Assembly: GCA_963827685.1 (NCBI GenBank)
Contig: CAWHBU010000002.1
Coordinates: 1,184,001 to 1,248,000 of the forward strand
DNA length: 64,000 nucleotides
From: an uncultured delta proteobacterium
GTDB lineage: Bacteria > Desulfobacterota > BSN033 > UBA1163
Direction of reading: 5' to 3'
A program made the translations under genes and the position numbers. Positions within the stretch are counted from its first letter, which is position 1. Every line of letters begins with the position of its first letter. This document shows positions 1 to 64,000 of the stretch, one piece after another. Under the pieces are notes generated by a model that was given only the letters and a program-made list of their open reading frames with translations, was not told where the DNA came from and searched no databases.

Positions 1-576
1 GACGCAGTCAATGGTATAGGCGAACATACCGGAGAGGGAATCACCGCAATGGGCGACGGTGTCGGCTTCAAGGAAGCCGGGTCGGGATTCGTCCCATTGG
101 TTGGTTTTGATGGGGATTTGCTTTCTTAAGAGGGTGCCTGGCTTGGTGGTTGTTCTTCCCCGTTTTCTATATTGGATTCGGACGGGGGCGAGAAGTCGAT
201 CGATGGTAGGAGCAGAGATTTTCTTTAGAGCTTGGATTACCGGTAGGGGGAGAGGGTCAAAGAACTTAGCATAACCGGGGAGCCAGAGGGGTAAAATCAC
301 CTTGAGACGTTTTGAGCAAGGGAGATTAGCAGCCAGCCAGATTTGTTTAAGGGGTTTTAGGATAGATTCTTGGTGATAGAGAGGATTTCTCCCACGTTTC
401 TTTATTTTGTGTTTAATAAATCGTTTAAACCCTCGCAGGACCCGTATGGCATGTTTACGGTGACATTTACAGGTGGCACAGAATTCGTCCAAGATGGCGG
501 ATTTCTTTTTACGAGAAGCTTTTCCATAGCGTAAAGAGGTGACTTCTATATATTCCTTTTTTGACCGTGGACTCAT
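1..576 (-). mobile_element. DDE integrase-core (rve-like, ISNCY-type) transposase, 5' part; runs off the window start
   Basis: Manual translation from ATG 576: MSPRSKKEYIEVTSLRYGKASRKKKSAILDEFCATCKCHRKHAIRVL...ISAPTIDRLL...TKPGTLLRKQIPI...PGFLEADTVAHCG. These motifs are typical of this transposase group. The RBS AGGAGG is upstream. Not in the ORF track because no stop lies inside the window. Confidence 0.85.
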
Positions 577-603
577 TTTCAACCCTCCTTTTAGGGGGAG
601 TTA

Positions 604-628
604 TTCGGTAACATTTTTTATGAGGCAA
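604..628. repeat. Probable left terminal sequence of the IS above
   Basis: TTCGGTAACATTTTTTATGAGGCAA lies just upstream of the transposase and resembles ends of this IS group. The partner end is outside the window. Confidence 0.4.
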
Positions 629-700
629 TTCGCACCGTAATTTTTGCTTGAAATCCACAAAGAGAACTGGTATCATGCAAAAAAATGCGGGGGGTAAGCT

Positions 701-988
701 ATGGCGGTAAGGATCATCATTGATCGGAAGGTCAAGAAGGGTAAAGAACCGGATTTTGCCAAAATGCTCAGGGAATTGAGAGCCAAAGCAATTCCCTCAA
801 AGGGATATATCTCGGGGGAGACACTTCGGGCACAAGACGATCCCCACAACTATATTGTGATCACCACATGGCAAAGTGTGGAAGACTGGAAGGCGTGGGA
901 AAAACAACCTGAAAGAAAGAAGATCCAGGCGAAGATCGAAACATTAATGGCCAGACCCACCAAAACAAAGATATATTTGTATGCCTAA
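701..988 (+). CDS. Antibiotic biosynthesis monooxygenase (ABM) family protein
   Basis: 95 aa with the pattern GYISGETL...YIVITTWQSVEDWKAW of ABM dimeric alpha/beta barrels. Confidence 0.8.
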   Translation: MAVRIIIDRKVKKGKEPDFAKMLRELRAKAIPSKGYISGETLRAQDDPHNYIVITTWQSVEDWKAWEKQPERKKIQAKIETLMARPTKTKIYLYA

Positions 989-1018
989 CGGGTAATCGAA
1001 GTTCCAGTTTAGGGAATT

Positions 1019-1089
1019 GTCTTTGCGAGTGAAACGAAGCAATCTCGCCTTTTCCATGAGATTGCCACACACCTTTCAGCTGCTCGCAA
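1019..1089. repeat. GTCATTGCGAG-type palindromic repeat element
   Basis: GTCTTTGCGAG...GAAGCAATCTC-N11-GAGATTGC...CTCGCAA nested inverted repeats. Confidence 0.7.
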
Positions 1090-1113
1090 CAATGCTGTGT
1101 TAGCAACAATGCC

Positions 1114-1142
1114 TTGACAATCAGAAGCAGGTGTGTTAAAAA
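1114..1142 (+). promoter_or_regulatory. Putative sigma70 promoter of carAB
   Basis: TTGACA-17 nt-TAAAAA. Confidence 0.5.
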
Positions 1143-1194
1143 AAATAAAATGAAGTAAAGAAAACTTTATATGATCAAACGAGTGAGACAACTT

Positions 1195-1238
1195 AAAGAC
1201 CCTCGCTCCTGTTCAGTCGGGATCGGGGGTCTTTTTTT
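1195..1238 (+). terminator. Intrinsic terminator/attenuator in the carA leader
   Basis: Stem AAAGACCCTCG...CGGGGGTCTTT followed by a T7 run, between the promoter and carA. Confidence 0.7.
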
Positions 1239-1271
1239 ATGACCCCATTGTGCCTCACCCATTTAACATTT

Positions 1272-1347
1272 GTAGCGCCCTCATTTATTGAGGGCGCTAA
1301 AGGGTCCCGTCGGCATTCCTGCCGGCAGGCAGGAATGCCGACGCTAC
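1272..1347 (-). repeat. REPIN-like element copy 1 (GTAG...CTAC)
   Basis: Two hairpins, CGCCCTCATTTATTGAGGGCG and GTCGGCA..TGCCGAC. Reverse orientation relative to the copies at 8467 and 10998. Carries CCTGCCGGCAGGCAGG at 1318-1333. Confidence 0.85.
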
Positions 1348-1369
1348 CAAAACATTCAAGGAACCGCGG

Positions 1370-2515
1370 ATGAAATCTAAACAGAAAGCCATATTGGCCT
1401 TGGAGGATGGGGTTGCATTTGAGGGATGGTCTTTCGGGTTTTTGGGAGAAAAGACAGGAGAGGTCGTTTTTAACACCAGCATGACCGGCTATCAAGAGAT
1501 TCTCACCGATCCCTCTTATAAAGGTCAGATTGTCGTCATGACCTATCCCCTCATTGGAAACTATGGGATCAATCAAGAAGATATCGAATCCCAGGACCCC
1601 AAGGTAGAAGGGTTCGTCGTCAAAGAAAACAGTTCCATCTTCAGCAATTGGCGTGGAGATAAATCCCTCTCCGATTATTTGGTCCGTCACCGCATCATGG
1701 GAGTGGAGGGCATGGATACGCGGGCGATCACCAAGCATATCCGTCTGGCGGGTGCCATGAAAGCTGTCCTTTCGACCGATGACCTCGATCGAGATCGTCT
1801 GATTGAAAAAGCCAAGACCTCTCCGGGCTTGATCGGCCGGGACTTGGTCAAAGAGGTGACTTGTGAGAAACCCTTCCCATGGACGAGCGGTAATGATCCT
1901 CAGTTTTTAAATTACCACCTTCCACCCTCTACCTCCCACGTTCGACCCAAGGTGGTCGCTCTGGACTACGGTATCAAATATAATATCCTTCGCTCCCTTT
2001 ATGATTGGAACTGCGAGGTAACCGTCCTTCCCGCCTCCTCTGGAGCGGAATCCATTCTCTCCGCTCACCCGGACGGAATTCTTTTATCCAATGGTCCAGG
2101 TGACCCGGAGGGAGTCCCCTATGCCATTGAGGCTGTCCGCCAACTGATTGGGAAAAAACCAATCTTTGGAATCTGCCTGGGACACCAACTTTTGGGGTTG
2201 GCCCTTGGAGGAAGAACGTTTAAGTTGAAATTCGGTCATCGGGGAGCCAATCAGCCTGTCAAAGATTTAAGAACAGGTAAGGTAATGATCACTTCTCAAA
2301 ATCACGGGTTCTGTGTTGACCCTCGCTCGTTGGATCCGGCAGAGGTCGAATTCACCCAGATCAATCTCAATGACCAAACCTTGGAAGGGATGAGGCACAA
2401 GCGATTTCCGATCTTTTCCGTACAATACCATCCCGAAGCTTCTCCAGGACCTCACGATACGCAAGACCTATTCGCAGAATTCGTAAAGATGATGGAGCTT
2501 CACTCCAATGCCTAA
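1370..2515 (+). CDS. carA: Carbamoyl-phosphate synthase small subunit
   Basis: [35 protein letters not shown] (catalytic Cys), [10 protein letters not shown]. Confidence 0.98.
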
Positions 2516-5500
2516 GCGGACAGACATCAAAAGGATCCTGATCATCGGCTCCGGGCCTATCGTGATCAGCCAGGCCTGTGAATTTGACTACTCCGGCACT
2601 CAGGCCTGTAAGGCTTTGAAGGAGGAAGGGTTTGAAGTGGTATTGGTCAACTCCAACCCCGCCACCATCATGACCGATCCTGAGATCTCTGATCGGACTT
2701 ACATCGAACCCATCACTCCAGAGATTTTAGAAAAGATCATTGAACGTGAGAAGCCGGATGCCCTTCTCCCCACCTTAGGCGGCCAGACAGGTCTCAATGT
2801 CTCCGTCGCCCTCTATGAATCCGGAGTGCTTCAGAAACACGGCGTTCAAATGATCGGCGCTAAGTATGAAGCCATTAAGAAAGGGGAAGATCGAAATCTT
2901 TTCAAGGAATCGATGAGGAAAATCGGCCTCGATCTCCCGAGAAGCGGGTTAGCTTATTCTCTGAGCGAAGCCTTGGAGGTGGCAAAGGAGATTGGCTTTC
3001 CTCTGATCATTCGACCCAGCTTCACCCTGGGAGGGACAGGGGGTGGGGTGGCTTACAATATTGAAGAGTTCGAGGAGATGGCGGCTCGCGGACTTGAGTG
3101 GAGCATGATCGGAGAGATTCTGATTGAGGAGTCCGTTCTCGGTTGGAAGGAGTTCGAGCTGGAAGTGATGAGAGATCTCCATGACAATGTCGTCATCATC
3201 TGCTCGATTGAGAATTTTGATCCCATGGGCATTCATACAGGGGACAGCATCACCGTTGCCCCGGCTCAAACATTAACAGACAAAGAATATCAGAGGATGA
3301 GAGACGGAGCCATTCGAGCCATTCGGGAGATTGGGGTGGAGACTGGAGGATCGAACATCCAATTCGCAATTCGTCCAGAGGATGGACGAATGGTTATCAT
3401 TGAAATGAACCCCAGGGTCTCGCGCTCTTCAGCCCTCGCCTCCAAGGCGACTGGATTTCCCATCGCCAAGATGGCGGCGAAGTTGGCCGTCGGATACACG
3501 CTCGATGAAATTCCCAATGATATTACGAAAAAGACGCCTGCCTGTTTTGAGCCCACCATTGACTATTGTGTCGTGAAGATTCCAAGATTCACCTTCGAAA
3601 AATTTCCCGGAGCAGATCCAACGCTGACCGTCTCGATGAAATCGGTCGGTGAGACCATGGCGATCGGCCGGACCTTCAAGGAAGCCCTTCAGAAAGGACT
3701 CCGCTCTTTGGAAATCGGGAGACACGGTCTGGGAGCGGATGGAAAGGATAAATTACCTTTCCCCACTGAGATATCCAGTGAAAGTGCCCGATCCAACCTC
3801 CTCCAAGAGGTAAAGAAAAAGCTCTCCACCCCGAATGCGGAACGGATCTTTTATCTCCGACACGCTTTGCTCTTGGGGATGAAGGTTGAGGAGATCCATG
3901 AGTTGACAAAGATCGATCCCTGGTTTCTCACCAATATTCAGGAGATCACAGACCTTGAAAAAGAGATTCGCTCTTATGGAGCGAAGGTGCAGGACCTGGA
4001 GCTCTGGAAAAAAACCCTGACTCCTGATCAATTTCAACTTCCAGAGCCTCTCTTAAGGAAGGCAAAGGAGTTCGGTTTCTCTGACTACCAACTGGGTCAC
4101 CTCCTCGGGTTTGACGAAACCACTCTTCGAAATGTGAGAAAGGAGAAAGGGATTCATCCCACTTACAAACTGGTGGATACCTGTGGGGCCGAGTTTGAAG
4201 CCTACACCCCTTATTACTATTCGACTTACGAAACAGAAGATGAATCCAAGGCTTCTTCGAGAAAGAAGGTCATGATTTTAGGGGGAGGTCCCAATCGAAT
4301 CGGCCAGGGGATCGAATTCGACTACTGCTGTGTCCATGCCTCGTTTGCCTTAAAAGAATTGGATTATGAAACGATCATGGTGAACTCCAATCCGGAAACA
4401 GTTTCGACGGACTACGACACCTCTGACAGACTTTATTTCGAACCCCTCACCTTTGAAGATGTTCTCCACATCATCGATGCCGAAAAACCTGATGGAGTGA
4501 TCGTCCAATTTGGAGGCCAAACCCCTCTCAACCTGGCCGTGTCTCTGGAGAGGGCAGGAGTGAAAATCATTGGAACGAGTCCTGATAACATCGATCTGGC
4601 AGAAGACCGAAAACGGTTCAAAGCCCTTCTCAAAAAGTTAGGCCTCATCCAGCCTTGGAATGGTACGGCCAATTCAGTGGAGGAGGCGAGAAGGGTTGCG
4701 GAAGAGATCGGCTATCCGGTCGTCGTGAGGCCCTCTTATGTATTAGGGGGAAGGGCCATGGAGATTGTTTACGATGAGGAAGCCTTAGAAGGTTTTGCCC
4801 GCCGTGCGGTGGAAGCCTCTCCTGAACACCCCATTCTCATCGATAAATTTTTGGAGGACGCCATCGAGATTGATGTCGATGCGGTCGCCGACGGAGAAAC
4901 CTGTGTCATCGCCGGGATCATGGAGCATATCGAAGAGGCCGGGATCCATTCTGGGGACAGCGCTTGTGTCACGCCTCCTTATTCTCTCAGTGATGATCTG
5001 ATCGAGGGTTTGAAACGAAACACCTATGCCTTGGCCAAGGAGCTCCAGGTGGTCGGCTTGATGAATATTCAATATGCGATCAAAAACGATATCATCTATG
5101 TCCTGGAAGTCAATCCCAGGGCCTCCAGGACGGTTCCCTTCATCAGTAAGGCGACCGGAGTTCCCTGGGCAAAGGTAGCTGCCAAAGTGATGGTGGGGAA
5201 AAAACTCGATGAATTGGGGATTCGGGAAGAAGTTGAAATCCAGCATATAGCTGTAAAGGAATCCGTCTTCCCGTTCAACCGTTTCTATGGAGTCGATACC
5301 GTGTTAGGTCCGGAAATGAAATCGACCGGAGAAGTGATGGGGATTGATACCGATTTTGGAATGGCTTTTGCCAAATCTCAAATCGCCGCAGGGGTTAATA
5401 TCCCTTTGAAAGGGAAAGTTTTCATCAGTGTCATGAATAAGGACAAACGTTCCATCGTCTTCCTCGCCAAGAAACTGGTTGACCTCGGATTTGAGATCGT

Positions 5501-5861
5501 AGCCACCAAAGGAACGGCTAAAGTCTTAGCCAATAACGGAATTCCTGTCCAAACGGTCTTTAAGTTTGGGGAAGGAAGACCGGATATTGTCGATCAGATG
5601 AAAAATGGAGAGATCCATCTGGTGATCAATACCCCCAGTGGAAAGAAACCCAAGGCAGATGAAGTGGCCATAAGAAGCCAATCCGTGGCACACAACATCC
5701 CCTGCGTGACCACTCTCTCCGGTGCGGAGGCAGTCGTCAATGGTATCGAATCCTTGAGGAGAGGCATGTCGGTGAAGTCGGTCCAGGAATACCATCGGAA
5801 TATTTCACCTTCTTCCCCTTTACTTCAAAAACCCTTGAGCGCTCATCCCACGATCGGGTAA
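2508..5861 (+). CDS. carB: Carbamoyl-phosphate synthase large subunit
   Basis: MPKRTDI...[18 protein letters not shown], duplicated ATP-grasp domains, C-terminal MGS domain. Confidence 0.99.
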
Positions 5862-5876
5862 ATTGAGGTCATTATT

Positions 5877-6389
5877 ATGGGAGTTTTGACAAGAGAAGAA
5901 ATCTTGAAAGAAATCAGCCAGGGAACCATCGAGATCGAACCTTTCGAGAAGGACCAGGTCGGTCCGGGTTCCGTTGACCTCCATTTAGGAAATGAGTTCA
6001 GAGTTTTTAAGAAGCTGAGAAATGCCTGCGTGGTTGAAGATAATATTTCGGTTGAAGACCTCACGGAACGTCTCGAGACAGAAGAATCCTTCACGCTGAT
6101 GCCGGGTGAGACGGTCCTGGGAATTACTCACGAAAGAATTAAGCTACCTGCAAATATTTGTGGTTGGCTCGAGGGAAGGAGCCGCTTTGCCCGAATGGGC
6201 CTGGTCATTCACATGACCGCAGGATTCGTTCAGCCTGGGATAAACAATCGCCAGGTGCTTGAGATCGGAAACCTGGCGCCGTTTCCTCTTGTCCTCAAAC
6301 CCGGTGTCCGGATCTGTCAGATCATCCTCGAGCGCACTGAGGGAAAAGCCTCCTATCAAGGTAAATTTATGAACCAAAACCGGTTATAA
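5877..6389 (+). CDS. dcd: dCTP deaminase
   Basis: PGSVDLHLG, EGRSRFARMGL, LEIGN, RICQI, Y.GKF. Confidence 0.9.
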   Translation: MGVLTREEILKEISQGTIEIEPFEKDQVGPGSVDLHLGNEFRVFKKLRNACVVEDNISVEDLTERLETEESFTLMPGETVLGITHERIKLPANICGWLEGRSRFARMGLVIHMTAGFVQPGINNRQVLEIGNLAPFPLVLKPGVRICQIILERTEGKASYQGKFMNQNRL

Positions 6390-6397
6390 ATGATAAG

Positions 6398-6531
6398 AAC
6401 CAAATCCCAAACACCAAATAACAAATAAATCCCAATCAGCAAAATTCTAAATTTCAAACAAAATGGTTTTGGTCATTGGGACTTTGGATTTTGGAATTTG
6501 TTTGGAATTTGTAATTTGGAATTTGGAATTT
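6398..6531. repeat. Inverted array of ~7 bp periodic repeats (AAATCCC/AAATTCC vs GGAATTT)
   Basis: A CAAAT-rich arm followed by a complementary TTGGAATTT arm. Confidence 0.8.
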
Positions 6532-6581
6532 ATAGTTATAAAGCCCGTTTTAATACATCCATGTTGGGTTAGGGATTTAGG

Positions 6582-7328
6582 ATGAATAGGTATTCCATTG
6601 GCTCCATTGTTGGTATTTTATTGCTATGGGAGCTTATCGTGAGATGGCTGGAGATTCCAAAATTTCTCCTTCCCACACCGACTGCAATCATCTCTTATAT
6701 TATTGCTAAATTTCAACTCCTCGCCTCCCACACGCTCATGACCTTTCTGGAAGCAGGGGCCGGCTTCATCGTCGGGTCTCTATCTGCCATTGCGACAGCC
6801 ATTCTCTTTCTCTGGTACCGGCCTCTGAAGGAAATGTTCTACCCCTATGCCGTAATCCTAAACAGTACTCCGATCGTTGCCATCGCTGCACCCATTGTGA
6901 TCATCTTCGGAAGTGGTATGGGCTCCAAAGTCGTGACCGCCGTCATCTGTGTCTTCTTCCCGGTTTTAGGACCAACCTATAAAGCCCTTGCCTCGGTGGG
7001 CGCCACAGAGATGAAATGGATGGACTCTTATCATTCATCCAGATGGCAAACATTTTGGTATCTCCAATTTCCCTTTGCTCTTCCTCAGATATTTGCAAGT
7101 TTTAAAGTCGCTTGGACATTGGCCGTGATCGGTGCCGTCGTGGGGGAGGTCTTTGGGGCTTATCGGGGACTAGGGTTTCTCATCGTAGATGCCATCTACA
7201 TCATGGATACCCCCAGGGTTTTTGCCAGCATTATCGCCTGTTCACTGCTTGGACTTTCTTTTGTCGGAATGATCACCCTCATTGAAAAAAAGACCATCGC
7301 TTGGCATATCTCTGAAGAGAGGAGGTGA
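6582..7328 (+). CDS. ABC transporter permease (SsuC/TauC/NMT1-type)
   Basis: LLPTP, six hydrophobic segments, LQFPFALPQIF, AVIGAVVGE, GLGFLI. Confidence 0.9.
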   Translation: MNRYSIGSIVGILLLWELIVRWLEIPKFLLPTPTAIISYIIAKFQLLASHTLMTFLEAGAGFIVGSLSAIATAILFLWYRPLKEMFYPYAVILNSTPIVAIAAPIVIIFGSGMGSKVVTAVICVFFPVLGPTYKALASVGATEMKWMDSYHSSRWQTFWYLQFPFALPQIFASFKVAWTLAVIGAVVGEVFGAYRGLGFLIVDAIYIMDTPRVFASIIACSLLGLSFVGMITLIEKKTIAWHISEERR

Positions 7329-7332
7329 TTTT

Positions 7333-7434
7333 AAGTTCGGAGTTCGGAGTTCGGAGTCTAAAGTTCAAAATCTAAAGACAACAAGAGATTGAAATTTTAT
7401 TATTACGCTATGCCCTATGCGCTTTGCGCTATGC
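7333..7434. repeat. Heptamer tandem repeats (GTTCGGA)n and (CGCTATG)n-like
   Basis: AGTTCGGAGTTCGGAGTTCGGAG and ACGCTATGCCCTATGCGCTTTGCGCTATGC. Confidence 0.75.
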
Positions 7435-7460
7435 TGTTTAAAACCAGAGGAGGAAATAAC

Positions 7461-8441
7461 ATGAAGAGATTCTTATCATGTTTTATATTGTTCACGGTCA
7501 TGAGTCTGCCTTGCTATGCCATCGGCCAGGAAAAGGAGGCCATTGTCCATGAGGCCTGGTTTGTCCATATGGAATCAGCAGGCGGCTGGGTAGCCACCGA
7601 TAAAGGTTTCTACGTAAAGATGAAAGTGAAAGAGGTCCAGGGAGGACCCGGGATTTCTCCGATTCAAAAGGTGGTGGCTGCGGCGAGGGCCGGAAACATC
7701 GTTTTTGGAAATGATTATCCGGAAAATATTATTCGAGCAAGAGAAAAAGAAGGGATCAATCTGGTTGCCCTGAGCGTCGATTTCCAAAGCAGTGCTATGA
7801 GAATTATCAGTTGGATTCCGATTAATTCAGCAAAGGACATAAAGGGAGATTTCGGCATCTGGATTGGTTACGATTCCAAAGCAAAATGTGCTGTGGGCAA
7901 AGGATGGGAAAAACAGTTTACCATCCAAAACCAGGGCGGGGATATCAAGCCTTGGCTTGCCAGGACCTGGCCACTCGCCTCTGCGATGACCTATAATGAA
8001 TTGATCACCGCACAGCGCGAGGTGAAAAAAATGGGGAAAACATTTTACACGATCGACTATAAAGATTTGGGGATTGACTGGATGGATAATGTCCTCTTCA
8101 CGACAGAGGAAATCATCAAGAAATATCCAGATGTCGTCCAAGCGGTCGTGACGGGGAGATATAAGGGGTTCTTGTGGGCTCTTGAAAATCCCAAAGAGGC
8201 CTTTGGCGTTTTGAAAAAGATCAACGAGGGTCTCGACTTTCCGCACGAGATGGATGCCGTGGCTCCGATGAAGGCCTTAATGATCACCCCTGATACAAGA
8301 AAGAACGGTTTGGGTTACATTCTTCCAAAGAAATGGGAAAATGTGGCAAAGGATATGTTCAAGGCCGGGCTCTTAGAAAAGACGGCAGATGTAAAAAAAG
8401 TCTATACAGAGAAATTTGCAAGCGGGGTGGTTCCTAAATAG
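7461..8441 (+). CDS. ABC substrate-binding protein, NMT1/THI5-like
   Basis: Start moved to ATG 7461 (RBS GGAGG). Signal peptide, VATDKGFY, VQGGPGISP, YNEL, KGFLWALENPKEA. Confidence 0.8.
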   Translation: MKRFLSCFILFTVMSLPCYAIGQEKEAIVHEAWFVHMESAGGWVATDKGFYVKMKVKEVQGGPGISPIQKVVAAARAGNIVFGNDYPENIIRAREKEGINLVALSVDFQSSAMRIISWIPINSAKDIKGDFGIWIGYDSKAKCAVGKGWEKQFTIQNQGGDIKPWLARTWPLASAMTYNELITAQREVKKMGKTFYTIDYKDLGIDWMDNVLFTTEEIIKKYPDVVQAVVTGRYKGFLWALENPKEAFGVLKKINEGLDFPHEMDAVAPMKALMITPDTRKNGLGYILPKKWENVAKDMFKAGLLEKTADVKKVYTEKFASGVVPK

Positions 8442-8466
8442 TTTACCAATCAAACGTGGCAATCCT

Positions 8467-8529
8467 GTAGCGTCGGCATTAACTGCCGACGGGATTTCTC
8501 AATTCGCCCCCAGTAAATGGGGGCGCTAC
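8467..8529 (+). repeat. REPIN-like element copy 2 (no micro-palindrome insert)
   Basis: GTAGCGTCGGCATTAACTGCCGAC...CGCCCCCAGTAAATGGGGGCGCTAC. Confidence 0.85.
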
Positions 8530-8558
8530 AGTTTTAAACACAAAGCAGGAGACCTTGA

Positions 8559-9530
8559 ATGACCGAGCGGACCTTTCTCGAAAATGTAGGCAACCCTTAC
8601 AGCATCAATGCGATTGGAAGTGCCAGGGCATGGGAGGTACGTCATCTCCGAAATGACCCAACCATCCCCCCTTTGATTTATGTCATTGAAAGCGATATCG
8701 GTCAACAATTTCTTCTTGGAAGAGAAATCAGCGGCCGACCAAAATTCAATATGATCCGTTACATTGCCAAATCTTTCGCTGAATTATTTATTGAGCAACT
8801 TAGCCGTAAAGGATTATGTCAATACATTATTCTCAGGGGGGCCTACCCTTTCGATCTCCAATATGCCTTCGGGTTTGCCGCACCCTATGACCGCATGCTG
8901 CTTCCGACCGGTTTCATCAAGCTTCAGAGAGTTCTCAACCAGAAAGGCACAGACTGGGAGATTCATGCCCAAAACTTTATCGGAGAATATCAGGGGGATG
9001 CCTGGCTGATCCCCGATACAGCCATTGCCTCGGGTTCGACAATCGCTTACTTTTTAGGAAACGCTTTTGCTCATCATCTGCCAAAGCAGGTCTATATCAT
9101 CACGGCATGCGGGAGCCTGGAGGGTATCCAGCGAATTTATCAAGAATGTTTGAAGAAGAAGGTGGAATTAGTCCCTGTCTTCTCTCAATGCATCTTCGAG
9201 GTTTCAAAAGTGGGAAACCTTCCAAGACTTCCGCTCACCGACCTTTCCATGATTAGCCCCGGTTCCATTACAACCAAAGAACTCTATGAAGGAGCGTTTC
9301 GCCGGTACCAGGGGACCCGGATGTGCTGTGTCGGCGATATCGGGGAGAGTTTGGAGGACCCTGTAAAATATTCCATCCATACCCTCTGGGAGATGCAGAT
9401 CCTGGGAATGGATCCGAAAAAAGAAGATTGGGATGCCTGGACAGTTGATGTTCGGACGGAAGAAATGAAGAAGAAGGTCCATGATTTCAATCCTTCTCTT
9501 GCTGATTATTTTAAGGAAATATGGAAATGA
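8559..9530 (+). CDS. Divergent type I phosphoribosyltransferase-like protein (UPRTase-like)
   Basis: IILRGA resembles the UPRTase ILRAG motif; LIPDTAIASGST resembles a PRPP-binding loop; ACGSLEGI; VGDIG. Confidence 0.55.
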   Translation: MTERTFLENVGNPYSINAIGSARAWEVRHLRNDPTIPPLIYVIESDIGQQFLLGREISGRPKFNMIRYIAKSFAELFIEQLSRKGLCQYIILRGAYPFDLQYAFGFAAPYDRMLLPTGFIKLQRVLNQKGTDWEIHAQNFIGEYQGDAWLIPDTAIASGSTIAYFLGNAFAHHLPKQVYIITACGSLEGIQRIYQECLKKKVELVPVFSQCIFEVSKVGNLPRLPLTDLSMISPGSITTKELYEGAFRRYQGTRMCCVGDIGESLEDPVKYSIHTLWEMQILGMDPKKEDWDAWTVDVRTEEMKKKVHDFNPSLADYFKEIWK

Positions 9531-9696
9531 CTGGCAGGGTTGGCGGTGACGGAACCCAAAACAATTGCTGAACCACCAAAAGAAGCAACTTATGGGCCAT
9601 TGCGGACGGGTGAACCACAGATGGGTGTTACACCGCTGAGTTCTACTGCATCGCCTGGATCCTCGTACAAGATTGACGATACGGAGAAACAAATTA

Positions 9697-10235
9697 GTAA
9701 AGAACCCCGCAGCAGAGCTGCGGGGCATTAAAATTCAAAACTTAATTGCTCCTGTTGCTGATACTTTATATAGCGACGTATGACTTCAGAGGTAACTTTG
9801 TCTCCAACAGACCGAACAAAATACCCATCACTCCAAAACTCTCCACCCCAAAGCTCTTTCTTCACCTCTGGAAACTGCTTGAACACCATTTTCGCCGAGA
9901 TACTCTTTATGATCTGCACAATCTCTGCCGGACAATACCGAGGAGGGGCAGACAAAAATAAATGAACATGATCATCCTTTACCTCCATCGTATCTATCTC
10001 AAACTCGTACCTCTCCGATATTTGCTCAAAACTCATCTTAAGCCTTTTTGCCAACTCACCTCCCAATATCATCTTCCGATATTTGGGAACCCATACCATA
10101 TGATATTTCAAATCGTAGACCGCATGGCTTGTTCTTTTTATCGAGCTCATGCAGTACTTATACCATGTCTTATCGCTTCGCGAACCTGTTTTCATCCGCC
10201 CAGCAGAGCTGGGCGGTATTCAACAGGTATTTTTT
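9697..10235 (-). mobile_element. IS200/IS605-family element A (tnpA only)
   Basis: Subterminal hairpins CCGCCCAGC-AGA-GCTGGGCGG and CCCCGCAGC-AGA-GCTGCGGGG. Inserted 3' of TTTAT on the minus strand. Confidence 0.9.
9728..10150 (-). CDS. tnpA: Y1 HUH transposase
   Basis: HAVYDLKYHMVWVPKYR, DHVH (HUH), LWGGEFWSDGYF, YIKYQ. Likely start ATG 10150. Confidence 0.95.
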   Translation of the reverse strand: MSSIKRTSHAVYDLKYHMVWVPKYRKMILGGELAKRLKMSFEQISERYEFEIDTMEVKDDHVHLFLSAPPRYCPAEIVQIIKSISAKMVFKQFPEVKKELWGGEFWSDGYFVRSVGDKVTSEVIRRYIKYQQQEQLSFEF

Positions 10236-10466
10236 ATAAATTGGCATCACCTATTGGGCTTTTTACAAAGTTTGCTAATGCTCTGCTTTCTCAAACTGAG
10301 AGAATGGAATCGCAGAAAATAGACACTCCCGCAATAGAATATTACAGGAAGGGATTTAGTGATGTCGTTTTCATTCTAAATAACTCAGTGAATGGAACGA
10401 AAGTTCCTCTTTATTATGATGAGATTTTTAAACAAAACAACTAAGCATGAGAAAAGGGGGAGGCAA

Positions 10467-10844
10467 GTGCTCTCAAATCTTGCCCTCCCCTTTCTTTGCG
10501 CAATCATTGTTTTGGGTGGAGGAATGAAGGTTATGGCTGATTCCTCCCACGATCTTTACTATTTTTATCAGGAGGGATGCTCAAAATGTAACCGAGTGAA
10601 CGTCCTTCTCAACCATATGGTTAAGAAGTATCCCCAATTGAATATCAAAGAGGTTGACCTCAATACACTGGACGGACAGCTTTTAAATGAAACCCTGTCC
10701 AACCGTCTCAATCTCTCTATGGAGAAACGTTTGATCGCACCAAGTATTTTTATTGGAAATGACTATATCTCTCCAGATGAAATCACAGAATCCAGGGTGG
10801 AGGCATTGATCCAGAAATACTTGAGAGGCTCAGAGAAGAGATGA
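10467..10844 (+). CDS. Exported thioredoxin/glutaredoxin-fold protein (CSKC), possibly a fragment of a larger CcdA-type protein
   Basis: GTG after GGAGG, hydrophobic N-terminus, YFYQEGCSKC, APSIFIG. Confidence 0.55.
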   Translation: MLSNLALPFLCAIIVLGGGMKVMADSSHDLYYFYQEGCSKCNRVNVLLNHMVKKYPQLNIKEVDLNTLDGQLLNETLSNRLNLSMEKRLIAPSIFIGNDYISPDEITESRVEALIQKYLRGSEKR

Positions 10845-11065
10845 TAAAAACTCTTCCACTCCTACTTCTTTGTGCAATCATCATTGGATTATTAGTCTAC
10901 GGATCACGCATCCGAAATGAGGTATGGACTGATGAGATCCGGCTTTGGTTGAATTGCGTTAAGCACTCACCTCAGAAAGCCCGACCTTACAATATCCGCA
11001 GCGTCGGCATTCCTGCCTGCCGGCAGGCAGGTACTGCCGACGGCATCTTCAATCGCCCCCAATAA
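10841..11065 (+). pseudogene. TMTC-like/TPR protein fragment truncated by a REPIN
   Basis: RNEVWTDEIRLW...SPQKARPYN is the usual lead-in to TPR repeats, and the frame then runs straight into repeat DNA. Confidence 0.6.
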
Positions 11066-11078
11066 ATGGGGGCGCTAC
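10998..11078 (+). repeat. REPIN-like element copy 3 with 20 bp palindrome insert
   Basis: Same element as 8467-8529 plus CCTGCCTGCCGGCAGGCAGG at 11012-11031. Confidence 0.85.
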
Positions 11079-11111
11079 AAATTCTACTGCAAATTTAAAG
11101 GAAGGACGTTA

Positions 11112-11939
11112 TTGAATCCTGAACCAACCCCTCCGGTCGCCATCCGTTTGACCAATGTGAAGAAATATTTCAAAGACCGTGATGTGGAAGCCCTGGATGG
11201 GATCAACCTCGAGGTCGCTCAGGGTGAGTTCGTCTCCCTCATCGGTCCGTCCGGATCGGGAAAGAGCACGCTTCTTGAGCTTTTGGGGGATATTGGCGAT
11301 GAGGGTGGTCCTACGGATGGAGAGATGCTTATCGAAGAGAAGACGCCCCAAGAACTGAGGCAAGCAAGAGGATATGGAATTGTCTTTCAAGATTCTACCC
11401 TCTTTCCCTGGTACCGAGTCTTTGAAAATTGCCTTTTGCCCTTTCGGATTGCGAAAAGCAAACTCCGAAAAGAAGAGCAAGTGAAGCGGATTGAATCGTT
11501 ATTGGAAATGGTAGGCTTGGACAGAAAATTCTGGTCTTATTATCCTAAAGAACTCTCTGGAGGAATGCAGCAGAGAGTGGCGATCGTCAGAGCCCTTGCT
11601 CTGGACCCTCCCCTTCTCTTGATGGATGAACCCTTTGGTGCTCTGGATGATCTCACTCGAAAATCGATGCAGATGCTTTTACTCGATATCTGGGCAAAAA
11701 CAAGAAAAACCATCCTGATGGTGACCCACTCGATTTCTGAGGCCTGTTTCATGTCAGACCGGGTAGTCGTCCTCTCCCACCGCCCTGGCCGTATCGTCCG
11801 TATGATCTCCATCCCCCTGGACAGACCCCGGGATCGATCCATGACAGAGACCAAGGCATTCGCCAGAATCTGCGGAATGGTAAGGGAGGCATTAGGTTCT
11901 GGAGGAGGATTGGAGGAGGATACGCTGATCAGAGAATAA
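11112..11939 (+). CDS. ABC transporter ATP-binding protein (SsuB/TauB type)
   Basis: GPSGSGKST, LSGGMQQR, LLLMDEPFGALD, VTHS. Confidence 0.95.
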   Translation: MNPEPTPPVAIRLTNVKKYFKDRDVEALDGINLEVAQGEFVSLIGPSGSGKSTLLELLGDIGDEGGPTDGEMLIEEKTPQELRQARGYGIVFQDSTLFPWYRVFENCLLPFRIAKSKLRKEEQVKRIESLLEMVGLDRKFWSYYPKELSGGMQQRVAIVRALALDPPLLLMDEPFGALDDLTRKSMQMLLLDIWAKTRKTILMVTHSISEACFMSDRVVVLSHRPGRIVRMISIPLDRPRDRSMTETKAFARICGMVREALGSGGGLEEDTLIRE

Positions 11940-11940
11940 C

Positions 11941-12019
11941 AGTTCGGAGTTCGGGGCGATGAGTTCGGAGTAAGAAATATTCAAAAAAACTCCGAACCCC
12001 GAACTAATTACTCCGAACG
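11941..12019. repeat. Inverted heptamer array (GTTCGGA / TCCGAAC)
   Basis: AGTTCGGAGTTCGGGG...AACTCCGAACCCCGAAC. Confidence 0.75.
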
Positions 12020-12179
12020 AGAGTTGTGAAACTCAGGATTTGACCTTACAAACACTGTCAAGTCAGGCAACCCCTCCTTCCTAAAATCTGGACTTCAAAA
12101 AAGTTGAGAAAAGGTGTATATTACAAACCGTAATCGAGATTTTAGGAGAAACATCGCAGCAGCATAAAAAATAATGTTT

Positions 12180-12314
12180 TTCGCAACTATAGGAATCTGT
12201 CGTATTGGAAATTCCTGCAGGATTCGTCTTCTTGTAATTGTTCATACAGAAAGAGGAGAAAAAATCAGAATAATAAGCGCAAGAAAAGCAACCAAGATAG
12301 AAAGGAAGCAATAA
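12180..12314 (+). pseudogene. BrnT-type toxin remnant
   Basis: FATIG...RLLVIVHTERGEKIRIISARKATKIERKQ* matches the BrnT C-terminus. No start codon or N-terminus. Confidence 0.7.
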
Positions 12315-12321
12315 GAAAAAA

Positions 12322-12522
12322 ATGCCAAAAGATCCAGACATGCTTGAAGAATATGATTTCAGCAAAGGTGTTCGGGGAAAATATGCAAAAAAGTATGCGG
12401 AGGGAACAAATGTTGTAGTCATCGAGCCCGATGTTGCGAAGATTTTCCCCGATCATGACTCTGTAAATCAAGCTTTGAGATCACTCGCAGAAATTATTAA
12501 ACGGCAAAAAAAGGTCGCATGA
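12322..12522 (+). CDS. BrnA-like antitoxin
   Basis: DMLEEYDFSKGVRGKYA...IEPDVAKIFPDHDSVNQALR, directly downstream of the BrnT remnant. Confidence 0.7.
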   Translation: MPKDPDMLEEYDFSKGVRGKYAKKYAEGTNVVVIEPDVAKIFPDHDSVNQALRSLAEIIKRQKKVA

Positions 12523-12591
12523 CAACGGGAGTGCTCAAGGCAACGTAGATGAGTGCCCAAGGGAGCGTAGGGAAGTCTGTAAATTAAGTAC

Positions 12592-12656
12592 GGACAAGCG
12601 CCTCTGGACTTCACAAAATAATTTAAAATATTTAAGTGCGCCCCCCAAAGGCCACC
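12592..12656 (+). repeat. ~65 bp direct repeat, copy 1
   Basis: GGACAAGCGCCTCTGGACTTCACAAAATAATTTAAAATATTTAAGTGCG...GGCCACC, near-identical to 17355-17417. Confidence 0.85.
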
Positions 12657-12709
12657 CCGGAAAAGGGTGAGTGGACCATGCGCTATGCCGTGAAAGGAGG
12701 AAAGAGACC

Positions 12710-13915
12710 ATGAGAAATAAGTTGATTGGTAGAAGAGATTTCATGAAATCAACACTCGCTGGGCTTGGCGGATTATTTTTTGTTCCTAAGATTGATATGA
12801 AACAGGAGTTGAGGGTTATTGATGCGAAGGGGAAGGAAAAGAAATTTGTTTACCGAACCCTTGGAAAGACGGGGATCAAGGTTCCAGTGGTCAGCATGGG
12901 GGTGATGAATACTGATGATCCGAACCTTGTCCGGGGGGCGCTGGATTCCGGTATGGTGATGCTCGACACCGCTCAAACGTATCGAAGAGGCCGAAATGAA
13001 GGAATGATTGGAGAGGTGCTTAAAGGACGTCCCAGGGATTCTTATGTCATTGCCACCACAGCGCGCCTCCCAAAGAATCAAATAACCGGTCTTTATACAG
13101 AAGAGGCAACCGAAGAAGCTTTTCTTAAGAAAGTGGACAGCAGCCTTAAAAATTTAGGACTGGACTATGTAGACATTTATCACCATAACGACGTACGGAA
13201 GAAAGAGTCGGCCCTGTATGAACCCATTTTGAAAGCATTGGAAAAGGTGAAAAAGGAGGGGAAGGCTCGCTTTGTAGGGATCACCACCCACATGAATGAG
13301 CCAGAGGTCATTGGTGCAGCCGTCGATTCGAAATTCTACGATGTGATTTTGACATCCTATCATTTTCAACAGAAGCATTACGCTGAGGTGAGAAATGCTA
13401 TTGCCGGAGCAGCGCAGGCTGGCATTGGAATTGTTGGAATGAAAGCCATTCGAGGCTGGTCCAGGCAGACTCCCTCTGTGAAGAACGCGGCCACAGCCCT
13501 GAAGTGGGTTCTCCAGGACCCAAACGTACATACCATCGTCCCTGGATTCACGACATTTGAAGAGATGAATATTGACCTCAACGTTATGGAAGATCCCTCC
13601 CTGACAGATTCTGAAAAGAAAGACCTGCAAAAGGAGGTTTCCCTGCCTGGATTATACTGTCAGGGTTGCAGGCAATGTTTGGGGCAATGTCCGGAGCACC
13701 TACCTATCCCTGATTTAATGCGCGCCTATATGTATACTCATGGCTATCGTAATCTTACACATGCTCAAGATCTCATATTGTCCCTGAATCTTCCCACCAG
13801 GGTTTGTGAGGATTGTTCTCAGTGCCAGGTGAGATGTTCGATTGGATTTAACGTTTCTGGTAAGATTCGAGATGTAGTCCGTTTAAGAGATATTCCGCCG
13901 GCGTTCATTGGATAA
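12710..13915 (+). CDS. Aldo/keto reductase with Tat signal and C-terminal Fe-S domain
   Basis: RRDFMK twin-arginine, YRTLGKTG, DTAQTY, SLKNLGLDYVD, CQGCRQCLGQCP. ATG 12710 follows AAGGAGG. Confidence 0.9.
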   Translation: MRNKLIGRRDFMKSTLAGLGGLFFVPKIDMKQELRVIDAKGKEKKFVYRTLGKTGIKVPVVSMGVMNTDDPNLVRGALDSGMVMLDTAQTYRRGRNEGMIGEVLKGRPRDSYVIATTARLPKNQITGLYTEEATEEAFLKKVDSSLKNLGLDYVDIYHHNDVRKKESALYEPILKALEKVKKEGKARFVGITTHMNEPEVIGAAVDSKFYDVILTSYHFQQKHYAEVRNAIAGAAQAGIGIVGMKAIRGWSRQTPSVKNAATALKWVLQDPNVHTIVPGFTTFEEMNIDLNVMEDPSLTDSEKKDLQKEVSLPGLYCQGCRQCLGQCPEHLPIPDLMRAYMYTHGYRNLTHAQDLILSLNLPTRVCEDCSQCQVRCSIGFNVSGKIRDVVRLRDIPPAFIG

Positions 13916-13917
13916 TA

Positions 13918-13987
13918 AATCCCTCCCGGCCTCCCTTTTGGGAAAGGGGAGGAAACAATTTGTTCCTCCTTTCGTAAAGGGGGATTT
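13918..13987. repeat. C/G-rich hairpin repeat (CCCTTT..AAAGGGG family)
   Basis: CCTCCCTTTTGGGAAAGGGGAGG and CCTCCTTTCGTAAAGGGGG. Related hairpins at ~22960, 30818, 34609, 39294 and 41569. Confidence 0.7.
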
Positions 13988-14163
13988 GAGTTTTCGAAAA
14001 AGTCGCGATTTGATATTCATATATTCAGTTGGAAGCGATACAAGCTTTCACTCGGTAATCTTCAATTCCTTTGGCATCGGGTAGCTGAACATTCGTAGGT
14101 GGAAACGGTAACCTGGTTTCTTATCTCTTCCTTCCTCCTACCAGTAATTGTGTTATAGAGAGA

Positions 14164-14716
14164 GTAAAGAACCCCGCCTACAAGGCGGGGCTTTAAAACC
14201 CTTAAAACAATTTTAGTTGCTTACCATGAACCTCGTCTCGATGATATTTGATGTAGCGCTTGATCAAATCCGCCGTGATTTTATCCCCCACGGTCCTCGC
14301 AAAATACCCATCCTCCCAAAATTCCCCTCCCCAAAGCTCTTTCTTCACTTCCGGAAATTCCTCAAATATCTGACTCGCAGAAATACTCTTCAGCATCCCT
14401 ACTACCCGTGCAATCGAATATCTCGGCGGAAAACTCAAGAATATATGAACATGATCCGGTGCCACTCTCATCTCCTGAATGTCAAAACCATAATTTTCTG
14501 CAACTTCTCCAAATATCTCCTGCGCCTTATCCCTGATATCTTGTCTCTTAATCCATTTCCGATACTTCGGCGCCCATACCAAGTGATATTTTGTGTCATA
14601 GACAGCGTGAGCAGCTCTTCGGATAGTCATGCACTTTCATATACCACATTTTTCTGCCTTCAGCAGACGCATCTTTCATCCCCGTCCACAGGAAGGGGTT
14701 TTCAGATGCGATTTTA
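14164..14716 (-). mobile_element. IS200/IS605-family element B (tnpA only)
   Basis: End hairpins CCCCGCC-TACAA-GGCGGGG and CCCCGTCCACAGGAAGGGG. Same terminal GTAAAGAACCCCG and same TTTAT target as element A. Confidence 0.9.
14202..14630 (-). CDS. tnpA: Y1 HUH transposase
   Basis: HAVYDTKYHLVWAPKYR, DHVH, LWGGEFWEDGYF, YIKYH. Confidence 0.95.
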   Translation of the reverse strand: MTIRRAAHAVYDTKYHLVWAPKYRKWIKRQDIRDKAQEIFGEVAENYGFDIQEMRVAPDHVHIFLSFPPRYSIARVVGMLKSISASQIFEEFPEVKKELWGGEFWEDGYFARTVGDKITADLIKRYIKYHRDEVHGKQLKLF

Positions 14717-15039
14717 ATAAACTAGAGAGAGTGAAAGGCAGGAGAACGAACTTCTTCCTGGGTCAAGAGCCCTAACTTCAGTGTGTTCCCTGCCTCAAAT
14801 GCCCCTCTCGCGCTGCTGACACCACTCCTGCCGAAATCCCCCTCTCCACCGACACAACACGTTGTACACCTGCTTGACATGCAAGGCCGCTTCTCTTATT
14901 CTTGTCTCAGCAAGTTCTTATTAGAAAAATCAAATAGAATCAGAATATCAGAAGAAAGAATGAGATCAGACAGATCACGGAGTCAGGACTTTCTGGTAGT
15001 GGTGCCGGGTTCAGAACCGAAAGTCCGATAGGCTCCTAG

Positions 15040-15180
15040 CGCAATGAAACGCTACTCGGAAGCGAAGAGTTCATAGATAACCTTGAACCCATAATGGAGC
15101 AGATGCTTAGGTAACTAAAGTCGGAACCGAAAAGAAACAGATCGACGAATTGAGAATGAATATCCCCCGCATTCTTCCCC
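15040..15180 (+). pseudogene. Possible decayed C-terminus of a REP-associated tyrosine transposase (RAYT)
   Basis: Translates LLGSEEFIDNLEPIMEQMLR*LKSEPKR, resembling RAYT tails of the form PLGSxxFIxxLExxLGRxL...K(P/R)GxK. Confidence 0.35.
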
Positions 15181-15211
15181 AGTTACGCCAATCAGGCAAA
15201 GGAGATCGATA

Positions 15212-17350
15212 GTGCACACCACAGTGAATAGAACTGATAGGCCAGACGCATCCTACTCTAGCAAGACTGCCGACAGAATCGACAAGGATGGCCACCCGTG
15301 GGAGGTAATTGCGCTTGTCACAGTACTCATCTTTGCTCTAGTGTTCCGTTTGTGGGGCTTAGATCAGAATGGGTGGGGTGCCGAGTATTATACCGCCGCG
15401 GTACGGAGCATGGTAATGAACTGGCACAACTTCTTTTACACCGCCTTTGACCCGGCCGGGTTCATCTCCGTTGACAAGCCTCCGGTCGCACTATGGCTTC
15501 AGGTCATCAGCGTTAAGTTGTTCGGCTTCCATCCTTTGAGCATCCTCATGCCCCAAGTCCTTGAGGGCGTCGGTTCGGTTTGGATCCTCTTTCATCTGGT
15601 GCGGCGCCGTTTTGGCGCATCAGCCGCCTTGCTGTCGGCCCTTTTCCTTGCCATTACACCAGTATGGGTCGCAGTCAACCGCACAAACAATACCGATAGT
15701 TGCCTTGTGCTGGTTCTCCTGCTGGCCACTTGGGCTCTGTTGAAGGCGGCTGAAGAAGGAAATCCGGCACTGCTGTTCTTGTCCGCTGCGCTGATCGGCC
15801 TCGCGTTCAATGTCAAGATGCTGGCGGCTTACGTCGTGCTTCCAACCTTCTTTGTGGTGTACTTTTTCGGTGCGCCTCAGCACTGGCAGCGTCGGCTCAT
15901 TCACCTGGGAATGGCTACGATCATTGTGGTCGCAACGTCTCTGCCTTGGGTCCTTATGTACGAATTGACGCCGGCGGAGGCCAGGCCGTTCGTTGGCAGC
16001 AGTCATCGAAACTCGATGTTGGAATTGGTGGTCGGCCATAACGCCATGAATCGATTCGTATCACCGGCGAAATATTCAAGGGCCGACACGCACGGACAGG
16101 GGACGCCGAGGGCGGCAAACGCGGGTACAGAATCACCTCTCGGAGCGCGTGCAGAGGGCAGGACTTTCAATGAATTATCGCGGCTCTTCGTGCGCACCCC
16201 GACAGGCCCGCTACGGCTGGCTGCCGGTCAACTCGCCGGACAGGTCGGGTGGCTATTCCCATTTGCAGCCATTGGACTCCTCCTGGGTGCGCGTCAAAAC
16301 AGATTTCGTAGACCGCTCACCTCGAGACATCTGTCCCTGCTGTTTTGGTGCTGCTGGACCTTAACCTACGCTGGCGTGTATAGCTATTTGGGCGGCATCA
16401 TACATTTTTATTATCTTTCAACCATGGCGCCTGCTTTGGCGGCGTTGGCCGGCATTGGTATTGTGAGCTTGTGGACTGATTACCGTCAAAGGACTTTATA
16501 TGCCGCCCTTCTCCCGGTGACTCTGCTGATGACGGCTGTCTGGCAGCTCTATATCCAGGCGAGTGCCCTCGGTTGGTCACTCAACCAGTTCACAGACCTG
16601 TCGAACAATTGGCTGAGCTGGCTTCATATCGCGTTAACTGGCGGGACCCTCGTCGCTGCCGCAGGGTTGCTTCTGATTCGGTTTCAGAGTGCATCAAACC
16701 AGGCAACTTATGGTCTTGCCGTGGGCTCGCTCACAATCGGGCTCACGGCGGTACTGGTACTCCCTGTCGCGTGGGCATTAAGCAGTGTGTTCCTGCCCGG
16801 TCAGGGTGTGCTTCCCTCATCAGACCTGTACCGGCTAGTAGCTGTTTTCGGCAATGACGGCCCGCGTGTACGCGCTAAGCCTAGGCAGTCAGTAGACATC
16901 TCGAAACTGGTTGCTTTCCTAAAAGCTAACCGCAAAAGTGAACGCTACTTGCTAGCGACCTCAACTACCGAGCTTGCCGCTCCGATCATTATCAGCACGG
17001 GCCAGCCCGTGATGGCAAGAGGTGGTTTCCATGGACTTGATCCCGCTCTAACCCCGGAGACGCTCGCGCGAATGGTTGAGGCCAAGCAGATTCGTTTTGT
17101 GATGATTGGTGACGTTGCGATCGTCAGTCGGAGGATGGGCGCCCGCACAGCCGGGAAATGGGTTGCTGGTTGGGTGCGAGCGAACGGCAAGCTCGTAGAT
17201 CCAGCTTTGTGGCGAACAATCCGTACGACGCACGGCATGCAACTTTATGACCTGCGACCTGAGACCGGCCTTGTTCTGACTTCATCGATCACGGGTGAGC
17301 GTAATGGTCAAATAGAGGGGAACGTCACTGTAGTTAAGCCTGTTAAATAA
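15212..17350 (+). CDS. GT-C membrane glycosyltransferase (GT39/ArnT/PMT_2, YkcB-like)
   Basis: YYTAAVRSM, FISVDKPP, NNTD, GLAFNVKML, many TM helices, PVMARGGF. Confidence 0.9.
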   Translation: MHTTVNRTDRPDASYSSKTADRIDKDGHPWEVIALVTVLIFALVFRLWGLDQNGWGAEYYTAAVRSMVMNWHNFFYTAFDPAGFISVDKPPVALWLQVISVKLFGFHPLSILMPQVLEGVGSVWILFHLVRRRFGASAALLSALFLAITPVWVAVNRTNNTDSCLVLVLLLATWALLKAAEEGNPALLFLSAALIGLAFNVKMLAAYVVLPTFFVVYFFGAPQHWQRRLIHLGMATIIVVATSLPWVLMYELTPAEARPFVGSSHRNSMLELVVGHNAMNRFVSPAKYSRADTHGQGTPRAANAGTESPLGARAEGRTFNELSRLFVRTPTGPLRLAAGQLAGQVGWLFPFAAIGLLLGARQNRFRRPLTSRHLSLLFWCCWTLTYAGVYSYLGGIIHFYYLSTMAPALAALAGIGIVSLWTDYRQRTLYAALLPVTLLMTAVWQLYIQASALGWSLNQFTDLSNNWLSWLHIALTGGTLVAAAGLLLIRFQSASNQATYGLAVGSLTIGLTAVLVLPVAWALSSVFLPGQGVLPSSDLYRLVAVFGNDGPRVRAKPRQSVDISKLVAFLKANRKSERYLLATSTTELAAPIIISTGQPVMARGGFHGLDPALTPETLARMVEAKQIRFVMIGDVAIVSRRMGARTAGKWVAGWVRANGKLVDPALWRTIRTTHGMQLYDLRPETGLVLTSSITGERNGQIEGNVTVVKPVK

Positions 17351-17354
17351 ATAT

Positions 17355-17417
17355 GGACAAGCGCCTCGGGACTTCACAAAATAGTTTAAAATATTTAAGT
17401 ACGTCCCCAGGGCCACC
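17355..17417 (+). repeat. ~65 bp direct repeat, copy 2
   Basis: GGACAAGCGCCTCGGGACTTCACAAAATAGTTTAAAATATTTAAGTACG...GGCCACC. Confidence 0.85.
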
Positions 17418-17495
17418 TTTTTGGAAGCACACTTACCTGCCGACTGAATGCAACATCAAGGTAAAGTCGTCCCCCCTCTGGACTCCATCAAGGCA

Positions 17496-18776
17496 TCACA
17501 AAAATCTTTTTGCCTTTGGTCGGCGAAGCCACCAAAATCCAAAGCCAAAGATGACGATCAGTCCGCAAAGGATTCCAACCAGGATTGGCCAGGGAGGAAT
17601 TAGGCTCTTCTCCACATCCGAAGACGCAAGGAGATTGACTTCTTTGGCCACCTTGCCTTCGTTTTGGACAAGAACTCTTGCTACCACCTGACCTTTTTGA
17701 ATAGGAGCAACGACAAATTGTGGCAATTGGGGAACAACGGAAACTAAATTTTCCTTGCCCTTCCCCACAGTCACCCACCCCTCCTCTGCAGCGGTCAGAA
17801 CAAGCTGATTCAACTTTCCTCTCTTCACCTTCACAGGGCCAAATGTTGCACCCTTCTTAACTCCTTCTACTGTGGAGAAATTCTTAAAACCATATTCCAA
17901 TAGTTTCTGCGCCTCGGGCCCCCTTTTCCTCATCTTGTCGCAACCCATCACCACAGCAATCATCCTCTGTCCATCCCTCTTCGCTGTGGCGGTCAGATGA
18001 TAACCCGCTTCCTGAACATGTCCTGTCTTTAATCCATCCACCCCAATGTTTTTTTGGAGAAGGGTATTTCGATTTTCCTGATGAATGCCATTGTATTCGA
18101 ATTCAACCGTGGAATGGTAGACGAGTGCCTCCGGATGGTCCTCAATATAACGTTTCGCCAATATCGCCATCTCCATGGCCGTAGTATACTGACCGTCGGC
18201 AGGCATCCCATCGGAGTTCTTGAACTGAGAATCTTTGAGTCCCAGGAGCTTGGCTTTTTCATTCATCTTTTCAGCGAAGGCTTCCTCTGATCCCGACAGG
18301 TGTTCTGCCAGGGCGACGCACGCATCATTTCCGGAAGCGATAGCGACCCCCTTCAATAGATCCTCAATCTTGACCCGCTCTCCGACCTTGAGGAACATCG
18401 TTGAGCTATTGCTTTTATACGTTCTTTTCCAAGCCTTTTCACTCACTGTCACCATATCATCCATCTTCAATTGGCCTGCACGAATGGCATCAAGAACAAC
18501 ATAGAGGGTCATGACTTTGACGAAACTGGCAGGGGGAATTTTCAAATTGGGGTCCTGTTCATAAAGAACTTGGCCCGTGAGGCCATCCATCAAAAGTGCG
18601 GATCGGGCGTCGCATCGAAGGCTCCCTGAGGTCGCCTGGTTGGCTTGCTCCGTTTTGGTCCTCTCTGGAGTTTTTGCACTATGTGAGGCTTTGTGGGTCT
18701 TTGAGGTCTTAGTGGTCTTGGAAAGGATCTGGTTTGGAAAGATAATTAAAAATACAATCAGAAACAGGATGATCAT
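17496..18776 (-). CDS. dacA: D-alanyl-D-alanine carboxypeptidase (PBP5/S11)
   Basis: PASFVK (SxxK), SGN, GLKTG, PBP5_C domain, C-terminal TM anchor. Confidence 0.93.
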   Translation of the reverse strand: MIILFLIVFLIIFPNQILSKTTKTSKTHKASHSAKTPERTKTEQANQATSGSLRCDARSALLMDGLTGQVLYEQDPNLKIPPASFVKVMTLYVVLDAIRAGQLKMDDMVTVSEKAWKRTYKSNSSTMFLKVGERVKIEDLLKGVAIASGNDACVALAEHLSGSEEAFAEKMNEKAKLLGLKDSQFKNSDGMPADGQYTTAMEMAILAKRYIEDHPEALVYHSTVEFEYNGIHQENRNTLLQKNIGVDGLKTGHVQEAGYHLTATAKRDGQRMIAVVMGCDKMRKRGPEAQKLLEYGFKNFSTVEGVKKGATFGPVKVKRGKLNQLVLTAAEEGWVTVGKGKENLVSVVPQLPQFVVAPIQKGQVVARVLVQNEGKVAKEVNLLASSDVEKSLIPPWPILVGILCGLIVIFGFGFWWLRRPKAKRFL

Positions 18777-18957
18777 CCAACCATTTTTTTCCGAAAATCA
18801 ATCATCTTTTTTCTCCTCCGAGTTTGCCCAGAAATTTTTCAAAGAGAATTATTCTTAACAGATTCAATTCCCATTTTCAATCTGAATATTGAAATAACCC
18901 GCCATCTTGGTTAGACTGAAATGTTAATAAACACTTTTATATAAACTCTGAATTTCC

Positions 18958-20097
18958 ATGGATAAAGAAACTTCTCTTTTGAAAATACTAAAGCAATTCG
19001 AGACGATCACTTCTGAGGGATATCGAGAAATCGCCTCTTCCCTCCCAAAGGACCGTGTTCCCATCGGCTTTTTCTGCCCCTATGTTCCTGAAGAGCTCAT
19101 CCATGCAGCCGGTGCGCTTCCGTTCCGGCTCATGGGCACGGCCATCAAGATGTCCCATGTCCAGGCACATCTTCCAGCCAACTGCTGCCATCTGGTTAAA
19201 TCTTCCCTCGAAAGCTTACTCCAAGGGGATCTCGATTTTTTAAAGGGAATCATTTTCAGCCATACCTGCGACGCCATGCAAGGGCTTGCCGATATCTGGG
19301 CTCTTCAGAGACGGATCCCTCTTCAATTCAATCTGATGATACCCTCACGTTTAGATTCCGAGCCGTCCCGCACTTACTTAAAGTCAGAGATAGAACGATT
19401 TAAGAACTTTCTGGAATCCAACGTGGGAAAAATCACTCCCCAGAGCCTCAAGGCCTCTATCCAGCTTTTTAATCGTATCAGGGAAAAACTCCGAGAGATT
19501 TACGCCCGCAGGCCAAAATGGTATAAACAAATCTCCGGGAGTGACTTTGCGCGGATCATTCGAGCAGGCTATCTGATTGATCGTCAACGATACCTCGAAC
19601 TCTTGAACGAATTTCTGGATGCGTTACCCAAAAAAGCAGAGGTGAGTGAAAATCCAGTTCCTGTTTATCTTGCTGGAAATATGATCCATGATGATCCCTA
19701 TTTCTCTTTAATCGAAGAGGCGGGTGCTGTCGTCGTCCAAGACGATCTTTGTAGCGGAACGCGATTTCTCCGCCTCATGGTCCCGGAAGATATTGATCCA
19801 ATGGAAGGACTCACCAATCGTTATCTGACATCCTTTATGTGCCCCACTAAGCATCAAGGGGCCTATGCCCATGGTGAGACCCTTTTAAAGGAGGTTCAAA
19901 AATCCGGGGCAAAAGGGGTCATCTTTCTTCTTTACAAATATTGTGAAACCCATTTTTTTGATTATCCGGATTTGAAACAGGCCCTTGAATCGAAAGGGAT
20001 TCCAACACTTCTTCTCGAAGTGGAAGACCCATCCTATTCCGTTGGGCAACTGAAGATCCGGGTTCAGGCTTTCATAGAAATGTTAAGCCCTATTTAA
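18958..20097 (+). CDS. 2-hydroxyacyl-CoA dehydratase / benzoyl-CoA reductase family subunit (HgdB/BcrC-like)
   Basis: CPYVPEELIHAAG, HTCDAM, DDLCSGTR, KYCE, RVQAFIEM. Confidence 0.88.
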   Translation: MDKETSLLKILKQFETITSEGYREIASSLPKDRVPIGFFCPYVPEELIHAAGALPFRLMGTAIKMSHVQAHLPANCCHLVKSSLESLLQGDLDFLKGIIFSHTCDAMQGLADIWALQRRIPLQFNLMIPSRLDSEPSRTYLKSEIERFKNFLESNVGKITPQSLKASIQLFNRIREKLREIYARRPKWYKQISGSDFARIIRAGYLIDRQRYLELLNEFLDALPKKAEVSENPVPVYLAGNMIHDDPYFSLIEEAGAVVVQDDLCSGTRFLRLMVPEDIDPMEGLTNRYLTSFMCPTKHQGAYAHGETLLKEVQKSGAKGVIFLLYKYCETHFFDYPDLKQALESKGIPTLLLEVEDPSYSVGQLKIRVQAFIEMLSPI

Positions 20098-20127
20098 ATA
20101 TTGGGCAAAGCGCATCGTGTAAGAATG

Positions 20128-20307
20128 GAAAATCCCAAATCATAAATTCCCTGCCTACCGGCAGGCAGGCAAATCCCAAATAAGCTCCAAATTCCAATTT
20201 TAAAATGACCGAAACAACTTCATTTGGAATTTTGGTAATTGGAATTTATTTGGGATTTGGTGCTTGCCCTGCACCCTATTAGGTACAGGGCTTGGAATTT
20301 GGTGCTT
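20128..20307. repeat. Inverted 7 bp periodic array carrying two palindromic inserts
   Basis: AAATCCC/AAATTCC arm and TTGGAATTT arm. Inserts at 20150-20169 and 20268-20289. Confidence 0.8.
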
Positions 20308-20319
20308 TAGAAAGAATGT

Positions 20320-21552
20320 ATGGTAGAGGATCAACTCCAAACTAATCCTTACCGGAAGATACGTTCCACATCAGCCTATCGTCGCCTGATGACCGCTTAT
20401 TACTTTATCGTCATGCACCCAAACTGGTTTGGTAAGAAAGTGGCATGGATTACGAGTGGCGGCCCGGTAGAACCTCTCTATGCCATGGGAGTCCTCCCAT
20501 TTTATCCGGAAAATTACGGGGCGATGTGTGGAGCATCCCGGATGTCCGTATCCCTCTGCGAGGCCGCGGAGCATAAAGGATACTCCCACGATCTCTGCTC
20601 TTATGCACTCACAGATATTGGGTCTTCTCTTACGGGCAAAGGTCCTCTCGGCAGACTCCCTAAGCCGGATTTCTTAGTTTGTGGCAACAACATCTGCGGA
20701 ACGGTCATCAAATGGTATGAGCTTCAAGCCCGTGCTTTTAACGTGCCCGTCTTTTTCTTTGACACTCCCTTTATTCATGACGAGGTCGAAGAACATACCT
20801 TGAAATATGTTCAGGACCAGATGAAGGAATATATCTCTTTTCTCGAGAAACAACTCAAGCATCCGTTTTCAGAGAAACGTTTTCAAAAGGTCTGTTCCCG
20901 TTCTTTTGAGGCCGTCGCTTTGTGGAAAGAGATTCTTGACATGCCCTGCCACCATCCAGCGCCGTTGGCCGCCTTTGATGCTTTCATCCATATGGCTCCT
21001 GTCGTCACATTAAGGGGAACGCGCTGGGCAGTCCGGTATTATAGAAAACTCAAGAAAGAGATGGAACAAAGGGTGAAACAGGGAGTGGGAGCCTTCGCCC
21101 GCGAGGAAATACGGCTTATCTGGGATAACATTCCCATCTGGTACGATATTCGAAACCTTTCGAAGCTCCTCTCTTCTCAAGGAGCTGTTCTGGTCGCTGA
21201 TACCTATACTTCGGCCTGGGCTCTGGATCAACTTGCCCTGGCCCCACCTTTGATGAGTGGTTTGGCCAGGGCCTATGCCACCATCCATCTCAATCGCGGC
21301 TTAGAATACAGGGTACACAAAATAGCCAGCCTGATTGAAAAATACGGAGCCCATGGATTCATCATGCACTCCAATCGAAGCTGCAAGCCCTACTCCCTGG
21401 GTCAATACGATCTTAAAAGGGAAGTCACCCGGTTAACCGGAAGACCTGGCCTGATCATCGAGGCGGATCACACCGATTCCCGGAGTTATGCGCCCAAGCA
21501 GGTAGAAAAGCAGATTCAGATCTTTTTGGACATTATAAAAGGGAAGGGATAG
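20320..21552 (+). CDS. 2-hydroxyacyl-CoA dehydratase / benzoyl-CoA reductase family subunit (HgdA/BcrB-like)
   Basis: YPENYGAMC, DLCSY, NNICGTVIKWYE, NRSCKP. Confidence 0.88.
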   Translation: MVEDQLQTNPYRKIRSTSAYRRLMTAYYFIVMHPNWFGKKVAWITSGGPVEPLYAMGVLPFYPENYGAMCGASRMSVSLCEAAEHKGYSHDLCSYALTDIGSSLTGKGPLGRLPKPDFLVCGNNICGTVIKWYELQARAFNVPVFFFDTPFIHDEVEEHTLKYVQDQMKEYISFLEKQLKHPFSEKRFQKVCSRSFEAVALWKEILDMPCHHPAPLAAFDAFIHMAPVVTLRGTRWAVRYYRKLKKEMEQRVKQGVGAFAREEIRLIWDNIPIWYDIRNLSKLLSSQGAVLVADTYTSAWALDQLALAPPLMSGLARAYATIHLNRGLEYRVHKIASLIEKYGAHGFIMHSNRSCKPYSLGQYDLKREVTRLTGRPGLIIEADHTDSRSYAPKQVEKQIQIFLDIIKGKG

Positions 21553-21591
21553 GGAGTTATTTAGCTTTGTCGAGGAACAAAAGTTTCTATT

Positions 21592-21843
21592 TTAGACGTG
21601 GTAGTACTTTCTAAGTTTATTCCAACGCTCTCGAACTTCTTTTTCTTCTGCAGCCAGCGCTTTAGTCCACCCAAGTTCTTCCACTGAACTCATTAGTGCA
21701 ACCAATTGCCTAAACTTTTCAATCTCAGGAATGTTCCTTAACTCTTGTCTTTCAGTATGGTTTACAATTTTCCACCTTCTCCTAAAAGCCCTCGCCTCCA
21801 ATTTTGTGATCCTATTCTTCACGATTTCTATTTCCCCTGACAC
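21592..21843 (-). CDS. Small hypothetical protein
   Basis: 83 aa helical ORF, RW...ERQELR...KFRQL...EVRERW. Confidence 0.6.
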   Translation of the reverse strand: MSGEIEIVKNRITKLEARAFRRRWKIVNHTERQELRNIPEIEKFRQLVALMSSVEELGWTKALAAEEKEVRERWNKLRKYYHV

Positions 21844-21875
21844 ATTTTCTTTTTATATATCCGTTCATAATGAAA

Positions 21876-22922
21876 TCACTCCCCTTCTTTTCCCATCCTG
21901 AATTGGGACAAAGCATTCCAGGAGGGGCGAGGATTACCGTTTGCATCTGCCAATCCCATCGAACCAAAGTAAGGTTCCTTTCTATCATGAAGAAGCAGCC
22001 AATAGATTCTCTCTACACCGAATTCAAATGCTTGCTGATACGCCTCCGCAAGCCACTGAGCTTGTTTCTCATTGGAGCCATTATCCATACGACCACTTGT
22101 CACTGTCGGAACGCTCACAAATCCCGTTTCCGTGATCCAAACGGGGCGGTCCCCCAATCCTGATTTTTTCATTACATCCCGAATATGTTCTAAATAACTG
22201 CGAAAGGTAAGCCCGTTTGCAATGATTTCGCTCGGGAAATAGTAATTGTGAACACTGACCACATCAAAACTTTTAGTAGAAAGTATCGGTTGCAACCAAC
22301 TGTCGTGCCATTTCCACGCCTTCTGGCTTCCCGACCCCAATTCAAGACTACGAATAATGCCACACCCCATTGCGGACGGAAGCACTTTGGCTTTCGGGTC
22401 GGCCTTTTTAATCGCGTCATAACCAGCCTTCAACAGCTCTAAATATTCTTCCCGGGTCCCCTTCCAGAAAGCTGCCTCATTCACTTCGTTTTCAATTTCG
22501 TAATTGACCCCTTGCCCACGGTAGCGATTGGCAAGGATTTCCACAAAATGAACCCACTCCTTCCTATCCATCGATGGCGGGTTAATTTCAATAACACCCC
22601 TCCTGGGCCTACGTTTTTTTGTCTGCTCTCGAAAAGTGGTGCGTATGGTGAAAAGGACTTCGATTTGTTTTGTTTGAGCCGCTTTTAATAGCCGATCGAC
22701 GGCACTCCAATCATATTCGCCCGGGCGCATCTTTACAAACTGCCATTGTAAAGGGACACGAATGGTACCCACACCTAATTCTTGTATATATTTTATTTCC
22801 TCTCCGAAAGTACGCAACGTCGCATTTAATCCCAAACGCCTTGTCCCCTGCGAGTGGGCATTGAAAGCCAACATAAAGGATAATAGCATCATGCTAATGA
22901 ACAACACGCTCATTCTCACCAT
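21876..22922 (-). CDS. Exported clan GH-A glycoside hydrolase (GH5/GH39-like)
   Basis: Signal peptide, YDWSAVD, EIENEVN (acid/base), SVHNY, WITETG (nucleophile). ATG 22922 follows GGAGG. Confidence 0.85.
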   Translation of the reverse strand: MVRMSVLFISMMLLSFMLAFNAHSQGTRRLGLNATLRTFGEEIKYIQELGVGTIRVPLQWQFVKMRPGEYDWSAVDRLLKAAQTKQIEVLFTIRTTFREQTKKRRPRRGVIEINPPSMDRKEWVHFVEILANRYRGQGVNYEIENEVNEAAFWKGTREEYLELLKAGYDAIKKADPKAKVLPSAMGCGIIRSLELGSGSQKAWKWHDSWLQPILSTKSFDVVSVHNYYFPSEIIANGLTFRSYLEHIRDVMKKSGLGDRPVWITETGFVSVPTVTSGRMDNGSNEKQAQWLAEAYQQAFEFGVERIYWLLLHDRKEPYFGSMGLADANGNPRPSWNALSQFRMGKEGE

Positions 22923-23004
22923 CGTGGTTCCTCCTTTTTCCCTCTCAACTGTAGCCGCCACACCCTCCCCTGCCTACCGGCAGGCAGGCTCGTCCTCCCT
23001 CCTT

Positions 23005-23260
23005 GGAGACTGTGTCGAAAAAGTGACTACGCAAAAAGATGTATCCTTCATATTAGAGAATGCAAGATTGTTAGGGGACAGGCGGCTGGCTGAGGAAGCT
23101 TTAGAGCGAAACCTTTTGTCATGCAAATTCATACGCCTATACTTCGTGAAGACATCATCTCCGATGATAAGAATGATTGACCATATCTTTCAAAAATCCG
23201 CAATTCTAAAGCTTCCGAAGCTGGTCACCTGGCCCTCACTGCGATTACGACACAGTCTCC
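23005..23260. mobile_element. MITE with 13 bp perfect terminal inverted repeats
   Basis: GGAGACTGTGTCG ... CGACACAGTCTCC, no transposase, lying inside a C/G hairpin repeat. Confidence 0.75.
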
Positions 23261-23306
23261 TGAGGGGGAGCGTGGCGTGGGGGTATCATGAATTATTGCG
23301 TTGGTA

Positions 23307-23957
23307 TTAGTGAACAAATTCTAACACCTGATCCACAGGCTTTCTATCCCTCCGAGGCGACTCGTCAGGATATCCCACGGCAACCAGACAGATAAGATCC
23401 ATGTCCGAAGGGACTTTTAGGATGGCCTCAATTTCTTTTTTGGCTTGAATAGGCGACACCAGCCAGACAGCACCCAACCCCATACCATGAAATGTCAGAA
23501 GCATCGTTGTCACGGCAGCGGCTGCACTCTGGATCGCCGTAGGCGCCGATCTTCGAAATCCCAGGATCTCCTTAGCTTCGCGGTCGAAGGATTCTCGGGC
23601 AACCAATACCTTATCCATCGGACTTTGATACTCACCGGTAAAAACCCCAATGCAAGCCGGAGCGTTCCTGAAAAAGGAGGCGTTATTTTGATAACGTTTT
23701 ACATCTTCTTGCCAGGACATCGCCTCTGGCCAAGAAGCGATTTTATCCGCAACAGACTGGACGGCATTCGCCATTTTCTCAATAGTTTCTCTCTTCTTTA
23801 CAATGATGAAACGCCATCCTTGATAATTACCTCCATTGGGAGCCCATGTGGCCAACTCCACCGCCTTCTTGAGCAGCTCGTCCGGAATTTCCTGCTTTTT
23901 CCACTGTCGAATCGAACGCCTTCCCTTAATTAACTTTTCTAAACTCTCAATCTCCAT
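23307..23957 (-). CDS. Nitroreductase family protein
   Basis: RRSIRQW, WAPNGGNYQGW, GLGAVW, VAVGYP. Confidence 0.92.
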   Translation of the reverse strand: MEIESLEKLIKGRRSIRQWKKQEIPDELLKKAVELATWAPNGGNYQGWRFIIVKKRETIEKMANAVQSVADKIASWPEAMSWQEDVKRYQNNASFFRNAPACIGVFTGEYQSPMDKVLVARESFDREAKEILGFRRSAPTAIQSAAAAVTTMLLTFHGMGLGAVWLVSPIQAKKEIEAILKVPSDMDLICLVAVGYPDESPRRDRKPVDQVLEFVH

Positions 23958-24004
23958 TGATTTTCCCTCCCCGAACCGAGGTAAAGGTTCTTGAGCCTTG
24001 AAGA

Positions 24005-24940
24005 TTAAACTTTTTCCAATTTCTCTTTGATCACCCGCTTAAATGCCTCAACCACTTCGGGATCAAACTGTTTGCCCGCTTTATTGACAATCTCCTCCAC
24101 TGCCTCCCAGGGCGGCATCCCCTTTCGATACGGACGGTCGGTTGTCATCGCATCAAAGGCATCGGCAACGGCAAGGACACGGGAACCCAAAGGAATCTTA
24201 GCCAGTTCCTCTCGACCTCCATCGATTGTTCTCATGAAATATTTATGGTGGGATATTACGATAGGCACGACTTCCTTCAGGACTGACCCTACAGCAGTCA
24301 GAATGTAGGCGCCTCTAACAGTGTGTTCGTCCAGCAACTCTTTCTCTTCTGAGCTTAATTCAGCCGCTTTGCGAAGAATCTCGCCACTAACCTCTATCTT
24401 TCCAATATCGTGAAGCAACCCTCCCACACGGATATTTTCAACCTCACCCCGGTGTAGCCCCATGGCAACCGCAATCTCCATAGCCAATTCTGAAACCCTT
24501 ACAGAATGCCCTTTCGTGTAACGATCGGTCGATTCGAGATATTTTGAAAGGATCTCGAGGATGCCGATATAGGCACTTCTTAAATCCTGCAAACGGCGTT
24601 CATTCTGCTCGTATAGCGTTCCCACGGCAACGCTCGCGAGGATAAGAAATCCACCCCAGGACATTAACTGGATAAGGTTGTTAACAAACTCCTGCTTTCC
24701 TAAAAACGACTGGGGAAAAAGCAAAGCGGAGATGACCACGACCAGAATGGAAAAGACAGCCGTGAGAAGACCCATGCGCCGCCCTAGAAAGTAGCCTGCG
24801 GTCAGCACGGGGAGGTAATAAAAATTGAGGATAATGAACTTTTCTTCAACAAAATAAGTTCCCATAAATGCAGCCAGAAGGATGATGACTACCATAATTC
24901 TTTCAAAATGTTGCTGAACAAATTGCTTAAAGCGTTCCAT
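24005..24940 (-). CDS. Membrane HD-GYP-like phosphohydrolase
   Basis: Four TM segments, YTKGHSVRV, LLHDIGK, VADAFDAMTTDRPYR, QFDP. Confidence 0.88.
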   Translation of the reverse strand: MERFKQFVQQHFERIMVVIILLAAFMGTYFVEEKFIILNFYYLPVLTAGYFLGRRMGLLTAVFSILVVVISALLFPQSFLGKQEFVNNLIQLMSWGGFLILASVAVGTLYEQNERRLQDLRSAYIGILEILSKYLESTDRYTKGHSVRVSELAMEIAVAMGLHRGEVENIRVGGLLHDIGKIEVSGEILRKAAELSSEEKELLDEHTVRGAYILTAVGSVLKEVVPIVISHHKYFMRTIDGGREELAKIPLGSRVLAVADAFDAMTTDRPYRKGMPPWEAVEEIVNKAGKQFDPEVVEAFKRVIKEKLEKV

Positions 24941-25134
24941 AATGCCTCCGTGCGATTAGTATTCACTGCCAGGCGGGCATACAACCCTAAAAAACACTTT
25001 CATTCGGTGAAGACACCAGAATGAGCAAGAGAAAACATTCTTATTCTATAAAATTTAATGGGATAGAACAAGAGAAAATTGAATTCGGAAGAATGGAAGA
25101 TCAAAGACCAGAGAAGGATAAAATAATAACCAAT

Positions 25135-26148
25135 TCAAAATCTCTGAGCGTAGCGGTGAGCAAGGCTGAAATATTTTTGGGCCCTTTTGAGAGCTTGTGT
25201 CTTTTCTCTGTCCGGTATATTCAGATCGTCCAACCGGAAGCTTTCCACCTTCCCGCGGACATAGGATCGGTAACACTTGTAGAAATCCAATACCTCCACT
25301 AATTCATGGTCTCCCGACTCCCCGATAAAGGCGCGGATGAGATGTTCGCTGAGATCCTGCCTGTCGTGATAATCGAGATCCATGGCTAAGAAGGCGATGT
25401 CCGCCGCCATATCCGTATAACGGAACCGCTCATTAAATTCTATGCAATCGAAAATAGAGATCTCATCTCCATAGAAGATATGTTCCAGCCGAAGGTCTCC
25501 ATGGCAGTCTCGAATTCGATCGGAGGCAATCCTTTGATAAAATATTTCTTTCTTTGCCTTAAAGAATTCGTTAGTCCTATTTCTCACCTCTTCGTAGACT
25601 TCTCTGGGAATCGTCACGTCAATATATTTTTCTGTCTGTTCGAAATTCTCATCCGTATCCTGCTTCACCCGCTCTGGCTTGGCAAAGCCTTTGATGAGAT
25701 CATTGGTCTCGGCATTGAAATAGAATTTTACTAATTTTTCTGAAACGGCCTCAATCATTTTGGGAGTGACCTGTTTCCTCTTAAGCAGTTTGTCCATCAG
25801 AAATTCTTCGGGAATCTGTTTCATCTTGACCGCATACTCCACCAACTCTCCCTCACCGTCCAAGAAAATCCGATTACCTTCACGGGTAATCTTCACCACA
25901 CCCAGATAAATATCCGGGGATAGCCGTCGATTCAACCTGACTTCTTCTTCACAAAATAATTTTCTCTTTTCGAGAGAGGTAAAATCCAAGAAGCCAAAAT
26001 CCACGGGCTTCTTCACCTTATAAACATGTTTTCCAGTTAAGAAAAGAAGGGAGATATGGGTCTCGATAAATTTTATGACCCGGGGATGGTCGGGATAAAT
26101 CTCCGGATGAAGCAGTGCCTTCTGGAGGGAAGCGATGTCAAGAGTCAT
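25135..26148 (-). CDS. Aminoglycoside-phosphotransferase-like kinase (N-terminal half of Rv2004c-type proteins)
   Basis: ETHIS, YKVKKPVDFGFLDF, CHGDLRLEHI, FDCIEFN, YKCYR. Confidence 0.85.
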   Translation of the reverse strand: MTLDIASLQKALLHPEIYPDHPRVIKFIETHISLLFLTGKHVYKVKKPVDFGFLDFTSLEKRKLFCEEEVRLNRRLSPDIYLGVVKITREGNRIFLDGEGELVEYAVKMKQIPEEFLMDKLLKRKQVTPKMIEAVSEKLVKFYFNAETNDLIKGFAKPERVKQDTDENFEQTEKYIDVTIPREVYEEVRNRTNEFFKAKKEIFYQRIASDRIRDCHGDLRLEHIFYGDEISIFDCIEFNERFRYTDMAADIAFLAMDLDYHDRQDLSEHLIRAFIGESGDHELVEVLDFYKCYRSYVRGKVESFRLDDLNIPDREKTQALKRAQKYFSLAHRYAQRF

Positions 26149-26750
26149 CTTTTTTCGATTTTTTTAATCTTCCAATCTGGAGGGGTATCATGTTCCGTGT
26201 CGATCGTGAGGTAAATGATTGGAAGCGTCTTAAACCTCTTTTTTAAATCTGCCGTATCAATGGGCTGAAACAGGGCTTTATTGTTTAAGTAAGCCTCCTT
26301 GGTTAACGCGTTCGACTCATAATTTTCTTTTGTCCTCTTCGAAATCCGCTCCATGGACTTCTCCTCCGTGCAGACACATTCTGCAACGACAAAAGCCCGA
26401 TGGGCCTTCTCAGCCAACTCAGCGGCCCTTGATCTCAAATCCTGAGTGAAAAAAGTGGCATCTAAAATCAGCCCGTCATGAGCTGTCTTCAACGTATTCT
26501 CTGCCCGCCGAAACATCTCTTCATAAACCTTCTTTCTCCTATCCGGGTCTGAAGCCACCTTAGTGTCGAAGATATCCTCACCCTTTAGAACCTCGAGCCG
26601 GATCATATCGGATCGAAGAATCTGAAATCCTTTCAATCTTGCGATTTCCTCTGTCACCGGACTCTTCCAACTTCCCGGAAGTCCCATAGAGATGAGGACA
26701 CTCCGGTCAGGGACTTCTGACTTGACAACCTCTGAGAAGCTTCTCTCCAT
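26145..26750 (-). CDS. AAA_33-type P-loop kinase
   Basis: GLPGSWKS (deviant Walker A), RSDMIR, ILDATF. Confidence 0.8.
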   Translation of the reverse strand: MERSFSEVVKSEVPDRSVLISMGLPGSWKSPVTEEIARLKGFQILRSDMIRLEVLKGEDIFDTKVASDPDRRKKVYEEMFRRAENTLKTAHDGLILDATFFTQDLRSRAAELAEKAHRAFVVAECVCTEEKSMERISKRTKENYESNALTKEAYLNNKALFQPIDTADLKKRFKTLPIIYLTIDTEHDTPPDWKIKKIEKR

Positions 26751-26812
26751 TTAAACCTCCTTGTATCGTGCTTCGTGTCCGTTATCCGTGCCCGTTTTTT
26801 AGATTCATTCTA

Positions 26813-27793
26813 TCACATTTTTAGGGCTTCCAAAACAGCATCATGCAAAATTCCATTACTCACCAAGATACCGTGGTTCTCTACCATCTTGATCCCGCAT
26901 GAAAAATCTAACGGGCGTCCCAAAACATCTGTCACCTTTCCCCCAGCCTCTTCAGCGACAATCGACCCGGCAGCATGGTCCCAAATGTTTTCCTTATACC
27001 CTGGCTCAGCAGTTGAGGGAACTCTCAAATAGAGGGTGACTTCCCCTCTTGCTAAGATCCCATATTTTGCCTGGCTATCCATTCTGAGGGAGGGCTTTAA
27101 AATATTCAATTTTTCTGCAAGACGTTGATGAGTAAGATGATCGGCGTGGTCGGGCTCCACGCTCTCAGTGATGATCGCCTCGGAGGGATCTGCCGCCTTG
27201 GAAACGGAGATCGTCCGTTGGTTACCGCCGTGACGATCCATCTGGACTGAACCCTTTCCCTTCAACGCAACAAAAAGACAGCCTTTTCCTCCGGAAGGCT
27301 GCTTGACATCCGAATAGAGGTTAGGACAGGCTAAAATGCCTAATTTCACCACGCCATTTTCGATAAGGGCTAAGGCAATCGCATATTGATCTCCTCTGAG
27401 AAATCCCTTCGTTCCGTCAATCGGGTCTAAAGTCCAAAAACGATCGGTAATAGAATCGGAACTGAAATCAATCCAGGAACAGACTTCTTTTGAAGAGGAT
27501 GTCCGAACGAAAGCATTGACATAGTGGGTCACCTGCTCAAGGAGGTTTGAACGATCCGCTCTCCTTAATTCTTCAGAATCTTCCTCTGCGACAATCGTAT
27601 CGTTAGGAAATCTTTCTCTGATCAGTTTACAAATAATCGCCTGAGACCCATAATCTGCAATGGTAACAGGGCTTCTGTCACTTTTTAGAATGGACCCCGT
27701 ATCTACAAGGTCCATCCTTATTTTTTGGCAGAGTGCCGAGGCTTTGATGGCCGCTTGGATGGCTGTCACTACTTCAGGAGAATTTCGATCCAT
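26813..27793 (-). CDS. 3'(2'),5'-bisphosphate nucleotidase (HAL2-like PAP phosphatase)
   Basis: KSDRSPVTIADYGSQA, DPIDGTKGFLRG, DSQAKY, WDHAAG. Start moved to ATG 27793. Confidence 0.92.
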   Translation of the reverse strand: MDRNSPEVVTAIQAAIKASALCQKIRMDLVDTGSILKSDRSPVTIADYGSQAIICKLIRERFPNDTIVAEEDSEELRRADRSNLLEQVTHYVNAFVRTSSSKEVCSWIDFSSDSITDRFWTLDPIDGTKGFLRGDQYAIALALIENGVVKLGILACPNLYSDVKQPSGGKGCLFVALKGKGSVQMDRHGGNQRTISVSKAADPSEAIITESVEPDHADHLTHQRLAEKLNILKPSLRMDSQAKYGILARGEVTLYLRVPSTAEPGYKENIWDHAAGSIVAEEAGGKVTDVLGRPLDFSCGIKMVENHGILVSNGILHDAVLEALKM

Positions 27794-27807
27794 ATCCGTA
27801 ACTACTT

Positions 27808-28017
27808 CGTAAATTCGAAATCCTAATCTCGGGCGAAGCGTCCGTCTCGGACCAACTCGAAACAAACCCCAGATCGTAATGATCAAATTTCCAAACGAAC
27901 CTCATTCTTTGTTTCTAAAATTTCATATTTCGGTCATTTGAATTTGTTTCGCCTGCCTACCCGGCGTCCCGCGCTTGCGGGACGAACGCAGGGATTTCGT
28001 GCTTAGAATTCGGGATT
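27808..28017. repeat. Inverted 7 bp periodic array with a 41 bp nested palindrome
   Basis: AAATTCGAAATCC...TTGAATTTGTTTCG[insert 27952-27992]GATTTCGTGCTTAG. Confidence 0.75.
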
Positions 28018-28024
28018 AAAAATA

Positions 28025-28057
28025 GCAGGAGGAGGGGTATTTTCACCTCTCCTCCTG
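28025..28057 (-). terminator. Hairpin downstream of the tRNA
   Basis: CAGGAGGAGGGGT-ATTTTC-ACCTCTCCTCCTG stem, followed by TATTTTT on the minus strand. Confidence 0.6.
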
Positions 28058-28069
28058 TGATGCGTCTCA

Positions 28070-28155
28070 TGGTGCCGAAGGGGGGATTTGAACCCCCACG
28101 GGGATTACCCACCACCCCCTCAAGATGGCGTGTCTACCAATTCCACCACTTCGGC
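28070..28155 (-). tRNA. tRNA-Leu(GAG)
   Basis: GCCGAAGTGGTGGAATTGGTAGACACG...CTTGAGGG...GGTTCAAATCC...CTTCGGCACCA. Long variable arm, encoded CCA, usual position after secG. Confidence 0.97.
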
Positions 28156-28179
28156 AAAATGGAGATAACTCCTCAACCT

Positions 28180-28506
28180 CTACTTCTTTGGTTCAGGTGC
28201 AGGCGTCTGAGGCCCAACCGGCATTTCTGATGGCGCTGCAGGAGCCGTCGGGGCCGGTCTTTCCTTCATGATCGTGGAGGCCTTTCGGGTTGAGCTAAAG
28301 GCTAAGTAAAGTGAAGTGATCATAAAGACCACGGCAACCCCTGTGGTCAATTTTGAAAGAAATCCCATCGCACCCGCACTTCCAAAAATGGTCTGACTCG
28401 CCCCTCCAAACGCTGCCCCCATCTCTGCGCCCTTCCCCGCCTGAAGAAGAACGATTAAGATGAGCGCAAAACAAGCTAAAACGTGCAACACTGCAATGAT
28501 TGCCAT
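28180..28506 (-). CDS. secG: Preprotein translocase subunit SecG
   Basis: LILIVLLQAGKGAEMGAAFGG...FLSKLT. Likely start ATG 28506; the ORF extension upstream is repeat DNA. Confidence 0.95.
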   Translation of the reverse strand: MAIIAVLHVLACFALILIVLLQAGKGAEMGAAFGGASQTIFGSAGAMGFLSKLTTGVAVVFMITSLYLAFSSTRKASTIMKERPAPTAPAAPSEMPVGPQTPAPEPKK

Positions 28507-28547
28507 GGATTCGTAACTCCTCTGCTTTTTATGATTTCTATGGACAA

Positions 28548-28705
28548 CGACAAAATTCCAATACCCAAACTCCAAGCTCCAAACAAATCCCAATTTCCAA
28601 TGTCGAAATTACAAAAAACAACAAATTACACACATCCCTTACTCACCAAAAATTTGGTTATTGGTTATTGGAATTTATTTGGGATTTGGTGCTTGGTGTC
28701 TGAAA
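28548..28705. repeat. Inverted 7 bp periodic array
   Basis: AAATTCCAATACCCAAACTCCAAGCTCCAAACAAATCCC...TTGGAATTTATTTGGGATTTGGTGCTTGG, same family as 6398 and 20128. Confidence 0.8.
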
Positions 28706-28724
28706 TTTGCTGTATCATTATATA

Positions 28725-29489
28725 TCACAATTCCTTAAATCTGACAATCTTTGAGAAGGACTCGGCCTTCAGACTCGCCCCTCCTACCAACGCCCCATCG
28801 ATATTCGGCTGGTTCATCAGTCCCTTGATATTTTCTGGGGTCACGCTCCCGCCGTACTGGATCCGGATTTCCTCCGAGATCTCTCGTGAATAAAGCTTTT
28901 CCAATTTTCCCCTGATGAACCGATGCACGTCTTCAGCCTGTTCTGGAGTGGCTGTCTTCCCTGTTCCGATGGCCCAGACGGGTTCGTAGGCGATCACAAT
29001 ATTTCTCATTTCCTTATCGCCCAATCCTTTCGATCCACCTTCTATCTGCCTCTCGATCACCAAAAACGTCTTCCCGCCTTCCCTTTCCGTTAACGTCTCA
29101 CCCATGCAGAAGATCACCTTCAAGCCCTGAGCCAGTGCTGCCTTGATTCTTCGATTCACCGTCTCGTCTGTCTCTCCGAAATACTGCCGTCTTTCAGAGT
29201 GACCGATGATGACATAGTGACAGCCCACTTCCTTGAGCATGAGAGGAGAAACCTCACCGGTGAAGGCACCCTTTTCCTCCCAGTAAAGATTCTGAGCGGC
29301 GATACGAATGGAAGAACCTTCAATCTCCTTATGGACAGCATAGAGTGCCGTAAAAGGAGGAGCAACCGCCACTTCCACTTTCCCTTCAACTCCTGAAATG
29401 GCTGCCTTCAGCTCCCTGACGAGACCGAGAGCTTCCCCAACCGTTTTATTCATCTTCCAATTTCCCGCGATGAAGGGTAATCTCTCCAT
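28725..29489 (-). CDS. tpiA: Triosephosphate isomerase
   Basis: AGNWKMN, GHSERR, AYEPVWAIGTG, YGGSV, LVGGASL. Confidence 0.99.
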   Translation of the reverse strand: MERLPFIAGNWKMNKTVGEALGLVRELKAAISGVEGKVEVAVAPPFTALYAVHKEIEGSSIRIAAQNLYWEEKGAFTGEVSPLMLKEVGCHYVIIGHSERRQYFGETDETVNRRIKAALAQGLKVIFCMGETLTEREGGKTFLVIERQIEGGSKGLGDKEMRNIVIAYEPVWAIGTGKTATPEQAEDVHRFIRGKLEKLYSREISEEIRIQYGGSVTPENIKGLMNQPNIDGALVGGASLKAESFSKIVRFKEL

Positions 29490-29531
29490 TATTACCTCCT
29501 CAAGGAGATTTCTGAAAAAGTCCAGAAATCT

Positions 29532-29610
29532 CTGATTACACCGATTAGGGACGGATTACACAGACTGAGAAACAGAATCTGTGGAATCATCTTTCAAAAT
29601 CTGTGTAATC
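29532..29610. repeat. GATTACAC / GTGTAATC inverted repeats
   Basis: CTGATTACACCGATT..GGATTACACAGA...AATCTGTGGAATC..AATCTGTGTAATC. Confidence 0.7.
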
Positions 29611-29622
29611 AAGAAAGGCTTT

Positions 29623-30807
29623 TCACGGCTTTCTAAGGGCCTCGATGCCTGGCAACTTCTTCCCTTCGAGAAATTCGAGGGAGGCTCCACCTCCAGTAGA
29701 AATATGACTGATTCTATCCGCCACCCCTGCCTGGTTCACTGCAGCAACAGAATCTCCTCCCCCCACAATACTGAAGGCTGAGGAGTTTGCGATCGCCTTT
29801 GCTATGGCAGACGTCCCCTGGCTGAATGGCTCCAACTCAAAGACACCCATCGGTCCATTCCATACAATGGTTTTGGCAGATTTGATCTCTTCTGAAAAGG
29901 TCTTCACTGTCTCCGGCCCAATATCCAGGCAGACCCATCCCGATGGAATCTTATCGTTCTTTACAACCTCTCTCTTCGCTTGAATATCCATTCGTTCGGC
30001 AGCGATATGATCAGAAGGGAGAAGAAACTTGATCTTCCCCTTTGCTTTTTCAAGGAGGTTGAGCGAGAACCCAATTTGGTCCTCTTCGACAAGTGATTTT
30101 CCTACTTGAAATCCCTCTCCTTTAAGGAAAGTATAGGCCATCCCTCCCCCAATCAGGAGGGTGGTCACCTTATCCAGAAGATTTTGGATCACACCTATCT
30201 TATCAGAAACCTTTGCACCCCCGAGAATCGCCACATAAGGCTTTTGGGGGTTCACCAGAGCCTTCTCCAGACTCTCAACCTCTTTCATCATTAAAAATCC
30301 TGCCGCCACGGTCTTCACATAACGTGTCATTCCTTCTGTGGAGGCATGGGCTCGGTGAGCTGTCCCAAAAGCATCGTTGACATAAACGTCACAGAGGGAG
30401 GCCAGGGCTTTTGAAAAAGCTTCTTCATTCCTCTCCTCCTCAGGATGGAACCTGAGATTTTCCAGGAGAAGGATTTCCCCTTCTTGCATTCCTCCAATCT
30501 GTTTCTGAACCGCTTCCCCAATGCAATCCGTGGCTAAAGCCACTTTTTTCCCCAATCGTTGAGACAACCTTTTAACAACCGGGGCCAGACTAAATTTAGG
30601 ATCCTTCTTTCCTTTAGGTCTCCCCAGATGAGAGGCAAGGATGACCTTCCCCCCGGCTTCGCTGACAAACCGAATGGTTGGAAGGGAGAGGAGAATCCGA
30701 GTGTCATCGGTAATGTCACCCTTCTCGTCCTGAGGAACATTAAAATCGACCCGAATGAATACCCGCTTCCCTTTCAATTCAATTTGGTCTACGGCTTGGA
30801 TTGGCAT
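29623..30807 (-). CDS. pgk: Phosphoglycerate kinase
   Basis: RVDFNVP, SHLGRP, LENLRF, GGAKVSDK, STGGGASLE. Confidence 0.99.
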   Translation of the reverse strand: MPIQAVDQIELKGKRVFIRVDFNVPQDEKGDITDDTRILLSLPTIRFVSEAGGKVILASHLGRPKGKKDPKFSLAPVVKRLSQRLGKKVALATDCIGEAVQKQIGGMQEGEILLLENLRFHPEEERNEEAFSKALASLCDVYVNDAFGTAHRAHASTEGMTRYVKTVAAGFLMMKEVESLEKALVNPQKPYVAILGGAKVSDKIGVIQNLLDKVTTLLIGGGMAYTFLKGEGFQVGKSLVEEDQIGFSLNLLEKAKGKIKFLLPSDHIAAERMDIQAKREVVKNDKIPSGWVCLDIGPETVKTFSEEIKSAKTIVWNGPMGVFELEPFSQGTSAIAKAIANSSAFSIVGGGDSVAAVNQAGVADRISHISTGGGASLEFLEGKKLPGIEALRKP

Positions 30808-30898
30808 GAATCGCTCTAACCTCACCCCCACCCTTACCCGTCAAGGGGGAAGGAATTTTCTGAACGAAACAAAGAATTTTCCCCTTCCTTGCGGCAGG

Positions 30899-31116
30899 GA
30901 AGGTTTGAAAAAATTGTCCCCCGTGCAGAGGGCGGGCAGGGATGTCGTAAAAGTTTTACAGCGGTACCTCTTCACGTTGGCTATTTACAATGAAAAACTC
31001 TCCCACATATTGACCACTTACAGGCCTTTGTTACCTTTATCCTCTTAAGTAACCGCATTTGTAAAACTTTGGAGATATTCTTGCCCGCCCGGCTCCCCGA
31101 ATTTTTTCACAGCTTC
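30899..31116. mobile_element. MITE with 17 bp imperfect TIRs and an apparent 3 bp AGG duplication
   Basis: Left end GAAGGTTTGAAAAAATT; right end (revcomp) GAAGCTGTGAAAAAATT; internal GGGCGGGCA mirrored; AGG on both flanks. Confidence 0.65.
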
Positions 31117-31153
31117 AGGGAATGGATGGGAGGGCGAACGATTCAGAATTCCT

Positions 31154-32173
<1,020 letters not shown>

Positions 32174-32271
32174 TCAAAACTTAACTACATTATATAACTT
32201 TTTCTCGCCCGTTGCGTCAATATTTTTTGGCGGCATTTAGGGACTTCACAAAAGGGGGATGACCTGGTATA

Positions 32272-33279
32272 TTGGATTTGACCAGAGCAGATAAAATGGA
32301 AAAGAAATCCCAGGTGACACGGGACAGAAACATCTTAGAAATCGTGAGAGGGCTTCTCCTCTCGGAGGTTGTTTTCCGGGAAATCTTTGAAAAACACAGA
32401 GAGGGTCGTCTCCGTTTCTCAGATATCGGCCTTTGGGTGGATGACAAAGGTCAGAGCCTCCTCTACAACTTAAAGGAACAGTCCCACTCCCTCTTTCGAT
32501 ATAAAGGGAAAAAGCCGATCCACAAAAATGAGTGGCTTCTCGACTTAGTGATTGGGTCTATTTTCCATGAAGCCATGAAGTTGAGAGAGAACCTTTACCA
32601 GATGGAAGTCTATCGACCCAAGTACCTTCAATACAAATCGAAGTCCGGGAAATCCGACTATGAGAAAGACTACATCCAACTCTTTGAACGAATTATTCTA
32701 AAGGCAGAACAAGGAGTAGCAGAAGGGATGGAGGAGACGCGATCTCTTTCTAAAGATGCGATGGCACAACTCATCGATCTTTTCAAAGAGAGCTCGAAGA
32801 ATGCCCTTTTGGTCCGTTTCCTCTTGGAGAATTTAACTCTCCTTCAAGAGGTTTATGGTTCCAAAAAGGCCAAAGAGATTTTCGATTTGATGTTCGAAAA
32901 GGGATTTTTAGATGCTTACCAGTCCGCCGGTCAAAGCTATCTCCAGAGCGAACATTACGACATCTCCGCAGACTATTTCTTAAAAGCTTCTAAATTGGAC
33001 CCTCATAACCATGACCTCCAGTTCCTGCTAAACTTCAGCCTCGGGATGAATGAGTATTACAAGAATGCCTATTCAAAGTCCTTGTTCTATTTTTCCAAGT
33101 TGATTTCCCTAAAATTCAATGGAAAATTGATAAAGGAGTATCTCAAGAAGGTCGAAGAGGTCTGTAAAAAGATCTTTCCCGAGTTGGAAGAAGAAAAGGG
33201 CCTTAAAGCTGCGAGAGAGGCAGGTTCCCTTGCTGATCGAATAAGAAAATGTTACGATGAAGTTGTAAGGAGTTCGTGA
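32272..33279 (+). CDS. Hypothetical protein with C-terminal TPR-like repeat
   Basis: 335 aa; GSIFHEAMKLREN; AYQSAGQSY...ASKLDP is TPR-like. Confidence 0.65.
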   Translation: MDLTRADKMEKKSQVTRDRNILEIVRGLLLSEVVFREIFEKHREGRLRFSDIGLWVDDKGQSLLYNLKEQSHSLFRYKGKKPIHKNEWLLDLVIGSIFHEAMKLRENLYQMEVYRPKYLQYKSKSGKSDYEKDYIQLFERIILKAEQGVAEGMEETRSLSKDAMAQLIDLFKESSKNALLVRFLLENLTLLQEVYGSKKAKEIFDLMFEKGFLDAYQSAGQSYLQSEHYDISADYFLKASKLDPHNHDLQFLLNFSLGMNEYYKNAYSKSLFYFSKLISLKFNGKLIKEYLKKVEEVCKKIFPELEEEKGLKAAREAGSLADRIRKCYDEVVRSS

Positions 33280-33280
33280 G

Positions 33281-33502
33281 ATGCCTATTTACGAATATCA
33301 ATGTCACCAATGTCGAAACGAATTTGAAAAATTGGTATTGAATACTTCCGAAAAGATTGCCTGTCCTAAGTGTAAGAGCAGAAAAGTTCATCGGATGATG
33401 TCTGCCTTTGCCTTTTCCAGCGGTGGAAAGTTTAAAAGCACCGCCAGTTCCTCCTGTGGAACCTGCTCAGCCACCAGCTGCTCCACCTGCGGCTCCAAAT
33501 AA
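33281..33502 (+). CDS. FmdB-family zinc-ribbon protein
   Basis: MPIYEYQCxxC...CPKC and a Cys-rich tail. Confidence 0.9.
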   Translation: MPIYEYQCHQCRNEFEKLVLNTSEKIACPKCKSRKVHRMMSAFAFSSGGKFKSTASSSCGTCSATSCSTCGSK

Positions 33503-33515
33503 AGGGTTCTATCAT

Positions 33516-33668
33516 TCAAGGGTCCAAGGGTCCGAGTTTTCTGCAATTTATCATACCCATTCATAAAATGTCTTTTAGAGCTTTTTACATTCTTTTTAAG
33601 ACCCTCCTTTTTTCTTTCTTCTTCAACATGCGCATTTCTTAATCTTTCTTGACCCCTTGAACCCTGAA
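33516..33668. repeat. Inverted 8 bp periodic repeats (CAAGGGTC / GACCCCTTG)
   Basis: TTCAAGGGTCCAAGGGTCCGAG...CTTGACCCCTTGAACCCT. Related copy at 35458-35641. Confidence 0.65.
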
Positions 33669-34592
33669 TTAGAGATTAGTCAGGTGTCTTCTCATCTCCA
33701 TCTCTTCCCTCACCGAATCATTTTCTTTGAGCCCTCTTAAAGCCTCGTCAATCATTTCCATCATTCTTTCCTTGTCCTCAGGAAGTTTCCCATCGAGGGG
33801 GAGAAGATTGGAGATATGATCGCTTACGAATTGAGAAGTCACCTGAAGCTTTTCCAAAAGCAGCTTTGTCTCCACTAATATCGTTTCTGGTAAAGCCGGC
33901 TGGAAACGACCCTCCATCATGGCCTCATAGAGCGGAGAGTTGGGTTGGGGGATGCATGTGCGAACACGGATGAAATGAGGATCGATTTGATTCAATACCT
34001 CTGCGGTCCCCCTGGCATGTTGTTCCCATTTTTCTTCACCTCCAATCCCTAACAAAACATACAAAGAATATTCAAACCCAGCTTCTTTCGCTTTTCTCCC
34101 TGCCTCGACCATCTCTTCTGGAGTTGCCCCTTTTTCAATCTCCTTGAGGAGTTCACGATCGCCCGTCTCAAGCCCTACATGGAGTCTGGTTAAACCCGCT
34201 TGACGGATTTTTATCAAATCTTCTGAAGGTTTCTTAGCAATCGTTTTAGATCGTGCATAACTGGTTACCCTTTCGATATGGGGAAAGAAGGAGAACAAGG
34301 TGTTCAAAATTTTGACCAACATTACGGTTTTCGCCACAAGACTATTAGAATCTCCAATAAAAATCGTCCTGACCCTATCTCCGTAAAGATCTCGTGCTAA
34401 TTCGATATCCCCCAGAATCTCTTCAAGGTCCCTGATTTCGAATTTCATCCCTTTATACATTGAACAGAAGGTACATCGGTTCCAGGGGCATCCTCGGGTA
34501 ATTCTAAGAAGAAGGCTGCTTGCCTCGCTGGGGGGCCTGAAGGGTGGAAAATCATAATCTCTTCTTCTCAATCCAAATCTGCCGATCGTCAT
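33669..34592 (-). CDS. Radical SAM protein
   Basis: FRPPSEA, CPWNRCTFC, GLETGD, SDHISN. Confidence 0.9.
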   Translation of the reverse strand: MTIGRFGLRRRDYDFPPFRPPSEASSLLLRITRGCPWNRCTFCSMYKGMKFEIRDLEEILGDIELARDLYGDRVRTIFIGDSNSLVAKTVMLVKILNTLFSFFPHIERVTSYARSKTIAKKPSEDLIKIRQAGLTRLHVGLETGDRELLKEIEKGATPEEMVEAGRKAKEAGFEYSLYVLLGIGGEEKWEQHARGTAEVLNQIDPHFIRVRTCIPQPNSPLYEAMMEGRFQPALPETILVETKLLLEKLQVTSQFVSDHISNLLPLDGKLPEDKERMMEMIDEALRGLKENDSVREEMEMRRHLTNL

Positions 34593-34651
34593 GATTTACC
34601 TCAATTCCCAATTCCCCCAACCCCCCTTTAGTAAAGGGGGGGAGAGGGGGG

Positions 34652-35407
34652 TTAAAATATCATCGAGACAGGAATTCCCTTCTTCTCAAAACGCTCTTTC
34701 AACTCCGTTCCAACCAGATGAAAATAATCCTCTTCCAAATACTGATCCAGCTTGGCTTTGCGATAAATCGCCTTCACCTTGTTCGGGTAATTCATTCGAT
34801 CGATAAGCACCTCGTCAATCAACCCATCCAGCATCGCTACCAGCGGTTTCGGATCTAAAGGAAGCATCGGGCCGATGAAAGCATAGGTCCGAATCTTTTC
34901 TTGACGAAGGGCTCTCAGGGCTTCAACTCGAGACAGAACAGAAGGGGAACAGGGTTCAAAGATCTTCTTGATCCCCTCATCATGAGTTGTAACGGAGAAG
35001 CCTACTTCAATTCTCTTGAACTGTTTAAACAGATCAATGTCTCTCAGACAAAGAGGTGACCGGGTCAACAAATTTACTGAAAGTTGAGCATCCAGAAGAG
35101 CTTCCAAACATTTTCGAGTCAGTTGATATTTTTTCTCGATAGGCTGATAGGGGTCGGTCACCGTACTGAGGGCCACGACCCCTTGCTTCGCCCTCTTTAA
35201 CTGCTTTATCAGCAGGGGAGGGGCATTCACCTTAACATCGATGAACTCCCCCCATGGCTCCAGATGACCGGTAAAACGCTTCATGAAACTGGCATAACAG
35301 TACCGGCAACCATGCCCGCACCCGACATAGGGGTTGATACAGTAATCAAAACCAGAAATGGCTGTCTTGGTCAGAATGGTCTTGGCAAAGATCTCTTTGA
35401 CTTTCAT
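34652..35407 (-). CDS. Radical SAM protein, spore photoproduct lyase-like family
   Basis: INPYVGCGHGCRYCYA, TDPYQPIE. Confidence 0.88.
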   Translation of the reverse strand: MKVKEIFAKTILTKTAISGFDYCINPYVGCGHGCRYCYASFMKRFTGHLEPWGEFIDVKVNAPPLLIKQLKRAKQGVVALSTVTDPYQPIEKKYQLTRKCLEALLDAQLSVNLLTRSPLCLRDIDLFKQFKRIEVGFSVTTHDEGIKKIFEPCSPSVLSRVEALRALRQEKIRTYAFIGPMLPLDPKPLVAMLDGLIDEVLIDRMNYPNKVKAIYRKAKLDQYLEEDYFHLVGTELKERFEKKGIPVSMIF

Positions 35408-35457
35408 TAATCATATTATAACGGAGAGGCGAGAAAATCGAAAGTTCTTAAAATTCT

Positions 35458-35641
35458 TGAGTTCAAGGGTTCTAGTGAAATGATTGAAATCACAATAAAA
35501 TAAAAGTCCCGTTAGGGAAAAAACATTGAAGATTAGGAATTTGATAAGGTTTAAAAAGTATAGGGGAAATTGGAAGAATATTTATAACCTAGAACCCTTC
35601 ACCCCTGCCTACCGGCAGGCAGGCTGGGCTCCTCGAACCCT
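35458..35641. repeat. Inverted 8 bp periodic repeats with 20 bp palindrome insert
   Basis: GAGTTCAAGGGTTCTAG...AGAACCCTTCACC[35604-35623]CTGGGCTCCTCGAACCC. Confidence 0.65.
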
Positions 35642-35649
35642 TTTGTGTT

Positions 35650-36408
35650 TTATTGAACAGGTAGGTTAAATAAAGGCGAGTGAGAATTAGAAGTCCCTTT
35701 TAAAGGAAAGGTCCCATTAGATTGAGAATAGACCTGCTGAAAGAAACCAAAAATATCTATCTCTCCTCCTTTTGCTTTCTGCCAGAGATCATAAAGGTGA
35801 TGAGTGGTAATCAAAGTCATATTGTGCCGGCTTAAGAAATGGCTCAACTCTTTGGAGATATGACTCACCTGGCCTCTTTCAGAAAGTGGGAGGCGGATAT
35901 GGGTGCTCGCAATAATCAAGGATTTCTCGTTCTCTCTTTTTTCTTTCTCAAACTGCAAAGCCCGGTTGATCTTGGGATGGTTTCCTTCGACCTCCCCTTC
36001 ACTCATCAAAATCTGTACTCCGAAAGCCATGTGGGTCTCGGGAATTTTAACAATGCGATCCACCGATTGGTAGTTGACACCGGTTGATATCTTGAACCCC
36101 AGATCCTTGAAGATGGAATGAACGGTATCCATTAATAACAATTCACTTTTTGGCCAGAGCAGCGATTCAATAATAGAAAAATCCTGATCTCTGATCGCTG
36201 TCGATTCCTTCTTCGTGGCCTTGTCGATTTCTGACTTCAAAAAACTCTTCCGCGCCGTCTTTTTCTCGGAGCTTCTTTTTTCAATTCTGCTTACTACAAG
36301 CATCGCAATCAGGCAACCCAAAGGGATGAAGAGCTTCAGCTCTTCGGAGAATTTGAGAGCGCTAAAGATCGCAAGAACTGCAAGCAAAAGCTGTAGTATC
36401 CCTAACAT
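35650..36408 (-). CDS. Hypothetical membrane-anchored protein
   Basis: Two N-terminal hydrophobic helices, then a soluble alpha/beta domain (FKDLGF...VDRIV...GVQI). Confidence 0.7.
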   Translation of the reverse strand: MLGILQLLLAVLAIFSALKFSEELKLFIPLGCLIAMLVVSRIEKRSSEKKTARKSFLKSEIDKATKKESTAIRDQDFSIIESLLWPKSELLLMDTVHSIFKDLGFKISTGVNYQSVDRIVKIPETHMAFGVQILMSEGEVEGNHPKINRALQFEKEKRENEKSLIIASTHIRLPLSERGQVSHISKELSHFLSRHNMTLITTHHLYDLWQKAKGGEIDIFGFFQQVYSQSNGTFPLKGTSNSHSPLFNLPVQ

Positions 36409-36469
36409 CTGTTCCCCATCACTTTAAAAATTAAATAAAAACAATAAGTTAAACCACATTTATACTCTG

Positions 36470-36486
36470 AGCAATTTCTATACCAA
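36470..36486 (-). promoter_or_regulatory. sigma54 (-24/-12) promoter
   Basis: TTGGTATAGAAATTGCT (GG-N10-GC), ~60 bp upstream of ATG 36408. Confidence 0.7.
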
Positions 36487-36658
36487 ATTTGAAAACGTTA
36501 AAAACTGCTTATGATTTCAGCTGATTAGCTAAATATCACTTTAGCGAAGACTCTGTTCAAATATGACAATATTTCATGATTTGAACGAAAAGTGACATAT
36601 TCTGACACAAAAAGGCACAATTTTTTGGAAAATAAGGGGTGCAATTTAAGGTCTGCGG

Positions 36659-37651
36659 TTAATGGGATGACGGCGCAAAAAGATATTCAACCGTTCGATT
36701 CAACATCCTCGCTCCCTTCACTTCTGTTTCGAATAGAGGGACGATCGCTCTTACCTTGTCCCCGAATATCTTCCAAATCTCTGCCATATGTTCGTCCTGC
36801 ATCTGAATTCGGTTGAGGACAAACTCCACAGTATCTTTTCCGACCTGATCCTTTTGAATGACTCCGTTGACCACCACACCACCAACAGGAATTCCGAATT
36901 CATGGAACCAGTTAATGAAGCGGGTGATGACAGCAATGGGAAGGCTCTCGGGGAGTGTCACGAAAAAGAAAGCCGTGAGGGCTTCATCGGTCAGGAGGTT
37001 TTTCGCACTGCCCATTCTATCCTTGAAACTTAAGAGGTAATCCAGGAGAGGGTCCTTTTTCTCTTTTTTCGAGAAAGAGAGGATTTCCCTTAACGACTTT
37101 GCTTCCTCTCGGCTCTTCAGCATCTTCTCCACCCAAAGGGAGTAGACCTTCGACATTCCGAGAAGGCGTCTCGCATTCGCTGTGGGGGCAGTATCGAAGA
37201 CGTAAAAATCATATTCATCCTTGAACATGAGATCCACCATATTTTCAAACATAGCCGATTCTTCGAAGGCAGGATTCATCGTCGCCGATTCGATGAAATC
37301 TTCTGCTTTGGTCGTGATATCTGCAAATTTGAGAAACCAGTTGATCTTCTCTCGGATTTCTCGTTTGGACCGTTCGATCGTATCCCGTGTATCGATCTCG
37401 AAGGCATAGCATTTTTCTTCGTCGCAGACGATGGCTGCTCTTCCAAAGACATCTTTTTCTAATAAGTTAGAAAGGCTATGGACGGGATTGGTCGATGCCA
37501 GTAAAGTCCTCTTCCCCTGTTTGGCCGACCAGAGAGCTGCTGCCCCTGCCATGACGGTCTTTCCAACACCTCCTTTCCCCCCGAAAAAGATATATTTCAA
37601 ACGAGGGTGATCTTTTAAGAATTTTCCCATACTGATCGTAATTTGGTCCAT
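36659..37651 (-). CDS. ArsA/Get3-family ATPase, paralog 2 (switch I D->N)
   Basis: GKGGVGKT, STNPVHSL, DTAPTAN. Confidence 0.9.
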   Translation of the reverse strand: MDQITISMGKFLKDHPRLKYIFFGGKGGVGKTVMAGAAALWSAKQGKRTLLASTNPVHSLSNLLEKDVFGRAAIVCDEEKCYAFEIDTRDTIERSKREIREKINWFLKFADITTKAEDFIESATMNPAFEESAMFENMVDLMFKDEYDFYVFDTAPTANARRLLGMSKVYSLWVEKMLKSREEAKSLREILSFSKKEKKDPLLDYLLSFKDRMGSAKNLLTDEALTAFFFVTLPESLPIAVITRFINWFHEFGIPVGGVVVNGVIQKDQVGKDTVEFVLNRIQMQDEHMAEIWKIFGDKVRAIVPLFETEVKGARMLNRTVEYLFAPSSH

Positions 37652-37710
37652 TTTTAAACTCCCGCCTATTGCTTTTTTCTGCTTACTGCTTTCTGCCTAC
37701 TGCTTACTAA

Positions 37711-38697
37711 TTAAAAATTCCCAAACATCGCCTTGGCCATTTTTCCAATCATTGGAAGGCCGGTTACATCTCGTTCCATCTCAGGCACAGATGCTAAAAT
37801 CTGTTTATCAAAAGTGGTGTCAATCACCTTCAGGTAATGTTCCTCCATCGTGAGACGATTTTTTAAATATTCGGGAATATTTTGGTCCCTCAATCCAAGA
37901 GGCAAAACCCGATTAATGATATATCCACTTAAAGGAACGTCAAACTTAGCAAAAAGTTCTGCCGCCTTTAAGGTGTCCTTAATGATCATCTCCTCAGCGG
38001 TCAAAACAAAAAAGAAGGCTGTCTTTTCCTTATCGGTCAGGATCCTTGAGGATTTGTTGATGCGTTCTTTGATATAAAGAAGTTCTTTCAAGATGGCGTC
38101 TTCATCCAATTCTTTTTCTCGCTGCATCACAGCTGCCACCTGATCATACTCCCTCATCTGTTCTCGGAGAGCAGTGATCTTACTGATCCACGCATCATAG
38201 ACAGACGCCATACTTAGGTAGTAAAGGGCATGACCTAACGGCACCAAATCGTAAATGTAGTAGTCGTAGCCTCCTTTGACGACAATATCCACCACCTCAT
38301 CAAAAATGGCGCTTTCCTCCATCGCGGGCTCTGCCGCAGCAGCCTGAATATAGCTCTCGATCTCTTCTGGAATCTTATTCATTCCATACATATCGAAGAT
38401 CTTCTGCCTAATCTCCTGCTGATATTCCTTCACACGACGGTCGGCGTCAATCTCTTGTGCATAGAGGTTGGGAATGATCTCTATTGGCCCCTTGCCAAAG
38501 ATATCCCTTTCGAAGATATCGGTTAACGAGGCCTGCGGATCAACAGAGAAAACCAAAACCTTTTTCCCTTTTTTGGCCAAATAATAGGCCGTAGCAGCGG
38601 AGAAAGTAGTCTTTCCCAAACCTCCCTTTCCGCCAAACATGATGTACCGCCGATCCGGATACTTTTCAAATATATCTGCTAATGGAATGTCAATCAC
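37711..38697 (-). CDS. ArsA/Get3-family ATPase, paralog 1
   Basis: GKGGLGKTT, SVDPQASL, DLVPLGH, INRV. Confidence 0.9.
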   Translation of the reverse strand: MIDIPLADIFEKYPDRRYIMFGGKGGLGKTTFSAATAYYLAKKGKKVLVFSVDPQASLTDIFERDIFGKGPIEIIPNLYAQEIDADRRVKEYQQEIRQKIFDMYGMNKIPEEIESYIQAAAAEPAMEESAIFDEVVDIVVKGGYDYYIYDLVPLGHALYYLSMASVYDAWISKITALREQMREYDQVAAVMQREKELDEDAILKELLYIKERINKSSRILTDKEKTAFFFVLTAEEMIIKDTLKAAELFAKFDVPLSGYIINRVLPLGLRDQNIPEYLKNRLTMEEHYLKVIDTTFDKQILASVPEMERDVTGLPMIGKMAKAMFGNF

Positions 38698-38703
38698 CCC
38701 TTT

Positions 38704-38810
38704 CTCGGTTATCGGGTTACTTGGGTTATTGGGTCTTTTGGGTTTCTTGTGTTTAATGATTTCATAACTCTAAAAACCCTATGAACTCAATAAACCCGAT
38801 GGACCCAATA
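38704..38810. repeat. Inverted 9 bp periodic array
   Basis: GGGTTACTTGGGTTATTGGGTCTTTTGGGTTTC...AACTCAATAAACCCGATGGACCCAATAAA. Confidence 0.7.
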
Positions 38811-38826
38811 AATGTTCGTTGGCCTT

Positions 38827-39102
38827 TCAGGCCAAGCCATCCGTAAAATCTTTTTCCCTCAGCATTCTCCGCTTCCAGGTAGAAATCTGGGGAACTACAT
38901 AAGGCAATAATCTTAATGAATAGTAAGGGGGTAGAATCGGCACACCCAGCATGTCTCCCATGGTGATGAGGATGAAGAGGTGCTCCATGCTCGCCCTCGT
39001 CTTCAAGGCAAATCGGTACGAGTCGTGAGCTGCCATCCCATAGACGAACTCTTTAACCGCTTGGAAAAATCCTGCTTTTTTCTTTTTCTGCTCTTCCGTC
39101 AT
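38827..39102 (-). CDS. Small CstA/ArsA-associated protein
   Basis: LFILITMGDMLGVPILPPYYSLRLLPY..W; lies between cstA and the arsA-like genes. Start ATG 39102 follows GGGAGG. Confidence 0.75.
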   Translation of the reverse strand: MTEEQKKKKAGFFQAVKEFVYGMAAHDSYRFALKTRASMEHLFILITMGDMLGVPILPPYYSLRLLPYVVPQISTWKRRMLREKDFTDGLA

Positions 39103-39132
39103 AAAAAAGCATCCTCCCAAAAATTATTTCAC

Positions 39133-39216
39133 GTCACGCCGGAATACCTGCCTGCTAACAGGCAGGCATTACCGACGGACGATAATTGTTTCGCCCCCAG
39201 TAAATGGGGACGCTGC
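39133..39216 (+). repeat. REPIN-like element copy 4 (degenerate) with palindrome insert
   Basis: GCCGGAATA[CCTGCCTGCTAACAGGCAGG]CATTACCGAC...CGCCCCCAGTAAATGGGGACGCTGC. Confidence 0.75.
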
Positions 39217-39419
39217 ATACTACGAAGCAATACTATAACACAAAAATTCTCGGTCTGCCTATCCCTTTGCGAGCAAACATCACTTCTATTAAAATTTCCC
39301 CTCCCTCCCTTTAATATCTACTAAAGGGGAAAAGGGGGGATTATTCGCTTTCACCGCTTCGAGCCTTTAACTTTACCTGCCCGTCGGGCCTTCACGCAAC
39401 CGGGAACTTCGAACTTCTC

Positions 39420-41105
39420 TTATGCCTTTGCAGGCGCTCCTTCTGCTCGTATAACTTTGTAACGGCTAAAGGCCTTCAGTCCTTCCACCGCCAGAATGAT
39501 CGCGGCGATGACCAGGAAGATTGCAACCAAAATCATCAGTGTGTTCCCCACCAGGGCCTGTCCCTTAACCGCCCCTAAATAAACCTGTTTGGAAAGCCTC
39601 CAGGCGGTAACCACCAGGGCAGCCGTGGTCGTGAAAAACATAAAAATCATCGGGTAAAAGGTCCATCCATAAGGTTTCCCCTGAGACATCAACCACGCTG
39701 TCATCAGCAACAAGGCCAGGGAGGCCATCAATTGGTTGGCTCCTCCAAAAAGTATCCAGAGGTATTGCCACCATCCTGTCAAGATCAGGATCAGTGTCAG
39801 AAGGCTGGCAATAATGGTCCCAATATGGACATTCTTAAAGATAGGGCTGATATCGCCCAACATTTCAGAAGTGGCCACTCTCATGAATCGAATCACAAGC
39901 TGCAGGATGGTAACTGCCAGGACGATTAACATAACGCCACCATAAGATCTCCCGACGGCAGCTGGAAGCCCCAATGCCCCTAAGAATTTCGACACTCCTG
40001 CTGAAAATACGCCAATAGGTCCTTTAGCAATGGCGGCCGTATATTCCGAAGACGAGGCGAAAATCGTTCCAGCAATGACCAGAGCGAACACGCCAAGCAT
40101 CATCTCCACAAACATTACACCGCCACCTACTGGACGGGCATCTGTTTCGTACTCTAATTGCCTGGCTGTACCTGAACTTGAAACAATACTGTGCCATCCG
40201 GATACTGCCCCGCAACCGATGGTTACAAACATGATGGGCCAAAGAGGCCCAATTCTGATATTAAAGCCTGTATAAGCGGGTAGTGTAAAATCAGGATGGA
40301 GCACAAATACTCCGATGATCCCAAATAAGAGACCCAAGAAAATAATGTAGGAAGTGACATAGTTAATGGGAAGGGCAAATCTCCAGATCGGCAAAACCGC
40401 TGCAAAGTAGCAGAAGACAAGCGCAGCGATCGCCCAAACAAGTCGACTATTGGCAATATCCGCTCCAAGGATACTGTCAGAGGGAGCAACCGATCCAAGC
40501 CATATCCCGAACAACGAAATGGCGACTGTGATAACAGTGGTCAGAATAATATCCTTCTTCCAGCGATAGATCATCTGCCCAGCAAGAACTCCAGCGCCGG
40601 TGAAAAAAAGCCATGCCATGGGAGAACTTTTCGCCCCGATGGCTGCATCGACAACAATATTTCCAAAGGCGCCGGCGATGAGAAGCAGAAAGAAATAGAT
40701 AAAGCAGAGTAGAACGATCCGAGCCCGCGGCGAGATCAATTTGTAGCTTAATCCGCCAAAGGAAGCTCCTTCATTTCGCATGGCCACCACGGCGCTCGAG
40801 TAGTCATGAACCCATCCAATGAATAACGCACCAAGGCAGAGCCACAGCAAACAGGGGAGCCACCCCCATTGAATGGCAATGATTGGACCAACGACTGGTG
40901 CTGCGCCGGCAATGGACTTGAATTGGTACCCGAACAGGATGTTCTTACTGGTGGGCATGAATTCCACCCCATCCATATACATCTTGGCCGGAGTGGCCCT
41001 CTTCGGGTCTGACTTTACAATTTTCGTATCCACGTACTTTGCATAGAAGCGGTAACCGATAAAAAAGACGATAAACCCTATGATCATAACAACAACTGAA
41101 TTCAT
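39420..41105 (-). CDS. cstA: Carbon starvation protein A family transporter
   Basis: TPA..DGVEF, SIAGAAPVVGP, GWVHDY, CGAVSGWHS, LFGGANQL, many TM helices. Confidence 0.93.
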   Translation of the reverse strand: MNSVVVMIIGFIVFFIGYRFYAKYVDTKIVKSDPKRATPAKMYMDGVEFMPTSKNILFGYQFKSIAGAAPVVGPIIAIQWGWLPCLLWLCLGALFIGWVHDYSSAVVAMRNEGASFGGLSYKLISPRARIVLLCFIYFFLLLIAGAFGNIVVDAAIGAKSSPMAWLFFTGAGVLAGQMIYRWKKDIILTTVITVAISLFGIWLGSVAPSDSILGADIANSRLVWAIAALVFCYFAAVLPIWRFALPINYVTSYIIFLGLLFGIIGVFVLHPDFTLPAYTGFNIRIGPLWPIMFVTIGCGAVSGWHSIVSSSGTARQLEYETDARPVGGGVMFVEMMLGVFALVIAGTIFASSSEYTAAIAKGPIGVFSAGVSKFLGALGLPAAVGRSYGGVMLIVLAVTILQLVIRFMRVATSEMLGDISPIFKNVHIGTIIASLLTLILILTGWWQYLWILFGGANQLMASLALLLMTAWLMSQGKPYGWTFYPMIFMFFTTTAALVVTAWRLSKQVYLGAVKGQALVGNTLMILVAIFLVIAAIILAVEGLKAFSRYKVIRAEGAPAKA

Positions 41106-41220
41106 GATCTTACCTCCTTGTGGTTATAAAACCACCCTTGAGATATTGATGAATTCCCCCTACCCATATTCCTTACTCATGCGCGACGCGTTCTCACCTC
41201 CTTTAATTCTGAATGACCTA

Positions 41221-41248
41221 ATTATATGCAAATAATTCTTTATGTCAA
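41221..41248 (-). promoter_or_regulatory. Consensus sigma70 promoter of the cstA operon
   Basis: TTGACA-16 nt-TATAAT on the minus strand. Confidence 0.8.
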
Positions 41249-41263
41249 CCCTCCGATTTACTC

Positions 41264-41373
41264 GGGTTGACCCTGCACTTCGATAGACTCGGTGTCCTGA
41301 GTTTGCCGAAGGAAGCAGCGCTTGCTTCACCATCCTAAACGACAAAGCTGAGCGCCGTCGAATGGGTCAAACC
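41264..41373. repeat. Nested palindromic repeat (CTTCGA..CTC / CTGAG..CGAAG family)
   Basis: GGGTTGACC...CTTCGATAGACTCGG-TGT-CCTGAGTTTGCCGAAG...GAAGCAGCGCTTGCTTC...GGTCAAACCC. Confidence 0.6.
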
Positions 41374-41378
41374 CAAAA

Positions 41379-41555
41379 TTATTCGAAACACCCCAGCTGG
41401 CACTGGCTGATTTTGACCTTCATCTCATTCAAGATCTTTCCCATCTCCCTCTTAGAAATTCCAAAATCTTCAGCGATCTTAAAGCACATGGCACAGGGAA
41501 GTTTTCCGTCCTTGGCTTTTTCCTTGATCGCTTCCTCTATCTTTTTTCGATCCAT
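41379..41555 (-). CDS. Small Cys-containing hypothetical protein
   Basis: GKLPCAMCFKIAE...KISQCQLGCF. ATG 41555 follows GGAG. Confidence 0.75.
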   Translation of the reverse strand: MDRKKIEEAIKEKAKDGKLPCAMCFKIAEDFGISKREMGKILNEMKVKISQCQLGCFE

Positions 41556-41566
41556 AATGAGCTCCG

Positions 41567-42058
41567 TCACCCCCTCCCTTTCCCTCCCCCCTCGAGGGGG
41601 AGGGGTGGGGTGGGGGGCCTGGAAATATAAATCCCATATTCAAATCCATCCACCAACGCCAGAAAGGAGGCTTTATTAATATTCTCCGAAAATGCTTTCA
41701 CCCTCCACGCCTCTTTTCCATTGCTAAACAGAATCTCCACCTCCACACCCGCTGCGGTTCCGGCACCCGGATCGAAGATTCTGGAACTGAAATCGACCAG
41801 TTTCACCCCATCAATCTCAGGGAAGATCGATTTGAGTGATTTTTTCAATACCTTGGCTAAGGCATCCACCGGGCCCACCCCTGTGTCTGCTTCGTGCATC
41901 TCTTTTCCATTGGCCCGAAGCATAATGGTTGCCTCAGGTTGGATGCCATCGTCAATCAGTCGATAATTACCGATGATCTCAAAATGGGGTTTATAGCTGG
42001 CCATCGACCTTAAAAGATTTAGAATCTTTGTCGCATCCTTGATTTTTTCCTCGACCAA
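41567..42058 (-). CDS. Stand-alone LeuA/CimA-type regulatory (LeuA_dimer) domain protein
   Basis: EATIML...EADTGVGPVDALAKVL...LVDFS.RI...SENINKASFLALVDGFEY. Start uncertain (TTG 42058 or further upstream). Confidence 0.75.
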   Translation of the reverse strand: MVEEKIKDATKILNLLRSMASYKPHFEIIGNYRLIDDGIQPEATIMLRANGKEMHEADTGVGPVDALAKVLKKSLKSIFPEIDGVKLVDFSSRIFDPGAGTAAGVEVEILFSNGKEAWRVKAFSENINKASFLALVDGFEYGIYISRPPTPPLPLEGGGKGRG

Positions 42059-42263
42059 TGTTTCCCCCTGTAAAATAATGCCCATTACAATCGGATTTAT
42101 ACGAAATGTCAAGAAAAATTATAACATGAAAAATTATAACATGGGAATCGACGAAAGATGCTATTTGACCGTGACTCGTCTCCGTGTTATTTAAAGTAAA
42201 GTAAAAAATGTTTTACGGTCAAGGGCGCGAGACACGGATCACATTTTGGAGAGGATTGCTAAA

Positions 42264-43142
42264 ATGAGACTCGGCGGGGTCATGCCACCCATTACCACAC
42301 CTTTTCAAGATGGGAAATTGGCTTCGAATAAACTCAAAAATAATTTTCAAAAATGGAATAAAGCAGGTCTTTCCGGTTATCTCGTCCTTGGATCAAACGG
42401 TGAGGCGGTCTATTTAAATGAGAAAGAGAAAATAAAAGTCGTCGAAGTCTCAAGGGCATCTATCCCCAGATCAAAGATTATGATGGTTGGAACAGGGATG
42501 GAATCGACTCAGGAGACCATTCGCTTTACCGGTCAAGTGGCGAAGATGGGGGCGGATATCGCTCTCGTAGTCACTCCATCCTATTTCAAGGGATCGATGA
42601 AGCCCCAGATTTTATATGATCATTTTGTTGCTGTCGCAGAATCTTCCCGAATTGAAATTCTCCTTTACAACGTCCCACAATTTACTGGAATCAACTTAGA
42701 GTCGGAATTGGTCGCTAAGCTTTCTGAACATTCCAATATCGTCGGGATGAAAGACAGTTCAGGGAATATCGGTCAATTGAGTGAAATCATTCATCTCTCT
42801 AAGAAGGGATTTGCCGTCTTCGTAGGGTCAGCACCTGTATTCTTCCCCGCCCTTTGCGTAGGGGCGGTGGGCGGAATTCTGGCTGTGGCAAATGTGGTTC
42901 CTCAAGAATGCGTCCAGATTCAAAGCCTTTTTGATAAAGGGAAAATGAATGAGGCCAAGGCATTACAAAATCAACTAACCTCCTTGGCCAAAGCAGTGAC
43001 AACAAAATATGGCATCGGCGGTTTAAAAATCGCGATGGATCTGGCAGGATACTTTGGTGGAAATCCACGACTTCCTTTAAAAAGACCGAGCAAGGAAGCT
43101 GAAGAAGAATTGAAACGACTATTCCTTCATTCGAAAGGTTGA
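42264..43142 (+). CDS. DHDPS/NAL-family aldolase (HOGA-like)
   Basis: TTPF, LGSNGE, VTPSYF, LYNVPQFTG, GMKDSSG (Schiff-base Lys). Confidence 0.88.
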   Translation: MRLGGVMPPITTPFQDGKLASNKLKNNFQKWNKAGLSGYLVLGSNGEAVYLNEKEKIKVVEVSRASIPRSKIMMVGTGMESTQETIRFTGQVAKMGADIALVVTPSYFKGSMKPQILYDHFVAVAESSRIEILLYNVPQFTGINLESELVAKLSEHSNIVGMKDSSGNIGQLSEIIHLSKKGFAVFVGSAPVFFPALCVGAVGGILAVANVVPQECVQIQSLFDKGKMNEAKALQNQLTSLAKAVTTKYGIGGLKIAMDLAGYFGGNPRLPLKRPSKEAEEELKRLFLHSKG

Positions 43143-43528
43143 TATCTCCTGCTTATCTTTTTCGAAGTTTCATCAGACCGGTTACATCACTCTTCGCCTC
43201 GCAAGCTGAAGATCCTACAACCTTTTCATCGAATATTTCTGTGGTTAGGGTTCCCGATGACACCGCTCGGGGGGAAACGAACTCTTTGCTCCTTCCTGTG
43301 GCCTAATATATTCCCCGATAGCTGATTCATCTAACCGCGCCGTCATATGCCGAACGGGGCTCAGGCCGGAGGCTCAGCCGGCCTGCCGCAGGCAGGGGCT
43401 AACCCTGAGTGGCCCTCTAAACGGTGTCCTAAAGGGTAAGATCTAACGCCCTTGAATGGCTCAATTGCTGTTTCCGATCCACTCTGTTATAATTTTTTTT
43501 AAATTTGAGAAATTGAAAGGAGGGCTTT

Positions 43529-44026
43529 ATGGGAACAAAAACCGAAGGAAATTTGAAAGAGGCATTTGCAGGGGAATCTCAGGCCAATCGAAAATATCTC
43601 GCCTTTGCGAAGAAGGCAGATGAGGAAGGATATTCACAAGTGGCTAAACTTTTCAGGGCGGCGGCTGAAGCAGAAACCGTCCACGCCCATAGCCACCTTC
43701 GAGTTTTGAAAGGGATCAAATCGACAAAAGAAAATCTTCAGGAGGCCATCGGTGGCGAAACCCATGAGTTCAAAAGCATGTACCCCGGGATGATCGAAGC
43801 GGCAAAGTCAGACAAGAATGATGCAGCCTTCCGAACATTTAATTTCGCTAATCAGGTGGAGAAAATCCACGCTGCTTTATACTCAAACGCCTTGGAGAAA
43901 CTGGGGAAAAATGAAGTCGTGGATTATTATGTCTGCCCTGTTTGCGGCAATACGGTTGAAAAGGCACCGCCGGATAATTGCCCGATCTGCGGGGCTCCAG
44001 GCAAGAGTTTTATGAAAATTGCCTGA
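43529..44026 (+). CDS. rbr: Rubrerythrin
   Basis: AFAGESQA, AETVHA, EKIH, CPVCG...CPICG. Confidence 0.95.
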   Translation: MGTKTEGNLKEAFAGESQANRKYLAFAKKADEEGYSQVAKLFRAAAEAETVHAHSHLRVLKGIKSTKENLQEAIGGETHEFKSMYPGMIEAAKSDKNDAAFRTFNFANQVEKIHAALYSNALEKLGKNEVVDYYVCPVCGNTVEKAPPDNCPICGAPGKSFMKIA

Positions 44027-44136
44027 TCATGATTCCGTCGGGGTGATGGGGGGATGAGGAGATAAGGCGAGCAGAACTTTCTCCTCACCTCTCTATCTCC
44101 CCAATCTGTCTGCAAGCGAATGATTTTTTCTAAGAT

Positions 44137-44853
44137 ATGAAAACCTATTCCCTTCATCCCGAATCGATTCGAAGCCTCTTCAATAACATCGCCCCCACCT
44201 ACGATTTCCTCAATCATCTTCTCAGCCTGGGAAGGGATTTTTATTGGAGGAAAACGGCGGTCCAGGAGCTGAAGGGGCTTGAAGGCTGGATATTGGATAT
44301 TGCTACTGGAACAGGGGATGTCGCCATTGAGATTACCCATCACAATGATCATCGAAGGAAGGTCTTCGGATTGGACTTCTCCGAACCTATGATTAAAAAG
44401 GCACAGCGAAAGGTCCTGAAAAAAGGTCTGTCACAAATAATCACATTGAGCCTTGGTGATGCCCTCTCCCTTCCTTTTCGAGACAATAGCTTTAGCGCTT
44501 CGATGATCGCCTTTGGTCTGAGGAATATTGTGGAGAAAGAACAGGCCCTTTCCGAAATGGTCCGGGTGATCAAAAGGGGTGGAAGGGTAATTGTCTTAGA
44601 ATTCACTTTTCCCAAAAAGGGATTGATGAGAAAATTATATCCGATCTATTTTCAAAGAGTCCTTCCTCGGGTGGGAGGTTTCGTCTCCGGCGATCAAGGA
44701 GCCTACGCCTATCTCCCGGAATCGGTTTCCCATTTTGCATCCGCAGAAAATTATGAGGAGATCATGAGGAAAGTCGGTTTGGAAAATGTGGGCTCCCAAT
44801 CATTGACCGGTGGAGTAGCCTCCGTTATCTCAGGAACAAAAAAGTGTTCATGA
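44137..44853 (+). CDS. ubiE: Demethylmenaquinone methyltransferase
   Basis: FNNIAPTYDFLNHLLSLG, LDIATGTGD, AFGLRN, YAYLPESV. Confidence 0.93.
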   Translation: MKTYSLHPESIRSLFNNIAPTYDFLNHLLSLGRDFYWRKTAVQELKGLEGWILDIATGTGDVAIEITHHNDHRRKVFGLDFSEPMIKKAQRKVLKKGLSQIITLSLGDALSLPFRDNSFSASMIAFGLRNIVEKEQALSEMVRVIKRGGRVIVLEFTFPKKGLMRKLYPIYFQRVLPRVGGFVSGDQGAYAYLPESVSHFASAENYEEIMRKVGLENVGSQSLTGGVASVISGTKKCS

Positions 44854-45293
44854 TCCGGCCTTTCTCTCTCCCCGATTTAGGTTCCATTCTCCAAATCGAA
44901 AGTCAATCCTTTCCCAAGTCGCCCTACGATCGGACAACTTTCCTCAACCTCCACTACCTCTATCCGGAAACTTTTCTGGTTTATGTCAACACAAAGCATG
45001 GCCAAAAGGAAGAGGAGATTTTAGGATATGTCATCTTCTCTCGGGACGGGCATATTATCTCGATTGCCGTTCATCCCCGGTATCGAGGAGAAGGCATTGG
45101 AACCCGACTCCTCCAGAGGGTGATGAAGACCCCTCATCTTAAAAAGGTGTGGGCTGAGGTGAGGAGAGGCAATCAGGGAGCCCAAGCCTTTTATTCCAAG
45201 ATGGGATTTCAAATTACGGGTATGGTCTCGAACTACTACGGAAATGAAGATGCCCTGATTATTCAATGGACTCCTGACATCCCTGAATCTTAG
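44850..45293 (+). CDS. rimI: Ribosomal-protein-alanine N-acetyltransferase (GNAT)
   Basis: IAVHPRYRGEGIG, EVRRGN..A..FY, NYY..EDA. Confidence 0.8.
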   Translation: MIRPFSLPDLGSILQIESQSFPKSPYDRTTFLNLHYLYPETFLVYVNTKHGQKEEEILGYVIFSRDGHIISIAVHPRYRGEGIGTRLLQRVMKTPHLKKVWAEVRRGNQGAQAFYSKMGFQITGMVSNYYGNEDALIIQWTPDIPES

Positions 45294-45333
45294 CGAATTC
45301 CAGATAGTCAGTCTCCGGACGAATCACTCCGAA

Positions 45334-45783
45334 CTATCTTGAAAACCTCACGACATCCCCTGCTTTGATGCCATGGGAAGAGAACCAACCTTTATTCATC
45401 TCTAAACCATAGAGGATGGGTCTGGGGGGGACATGGGAATCTACAGTCAGAGGTTTCATATCGGTGATCCAAACAATCCGGCCATCTTTGTCGATAAAGG
45501 CGATGCTGAGGGGGATAATGGTATCTTTCATCCAAAACCCGTGATAGTCTTCTGTTTCGAAGATAAAGAACATTCCCTCATCTCTACCCAAATGTTTTCG
45601 GCCCATCAATCCATGGTTCCTCTCTTCTGGACTCTTGGCGACCTCCACCCAGATTTCTTTCTCGTGGATGTAAAGAGGAATTTTCAGGATTCTCTGAGAA
45701 TGCGCAATGGGAATCCAGACCCAAAACAGTATGAAAAGGATCCCTTCAATCTTCCGGACCAGATATCCCCTTCCCTTTTCCAT
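45334..45783 (-). CDS. DUF192 family protein
   Basis: VEVA..R..GLM, FWMKDTIIPLSIAF, LEMNKG. Confidence 0.9.
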   Translation of the reverse strand: MEKGRGYLVRKIEGILFILFWVWIPIAHSQRILKIPLYIHEKEIWVEVAKSPEERNHGLMGRKHLGRDEGMFFIFETEDYHGFWMKDTIIPLSIAFIDKDGRIVWITDMKPLTVDSHVPPRPILYGLEMNKGWFSSHGIKAGDVVRFSR

Positions 45784-45976
45784 CCCAATCCCTTTCTACA
45801 AGCTGATCGACGAGGTTCCGAATTTCATCCTTGATCTTGCCCGTATTCCACTGGATGAATAAAACCCAGAGGGGAAGGAGAAGCCAAAGAATCAAAAGAA
45901 TGCTCAAGAAAACAACCACTACAATGGCGATCCCAAAAGGAAGTTCTTTAAAGATCTGTTCAATATACCATTCCAT
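45746..45976 (-). CDS. Small membrane protein
   Basis: AAGGAGG RBS and a long hydrophobic stretch. Confidence 0.6.
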   Translation of the reverse strand: MEWYIEQIFKELPFGIAIVVVVFLSILLILWLLLPLWVLFIQWNTGKIKDEIRNLVDQLVERDWDGKGKGISGPED

Positions 45977-46044
45977 TCCCGTCCATACCTCCTTTAATTA
46001 ATCCCCAGACCAAGAAGGTTTCATAATTCCTGGATCAGACATAC

Positions 46045-46138
46045 TCAGATTTCAAATCCCAAATCAACGTGATTTAAGATTTCAGATTTTAGATTTCTGC
46101 TTTTCAATCTGCAATCTGCCATTTGCAATCTGCAATTT
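46045..46138. repeat. Inverted 7 bp periodic array (AGATTTC / AATCTGC)
   Basis: AGATTTCAGATTTTAGATTTC...AATCTGCAATCTGCCATTTGCAATCTGCAAT. Confidence 0.75.
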
Positions 46139-46139
46139 C

Positions 46140-46433
46140 TTATCGGGGTCGCTCCCCTTTTAATTGTCTACTCAGTTTCTCATTGACCTTTAAGATTTGA
46201 TCCACATCTGAACCGGTCAGTTCCCAGGAATAGCTATCCTTGCCGTCTTTCTTCAGTTTAATCTTTACCTCCGGAGGAAAAGGTTGCTCCTTTTCAACCT
46301 TTTCCTTTTCCACAACGACCTTCGGAACCGGTGGACTCTCTGATTTGCCTTGTGGAGGAACGGATTTCTTCTCACAAGCGATGAGGGAAAAAATTAACAC
46401 CGCAGAGACGATAAATATCTTCTTCATACTCAT
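46140..46433 (-). CDS. Small lipoprotein
   Basis: MKK...lipobox LIAC. Confidence 0.75.
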   Translation of the reverse strand: MSMKKIFIVSAVLIFSLIACEKKSVPPQGKSESPPVPKVVVEKEKVEKEQPFPPEVKIKLKKDGKDSYSWELTGSDVDQILKVNEKLSRQLKGERPR

Positions 46434-46454
46434 TGTGTTCCTTGTGCGAAGGGA

Positions 46455-47989
46455 TCAGTCCTCTTTTAGGAACAGCCGGCATCCTTTCACAAATTCTTCT
46501 TTGCTACGGGCGTCTTTGGGGTAAGAATAAGTTCTGAACTGAACGTCTATCCCTTTCGGAATATAATTTCCCTGGGTCAATTTCACTTGAACCCTTTCAC
46601 CAATCTCCTTGGCCAACTTCTTATCGTTAAAAGAAAAAATATAAACCGCGTTGTTTTGGAAAGGAATCACCGTGTCCACCGAGCGAACCATCTTCTGGAG
46701 GGCATACATCACCCCTTCCCAAGACTCGTGGCTGAGCGCAGATTCCCGTTTGGTCCTCTGTTCCCAAAAGTCCACTCGAATCATTGAAAACGGGGCCTTA
46801 TCTCTTTCCGCTTCTTCGAGCATTGGATTGAGAACGAGGCTAGAGATAGTCTCCATCCTAAACACGGGAACGGTGAAGACAAAGGAGGCACCACTTCCAG
46901 ACTTGCTCTCCGCTTGGATATAACCCTGGTGTCCTTCAACGATTTCCTTGGTGATGGCAAGTCCCAGCCCTGTCCCCGCGATGAGTCCTGTCTGGGTTCT
47001 TCTCCCTTGATAGAAACGGTCAAATACTTTGAGCAAGTCTTCTGGGGAAATCCCCACCCCTGTATCCGTCACCACAATCTTCAAATAATCCCGCTTCTCG
47101 GTGAGTCCCTTCGAATCAATGGTGACCTTCCCTCCCGGAGGGGTGAACTTGATTCCATTGCCAATGAGGTTGATAAAAACCTCCACTAATCGATTACGAT
47201 CAACTAAAACAAGTGGGGAATCCGGATCGAGCCGATTTTCAAGGGTGATCCTCTTTTCCTCCAACTGCTGAGAAAAAGTCATAACGGCATCCTCGACAAC
47301 CTCCATCAGACGAGTCGGCTCGAACTTCAGTTTCAAACCCTTTCCGGATTCGATCCTGGAGAAATCAAGGAGGGTTTCGATCAGATTCGTCAGGCGTATA
47401 ATATTCTTATGGGCAATACCTAAATATTCTTTCTGATCTTCGGTGAGAGCTCCCACATGTCCTTCCAGCATGAGGGAGATAAATTCCTTGATGACGGTCA
47501 GGGGGGTTCGCAGTTCATGGGAAACACTGGAAACGAAGGTGGACTTCAATTGGTCGAGCCGTTTCAGTTCTTCATTGGCCTTCTCCAATTCCGCCGATTT
47601 CTGAGTGAGATCCGCAATCAGATCCTTCTCACGGATCACTCGCTTCAATTTTGCCCTCATCTCGTCGATGGTGAACGGTTTAGCGATGTAGTCCGCGGCT
47701 CCCACACCGACCACATCTGTATAAGTATAGGAGCCTCCATGGGCGGTCATACAGATGATATAGGTACCCGGGAATTGATCCTGCGCCGCCTTCATCAATT
47801 CAAATCCATCCATCTCCGGCATCTTAATGTCCGTGATCATGATGCTGCAGGCCCCTTCTTTAAAATCTCTAAAGCCTCTCTCCCATTTCCAGTGGTCACC
47901 ACCTCATAGCCAATATGGTTGATGATTTTAGAAACCATCTCCCGAACGGTCTCTTCATCATCCACCACCAAAATTTTTTCCTTTTCCAC
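46455..47989 (-). CDS. Hybrid receiver-histidine kinase with a frame break inside the receiver domain
   Basis: 47989-47837 encodes KILVVDDEETVR...GYEV...EALEIL in one frame. ITDIKMP..., the H-box VSHELRTPL, NLIGNGIKF, DTGVGI and GTGLGL are in the -1 frame. Confidence 0.85.
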
Positions 47990-48126
47990 CTTGGGATTCC
48001 TTTCAACCTTGATTTAAGAAAGAATATTCCTTTTCCCTAACAATTTCAACAAAATTGTGGCCCCTTCTCCCGCGTCGTCCTCGAAGCCGCCGTCTGCCTT
48101 CAGGCAGAGGGATAGACATGGGGGGA

Positions 48127-49197
48127 TTACCTCCCTTCCATCTCCTTCTTCCAAGCAGAGAAGAAAGTCCAGAACTTCCCAGAGGTCCCCGGGGGGAGAT
48201 TAAGAAAATGAATTCCAGGGGGAATGGTTTCCTCAAAGAAATGCTGGTTCATCTCTTTGACCTCCTTGTAAAAAAGTCCAAGGGCCCTGGCCACCTCCAT
48301 AATGGGAAGAGGTTGGGTCAACTCAATCTGAACTCTCTCCACCTGAAGGGGGCTGTAATACTGCTTCTCCTCGATGCTATATCCATATTTTCCTGGATCG
48401 GAAAGGATGATTTTAGCCACTGCGACCTTATAGACATACCGTTCTGTCTCCAAAGGAAGATCAAGATAAAAATAATTCATCGTCTTTTGAAGATCGATCT
48501 CTTTTCGAACTCTATTTTCCCCTGCATTATAGGCGGCCATCGAAAGCGTCCAACTTTTGAATTCTTCGTAGAGGCTTCCCAGATAGGAAAGAGCGCCTTC
48601 GGTGGCCTTGAAAAAATCAAACCGCTCATCAATGCTTCGGTTCTTCCTCATCCCATATTTCTCGCCGGTGGAGGGGATGAATTGCCAGATTCCTGCTGCT
48701 CCGGATGAGGAGACGGCTTCAGGTCGAAGGCTGCTTTCTGTGATAGTCACATATTTCAGATCATCGGGAAGTCCCATCTCTTTCAACCTCTTCTCAATAA
48801 GAGGAAAATATCGCCGTGCTCGCTTCATCCATAAAAGGACTTGGGCTTCGTTGGACAATGCCAGAAGGAATTCCCGATCCAGATGTTCCCAGACATTCCT
48901 ATCTCCCAACGGAAAATGCTCTCCGCAGAGAGAAACCTCTTGGGGAAGTTTATAGGTGGTGAGAGAAGGACGGGCTTGACCACTGTTCAAGCGGTATCCC
49001 AAATTGGCCACCTCTGATCGAAGGCTGGAAACAGATTGTTCCAACGTTTTCAATCTCTCCAACAAGGCATCATTCTTCTCTGAGGATTCACCCCGAACGG
49101 CTATCTTCTCGGGCTCCGTCTGTACGGATTGACCTGTGGCACAACTGAGAAGAAAACCAACCAACAAAACGGAAATGATCATCTTTGCCTTTTTCAT
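48127..49197 (-). CDS. Lytic transglycosylase (MltD-like SLT) lipoprotein
   Basis: Lipobox LLSC, TESSL, GAAGIWQF, AAYNAG, ETERYV. Confidence 0.9.
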   Translation of the reverse strand: MKKAKMIISVLLVGFLLSCATGQSVQTEPEKIAVRGESSEKNDALLERLKTLEQSVSSLRSEVANLGYRLNSGQARPSLTTYKLPQEVSLCGEHFPLGDRNVWEHLDREFLLALSNEAQVLLWMKRARRYFPLIEKRLKEMGLPDDLKYVTITESSLRPEAVSSSGAAGIWQFIPSTGEKYGMRKNRSIDERFDFFKATEGALSYLGSLYEEFKSWTLSMAAYNAGENRVRKEIDLQKTMNYFYLDLPLETERYVYKVAVAKIILSDPGKYGYSIEEKQYYSPLQVERVQIELTQPLPIMEVARALGLFYKEVKEMNQHFFEETIPPGIHFLNLPPGTSGKFWTFFSAWKKEMEGR

Positions 49198-49671
49198 TTC
49201 TTTTACCTCAAGAAGAAAAAATCACTCTCCATTTTCATTACCATAATTTTCCCTCCAGATGCAAGCACCGGTTTTCCTCTCGCCGCCCCCACTCAAATGC
49301 ATCGACTTCCTTCAATGCGCAACGTACACTACGGACAGTTGCCTCCCATAAGTATATTGGTATAGGGTGTGTACTCCTCGCTTATTGGGATTTGATTTAT
49401 CCAAAATCTTCCCAAGAGGATAAGACCTCTCCCTTTTTATGCCAAACATTTTATACCATAACCTGTCCGCCGAACAAGTTCTTCGGCAGGCGGGGGCTTC
49501 GGGCGGGTCATCCGCCAGTTAGAGTAAGCGACATCGGCCGCAGCACTTCGAATTGCATTCATCCACATGTGAAACCCGTCCCGGGCGCTGAGGCGCTCCG
49601 CCTGCCTGCGCGAAGTCCCGCGCTTGCGGGACGAAGGCAGGACGCACAGGCCTGGTCTTCTGGAAACGCGG

Positions 49672-49747
49672 ACAAAAAAAAGCCCTACATATCCTCTCCA
49701 TTTGGGTGGGGTTTGGATGGTGGGAGTCAGAGAATATATAGGGCTTA
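49672..49747 (-). terminator. Long-stem intrinsic terminator after the cytochrome operon
   Basis: Minus strand AAGCCCTATATATTCTCT...AGAGGATATGTAGGGC followed by a T run. Confidence 0.7.
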
Positions 49748-49939
49748 AGAACTTAGATTATTGTTTTAGGCAGGGAGTCGGGTGCACAAAACCTCCGATG
49801 TTCGCAGTCTCCCATTCTAAGCAGTCATCAGTCCTTTTTAAAAATACCTCCTCTTCAAATCGAAGTGTTTTTTTCTTTCTTCTTCGGATAGAATCTATGT
49901 CGCTCACTCAGGCTTACTGCCACAACAAAGAATCCCCTC

Positions 49940-50773
49940 TTACGTTCCCTTCCAATTTTTAATGGTTTCATTGAAACTTTGAACGATACCATAGAAGCGC
50001 CGAATGAATGGGCCTTTCTCTCCTTCTTCCTGATGGATAGGATAGACCCTTCCACCTCTCACGGCTGCCGCCTCGGCAAACTCCTTCAGTTCTCCTTTTG
50101 GTTGAGCCTTGATCCTCTCGAGCTCCATCCCATGCTCCTCCTCCATTTCATGTTCAGTGAGGTCCCCTGTGATCCAGGCCCAACTCATAGGGTAGACATC
50201 GGGATTGAAAACGACAGAATAAAAATGCCAGACGATGATGGTGAGGGTAGCTAAGACTGCCTCATAGAAATGGATTGCCTGGGCAACATCCCAAGTCCAC
50301 ATGGGAAAATACATCAACCATTCCGTTTTAAACCAAAGGATAAAGCCTGTAACAGTCATAACAATCGTTCCCCAGATCAAGCCCAGGTATTCCAACTTCT
50401 CCCGGAAATTGAAGCGAGGCATTTTGAGCGCTTTGGCCGGCCGGTTGATGAAGAGATTGTTCTTCAACGTCTCCCAGAGGTCTTTGGCATCTTTCAACCC
50501 TGGGATCATATCCTTTGCAATTCCTCTCCCCCTCTCCGTGAAGGCTAAGTACAAGAGGTGATAGCCCCCCAGGAAAACCGTAGCCACACCACACAGGCGA
50601 TGCAAAAAACCTCGAAGGGTCATTCCCAAAGGAGCATCGGTGATGGGAGAAACCCAGAAGGCGGTCGAATAGCTTAGAGCAAAACCTGTGATAACCAGGA
50701 GCGTAAAATTCACGGCAAGATTGAGATGCTGCATTCTCTCATTCAATGTCATTCTGAGGTATCCCTTTGTCAT
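49940..50773 (-). CDS. Di-heme cytochrome b (FdnI/HyaC-like), CbcL-type membrane subunit
   Basis: ERMQH, LHRLCG, EKLEYLGLIWG, IHFYEAVLA..VWHFY, EEEH. Confidence 0.88.
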   Translation of the reverse strand: MTKGYLRMTLNERMQHLNLAVNFTLLVITGFALSYSTAFWVSPITDAPLGMTLRGFLHRLCGVATVFLGGYHLLYLAFTERGRGIAKDMIPGLKDAKDLWETLKNNLFINRPAKALKMPRFNFREKLEYLGLIWGTIVMTVTGFILWFKTEWLMYFPMWTWDVAQAIHFYEAVLATLTIIVWHFYSVVFNPDVYPMSWAWITGDLTEHEMEEEHGMELERIKAQPKGELKEFAEAAAVRGGRVYPIHQEEGEKGPFIRRFYGIVQSFNETIKNWKGT

Positions 50774-50793
50774 GGCGGTCTACTCCTTGCTTT

Positions 50794-52074
50794 TTAATGT
50801 GCCCGGTCAATCGTCTTTCTCAACCAATCCATAAAGTTAAAGAATGTCAATCCTCCGATGACAGCGACTATTAGTAAAATGTAGACAATCCTCACCCATC
50901 CAACCACCTTCTCCCCAAAATCTTCTCCGGTGATCGAGGCAACGGCATGCATCTTTCCTTTTGCAAAGTTCTCCGAGGCTCCGGGGTGACAGGTTCCACA
51001 GGTCTTTTGCAAATTATCTTTGTGGATCATAGATTTTGGATCTGAAGAAGGTCGGATATCATGGACTCCATGACAACTGGCACAGTGTGCCGAATAGGTA
51101 TCTCCCCCACGATAAGAAAGGCCATGAAAACTATCATAATAGGATTTGACTGGTGTTGTAGTGATCTTATATTCTCTTGAAATTCGCTCTGCTGCATGGC
51201 ACTGTGGGCAGGTGGTTAAGGCGATTCTCTTCTCATTGACCGGAGAATCGGGGTCTACCTTCGCTTTAATTCCGTGGAAACCATGACAAGTCGTACAGGT
51301 GGGAGAATCACTTCTTCCCCTTGCCGCAAGAACTCCATGGACACTCTCTGTAAATTGTTTGGTAATATCTGGATGGCACCCCCCACAGGTCTGGGGAATG
51401 TTCGATCGGAAGATCGTTGATTTGGGATCGATGAGGGATCTCAGGCTACTATGACTCCCATGGCAACTCGTGCAGGTCACCTCGCCCGATTTTCCATGGA
51501 CACTTTTTCTAAATTCCTCTTTAGGTATAGCCTCCCCTAATCCATGCTCTTTGACAAATCCCAAATCTGAATGACAGCGATTACATGTCTTGTCAATGTT
51601 GGAAAGGTAGGTCATGGATTTTGCATTCTTACTTGGGAGTATATTATGTTTTCCGTGGCAATCATAACAACTCGCTGCCCTCTCCGTCCCCTTCATGATC
51701 ATCTTGGAATGGAGGCCCTGCAAGTATTCTTTCTCCGCCTTCTCGTGGCAAGTGGCACAGTTTACCCTTTTGTCCGCCGCCTTCTGCCCACCCTCGGCAT
51801 GCTTGTCATCTTTAATATGGGTGTGGCAATCTGAACAGGACAATTTCCTGTGAACCGAATTTTTAAAACCTGACTCTGAAACAAAAAGAGCGATACTCTT
51901 GCCACGAGCATCTTGCTTTTTTAGCGACTCGTCTTGATGACAGCCAAGGCAGAAGGAATTGTCGGCCCAAGCCGCTCCTGTCATCCACCCCAGGATCAGC
52001 CCCAAGATCAGAAAGACAGGAAGCCCCCCCCCGATGATCCTCCAAGCCCTACCACCATCTTCTCTCCGTTTCAT
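50794..52074 (-). CDS. Multiheme cytochrome c, 11 CxxCH, C-terminal membrane anchor
   Basis: Counted CLGCH, CSDCH, CATCH, CYDCH, CNRCH, CTSCH, CGGCH, CTTCH, CPQCH, CASCH, CGTCH. Signal peptide present. Confidence 0.95.
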   Translation of the reverse strand: MKRREDGGRAWRIIGGGLPVFLILGLILGWMTGAAWADNSFCLGCHQDESLKKQDARGKSIALFVSESGFKNSVHRKLSCSDCHTHIKDDKHAEGGQKAADKRVNCATCHEKAEKEYLQGLHSKMIMKGTERAASCYDCHGKHNILPSKNAKSMTYLSNIDKTCNRCHSDLGFVKEHGLGEAIPKEEFRKSVHGKSGEVTCTSCHGSHSSLRSLIDPKSTIFRSNIPQTCGGCHPDITKQFTESVHGVLAARGRSDSPTCTTCHGFHGIKAKVDPDSPVNEKRIALTTCPQCHAAERISREYKITTTPVKSYYDSFHGLSYRGGDTYSAHCASCHGVHDIRPSSDPKSMIHKDNLQKTCGTCHPGASENFAKGKMHAVASITGEDFGEKVVGWVRIVYILLIVAVIGGLTFFNFMDWLRKTIDRAH

Positions 52075-52499
52075 GCTGGAACCCTCCTTGGAATGAGGAA
52101 AGGGAAAAACCCTCCTTTTAAATTCTCTCTCTCAATCTTTTCAAAAGCACACTCCACTGCCGACTTGATCTCTTCCAGATCAACTGGTTTCATGGCTTGA
52201 TAGAAGATCCCTGCCCCTCGGAGACGTTTCACCAGCCCGATAGAGAGATCTGAAGAGATGACGATGACCTGGATCTTATCATCAATCTTCTTAAAGAGGG
52301 GGACTAAGTCACAAGCCTTCACTCCTTCCATCTCATCCTCAAGGAGGGCGACATGGATGCTTCCTTTTCGAACCTTCCGAATCATCTCACTCACCATCTT
52401 TGCCGTTTCGACCCTGTAACCAATGCCATGGAAAAAAGTGGAGAGTGATTTGGCCCAAACATCATCCTGATATGCAATGAGGATCGTTTTCGATTTCAT
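52071..52499 (-). CDS. Atypical single-domain response regulator
   Basis: Receiver pattern ILIAYQDD, GYRVET, VIVISS, KP; acidic pocket non-canonical. Confidence 0.75.
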   Translation of the reverse strand: MKSKTILIAYQDDVWAKSLSTFFHGIGYRVETAKMVSEMIRKVRKGSIHVALLEDEMEGVKACDLVPLFKKIDDKIQVIVISSDLSIGLVKRLRGAGIFYQAMKPVDLEEIKSAVECAFEKIERENLKGGFFPFLIPRRVPA

Positions 52500-52543
52500 A
52501 TTAAACTCCTCCTCAATCAGGCATCCTTATTCTTCCAATCTTC

Positions 52544-52798
52544 CTATGTCGCCCGGATAGGTATGTTTCCCCGGCGAGAAGAAGAGAACGCCGTTCCTAC
52601 GAAAGAGGAAAAGAGAATTCCAGCGGGGATCAATTGGGCTAAAACCACGATGATACCTCCGGTGAAGAAAAAACAGACTCCTAAGAGTCCGATTCCCCTG
52701 ATCCCTCCCGCATAAGCAATTCCTAAAATGACCAACGTAATCGCCAAGACCAAGATTAAGCTTAAAAGGATTAAAATATTTCTCATTTTCCCAAGCAT
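52544..52798 (-). CDS. Small membrane protein (QLIP motif)
   Basis: IIVVLAQLIPAGILFSSFVG. Confidence 0.7.
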   Translation of the reverse strand: MLGKMRNILILLSLILVLAITLVILGIAYAGGIRGIGLLGVCFFFTGGIIVVLAQLIPAGILFSSFVGTAFSSSRRGNIPIRAT

Positions 52799-52813
52799 TG
52801 TTTTTTTCAGCTC

Positions 52814-53119
52814 CTATTTTTTAACAGGTGCCGGCTCAATTCCAGGGAGTACAGCTTTCTCTTCCGTTACCACTTCCCCGGTTTCTCTTTTGCGTTTGAA
52901 GACCATGCTTGAAGAGGTTCCGATGAAAGAGAAGAAGAGAATTGCTGCTGGAACGAATTGAAGGAGGATAATCACGGCCCCAATGATGATGAAAATCCAG
53001 AGGGCAATTCCAGCATCTTTCAGGTTGATAGACCGTGCAAATGCTGGCGTAGCCATCATAGCCATAGTGATCAGCCCGGCCATCGATCCAGCGAACCAAG
53101 GTTTTATTGTTTTTAACAT
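52814..53119 (-). CDS. Small membrane protein (QFVP motif), paralog of the previous gene
   Basis: Signal-like PAFA, VIILLQFVPAAILFFSFIG. Confidence 0.7.
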   Translation of the reverse strand: MLKTIKPWFAGSMAGLITMAMMATPAFARSINLKDAGIALWIFIIIGAVIILLQFVPAAILFFSFIGTSSSMVFKRKRETGEVVTEEKAVLPGIEPAPVKK

Positions 53120-53158
53120 ACCTCATCCCCCCTTTCTAATGGGCAGAGCTTTCAATAT

Positions 53159-53175
53159 TGCATTTCATATGCCAA
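53159..53175 (-). promoter_or_regulatory. sigma54 (-24/-12) promoter of the cytochrome operon
   Basis: TTGGCATATGAAATGCA, with an AT-rich region upstream and an NtrC-type activator gene nearby. Confidence 0.8.
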
Positions 53176-53370
53176 CGTGAAACTTAAAAACATATTTGAT
53201 TTAACTATTTGAAATTATTAATTTTTACTAAATTATTTGAAGAACGCTTTGAGGCAAAATGTATATTCTAAATATACAATTTTTAGGAACAAAATGAGCA
53301 AAAATTCACTAATTAATAGAATTGACTGATTTACTTGAAGAATAAAAAAAATATGCAGTTTAATATCCAA

Positions 53371-53655
53371 TCAGAATCCTAACGTCCGAGCTAAGATTGT
53401 AAAGGCAATAATGGGAATTAGCCAACAGAAAAAAGCAATTATAAAACAAAGACTTACATCATCTGTCTCGATCCTTTTTACCTCTCCATATCTGACAATT
53501 AAGATCGTTCCAAGGGCAGCAATCCCTACCACAACAATTGACCAACCCACAATCAACCATTTAAAAAAATCTGACAAGAGAAGCTCCTTGCTTTCCGTGA
53601 TTCGTGCTCGTGGTTCGTGACCGAAAGGACCATCCCTTTTTAACTCATAACTCAA
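53371..53655 (-). CDS. Small two-TM hypothetical protein
   Basis: AGGAG RBS, two hydrophobic segments. Confidence 0.55.
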   Translation of the reverse strand: MSYELKRDGPFGHEPRARITESKELLLSDFFKWLIVGWSIVVVGIAALGTILIVRYGEVKRIETDDVSLCFIIAFFCWLIPIIAFTILARTLGF

Positions 53656-53667
53656 AACTCCTGACTC

Positions 53668-55071
53668 TCAACTCTCTCCCCTCGCTCGGAGGTTGTATTT
53701 TCTCATCAGGGCTTGAAAATTTGGCCGCAGCATTCCTACCTCTTCAGCCGCTCTGGTGACATTCCATTGATGGCGCTCTAAGGCATTTAGGACAAACGCC
53801 CTTTCAATCTCCTCAACCGCCTTTTCCCTCATCTGCTTCTTAATCTCTTTTAGCTCTTCACTCGTCACGGGGATTTGATTCTCCAAAATTTCTTTTTCTT
53901 GTTGACCCGGGAGAATGAGATGCTCCACTCTCACCATCTCATCGTCGATCATCACCACAGTCCGTTCGATCACATTCTCCAGCTCTCGAATGTTTCCTGG
54001 CCATGGATACCTCATCATTTTTTCCATGGCTTCGGGGGTAAACCCTTTGATCGCCTTTCCCATCTCTTCAGCATATTTCTTGAGAAAATGGACGGCCAAG
54101 AGGGGAATGTCTTCTTGACGTTCTTTCAAAGTTGGAAGAGAGATGGGAACAATATTCAATCGGTAATAGAGATCTTCCCTAAAGACCTCTTCTTTGATCA
54201 TCTTTTCGAGATCTTTGTTGGTGGCAGCAATCAACCGAATGTCCACCTTTTTGGCCTTGGTCCCTCCCACGGGGGTGAACTCTCTTTCTTGCAAGACCCT
54301 GAGGAGTTTCGCTTGAATAGATAAGCTGATATTCCCAACTTCATCGAGGAAGACCGTCCCTCCATCCGCCACTTCAAAAAGCCCCGGCTTGGTGGTGACG
54401 GCACCGGTGAAAGAACCCCTGATGTGGCCGAACAATTCGCTTTCCAAGAGATTCTCTGAAAGAACAGCACAGTCCACCGGCACAAATTGTTTCTCTCTTC
54501 TTGGACTGTTGAAATGAATGGCCCGAGCGATGAGTTCCTTTCCTGTCCCGCTCTGACCATAGATTAAGACCGTACTGTCGGTCACAGCCACTTTGGCAAT
54601 GATCCGGTAGATCTCCTGCATCTTCTTGCTCTTTCCCACAATGTTATGGAACCCATACTTTTCCTGCAACTCCTGACGCAGGTATATATTCTCCAGCATA
54701 AGGTTCTTCTTCTCAATCGCCTTTTTCACCACAATGGAGACCTCATCAGGCGTAAACGGCTTGGGGATGTAATCGAAGGCTCCCAATTTCATAGCCTCCA
54801 CTGCGGTTTCAACAGTAGAAAAACCGGTGATCATAATGATGATTGAATCGGGATACTCCTTACGAAATGTCCTCAGAACCTCCATGCCATCAATCCCCGG
54901 CATCTTGAGGTCGGTGATGACAATATCGAAAGGGTTGGCCTTCATTTTTTCAAAGGCTTCTTTTCCGCTCAGGGCGGCTTCCACCTCATACCCCTCCTCA
55001 TCCAGAATCCGCTTGCAACTCTCGCAAACGATCATTTCATCATCAACAACTAAAATTCTTGGCACGGACAC
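53668..55071 (-). CDS. NtrC-family sigma54-dependent response regulator
   Basis: Receiver, GQSGTGKE, ESELFGH, GSFTGA, FREDLYYRLN, WPGNIRELEN, Fis HTH. Confidence 0.97.
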   Translation of the reverse strand: MSVPRILVVDDEMIVCESCKRILDEEGYEVEAALSGKEAFEKMKANPFDIVITDLKMPGIDGMEVLRTFRKEYPDSIIIMITGFSTVETAVEAMKLGAFDYIPKPFTPDEVSIVVKKAIEKKNLMLENIYLRQELQEKYGFHNIVGKSKKMQEIYRIIAKVAVTDSTVLIYGQSGTGKELIARAIHFNSPRREKQFVPVDCAVLSENLLESELFGHIRGSFTGAVTTKPGLFEVADGGTVFLDEVGNISLSIQAKLLRVLQEREFTPVGGTKAKKVDIRLIAATNKDLEKMIKEEVFREDLYYRLNIVPISLPTLKERQEDIPLLAVHFLKKYAEEMGKAIKGFTPEAMEKMMRYPWPGNIRELENVIERTVVMIDDEMVRVEHLILPGQQEKEILENQIPVTSEELKEIKKQMREKAVEEIERAFVLNALERHQWNVTRAAEEVGMLRPNFQALMRKYNLRARGES

Positions 55072-55651
55072 TTCTTATTCCTCCCCACCGTTAGGATATA
55101 AGTCCTCATCATCTTAGCATAAATGGCACAGGTATTAAAGAAGCTGACCAAGCTCGTTCCAAGTACAACCCATGCCCAATGAAGCTTAAATATGCTTTTT
55201 CCCTTCAATGCTACCACCTGCAACTTGCTTCAGAATGACAAACATTCCTCCTCATTTACTCAAGGAAGCATAAATATCTTCCCTTATATTCGATTTTCCA
55301 AAAAATGTCGAGTTAAAAACAGAAAGCGCTTTGTGGAATCAATAAGGTTGATCCGTCTGAAATTTTCAATTAGGTCTATTTGTGACTGAAAAGCTCTTCA
55401 GACTCAATGTGGCTTAAGGAAATGGCCGAAGAGAAAGGAGTGGATGAGTCTTGAATCGTTGCTTATTTTTTGAATAGTGAATTCCAGAAAAATTGAGGTT
55501 TATTATTTATGAAATGCTCTTTAAAAAATTAAGAAATGATTTTCCGACCCTTCTTTCTCAGAATAGTTAAACACGAGTGGAGCGAATCCGTTTCAACGAC
55601 CCGTCGGATGCCACAATTCTTTATAATGCTACGCTCTTGTTTTTCATTTTT

Positions 55652-57547
55652 TCATTCCCGTTCCTTCATTCTGTGCGGGCGTGTCAAATTCTCTGGCTTC
55701 ATAAATTCCTTCCATTCTCCTTCTGTCATTAGCTTTCGTTTCAGAACTATTTCTTTAACGCTGCGACCTGTTTCCAATACGTCTTTAACAATCTCTGAAG
55801 CTTTTTTGTAGGTGATTATAGGGATTAAGAAAGTAGCCAATCCGGGACTTTCCTCCACTCTTTTCCGAAGATTTTCTTTTTCTTTTTCGCTTACCGTGAC
55901 GTCCTTTATATGATCCGCCAGAATCCTTGTTGCACGAGTCAACATTTCTAACGATTGAAAAATGTTAAAACCAATAATGGGTTCGAAAGCGTTGAGTTGC
56001 AGTTGACCGGCTTCAGCCGCCATGGTGACAGTCAAATCATTTCCGATAACCTGAAAGGCGACTTGATTCACTACTTCAGGAATGACAGGATTAACTTTGC
56101 CAGGCATAATCGATGAACCCGCTTGGACCGTGGGGAGTTTAAGATCACCAAAACCGGCTCTGGGTCCGCTATTCAATAATCTCAAGTCGTTGCAAATCTT
56201 AGACAATTTAACGGCAAGTCGTTTCAGTACACTGGAGAATAAAACAAAAGCCCCTGTATCCCATGTAGCTTCCACGAAATCTTTTGCTGGCCTGAGATTA
56301 ATATCATCGATATGGACGTCATTTTTTATAATGTTGTTAAGTTGATTTATTACCTTCGCGCAATACATTTCGTCGGCCGTCACGCCAGTACCGATAGCTG
56401 TCCCTCCCAAATTGATTTGTTCAAAGAGTTTAGCTGCGCCGTCAAGTTTATCAACATCCTCCTCAATCGTTTCAGCAAAAGCTCCAAATTCCTGCCCGAG
56501 AGTCATGGGAACGGCGTCTTGGAGTTGCGTCCGCCCCATTTTAATTATATCTCTAAACTCTTTCGCTTTCTCTCTGAATTTTTCTATAAGATATCCCATT
56601 GCCCTCGTCAGATCTTTATAGGTTAACACTATTGTTAAACGAATAGCGGTAGGATATACATCATTGGTAGATTGACACATATTAACATGGTCATTGGGAT
56701 CAACAATTACTCCATTACTTCTCGGATAACCAAGAATTTCCTGCGCACGTTTCGCAATCACCTCATTTGCATTCATATTAGTGGATGTTCCAGCACCGCC
56801 TTGTATTACATCGACAACAAATTGACTAAGCAAAAAAGAGTTTCCCTGAATGATTTCGTTACAAGCATGAATAATAGCTTCGGCTCTGCTCAATTTTTTT
56901 TTAGGGTTTGGCTCATTTTTCATGTCCTCCGAGTCTTCATTGGCTCTAGCAGCTGCTTTTTTTATCATGGCTAGACTTCGGATTAGCGAAGGAAAATGAG
57001 ATAAACCGATACCCGTTATACAAAAGTTTCTCTTGGCCAATTCTGTTTGGGCACCATAATAAGCATTAATGGGTATTTCCAAGAATTGGCCTTCATGTAT
57101 CGGATGTTCTACTTTTCGCATCTCGCCAATTGAAAGACACTTAAGACGACTGAAAGCGATATGAGCAACCTGTTTGAAGATTTTATTGGCTATATCTCTC
57201 TCGTCTATCAGAAACTTTTCAATATCCCGTCTTCTCCACCATAGCACTGTGCTATCGAGTACTGCTCGACACGAAACAGTGTGAGGTTTATCCGGTTCAA
57301 ACAGCACCCCTTCACCAACGATCTCATTTTTAAAAAGGCGTGCAACATGTTCTTCTTTGCCTCCTTTCCCCCTAAAAAGATCAAGCTCGCCATCTTTGAT
57401 AATAAGCAACCCTCTTCGTGCTTTACCTTCTTCAATTTCACAAGAAATCTCTCCTAGCCTACAATTCCTTTCCACAATATGTTTTGCTACTTTTTCTATT
57501 TGATCTCCTGTCAGATTAGGAAAAACATATCTCAAAGTATCTTTCAT
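55652..57547 (-). CDS. aspA: Aspartate ammonia-lyase with N-terminal cNMP-binding-like domain
   Basis: YYGAQT, QGGAGTSTNMNANEV, GRTQLQDAVP, GSSIMPGKVNP, EAGQLQLN. The first ~140 aa are Crp-like (IIKDGEL...GE). Confidence 0.9.
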   Translation of the reverse strand: MKDTLRYVFPNLTGDQIEKVAKHIVERNCRLGEISCEIEEGKARRGLLIIKDGELDLFRGKGGKEEHVARLFKNEIVGEGVLFEPDKPHTVSCRAVLDSTVLWWRRRDIEKFLIDERDIANKIFKQVAHIAFSRLKCLSIGEMRKVEHPIHEGQFLEIPINAYYGAQTELAKRNFCITGIGLSHFPSLIRSLAMIKKAAARANEDSEDMKNEPNPKKKLSRAEAIIHACNEIIQGNSFLLSQFVVDVIQGGAGTSTNMNANEVIAKRAQEILGYPRSNGVIVDPNDHVNMCQSTNDVYPTAIRLTIVLTYKDLTRAMGYLIEKFREKAKEFRDIIKMGRTQLQDAVPMTLGQEFGAFAETIEEDVDKLDGAAKLFEQINLGGTAIGTGVTADEMYCAKVINQLNNIIKNDVHIDDINLRPAKDFVEATWDTGAFVLFSSVLKRLAVKLSKICNDLRLLNSGPRAGFGDLKLPTVQAGSSIMPGKVNPVIPEVVNQVAFQVIGNDLTVTMAAEAGQLQLNAFEPIIGFNIFQSLEMLTRATRILADHIKDVTVSEKEKENLRKRVEESPGLATFLIPIITYKKASEIVKDVLETGRSVKEIVLKRKLMTEGEWKEFMKPENLTRPHRMKERE

Positions 57548-57872
57548 AACCGCTTCCTATTGCCTAATAATCACTAACTATTGGCAATTCGCCAGCATCC
57601 AGCACTAATATACAGCAAAGGAATTTAACAGATTCGACTCCTACGTTCTTCATGCTATGGGACTCCACGCATAGGTTTGCAAACGAATTCGTTAGGTCCC
57701 AATATATGTCTTTCTTCCAATTCATTAATAGTGACCTGGAGATTGAATTTAAGCTTCGGTAATAAGATTTTTCATAGAGGGAGATGGCTTTGGGTACTGC
57801 CCGTGGCTGCGGAAATTATCAATGGATCAAACCTACCTGTTTACTTTCCTCATTTATAGGTAATAAAAGTGC

Positions 57873-58163
57873 TTAGCCTCCCGAAACTGGAACAAATAGA
57901 TCAATCTGATCTTCATGGCAAAGTTTTGTTCCACGTATTTTCTGGGGCGAAACAACTGCATGATTAATAAAAATATTTATTTGAGAATCCAGAATTTCTT
58001 TTTTGAAAAAAAACCTTTTAAAACGGTCCCCAAATCGCCTTGATAGAATCCATAGTAATTCTTCCAAAGACCCCAATTCCAAGCATACTTCATCCGATTC
58101 CTTCCCAGTAATTTCTCTTAAGATACCGTAAAAATTGACGTGAACCACTTTATCTTCAGGCAT
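57873..58163 (-). CDS. MoaD/ThiS-family sulfur carrier
   Basis: C-terminal PVSGG, downstream of AOR. Confidence 0.88.
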   Translation of the reverse strand: MPEDKVVHVNFYGILREITGKESDEVCLELGSLEELLWILSRRFGDRFKRFFFKKEILDSQINIFINHAVVSPQKIRGTKLCHEDQIDLFVPVSGG

Positions 58164-58175
58164 GTTTCAAGAATT

Positions 58176-60038
58176 CTAAAAATTCAATCTCCGATAATAA
58201 CTATCCAGACCCAATTCTTGACATTTTTCTTGAATTGGGATCCCATTCCCGTCCCAACCCCGAATCTCATAATATTCATCGAGCATTTTCTCAAAATCCT
58301 GCCTGTCGATCGTCTTACCCGCAGCCACTCCTGTCGTTAAGGGATCGCGGAAGATTCTCTCCGGGAGGGCGTCTTCTTTTCGGCTAAAACCTTCGCGGAC
58401 ATTGAATAACCGGACCATGTTCCAGATCCTTTCCCCGACAACCGGGACTTCTTCTGAATCCATCTCCCATCCTGTGGCCGCATTCAATAGATCAACACAG
58501 CGCCCTTGGCCCACTGCACCGATGACCATATCGCAAAGGGCAACTGAGTAGAAGAAGGCATTCATGTCTTGATCATATTTCGTTACAAAAGCCTTTCCTT
58601 CGACGCCATAGCGGTCTAGGGTTCTCCCATCTGGGGTTCTGGTTCCTCGAACCTCATAGGCGATTGGGAATGCCCTCTCATGATCCGCCCCTCGTTCAGC
58701 CGTGGCGTAAGCCAGCCCCATTCCAGGAGAAGATCTCACCTCCCATCCAGGAAATTCAAGCCCTTTCACCTCCATGGCAAATTTCTCAGTTCCTTTGCCA
58801 AAAGCCCTGGCCACTTCGCGTACCCCTCGGGACATTAGATCTCCGATCCCTTCCCGAAAAGCGATCTTACGAAGCATCTCGAGGACGGCCTCTCCGTTAT
58901 TAAATTCTAACCGCAGCCCATCAAGGTCTTTTTCATCCACAATCCCTCTCTCGAAACACTCCATTACGAAACCAATTACATTTCCGGCTGAAAGGGTATC
59001 GAGGCCCAAACGATCGCAAAGTTCGTTTGCTGCAGCAATTAGTCCTAGATCACTGATCTCTAGATTGGCTCCCAGAAGAGTGGAAGTTTCGTATTCGATG
59101 CCTTCAACGACAGTCCCCTTATATTTTCCGGAACGAACAAAACCGATTTTCGAACAGTTAATTGGGCAACCGAAACAGGCCTTATCCTTCACCCAAAACT
59201 TTTTTCTCATCGTTTCGCCAGAGATCTTCTCCACCTCTGGAAATGTTCCGGTTTGGAAGTTCCGAGTGGGGTAGAGATCTTGATTGGAAGAGAAAAGGGT
59301 TGAACGACCTGTACCGATCCTTCTTAAAGTGGCCATCCCCGCATTATCTGGGCTTAAGATTTCGCTCTTGATTTTCTTGGCGATTTTCATAAATCGGTCA
59401 GGCTGGTCGATCAAAATTGCTCCGTTCCCTTTTACCGCGATAGCTTTTAAATTCTTCGAACCTAAAACGGCGCCCAACCCCCCTCTTGCCGCTTGTCGGT
59501 GCACATCTACACTAATTAATGAATACTTAACCAGGCGCTCTCCAGCTGGGCCGATAGTGGCAATATGTATGTCGTGCCCCACTTCTTTCTTAATGACTTC
59601 ATCAGTTTGAGCAGTGTCCAGACCCCACAAATGATCGGCGTGCCTAAACTCAACCTTACCATCCTCAATCAAAACATAAGAGGGTTTGTCACATTTCCCT
59701 CTTAGAGAGACCACATCATATCCGGCATATTTGAGTTCCGGACCGAAATGCCCTCCAACATAAGAATCACAATATGTCCCAGAGAGAGGAGATTTCCCGA
59801 TAACCACCGTTCGCGTTGATGGACAATAAGTCCCGGTTAAGGGACCTGTGACAAATAACAATTGAGCTTCAGGGGCGAGGGGATGGGTACCTGCCTTCAT
59901 GCTTTCGAACAGAAGAACCGCACCCAATCCTTTCCCGCCAATGAATTTTTTCGCCTCCTCGGGCTCTAAGGGAATGATCTCAACTTTCTTGGATGATAGG
60001 TCGATATCAAGAATCTTTCCCACATATCCTTTGTTCAC
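58176..60038 (-). CDS. aor: Aldehyde ferredoxin oxidoreductase (W-pterin)
   Basis: TGPLTG, KSPL, GRGG-like RGGLGAVLGSKNLKA, CFGCPINC, EYET, GLDT, RGADH. Confidence 0.93.
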   Translation of the reverse strand: MNKGYVGKILDIDLSSKKVEIIPLEPEEAKKFIGGKGLGAVLLFESMKAGTHPLAPEAQLLFVTGPLTGTYCPSTRTVVIGKSPLSGTYCDSYVGGHFGPELKYAGYDVVSLRGKCDKPSYVLIEDGKVEFRHADHLWGLDTAQTDEVIKKEVGHDIHIATIGPAGERLVKYSLISVDVHRQAARGGLGAVLGSKNLKAIAVKGNGAILIDQPDRFMKIAKKIKSEILSPDNAGMATLRRIGTGRSTLFSSNQDLYPTRNFQTGTFPEVEKISGETMRKKFWVKDKACFGCPINCSKIGFVRSGKYKGTVVEGIEYETSTLLGANLEISDLGLIAAANELCDRLGLDTLSAGNVIGFVMECFERGIVDEKDLDGLRLEFNNGEAVLEMLRKIAFREGIGDLMSRGVREVARAFGKGTEKFAMEVKGLEFPGWEVRSSPGMGLAYATAERGADHERAFPIAYEVRGTRTPDGRTLDRYGVEGKAFVTKYDQDMNAFFYSVALCDMVIGAVGQGRCVDLLNAATGWEMDSEEVPVVGERIWNMVRLFNVREGFSRKEDALPERIFRDPLTTGVAAGKTIDRQDFEKMLDEYYEIRGWDGNGIPIQEKCQELGLDSYYRRLNF

Positions 60039-60526
60039 GACCCGACCTCCTCTCGCGAGATAGGCGAATCAAGCCTCTCAAACAAACGATTTCTTATCTC
60101 GTTAGCCCGTTCGTTCTGATTTATACTTACCTCTTTCCCTTCCTGAAATGTCAAACAACCTGTCGGGCATTCCTTTACACATTGCCCGCATAGAGTACAG
60201 TTGATCGCCTTCATCCTTTCTGGATCCATAAAGACTCCATCGTAAGGGCAGGCCGAGATACATTTTCCGCATCCATCGCACAAAACCTCGTCGATGACGA
60301 TGACGTTCCTCCTCTTCGAGATGGCCTTGGAAGGACAAACTGGAAGACAACGGGGGACATCACAATGACGGCAAAGAGTTGGTACATCAAAGCCAGGAGG
60401 ATAATAAGAGACTTTTATTCGCGATCTGGCCAAAGAGAAGATTCCAAAGTTATGGTAAGAACATATCAATTGACATAATCTGCAACCCGTACATTTTTCA
60501 GCCTGAATGTGAATCCATTTTATCAT
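60035..60526 (-). CDS. 4Fe-4S dicluster electron-transfer subunit
   Basis: CTGCRLCQLIC, CRHC..PRC..VCP, CDGCGKCISACP, CTLCGQCVKECP. Confidence 0.93.
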   Translation of the reverse strand: MIKWIHIQAEKCTGCRLCQLICSYHNFGIFSLARSRIKVSYYPPGFDVPTLCRHCDVPRCLPVCPSKAISKRRNVIVIDEVLCDGCGKCISACPYDGVFMDPERMKAINCTLCGQCVKECPTGCLTFQEGKEVSINQNERANEIRNRLFERLDSPISREEVGS

Positions 60527-60730
60527 GAAAGCAACCCTCTCCCTGTATAAGAAAACTGTTTTAAACGATCCGCCATCTTCTCTGAAGATGGAAAAATGAA
60601 AACAGCAAGATTACCTATTATATTAGGTGTCGAGGTTCAAAACTCCAGCACTAACGTAAGTTGTATTTGATTTTTCGACGCTCCTCAGATTTGCTGGAAC
60701 CAGCCTGCTAATCCATGTCTATAAAGATTA

Positions 60731-61435
60731 TTATCTCAAATAAGCTCTTTTCACGATTTCGCTATTTCTGAGTCTTTCAATATCACCCTCGGCTATTATC
60801 TCTCCTTTTTGGAGAATGTATCCATACGAAGCAATATCTAATGATTTCTTCGCATTCTGTTCAATAAGCAGTATGGTAATGCCCCTTTCATTTATATCTT
60901 CAATTGCTTTAAACACCCTACTAACTACTATAGGGGCTAATCCCAAGGACGGTTCATCCAATAAAATCATTTTAGGATTTGCCATCAGAGCTCGACCAAT
61001 GGAAAGCATTCCTTGTTCACCACCACTAAGGGTACCGGAGATTTGCCCAAGACGCTCTTTCAAAAGTGGCAGAATTTCAAATGTCTTTTCCATTCGGACC
61101 CTGATAGTGCTGCGACTGTTTTCAAAATACGCACCAAGCCTGAGCGTTTCATCTACACTCAGTTTCGGGAAAAGTTGTCTGCTCTCCGGGACAACTGAGA
61201 TACCCATTTTGATGATTTGATAAGTCTTTAGCCGATCTATTCGCACGTCGGAAAATCTTATTTCGCCTGACTTGGGCTTGACTAAGTTAACAATGGTCTT
61301 TACGAGGGTACTCTTGCCAGCCCCATTTGGCCCAAGGACGCAGGTTGTTTTTCCTTTCCCTGCGAACATAGAGATATCTCGCAATACAACAACTTTTTCT
61401 TCATACTGTGATGTTACTCCATTAAGCTGTAACAT
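60731..61435 (-). CDS. livF: Branched-chain amino acid ABC ATPase
   Basis: GPNGAGKST, LSGGEQ, LDEPSLGLAP, EQN. Confidence 0.9.
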   Translation of the reverse strand: MLQLNGVTSQYEEKVVVLRDISMFAGKGKTTCVLGPNGAGKSTLVKTIVNLVKPKSGEIRFSDVRIDRLKTYQIIKMGISVVPESRQLFPKLSVDETLRLGAYFENSRSTIRVRMEKTFEILPLLKERLGQISGTLSGGEQGMLSIGRALMANPKMILLDEPSLGLAPIVVSRVFKAIEDINERGITILLIEQNAKKSLDIASYGYILQKGEIIAEGDIERLRNSEIVKRAYLR

Positions 61436-61439
61436 CTTC

Positions 61440-62222
61440 CTATTTATCCCCCCCCAAATATGCTTCTATCACTTCAGGGTTTTTGGCGACTTCAGAAAAA
61501 GGTCCCTCCGCAATTTTCTTTCCATAATTGAAAACGATGACCCGTTGAGCGATCTTTTCTATCACCGACATGTCGTGCTCAATAATAATAATGCTGATAT
61601 CTTTATATTTTGCTTTTACTTTGCCAATATCCTCCATCAACCTTTCCGTTTCCCCGGGAGACATCCCCGCCGAGGGTTCATCTAGTAAAAGCAAACTTGG
61701 ATCACTTACCAAAGCCCGGCAAATTTCCACCTTCCTTCTCTCCCCTTGAGGCAAATCTACAACGGGCTTGAAGTGGCTATCCCTCAATTCCAAACTAAAA
61801 TAACCAAGGACTTCGAGGGCTTCTTCACAACAACGTTTCAGTTCGTCCTTGGCCTTTTTATATCTTAGAACGATGTCAAAAAATCTGGCTTGTTGCTTGC
61901 TATGCATGCCTATAATAACGTTGTCCAGAATACTTAACTCCCAAAAAAGCCGACTGTTTTGGAAAGTCCTGGCCATCCCTTTCCTTGTAATCTCATGGGG
62001 CTTTTCCCCTACAATGTTTCTATTGTTGAACCAAACTTCGCCTTCAGCAGGTTTGTAAATTCCTGAAATTAGATTAAAAAAAGTGGTTTTACCCGATCCA
62101 TTCGGTCCAATGAGACCAACAACTTCTCCCCAGCCAACGTCAAAATTTACCTTGTTAACGGCACACAAACCTCCAAACGAAATCGAAAGATCTTTTGTCT
62201 GTAGTATCCAATGATTTTTCAT
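61440..62222 (-). CDS. livG: Branched-chain amino acid ABC ATPase
   Basis: FGGL.AV, GPNGSGKTT, ARTFQN, EHDM, VIEAYLG. Confidence 0.9.
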   Translation of the reverse strand: MKNHWILQTKDLSISFGGLCAVNKVNFDVGWGEVVGLIGPNGSGKTTFFNLISGIYKPAEGEVWFNNRNIVGEKPHEITRKGMARTFQNSRLFWELSILDNVIIGMHSKQQARFFDIVLRYKKAKDELKRCCEEALEVLGYFSLELRDSHFKPVVDLPQGERRKVEICRALVSDPSLLLLDEPSAGMSPGETERLMEDIGKVKAKYKDISIIIIEHDMSVIEKIAQRVIVFNYGKKIAEGPFSEVAKNPEVIEAYLGGDK

Positions 62223-62245
62223 GCTTTCCTGGTTCGAGCAATAAA

Positions 62246-63388
62246 TTAAGTATACCGCCTCATTTTCTGAGGGAACAATCCTTTTGGCCTAACTAAAAGC
62301 ATCACTAATATGACAATCGCAAACACTAACAACCGATAACTCTGCATCACCTGGAATTTTTCAGGAATAAGCGCCATTATCAATGCCCCGAATATAACAC
62401 CAGCTGTATTTCCCATACCTCCAACAATTACCATAGTAATCACAATGATTGAAAGCATGAAGGCGAAATCTTCTGGGGAGATGAAACTAACGCTGAAAGC
62501 ATAGATCGCACCAGTCAATCCATCAAAAAAAGCATTTGTATAAAAGGCCCTAATTTTGCACCCCGTTACATCAATGCCCTGACATTCAGCCGCAATTTCA
62601 TCTTCCCGAATCGCATTCCAAGCCAATCCGGTTTTGGAGTTATACAGGCGCCGAGCAAAAATAAATTCTATAAAAAGGAGAACAAGAATTAGGTAATAGA
62701 AGTTTGCCTGGAAGGGAAGCTCCATCCCAAAAAGATGAACAGAAGAACCAAGAGAAAATCCTCCAATGGTCGGGTAAGGAATGCCGCTGATGCCATTGGG
62801 CCCGCCCGTCCAAGTCAGGTTGTTCAATAAAAGGTACACAACGAGTGCTGCAGCAATTGTCACAAGGGAAAGATGATATGTCTTGGTTTTCATGGTTGGA
62901 AGACCAAGGAGAAACCCGAAAAGGCAAGCCGCGATGCCACTGAGAGGAAGCACCGCCCAGAAAGACCAACCATAATTTACAGCCAATAGAGCCCCTGTGT
63001 AGGCACCAATTCCATAATTTGCAGCCGTGGCGAAACTAACAAGGCCAGTAGCTCCCACTTGAAAGTCAAGACCAACCGCCAGAGAACAGTAAAGACCAGC
63101 AATAAATAACACATGAATCAGATAAGGGTTTTTGTGAAGCATGAAAGGCAATGATAGAATAAACACTAACCCCCAGCAAAGAGCCGCCTTTTTGTACCGA
63201 TTGAAGAGCTCTTGTAAAAAAGTGTTCACATAATCAAGTCTTCTAATGAGATAAGTTATTAGGAGTGTGCCAAAGATGGCGGCCAGGATAGTGAATGTCC
63301 CCTCTGCAATCAAAAAAACGATAAAGAGGGCAAAAAAAGCAGTCTCAAGCAGAAGGACAAGTAGAATATTTTTGATATGTTCTTTCAC
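62246..63388 (-). CDS. livM: Branched-chain amino acid ABC permease
   Basis: GIGAY, TGGPNGI, AIREDEIAA, VIVGGMG, RPKGL. Confidence 0.9.
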   Translation of the reverse strand: MKEHIKNILLVLLLETAFFALFIVFLIAEGTFTILAAIFGTLLITYLIRRLDYVNTFLQELFNRYKKAALCWGLVFILSLPFMLHKNPYLIHVLFIAGLYCSLAVGLDFQVGATGLVSFATAANYGIGAYTGALLAVNYGWSFWAVLPLSGIAACLFGFLLGLPTMKTKTYHLSLVTIAAALVVYLLLNNLTWTGGPNGISGIPYPTIGGFSLGSSVHLFGMELPFQANFYYLILVLLFIEFIFARRLYNSKTGLAWNAIREDEIAAECQGIDVTGCKIRAFYTNAFFDGLTGAIYAFSVSFISPEDFAFMLSIIVITMVIVGGMGNTAGVIFGALIMALIPEKFQVMQSYRLLVFAIVILVMLLVRPKGLFPQKMRRYT

Positions 63389-63412
63389 GTCTCCTCTTCT
63401 CTCACACGTTCC

Positions 63413-64000
63413 TCAAACTTTTTCGAAGATTTTTTCTCCAAGTAACCCCGAAGGCCTAAACACTAAGAAGAAGATGACAAGTAAAAAAGCTACAACATCT
63501 TTATAAGGCGACCCTCCCGGGATATAAGCCGAGCAGATCGTTTCTGCCATTCCGAGAGTGAGTCCTCCTAATATAGCCCCATAAAAATTCCCTAACCCTC
63601 CAACGACGGCTGCCGAAAAACCCTTAATGCCTGCATTTAACCCTATATCGAACTTTATCACCTCGAAATAAGAACCGGTCAAGATACCGGCAACTCCGGC
63701 CAAAATAGACCCGGCAAAAAAAGTAACCATAATAGCCAAGTCGGGATTAATCCCCATTAGACTCGCTGCCTCAATATTTTGTGAAATGGCACGAATTGCC
63801 AATCCTATTTTTGTCTTATTAATAAGAAGCATCATTCCAACAATGACCGAGAGAGTAACTCCGAGGATGAGAAATTGTATGGTCTGGAAATGTAAAGGAC
63901 CAATGAAGAATCCGGATTGTGGAAAGATTTTTGGGAAAACTTGTGGATTACTGCCCTGGGGGTAGAAAAGTCTAATGGACTCCCTGATGATAATCCCCAG
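63413..64000 (-). CDS. livH: Branched-chain amino acid ABC permease, 5' truncated by the window end
   Basis: Frame open to the window edge; GLAIRA, AASLMGI, KGFSAAVVGGLG, FRPSGL. Confidence 0.9.
   Translation of the reverse strand: MGIIIRESIRLFYPQGSNPQVFPKIFPQSGFFIGPLHFQTIQFLILGVTLSVIVGMMLLINKTKIGLAIRAISQNIEAASLMGINPDLAIMVTFFAGSILAGVAGILTGSYFEVIKFDIGLNAGIKGFSAAVVGGLGNFYGAILGGLTLGMAETICSAYIPGGSPYKDVVAFLLVIFFLVFRPSGLLGEKIFEKV

Follow-up and report, generated by a model that had tools for sequence, protein, structure and literature searches.

The window, a 64,000-nt stretch of DNA from an uncultured delta proteobacterium, contains four genes in the order cstA, cstX, ATPase 1 and ATPase 2 (Table 1), at exactly the coordinates given in the first-pass annotation. 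Together they represent the usual form of the widespread cstA-cstX-arsA gene cluster. With the cstA-cstX-(cstY)-arsA-homologue operons that Castillo and Saier described in 2010 (passages cited here, PMC2963123), the locus shares the gene set and order, a protein of ~90 aa encoded beside cstA, single-domain ArsA homologues of ~330 aa, and the lack of arsR and other ars genes. Within ~4 kb of the cluster we found none of arsR, arsB/acr3, arsC or arsD; the neighboring open reading frames over that distance on either side belong to radical SAM, zinc ribbon, TPR, LeuA_dimer, DHDPS, rubrerythrin, UbiE and GNAT families. Flanking genes outside the four-gene module are common to just 9–12 of 80 loci. 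Judging from record titles, most carriers of the cluster belong to lineages that are syntrophic or strictly anaerobic.

Table 1 Features of the cstA-cstX-ATPase locus (positions refer to the window).
Feature	Position	Strand	Basis
sigma-70-type promoter, TTGACA-16-TATAAT	41221..41248	-	12/12 consensus matches, ~115 nt upstream of cstA ATG
cstA, CstA-family permease, 561 aa	39420..41105	-	PF02554 and LeuT-fold model
G+C-rich hairpin in cstA-cstX spacer	39298..39339	-	fold and alignment of spacers
cstX, 91-aa probable DUF7990 protein	38827..39102	-	PF25952 of homologues, NF041419 below cut-off
ATPase 1 (D-type), ArsA/Get3-family, 328 aa, GTG start	37711..38697	-	PF02374, TIGR00345
ATPase 2 (N-type), ArsA/Get3-family, 330 aa	36659..37651	-	PF02374, TIGR00345

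CstA matched PF02554 at 450.4 bits (cut-off 27, E 1.3e-134). The pyruvate/proton symporter equivalog NF011590 was rejected (183.5 bits against a cut-off of 1188), with an alignment covering residues 2–348 only and a 561-aa protein set against a 701-position model. A sequence search of the PDB returned no relative of CstA. Its AlphaFold2 model (pLDDT 78, pTM 0.80) yielded 117 Foldseek matches at E ≤ 0.001 with TM scores of 0.3–0.5; LeuT, Nramp, NKCC1, KimA and ApcT were among those listed at the top. On this model, CstA is a predicted LeuT-fold secondary carrier. Characterized CstA relatives take up pyruvate or peptides. An ATPase-coupled carrier of the LeuT fold is not known to us, which we count against the coupling proposed below.

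The reading frame of CstX opens with an ATG at 39102, giving 91 aa, or with a TTG six codons upstream, giving 97 aa; its relatives begin at the ATG form. A local Pfam search of CstX gave no match even at E ≤ 10, and its homologues make DUF7990 the probable family: PF25952 is precomputed on all 120 listed of the 5202 homologues found (those listed being 82–98% identical), and the three nearest Atlas clusters are 99–100% PF25952 (DUF7990). At 50% identity there are 397 representatives, and the conserved core is FGDxxGxPxLPPYYSLRLLPYxxPxIxxWKRRxLRERDxTD. Assignment to the cory-CC-star equivalog (NF041419) was rejected at 37.9 bits (E 1.3e-9, cut-off 80); judged by sequence, CstX is a distant relative of cory-CC-star, whose true members we found to be flanked by cstA and a single canonical ArsA homologue.

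The first-pass annotation attributed a hydrophobic segment to this 91-aa protein. A hydrophobic stretch is present, but its Kyte-Doolittle peak of 1.49 over 19 residues lies below the usual threshold of 1.6, and the AlphaFold2 model (pLDDT 85) is a helical hairpin (helices 3–51 and 59–83) and not a single transmembrane helix; in the cited passages of Castillo and Saier, by comparison, CstX is a single-TMS protein. Close to the C-terminus, CstX has a hydrophobic, Pro-rich hairpin of 30 residues and, after it, a basic tail. The same genome encodes two further CstX paralogs, distant from any cstA or arsA gene, and thus has three CstX-family genes against one cstA; extra copies, tandem or inverted, are common in related loci. 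We found one clean in-frame fusion of CstX with ATPase 1 (P0293) and one fragment in which the CstA C-terminus runs into CstX (P0148), two weak hints that CstX may be a linker.

Both ATPases matched PF02374 (E 2.1e-69 for ATPase 1 and 3.7e-62 for ATPase 2) and the TRC40/GET3/ArsA subfamily model TIGR00345 (223.1 and 206.3 bits, respectively; cut-off 135), and are 33% identical to each other. Their best PDB relatives, 3ug6 and 3zq6 (E ~1e-54 and 1e-53, over the whole length), are titled "arsenical pump-driving ATPase" and are, we presume, archaeal Get3 homologues. The motifs claimed for the pair were found in both the translations and the alignments. ATPase 1 carries GGKGGLGKT, switch I SVDP and switch II DLVPLGH, with no Cys and no CxxC, whereas ATPase 2 has an intact P-loop (GGKGGVGKT), switch I STNP, in which Asn replaces the catalytic Asp, and switch II DTAPTAN, the latter two aligning to STDP and DTAPTGH of 3zq6 and 3ug6. 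The position aligned to the catalytic switch I Asp of Get3 (D57 in yeast) is Asp53 in ATPase 1 and Asn55 in ATPase 2. The CxxC zinc motif is missing from both (IPEY and TVEF at the aligned positions), but is kept as CHFC in a canonical paralog of the same genome and as C-x-F-C in 3ug6 and 3zq6. The cited part of PMC12506534 states that Get3 D57 is catalytic and that D57N binds ATP without hydrolyzing it, in agreement with the earlier claim that a switch I Asp-to-Asn change blocks hydrolysis.

Scores against the ArsA equivalogs were far below cut-off for both ATPases (TIGR04291, 96.1 and 99.4 bits against 650; NF041417, 126.6 and 132.3 bits against 800), and each is a single-domain protein of 328 or 330 aa, not the two-domain chain of ~580 aa of fused ArsA. 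Together with the lack of ars genes nearby and of any Cys in ATPase 1, these results bear out the view that the cluster is not an arsenic pump. BagA/BagB identity was likewise rejected (NF053622/NF053621: 51.3/40.2 bits for ATPase 1 and 41.9/37.5 bits for ATPase 2, against 400/521).

We then compared related loci. Every one of the 68 that extend 1900 nt or more upstream of cstX has cstA, and every one of the 70 that extend 2400 nt or more downstream has both ATPase genes in the same order, with a median gap of 36 nt between these two. The first paralogs had SVDP and DLVPLGH in 70/70 and no Cys in 64/70; the second had STNP in 69/69 and DTAPTAN in 68/69, the remaining row being a gap. GGKGG[LV]GKT was found in all 70 first and all 69 second paralogs. 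A lineage only 45–49% identical showed the same division, with STDP and DMPPFGH in the first gene and SLNP and DTAAVAN in the second, such that co-conservation of the Asp/Asn pair, proposed as a check of the first-pass reading, was borne out. The N-type gene is strongly constrained (mean column identity 79%; P-loop G24–T32 invariant in 29 sequences), and Asp53 of ATPase 1 and the trans-acting Walker A lysine of both paralogs are invariant. Actinobacterial CstA-CstX clusters with a single ATPase had the switch I STDP in 16/16 and the switch II DTAPTGH in 14, DTAPSGH in one and DSAPTGH in one. In a quickly searched, midpoint-rooted tree with long branches, the N and D clades each received an SH-aLRT of 99 and were sisters at 94, with similar internal branching and with the single-ATPase genes outside. 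We propose that a single ancient duplication of a CstA-linked ArsA/Get3 gene gave rise to both ATPase genes.

The first-pass annotation described a four-gene operon behind a consensus sigma70 promoter. The gene set and the promoter, a perfect match (Table 1), hold; one continuous four-gene transcript is likely, not certain, given a 317-nt cstA-cstX spacer with a strong hairpin. Among 39 related loci for which 350 nt or more of upstream DNA was available, 7 carry the identical perfect promoter site; promoter-like sites overall were not enriched (6 found against 7.4 expected). The spacer folds at −120.9 kcal/mol (z −5.7 against 100 shuffles), and a C-run/G-run hairpin stands at the same position in 5 of 9 aligned spacers (the window, L001, L006, L010 and L004); in L002 and L005 this place is taken by another G+C-rich inverted repeat. 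The hairpin is a possible attenuator or partial terminator. Because the spacer combines this hairpin with a weak promoter-like site, cstA may be expressed apart from cstX and both ATPase genes. RNA-library contigs of four studies map onto all four genes, one of them bridging the ATPase 1/ATPase 2 junction and two bridging cstX and ATPase 1 in relatives whose spacer is shorter; since this evidence consists of contigs only, it proves neither transcription nor a single transcript.

Based on the co-occurrence, the complementary motif decay and the sister-clade tree, our preferred reading, with a probability of roughly 0.45, is that the two ATPases form an obligate heterodimer with one hydrolytic site which, anchored via CstX, drives or gates CstA. 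ATPase 1 and ATPase 2 would work only as a heterodimer; both subunits would contribute a deviant Walker A, including the lysine reaching across the dimer, and since this motif is kept in both, both sites would bind ATP. The ATPase 1-based site alone would retain the switch I Asp that activates water, while at the ATPase 2-based site, by analogy with Get3 D57N, Asn would leave ATP held unhydrolyzed, acting as a latch. The CstX hairpin would anchor the dimer to CstA, and ATP-dependent closing with single-site hydrolysis would drive or gate the carrier, much as ArsA acts on ArsB. The extra CstX paralogs away from cstA and arsA are a poor fit to a simple one-to-one coupler, and we also count against the reading that CstX is not clearly a transmembrane protein. 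Catalytic competence of ATPase 1 is not assured, because its own switch II is non-canonical (as is its counterpart in the distant lineage), and together the two ATPases may act as a slow switch instead of a motor.

Known systems share parts of this arrangement. Like the cluster, Escherichia coli ArsA-ArsB combines an ArsA-family ATPase whose two nucleotide sites are not equivalent with a neighboring secondary carrier that it could make ATP-dependent; however, E. coli ArsA is a fused two-domain protein of ~580 aa with metalloid-binding Cys, whereas here there are two chains of ~330 aa, one of them Cys-free, the carrier is a LeuT-fold CstA in place of ArsB or Acr3, and a small third protein is always present. 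Get3/TRC40, with 3ug6 and 3zq6, shares with our pair the arrangement of deviant Walker A, switch I and switch II and provides the best full-length sequence and fold relatives, and the N-type ATPase 2 copies the laboratory mutant D57N; Get3, in contrast, has a CxxC zinc clasp, a one-gene homodimer and Get1/Get2-type receptors, where the cluster has no CxxC, two unequal genes and linkage to a permease. BagA-BagB of Mycobacterium tuberculosis (Rv3679-Rv3680, PDB 6bs3) are reportedly adjacent Get3-like ATPases that form a complex, and are thus likewise a bacterial pair, but they gave weak matches in which only the P-loop region aligns with ours (E 5e-9 to 3e-4), and a connection of BagA-BagB with CstA or CstX is not known to us. 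In heterodimeric ABC transporters such as TM287/288 and TAP1/2, one composite site is catalytic and the other only binds ATP; the logic of a duplicated ATPase with one degenerate site is the same, and the superfamily is different, which makes this an analogy only.

The same genes could serve biogenesis rather than transport, with the heterodimer capturing, as Get3 does, the hairpin of CstX and its paralogs, or nascent CstA, and delivering or assembling this client at the membrane, where hydrolysis at one site would release it. The presumed archaeal Get3 homologues 3ug6 and 3zq6 being the closest solved relatives, the Pro-rich hydrophobic hairpin and basic tail of CstX, and the client binding that Get3 D57N reportedly retains all speak for this, as does the excess of CstX-family genes over cstA with its common extra copies, which would amount to several clients for one machine. 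A chaperone of a 91-aa protein would need no adjacent permease, however, and yet cstX is tied to cstA in every one of the 68 loci; the conserved module also lacks an insertase or receptor gene, and the CxxC clasp is missing in both paralogs. We consider this reading unlikely. To a similar degree improbable, in our view, is a gate for energy status, in which a dimer with a permanently ATP-loaded degenerate site would sense ATP/ADP and open or close CstA via CstX, doing no work on the gradient. Both subunits depart from the canonical catalytic motifs, ATPase 1 in switch II and ATPase 2 in both switches, as would suit a slow switch; cytoplasmic ligands gate other carriers of the LeuT fold that Foldseek matched (for example KimA with c-di-AMP, according to its title); and ATP-driven uptake would presumably be costly for mostly syntrophic or strictly anaerobic hosts. 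Against such a gate stand the invariance of Asp53 in ATPase 1 and the fully canonical motifs of the single-ATPase clusters, the latter suggesting that genuine turnover is important to the ancestral form.

Single-domain proteins of the Get3/ArsA family normally homodimerize, and the two paralogs could accordingly each form a homodimer with a task of its own; the N-type one would be a scaffold that binds ATP without catalysis, and adjacency would reflect shared regulation only. This seems very unlikely to us, as the strict co-occurrence in fixed order, motif decay that is complementary and not parallel, sister clades with similar internal branching, and a trans-acting lysine invariant in both paralogs all argue against it.

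The first-pass statement that cstA-small gene-arsA clusters are known but functionally unexplained is right as far as the cited passages of PMC2963123 go; its interpretation as a whole is partly supported, and is less new than it implied. Section 3.2 of that paper already proposed in 2010 that the ArsA-homologue ATPase energizes CstA with CstX as linker, and reported that the trees of CstA, CstX and ArsA agree. The same source mentions adjacent ArsA pairs (25–31% identity) in two organisms and states of switch I that "D can be substituted only by N", but its abstract, sections 3.2 and 3.12 and CstA passages contain neither the D/N split between pair partners nor the complementary decay of switch II. 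Within the literature searched, the paired catalytic asymmetry is the one part that seems not to have been published.

A wider picture, which we put forward tentatively and regard as somewhat unlikely, is the following: CstA would be the first LeuT-fold secondary carrier made ATP-dependent, by a two-gene SIMIBI-class ATPase with a catalytic and a latch site that docks via CstX and powers or licenses uptake in energy-limited anaerobes. The CstX hairpin would then be the counterpart of the Get1/Get2 cytosolic helices for Get3 and, were this picture true, the ArsA-ArsB principle would be a general way to bolt an ATPase onto unrelated carriers, with DUF7990 as the adaptor that enables such coupling.

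The four ORFs of the module are co-directional on the minus strand between 36659 and 41105 (see table), and the ATPase motifs were read from alignments to the best solved relatives, 3ug6 and 3zq6, together with a seven-sequence alignment. Both ATPases passed the TIGR00345 cut-off (TRC40/GET3/ArsA subfamily), and the deviant Walker A was invariant in both (GGKGGLGKT in ATPase 1, GGKGGVGKT in ATPase 2). ATPase 1 combines switch I SVDP with switch II DLVPLGH, has IPEY at the CxxC position, and contains no cysteine at all, as seen in its translation and alignments; ATPase 2 combines STNP with DTAPTAN, thus losing Gly-His, and has TVEF at the CxxC position, as seen in the alignments. The first-pass annotation had given the same switch motifs for both paralogs and the lack of Cys in ATPase 1, and its description of the locus was correct in every point that could be checked. 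Two canonical, single-domain ArsA/Get3 paralogs are encoded elsewhere in the same genome, outside the module locus, with STDP, DTAPTGH and the zinc motif CHFC in one (contig C3), and SSDP, DTAPAGH and CNFH in the other (contig C2). ATPase 2 also carries a Cys pair at about residues 75-80 (consensus VCDExxC), after switch I and before the helical subdomain; among 69 ATPase 2 orthologues, 52 have two Cys exactly and 10 have none.

Features of the module, its surroundings and related genes (contig coordinates outside the window are prefixed by genome and contig; L-handles denote loci)
Feature	Position	Strand	Basis or remark
cstA, CstA permease, 561 aa	41105..39420	minus	PF02554, E 1.3e-134
cstX, 91-aa protein	39102..38827	minus	ORF translation
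ATPase 1, 328 aa, GTG start	38697..37711	minus	TIGR00345, 223 bits vs cut-off 135
ATPase 2, 330 aa	37651..36659	minus	TIGR00345, 206 bits vs cut-off 135
Perfect TTGACA-16-TATAAT promoter	41248..41221	minus	sequence match
cstA-cstX spacer, 317 nt	39103-39419	minus	folding against shuffles
C-run/G-run hairpin in cstA-cstX spacer	about 39339..39298	minus	fold and alignment of spacers
252-aa ORF, N-terminal hydrophobic stretch, no Pfam match	35650-36408	minus	about 250 nt downstream of ATPase 2; after the cluster in 10/80 loci
Radical SAM ORF	34652-35407		downstream of the 252-aa ORF
63-aa Cys-containing ORF, no family	41379-41570	minus	upstream of promoter; common to 11/80 loci
181-aa protein, only a LeuA allosteric (dimerisation) domain	41567-42112	minus	overlaps the 63-aa ORF; common to 9/80 loci
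Canonical ArsA/Get3 paralog	G000:C3:676572-677480 (L084:4567-5511)		outside module locus
Canonical ArsA/Get3 paralog	G000:C2:718861-719772 (L083:4850-5827)		outside module locus
CstX paralog alone	G000:C5:357654-357896 (L081:4643-4936)	minus	outside window
CstX paralog alone	G000:C4:507551-507802 (L082:4519-4815)	plus	outside window
Insert in cstX-ATPase 1 gap of a relative	L072:6402-7369		ORF translation
Insert in cstX-ATPase 1 gap of a relative	L075:6327-6889		ORF translation

We then followed this asymmetry across homologous operons. A scan with the 91-aa protein, using one genome per species, gave 517 relatives, and the best 80 of the 517 loci were kept; going by record titles, these were mostly Thermodesulfobacteriota (Syntrophales, Desulfomonilaceae, Syntrophorhabdales, Syntrophobacterales), along with single Nitrospirota, Spirochaetes, Phycisphaerae, WOR-3 and Hakubella records. 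cstA was present in all 68 loci that extended 1900 nt or more upstream, and both ATPases, in unchanged order, in all 70 that extended 2400 nt or more downstream. Among orthologues counted at 90% or more query coverage and at least 55% identity (window included; close relatives, 62-95% identical), switch I was SVDP in 70/70 first paralogs and STNP in 69/69 second paralogs, and switch II was DLVPLGH in 70/70 and DTAPTAN in 68/69, the remaining row being a gap. The D/N pair, whose co-conservation the first-pass annotation had proposed to check, is therefore kept throughout, and it extends to a distant metagenome lineage in which CstX is 32-34% and the ATPases 45-49% identical to those of the window. 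In this lineage, reached with protein P0256 on three short contigs (L138 being the one that carries both ATPases), the first gene has STDP and DMPPFGH and the second SLNP and DTAAVAN, so that both splits, D/N and GH/AN, are preserved. The conserved, paired asymmetry is a real refinement of what was described for this cluster type, and is apparently unpublished.

Clusters with a single ATPase provided a reference. For the phylum around the Hakubella genome, 21 of 351 sampled genomes (unpublished G623 included) encode a true cory-CC-star protein, scoring past the NCBIfam cut-off, and all 16 widened cory-CC-star loci had the arrangement cstA, CstX and one ATPase. That ATPase had STDP in 16/16, switch II as DTAPTGH (14), DTAPSGH (1) or DSAPTGH (1), and no CxxC in any of the 16. 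A quick maximum-likelihood run on 47 rows (13 of 29 aligned orthologues per paralog, three distant sequences, the 16 single-ATPase genes and the two canonical paralogs; long branches, midpoint root) placed the N-type sequences in one clade and the D-type in another (SH-aLRT 99 each), the two being sister clades (94) that exclude the single-ATPase genes. These relationships support, without proving, a single ancient duplication after which the two copies decayed in complementary ways.

The accessible text of PMC12506534 gives D57 as the catalytic residue of Get3 and reports that D57N binds ATP and is hydrolysis-dead, in agreement with the earlier statement that a switch I D-to-N change blocks hydrolysis. 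By analogy, the ATPase 2 site would be a natural D57N and should stay ATP-loaded, with only the ATPase 1 site having the water-activating Asp. Since both subunits hold an invariant deviant Walker A, both sites should bind ATP, and binding would close the dimer. In this ATPase class, the first lysine of the deviant Walker A acts across the dimer. An obligate heterodimer of two unequal halves is the most likely arrangement. A single machine of this kind accords with the missing zinc clasp in both ATPases, the complementary decay of switch II, the constant order of the genes and the canonical motifs of single-ATPase clusters. As a caveat, the switch II of ATPase 1 is itself unusual. From gene linkage and the co-evolution trees of 2010, we infer that the heterodimer would use CstX to reach CstA, a LeuT-fold carrier, and drive or gate it, much as ArsA does with ArsB. 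The orphan CstX paralogs of this genome are hard to reconcile with a coupler that pairs one-to-one.

The permease yielded no solved relative by sequence. Its AlphaFold2 model (pLDDT 78, pTM 0.80) resembles the LeuT-fold carriers LeuT, Nramp, NKCC1, KimA and ApcT, with 117 structure matches at E<=0.001 at TM-scores of only 0.3-0.5. CstA scored far under the cut-off of the E. coli pyruvate symporter equivalog, and its substrate was therefore left unassigned.

The 91-aa protein is the CstX of Castillo and Saier. It probably belongs to Pfam DUF7990 (PF25952), a domain precomputed on all 120 homologues listed and also the name of the nearest Atlas clusters; against NCBIfam cory-CC-star it scored 37.9 bits (cut-off 80), which makes it a distant relative. 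The protein is extremely conserved (75-98% identity among the matches listed, of 5202; 397 clusters at 50% identity), with the core FGDxxGxPxLPPYYSLRLLPYxxPxIxxWKRRxLRERDxTD, and tblastn gave no match to it in plasmids. Its AlphaFold2 model is a helical hairpin (helices 3-51 and 59-83, pLDDT 85), to which Foldseek against the PDB gave no solved look-alike at E<=0.001; the most hydrophobic 19-residue window of the protein scores 1.49. CstX-family matches occurred in 46 of 301 sampled genomes of the window's phylum and 26 of 351 Actinomycetota genomes (unpublished G623 and G479 included), and were rare (2/251 genomes) in the phylum sampled around G303, a record with Nitrospirota in its title. 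Related loci often carry additional copies, placed in tandem or inverted behind the second ATPase. Among the long CstX records (P0283-P0286, P0121, P0293, P0148), several are tandem CstX-CstX proteins of 163-213 aa, one (P0293, 414 aa) is a clean in-frame CstX-ATPase 1 fusion, and one (P0148) is a fragment joining the CstA C-terminus to CstX; each is a single record that could reflect read-through or an assembly error, and they serve as weak hints. P0319, P0321 and P0314 were rejected as fusions: their CstX ends are out of frame, and we interpret them as frameshifts or errors.

The same genome encodes two further CstX paralogs (53% and 48% identical to the CstX of the operon), neither of which has cstA or arsA nearby. 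The neighbours of one are MoCF_biosynth, enoyl-CoA hydratase and radical SAM genes; those of the other are TPR and HI0933-like flavoprotein genes. These paralogs contradict the statement made by Castillo and Saier in 2010 (PMC2963123, accessible text) that CstX always has CstA next to it.

Other readings of the pair were weighed against the heterodimer. A Get3-like chaperone role of the ATPases, with the CstX hairpins or CstA as clients, is unlikely, the zinc clasp being gone from both subunits. A nucleotide-sensing gate on CstA that operates without energy coupling is similarly unlikely.

Two separate homodimers are very unlikely, as the D/N split, kept in every pair covered here, suggests one machine. 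Complex prediction for ATPase 1, ATPase 2 and CstX (with alignments, CstX as partner) gave 0.32, 0.22 and 0.15 (median 0.22, mark 0.32), which counts neither for nor against binding.

The first-pass annotation had placed a four-gene operon behind a consensus promoter; the four ORFs and the perfect promoter, identical in 7 of the 39 related loci with enough upstream DNA, are as described, and the single transcript is only plausible, given gaps of 317, 129 and 59 nt, in gene order, and a cstA-cstX spacer that folds much more stably than its shuffles (z -5.7). Its C-run/G-run hairpin, followed by a weak T-run and kept in 5/9 aligned spacers, may be an attenuator that sets cstA expression relative to the three genes behind it, and cstA may be expressed separately from them. 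A second perfect hairpin lies just 5' of the cstX ribosome-binding site. For known RNAs or riboswitches, Rfam models run over 35500-42500 at E<=1 returned only chance-level eukaryotic and viral families. RNA-library contigs, which can include DNA and cannot prove a single transcript, fell on all four genes (four metatranscriptome libraries from four studies, mostly relatives at 88-99% identity); one bridged the ATPase 1/ATPase 2 junction and two, both from relatives with a shorter spacer, bridged cstX-ATPase 1. Bins 39239-39405 had almost no such cover in four runs, which says nothing on spacer transcription.

The claim that this is not arsenic resistance held: there was no arsenic gene within about 4 kb of the module, the ArsA equivalog scores were 96 (ATPase 1) and 99 bits (ATPase 2) against a cut-off of 650, and ATPase 1 lacks Cys. 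The flanking ORFs (252-aa, radical SAM, 63-aa and 181-aa) were rejected as module parts, as they recur in only 9-12 of the 80 loci, all close relatives; the 252-aa ORF, given its low recurrence after the cluster, is probably outside the module. Some relatives carry an insertion between cstX and ATPase 1, made up of an antitoxin-like gene and a second small gene; by ORF translation, the second gene is RelE/ParE-type toxin-like in L075, and the L072 insert reads as a nucleotidyltransferase-type fusion with a HEPN-like ORF. Large gaps at this position (746-936 nt) also occur in the related loci L066, L074 and L077. BagAB was too distant for an informative comparison.

The locus is an ordinary member of the cluster type described in 2010. 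In its accessible text, PMC2963123 reports 26 bacterial and archaeal cases of cstA-arsA association, of which 24 include CstX, and two organisms with adjacent ArsA pairs (31% and 25% identical); it proposes that CstX couples the ArsA homologues to CstA, which they would energise, and in that text a division of D and N between the partners of a pair is absent. The accessible text of a review of Get3-like proteins (PMC6593721) lacks the terms heterodimer, carbon starvation, D57 and paralog. The earlier statement that such clusters are known and functionally unexplained agrees with the literature found, namely this comparative paper; our search returned no experiment on the role of the ATPases or CstX.

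The D/N split gives a sharp, cheap and easy test of the system. If the ATPase truly couples to CstA, ATP coupling would be extended to LeuT-fold carriers and DUF7990 would gain a function; if it does not, the locus would simply be a well-conserved example of the cluster described in 2010.
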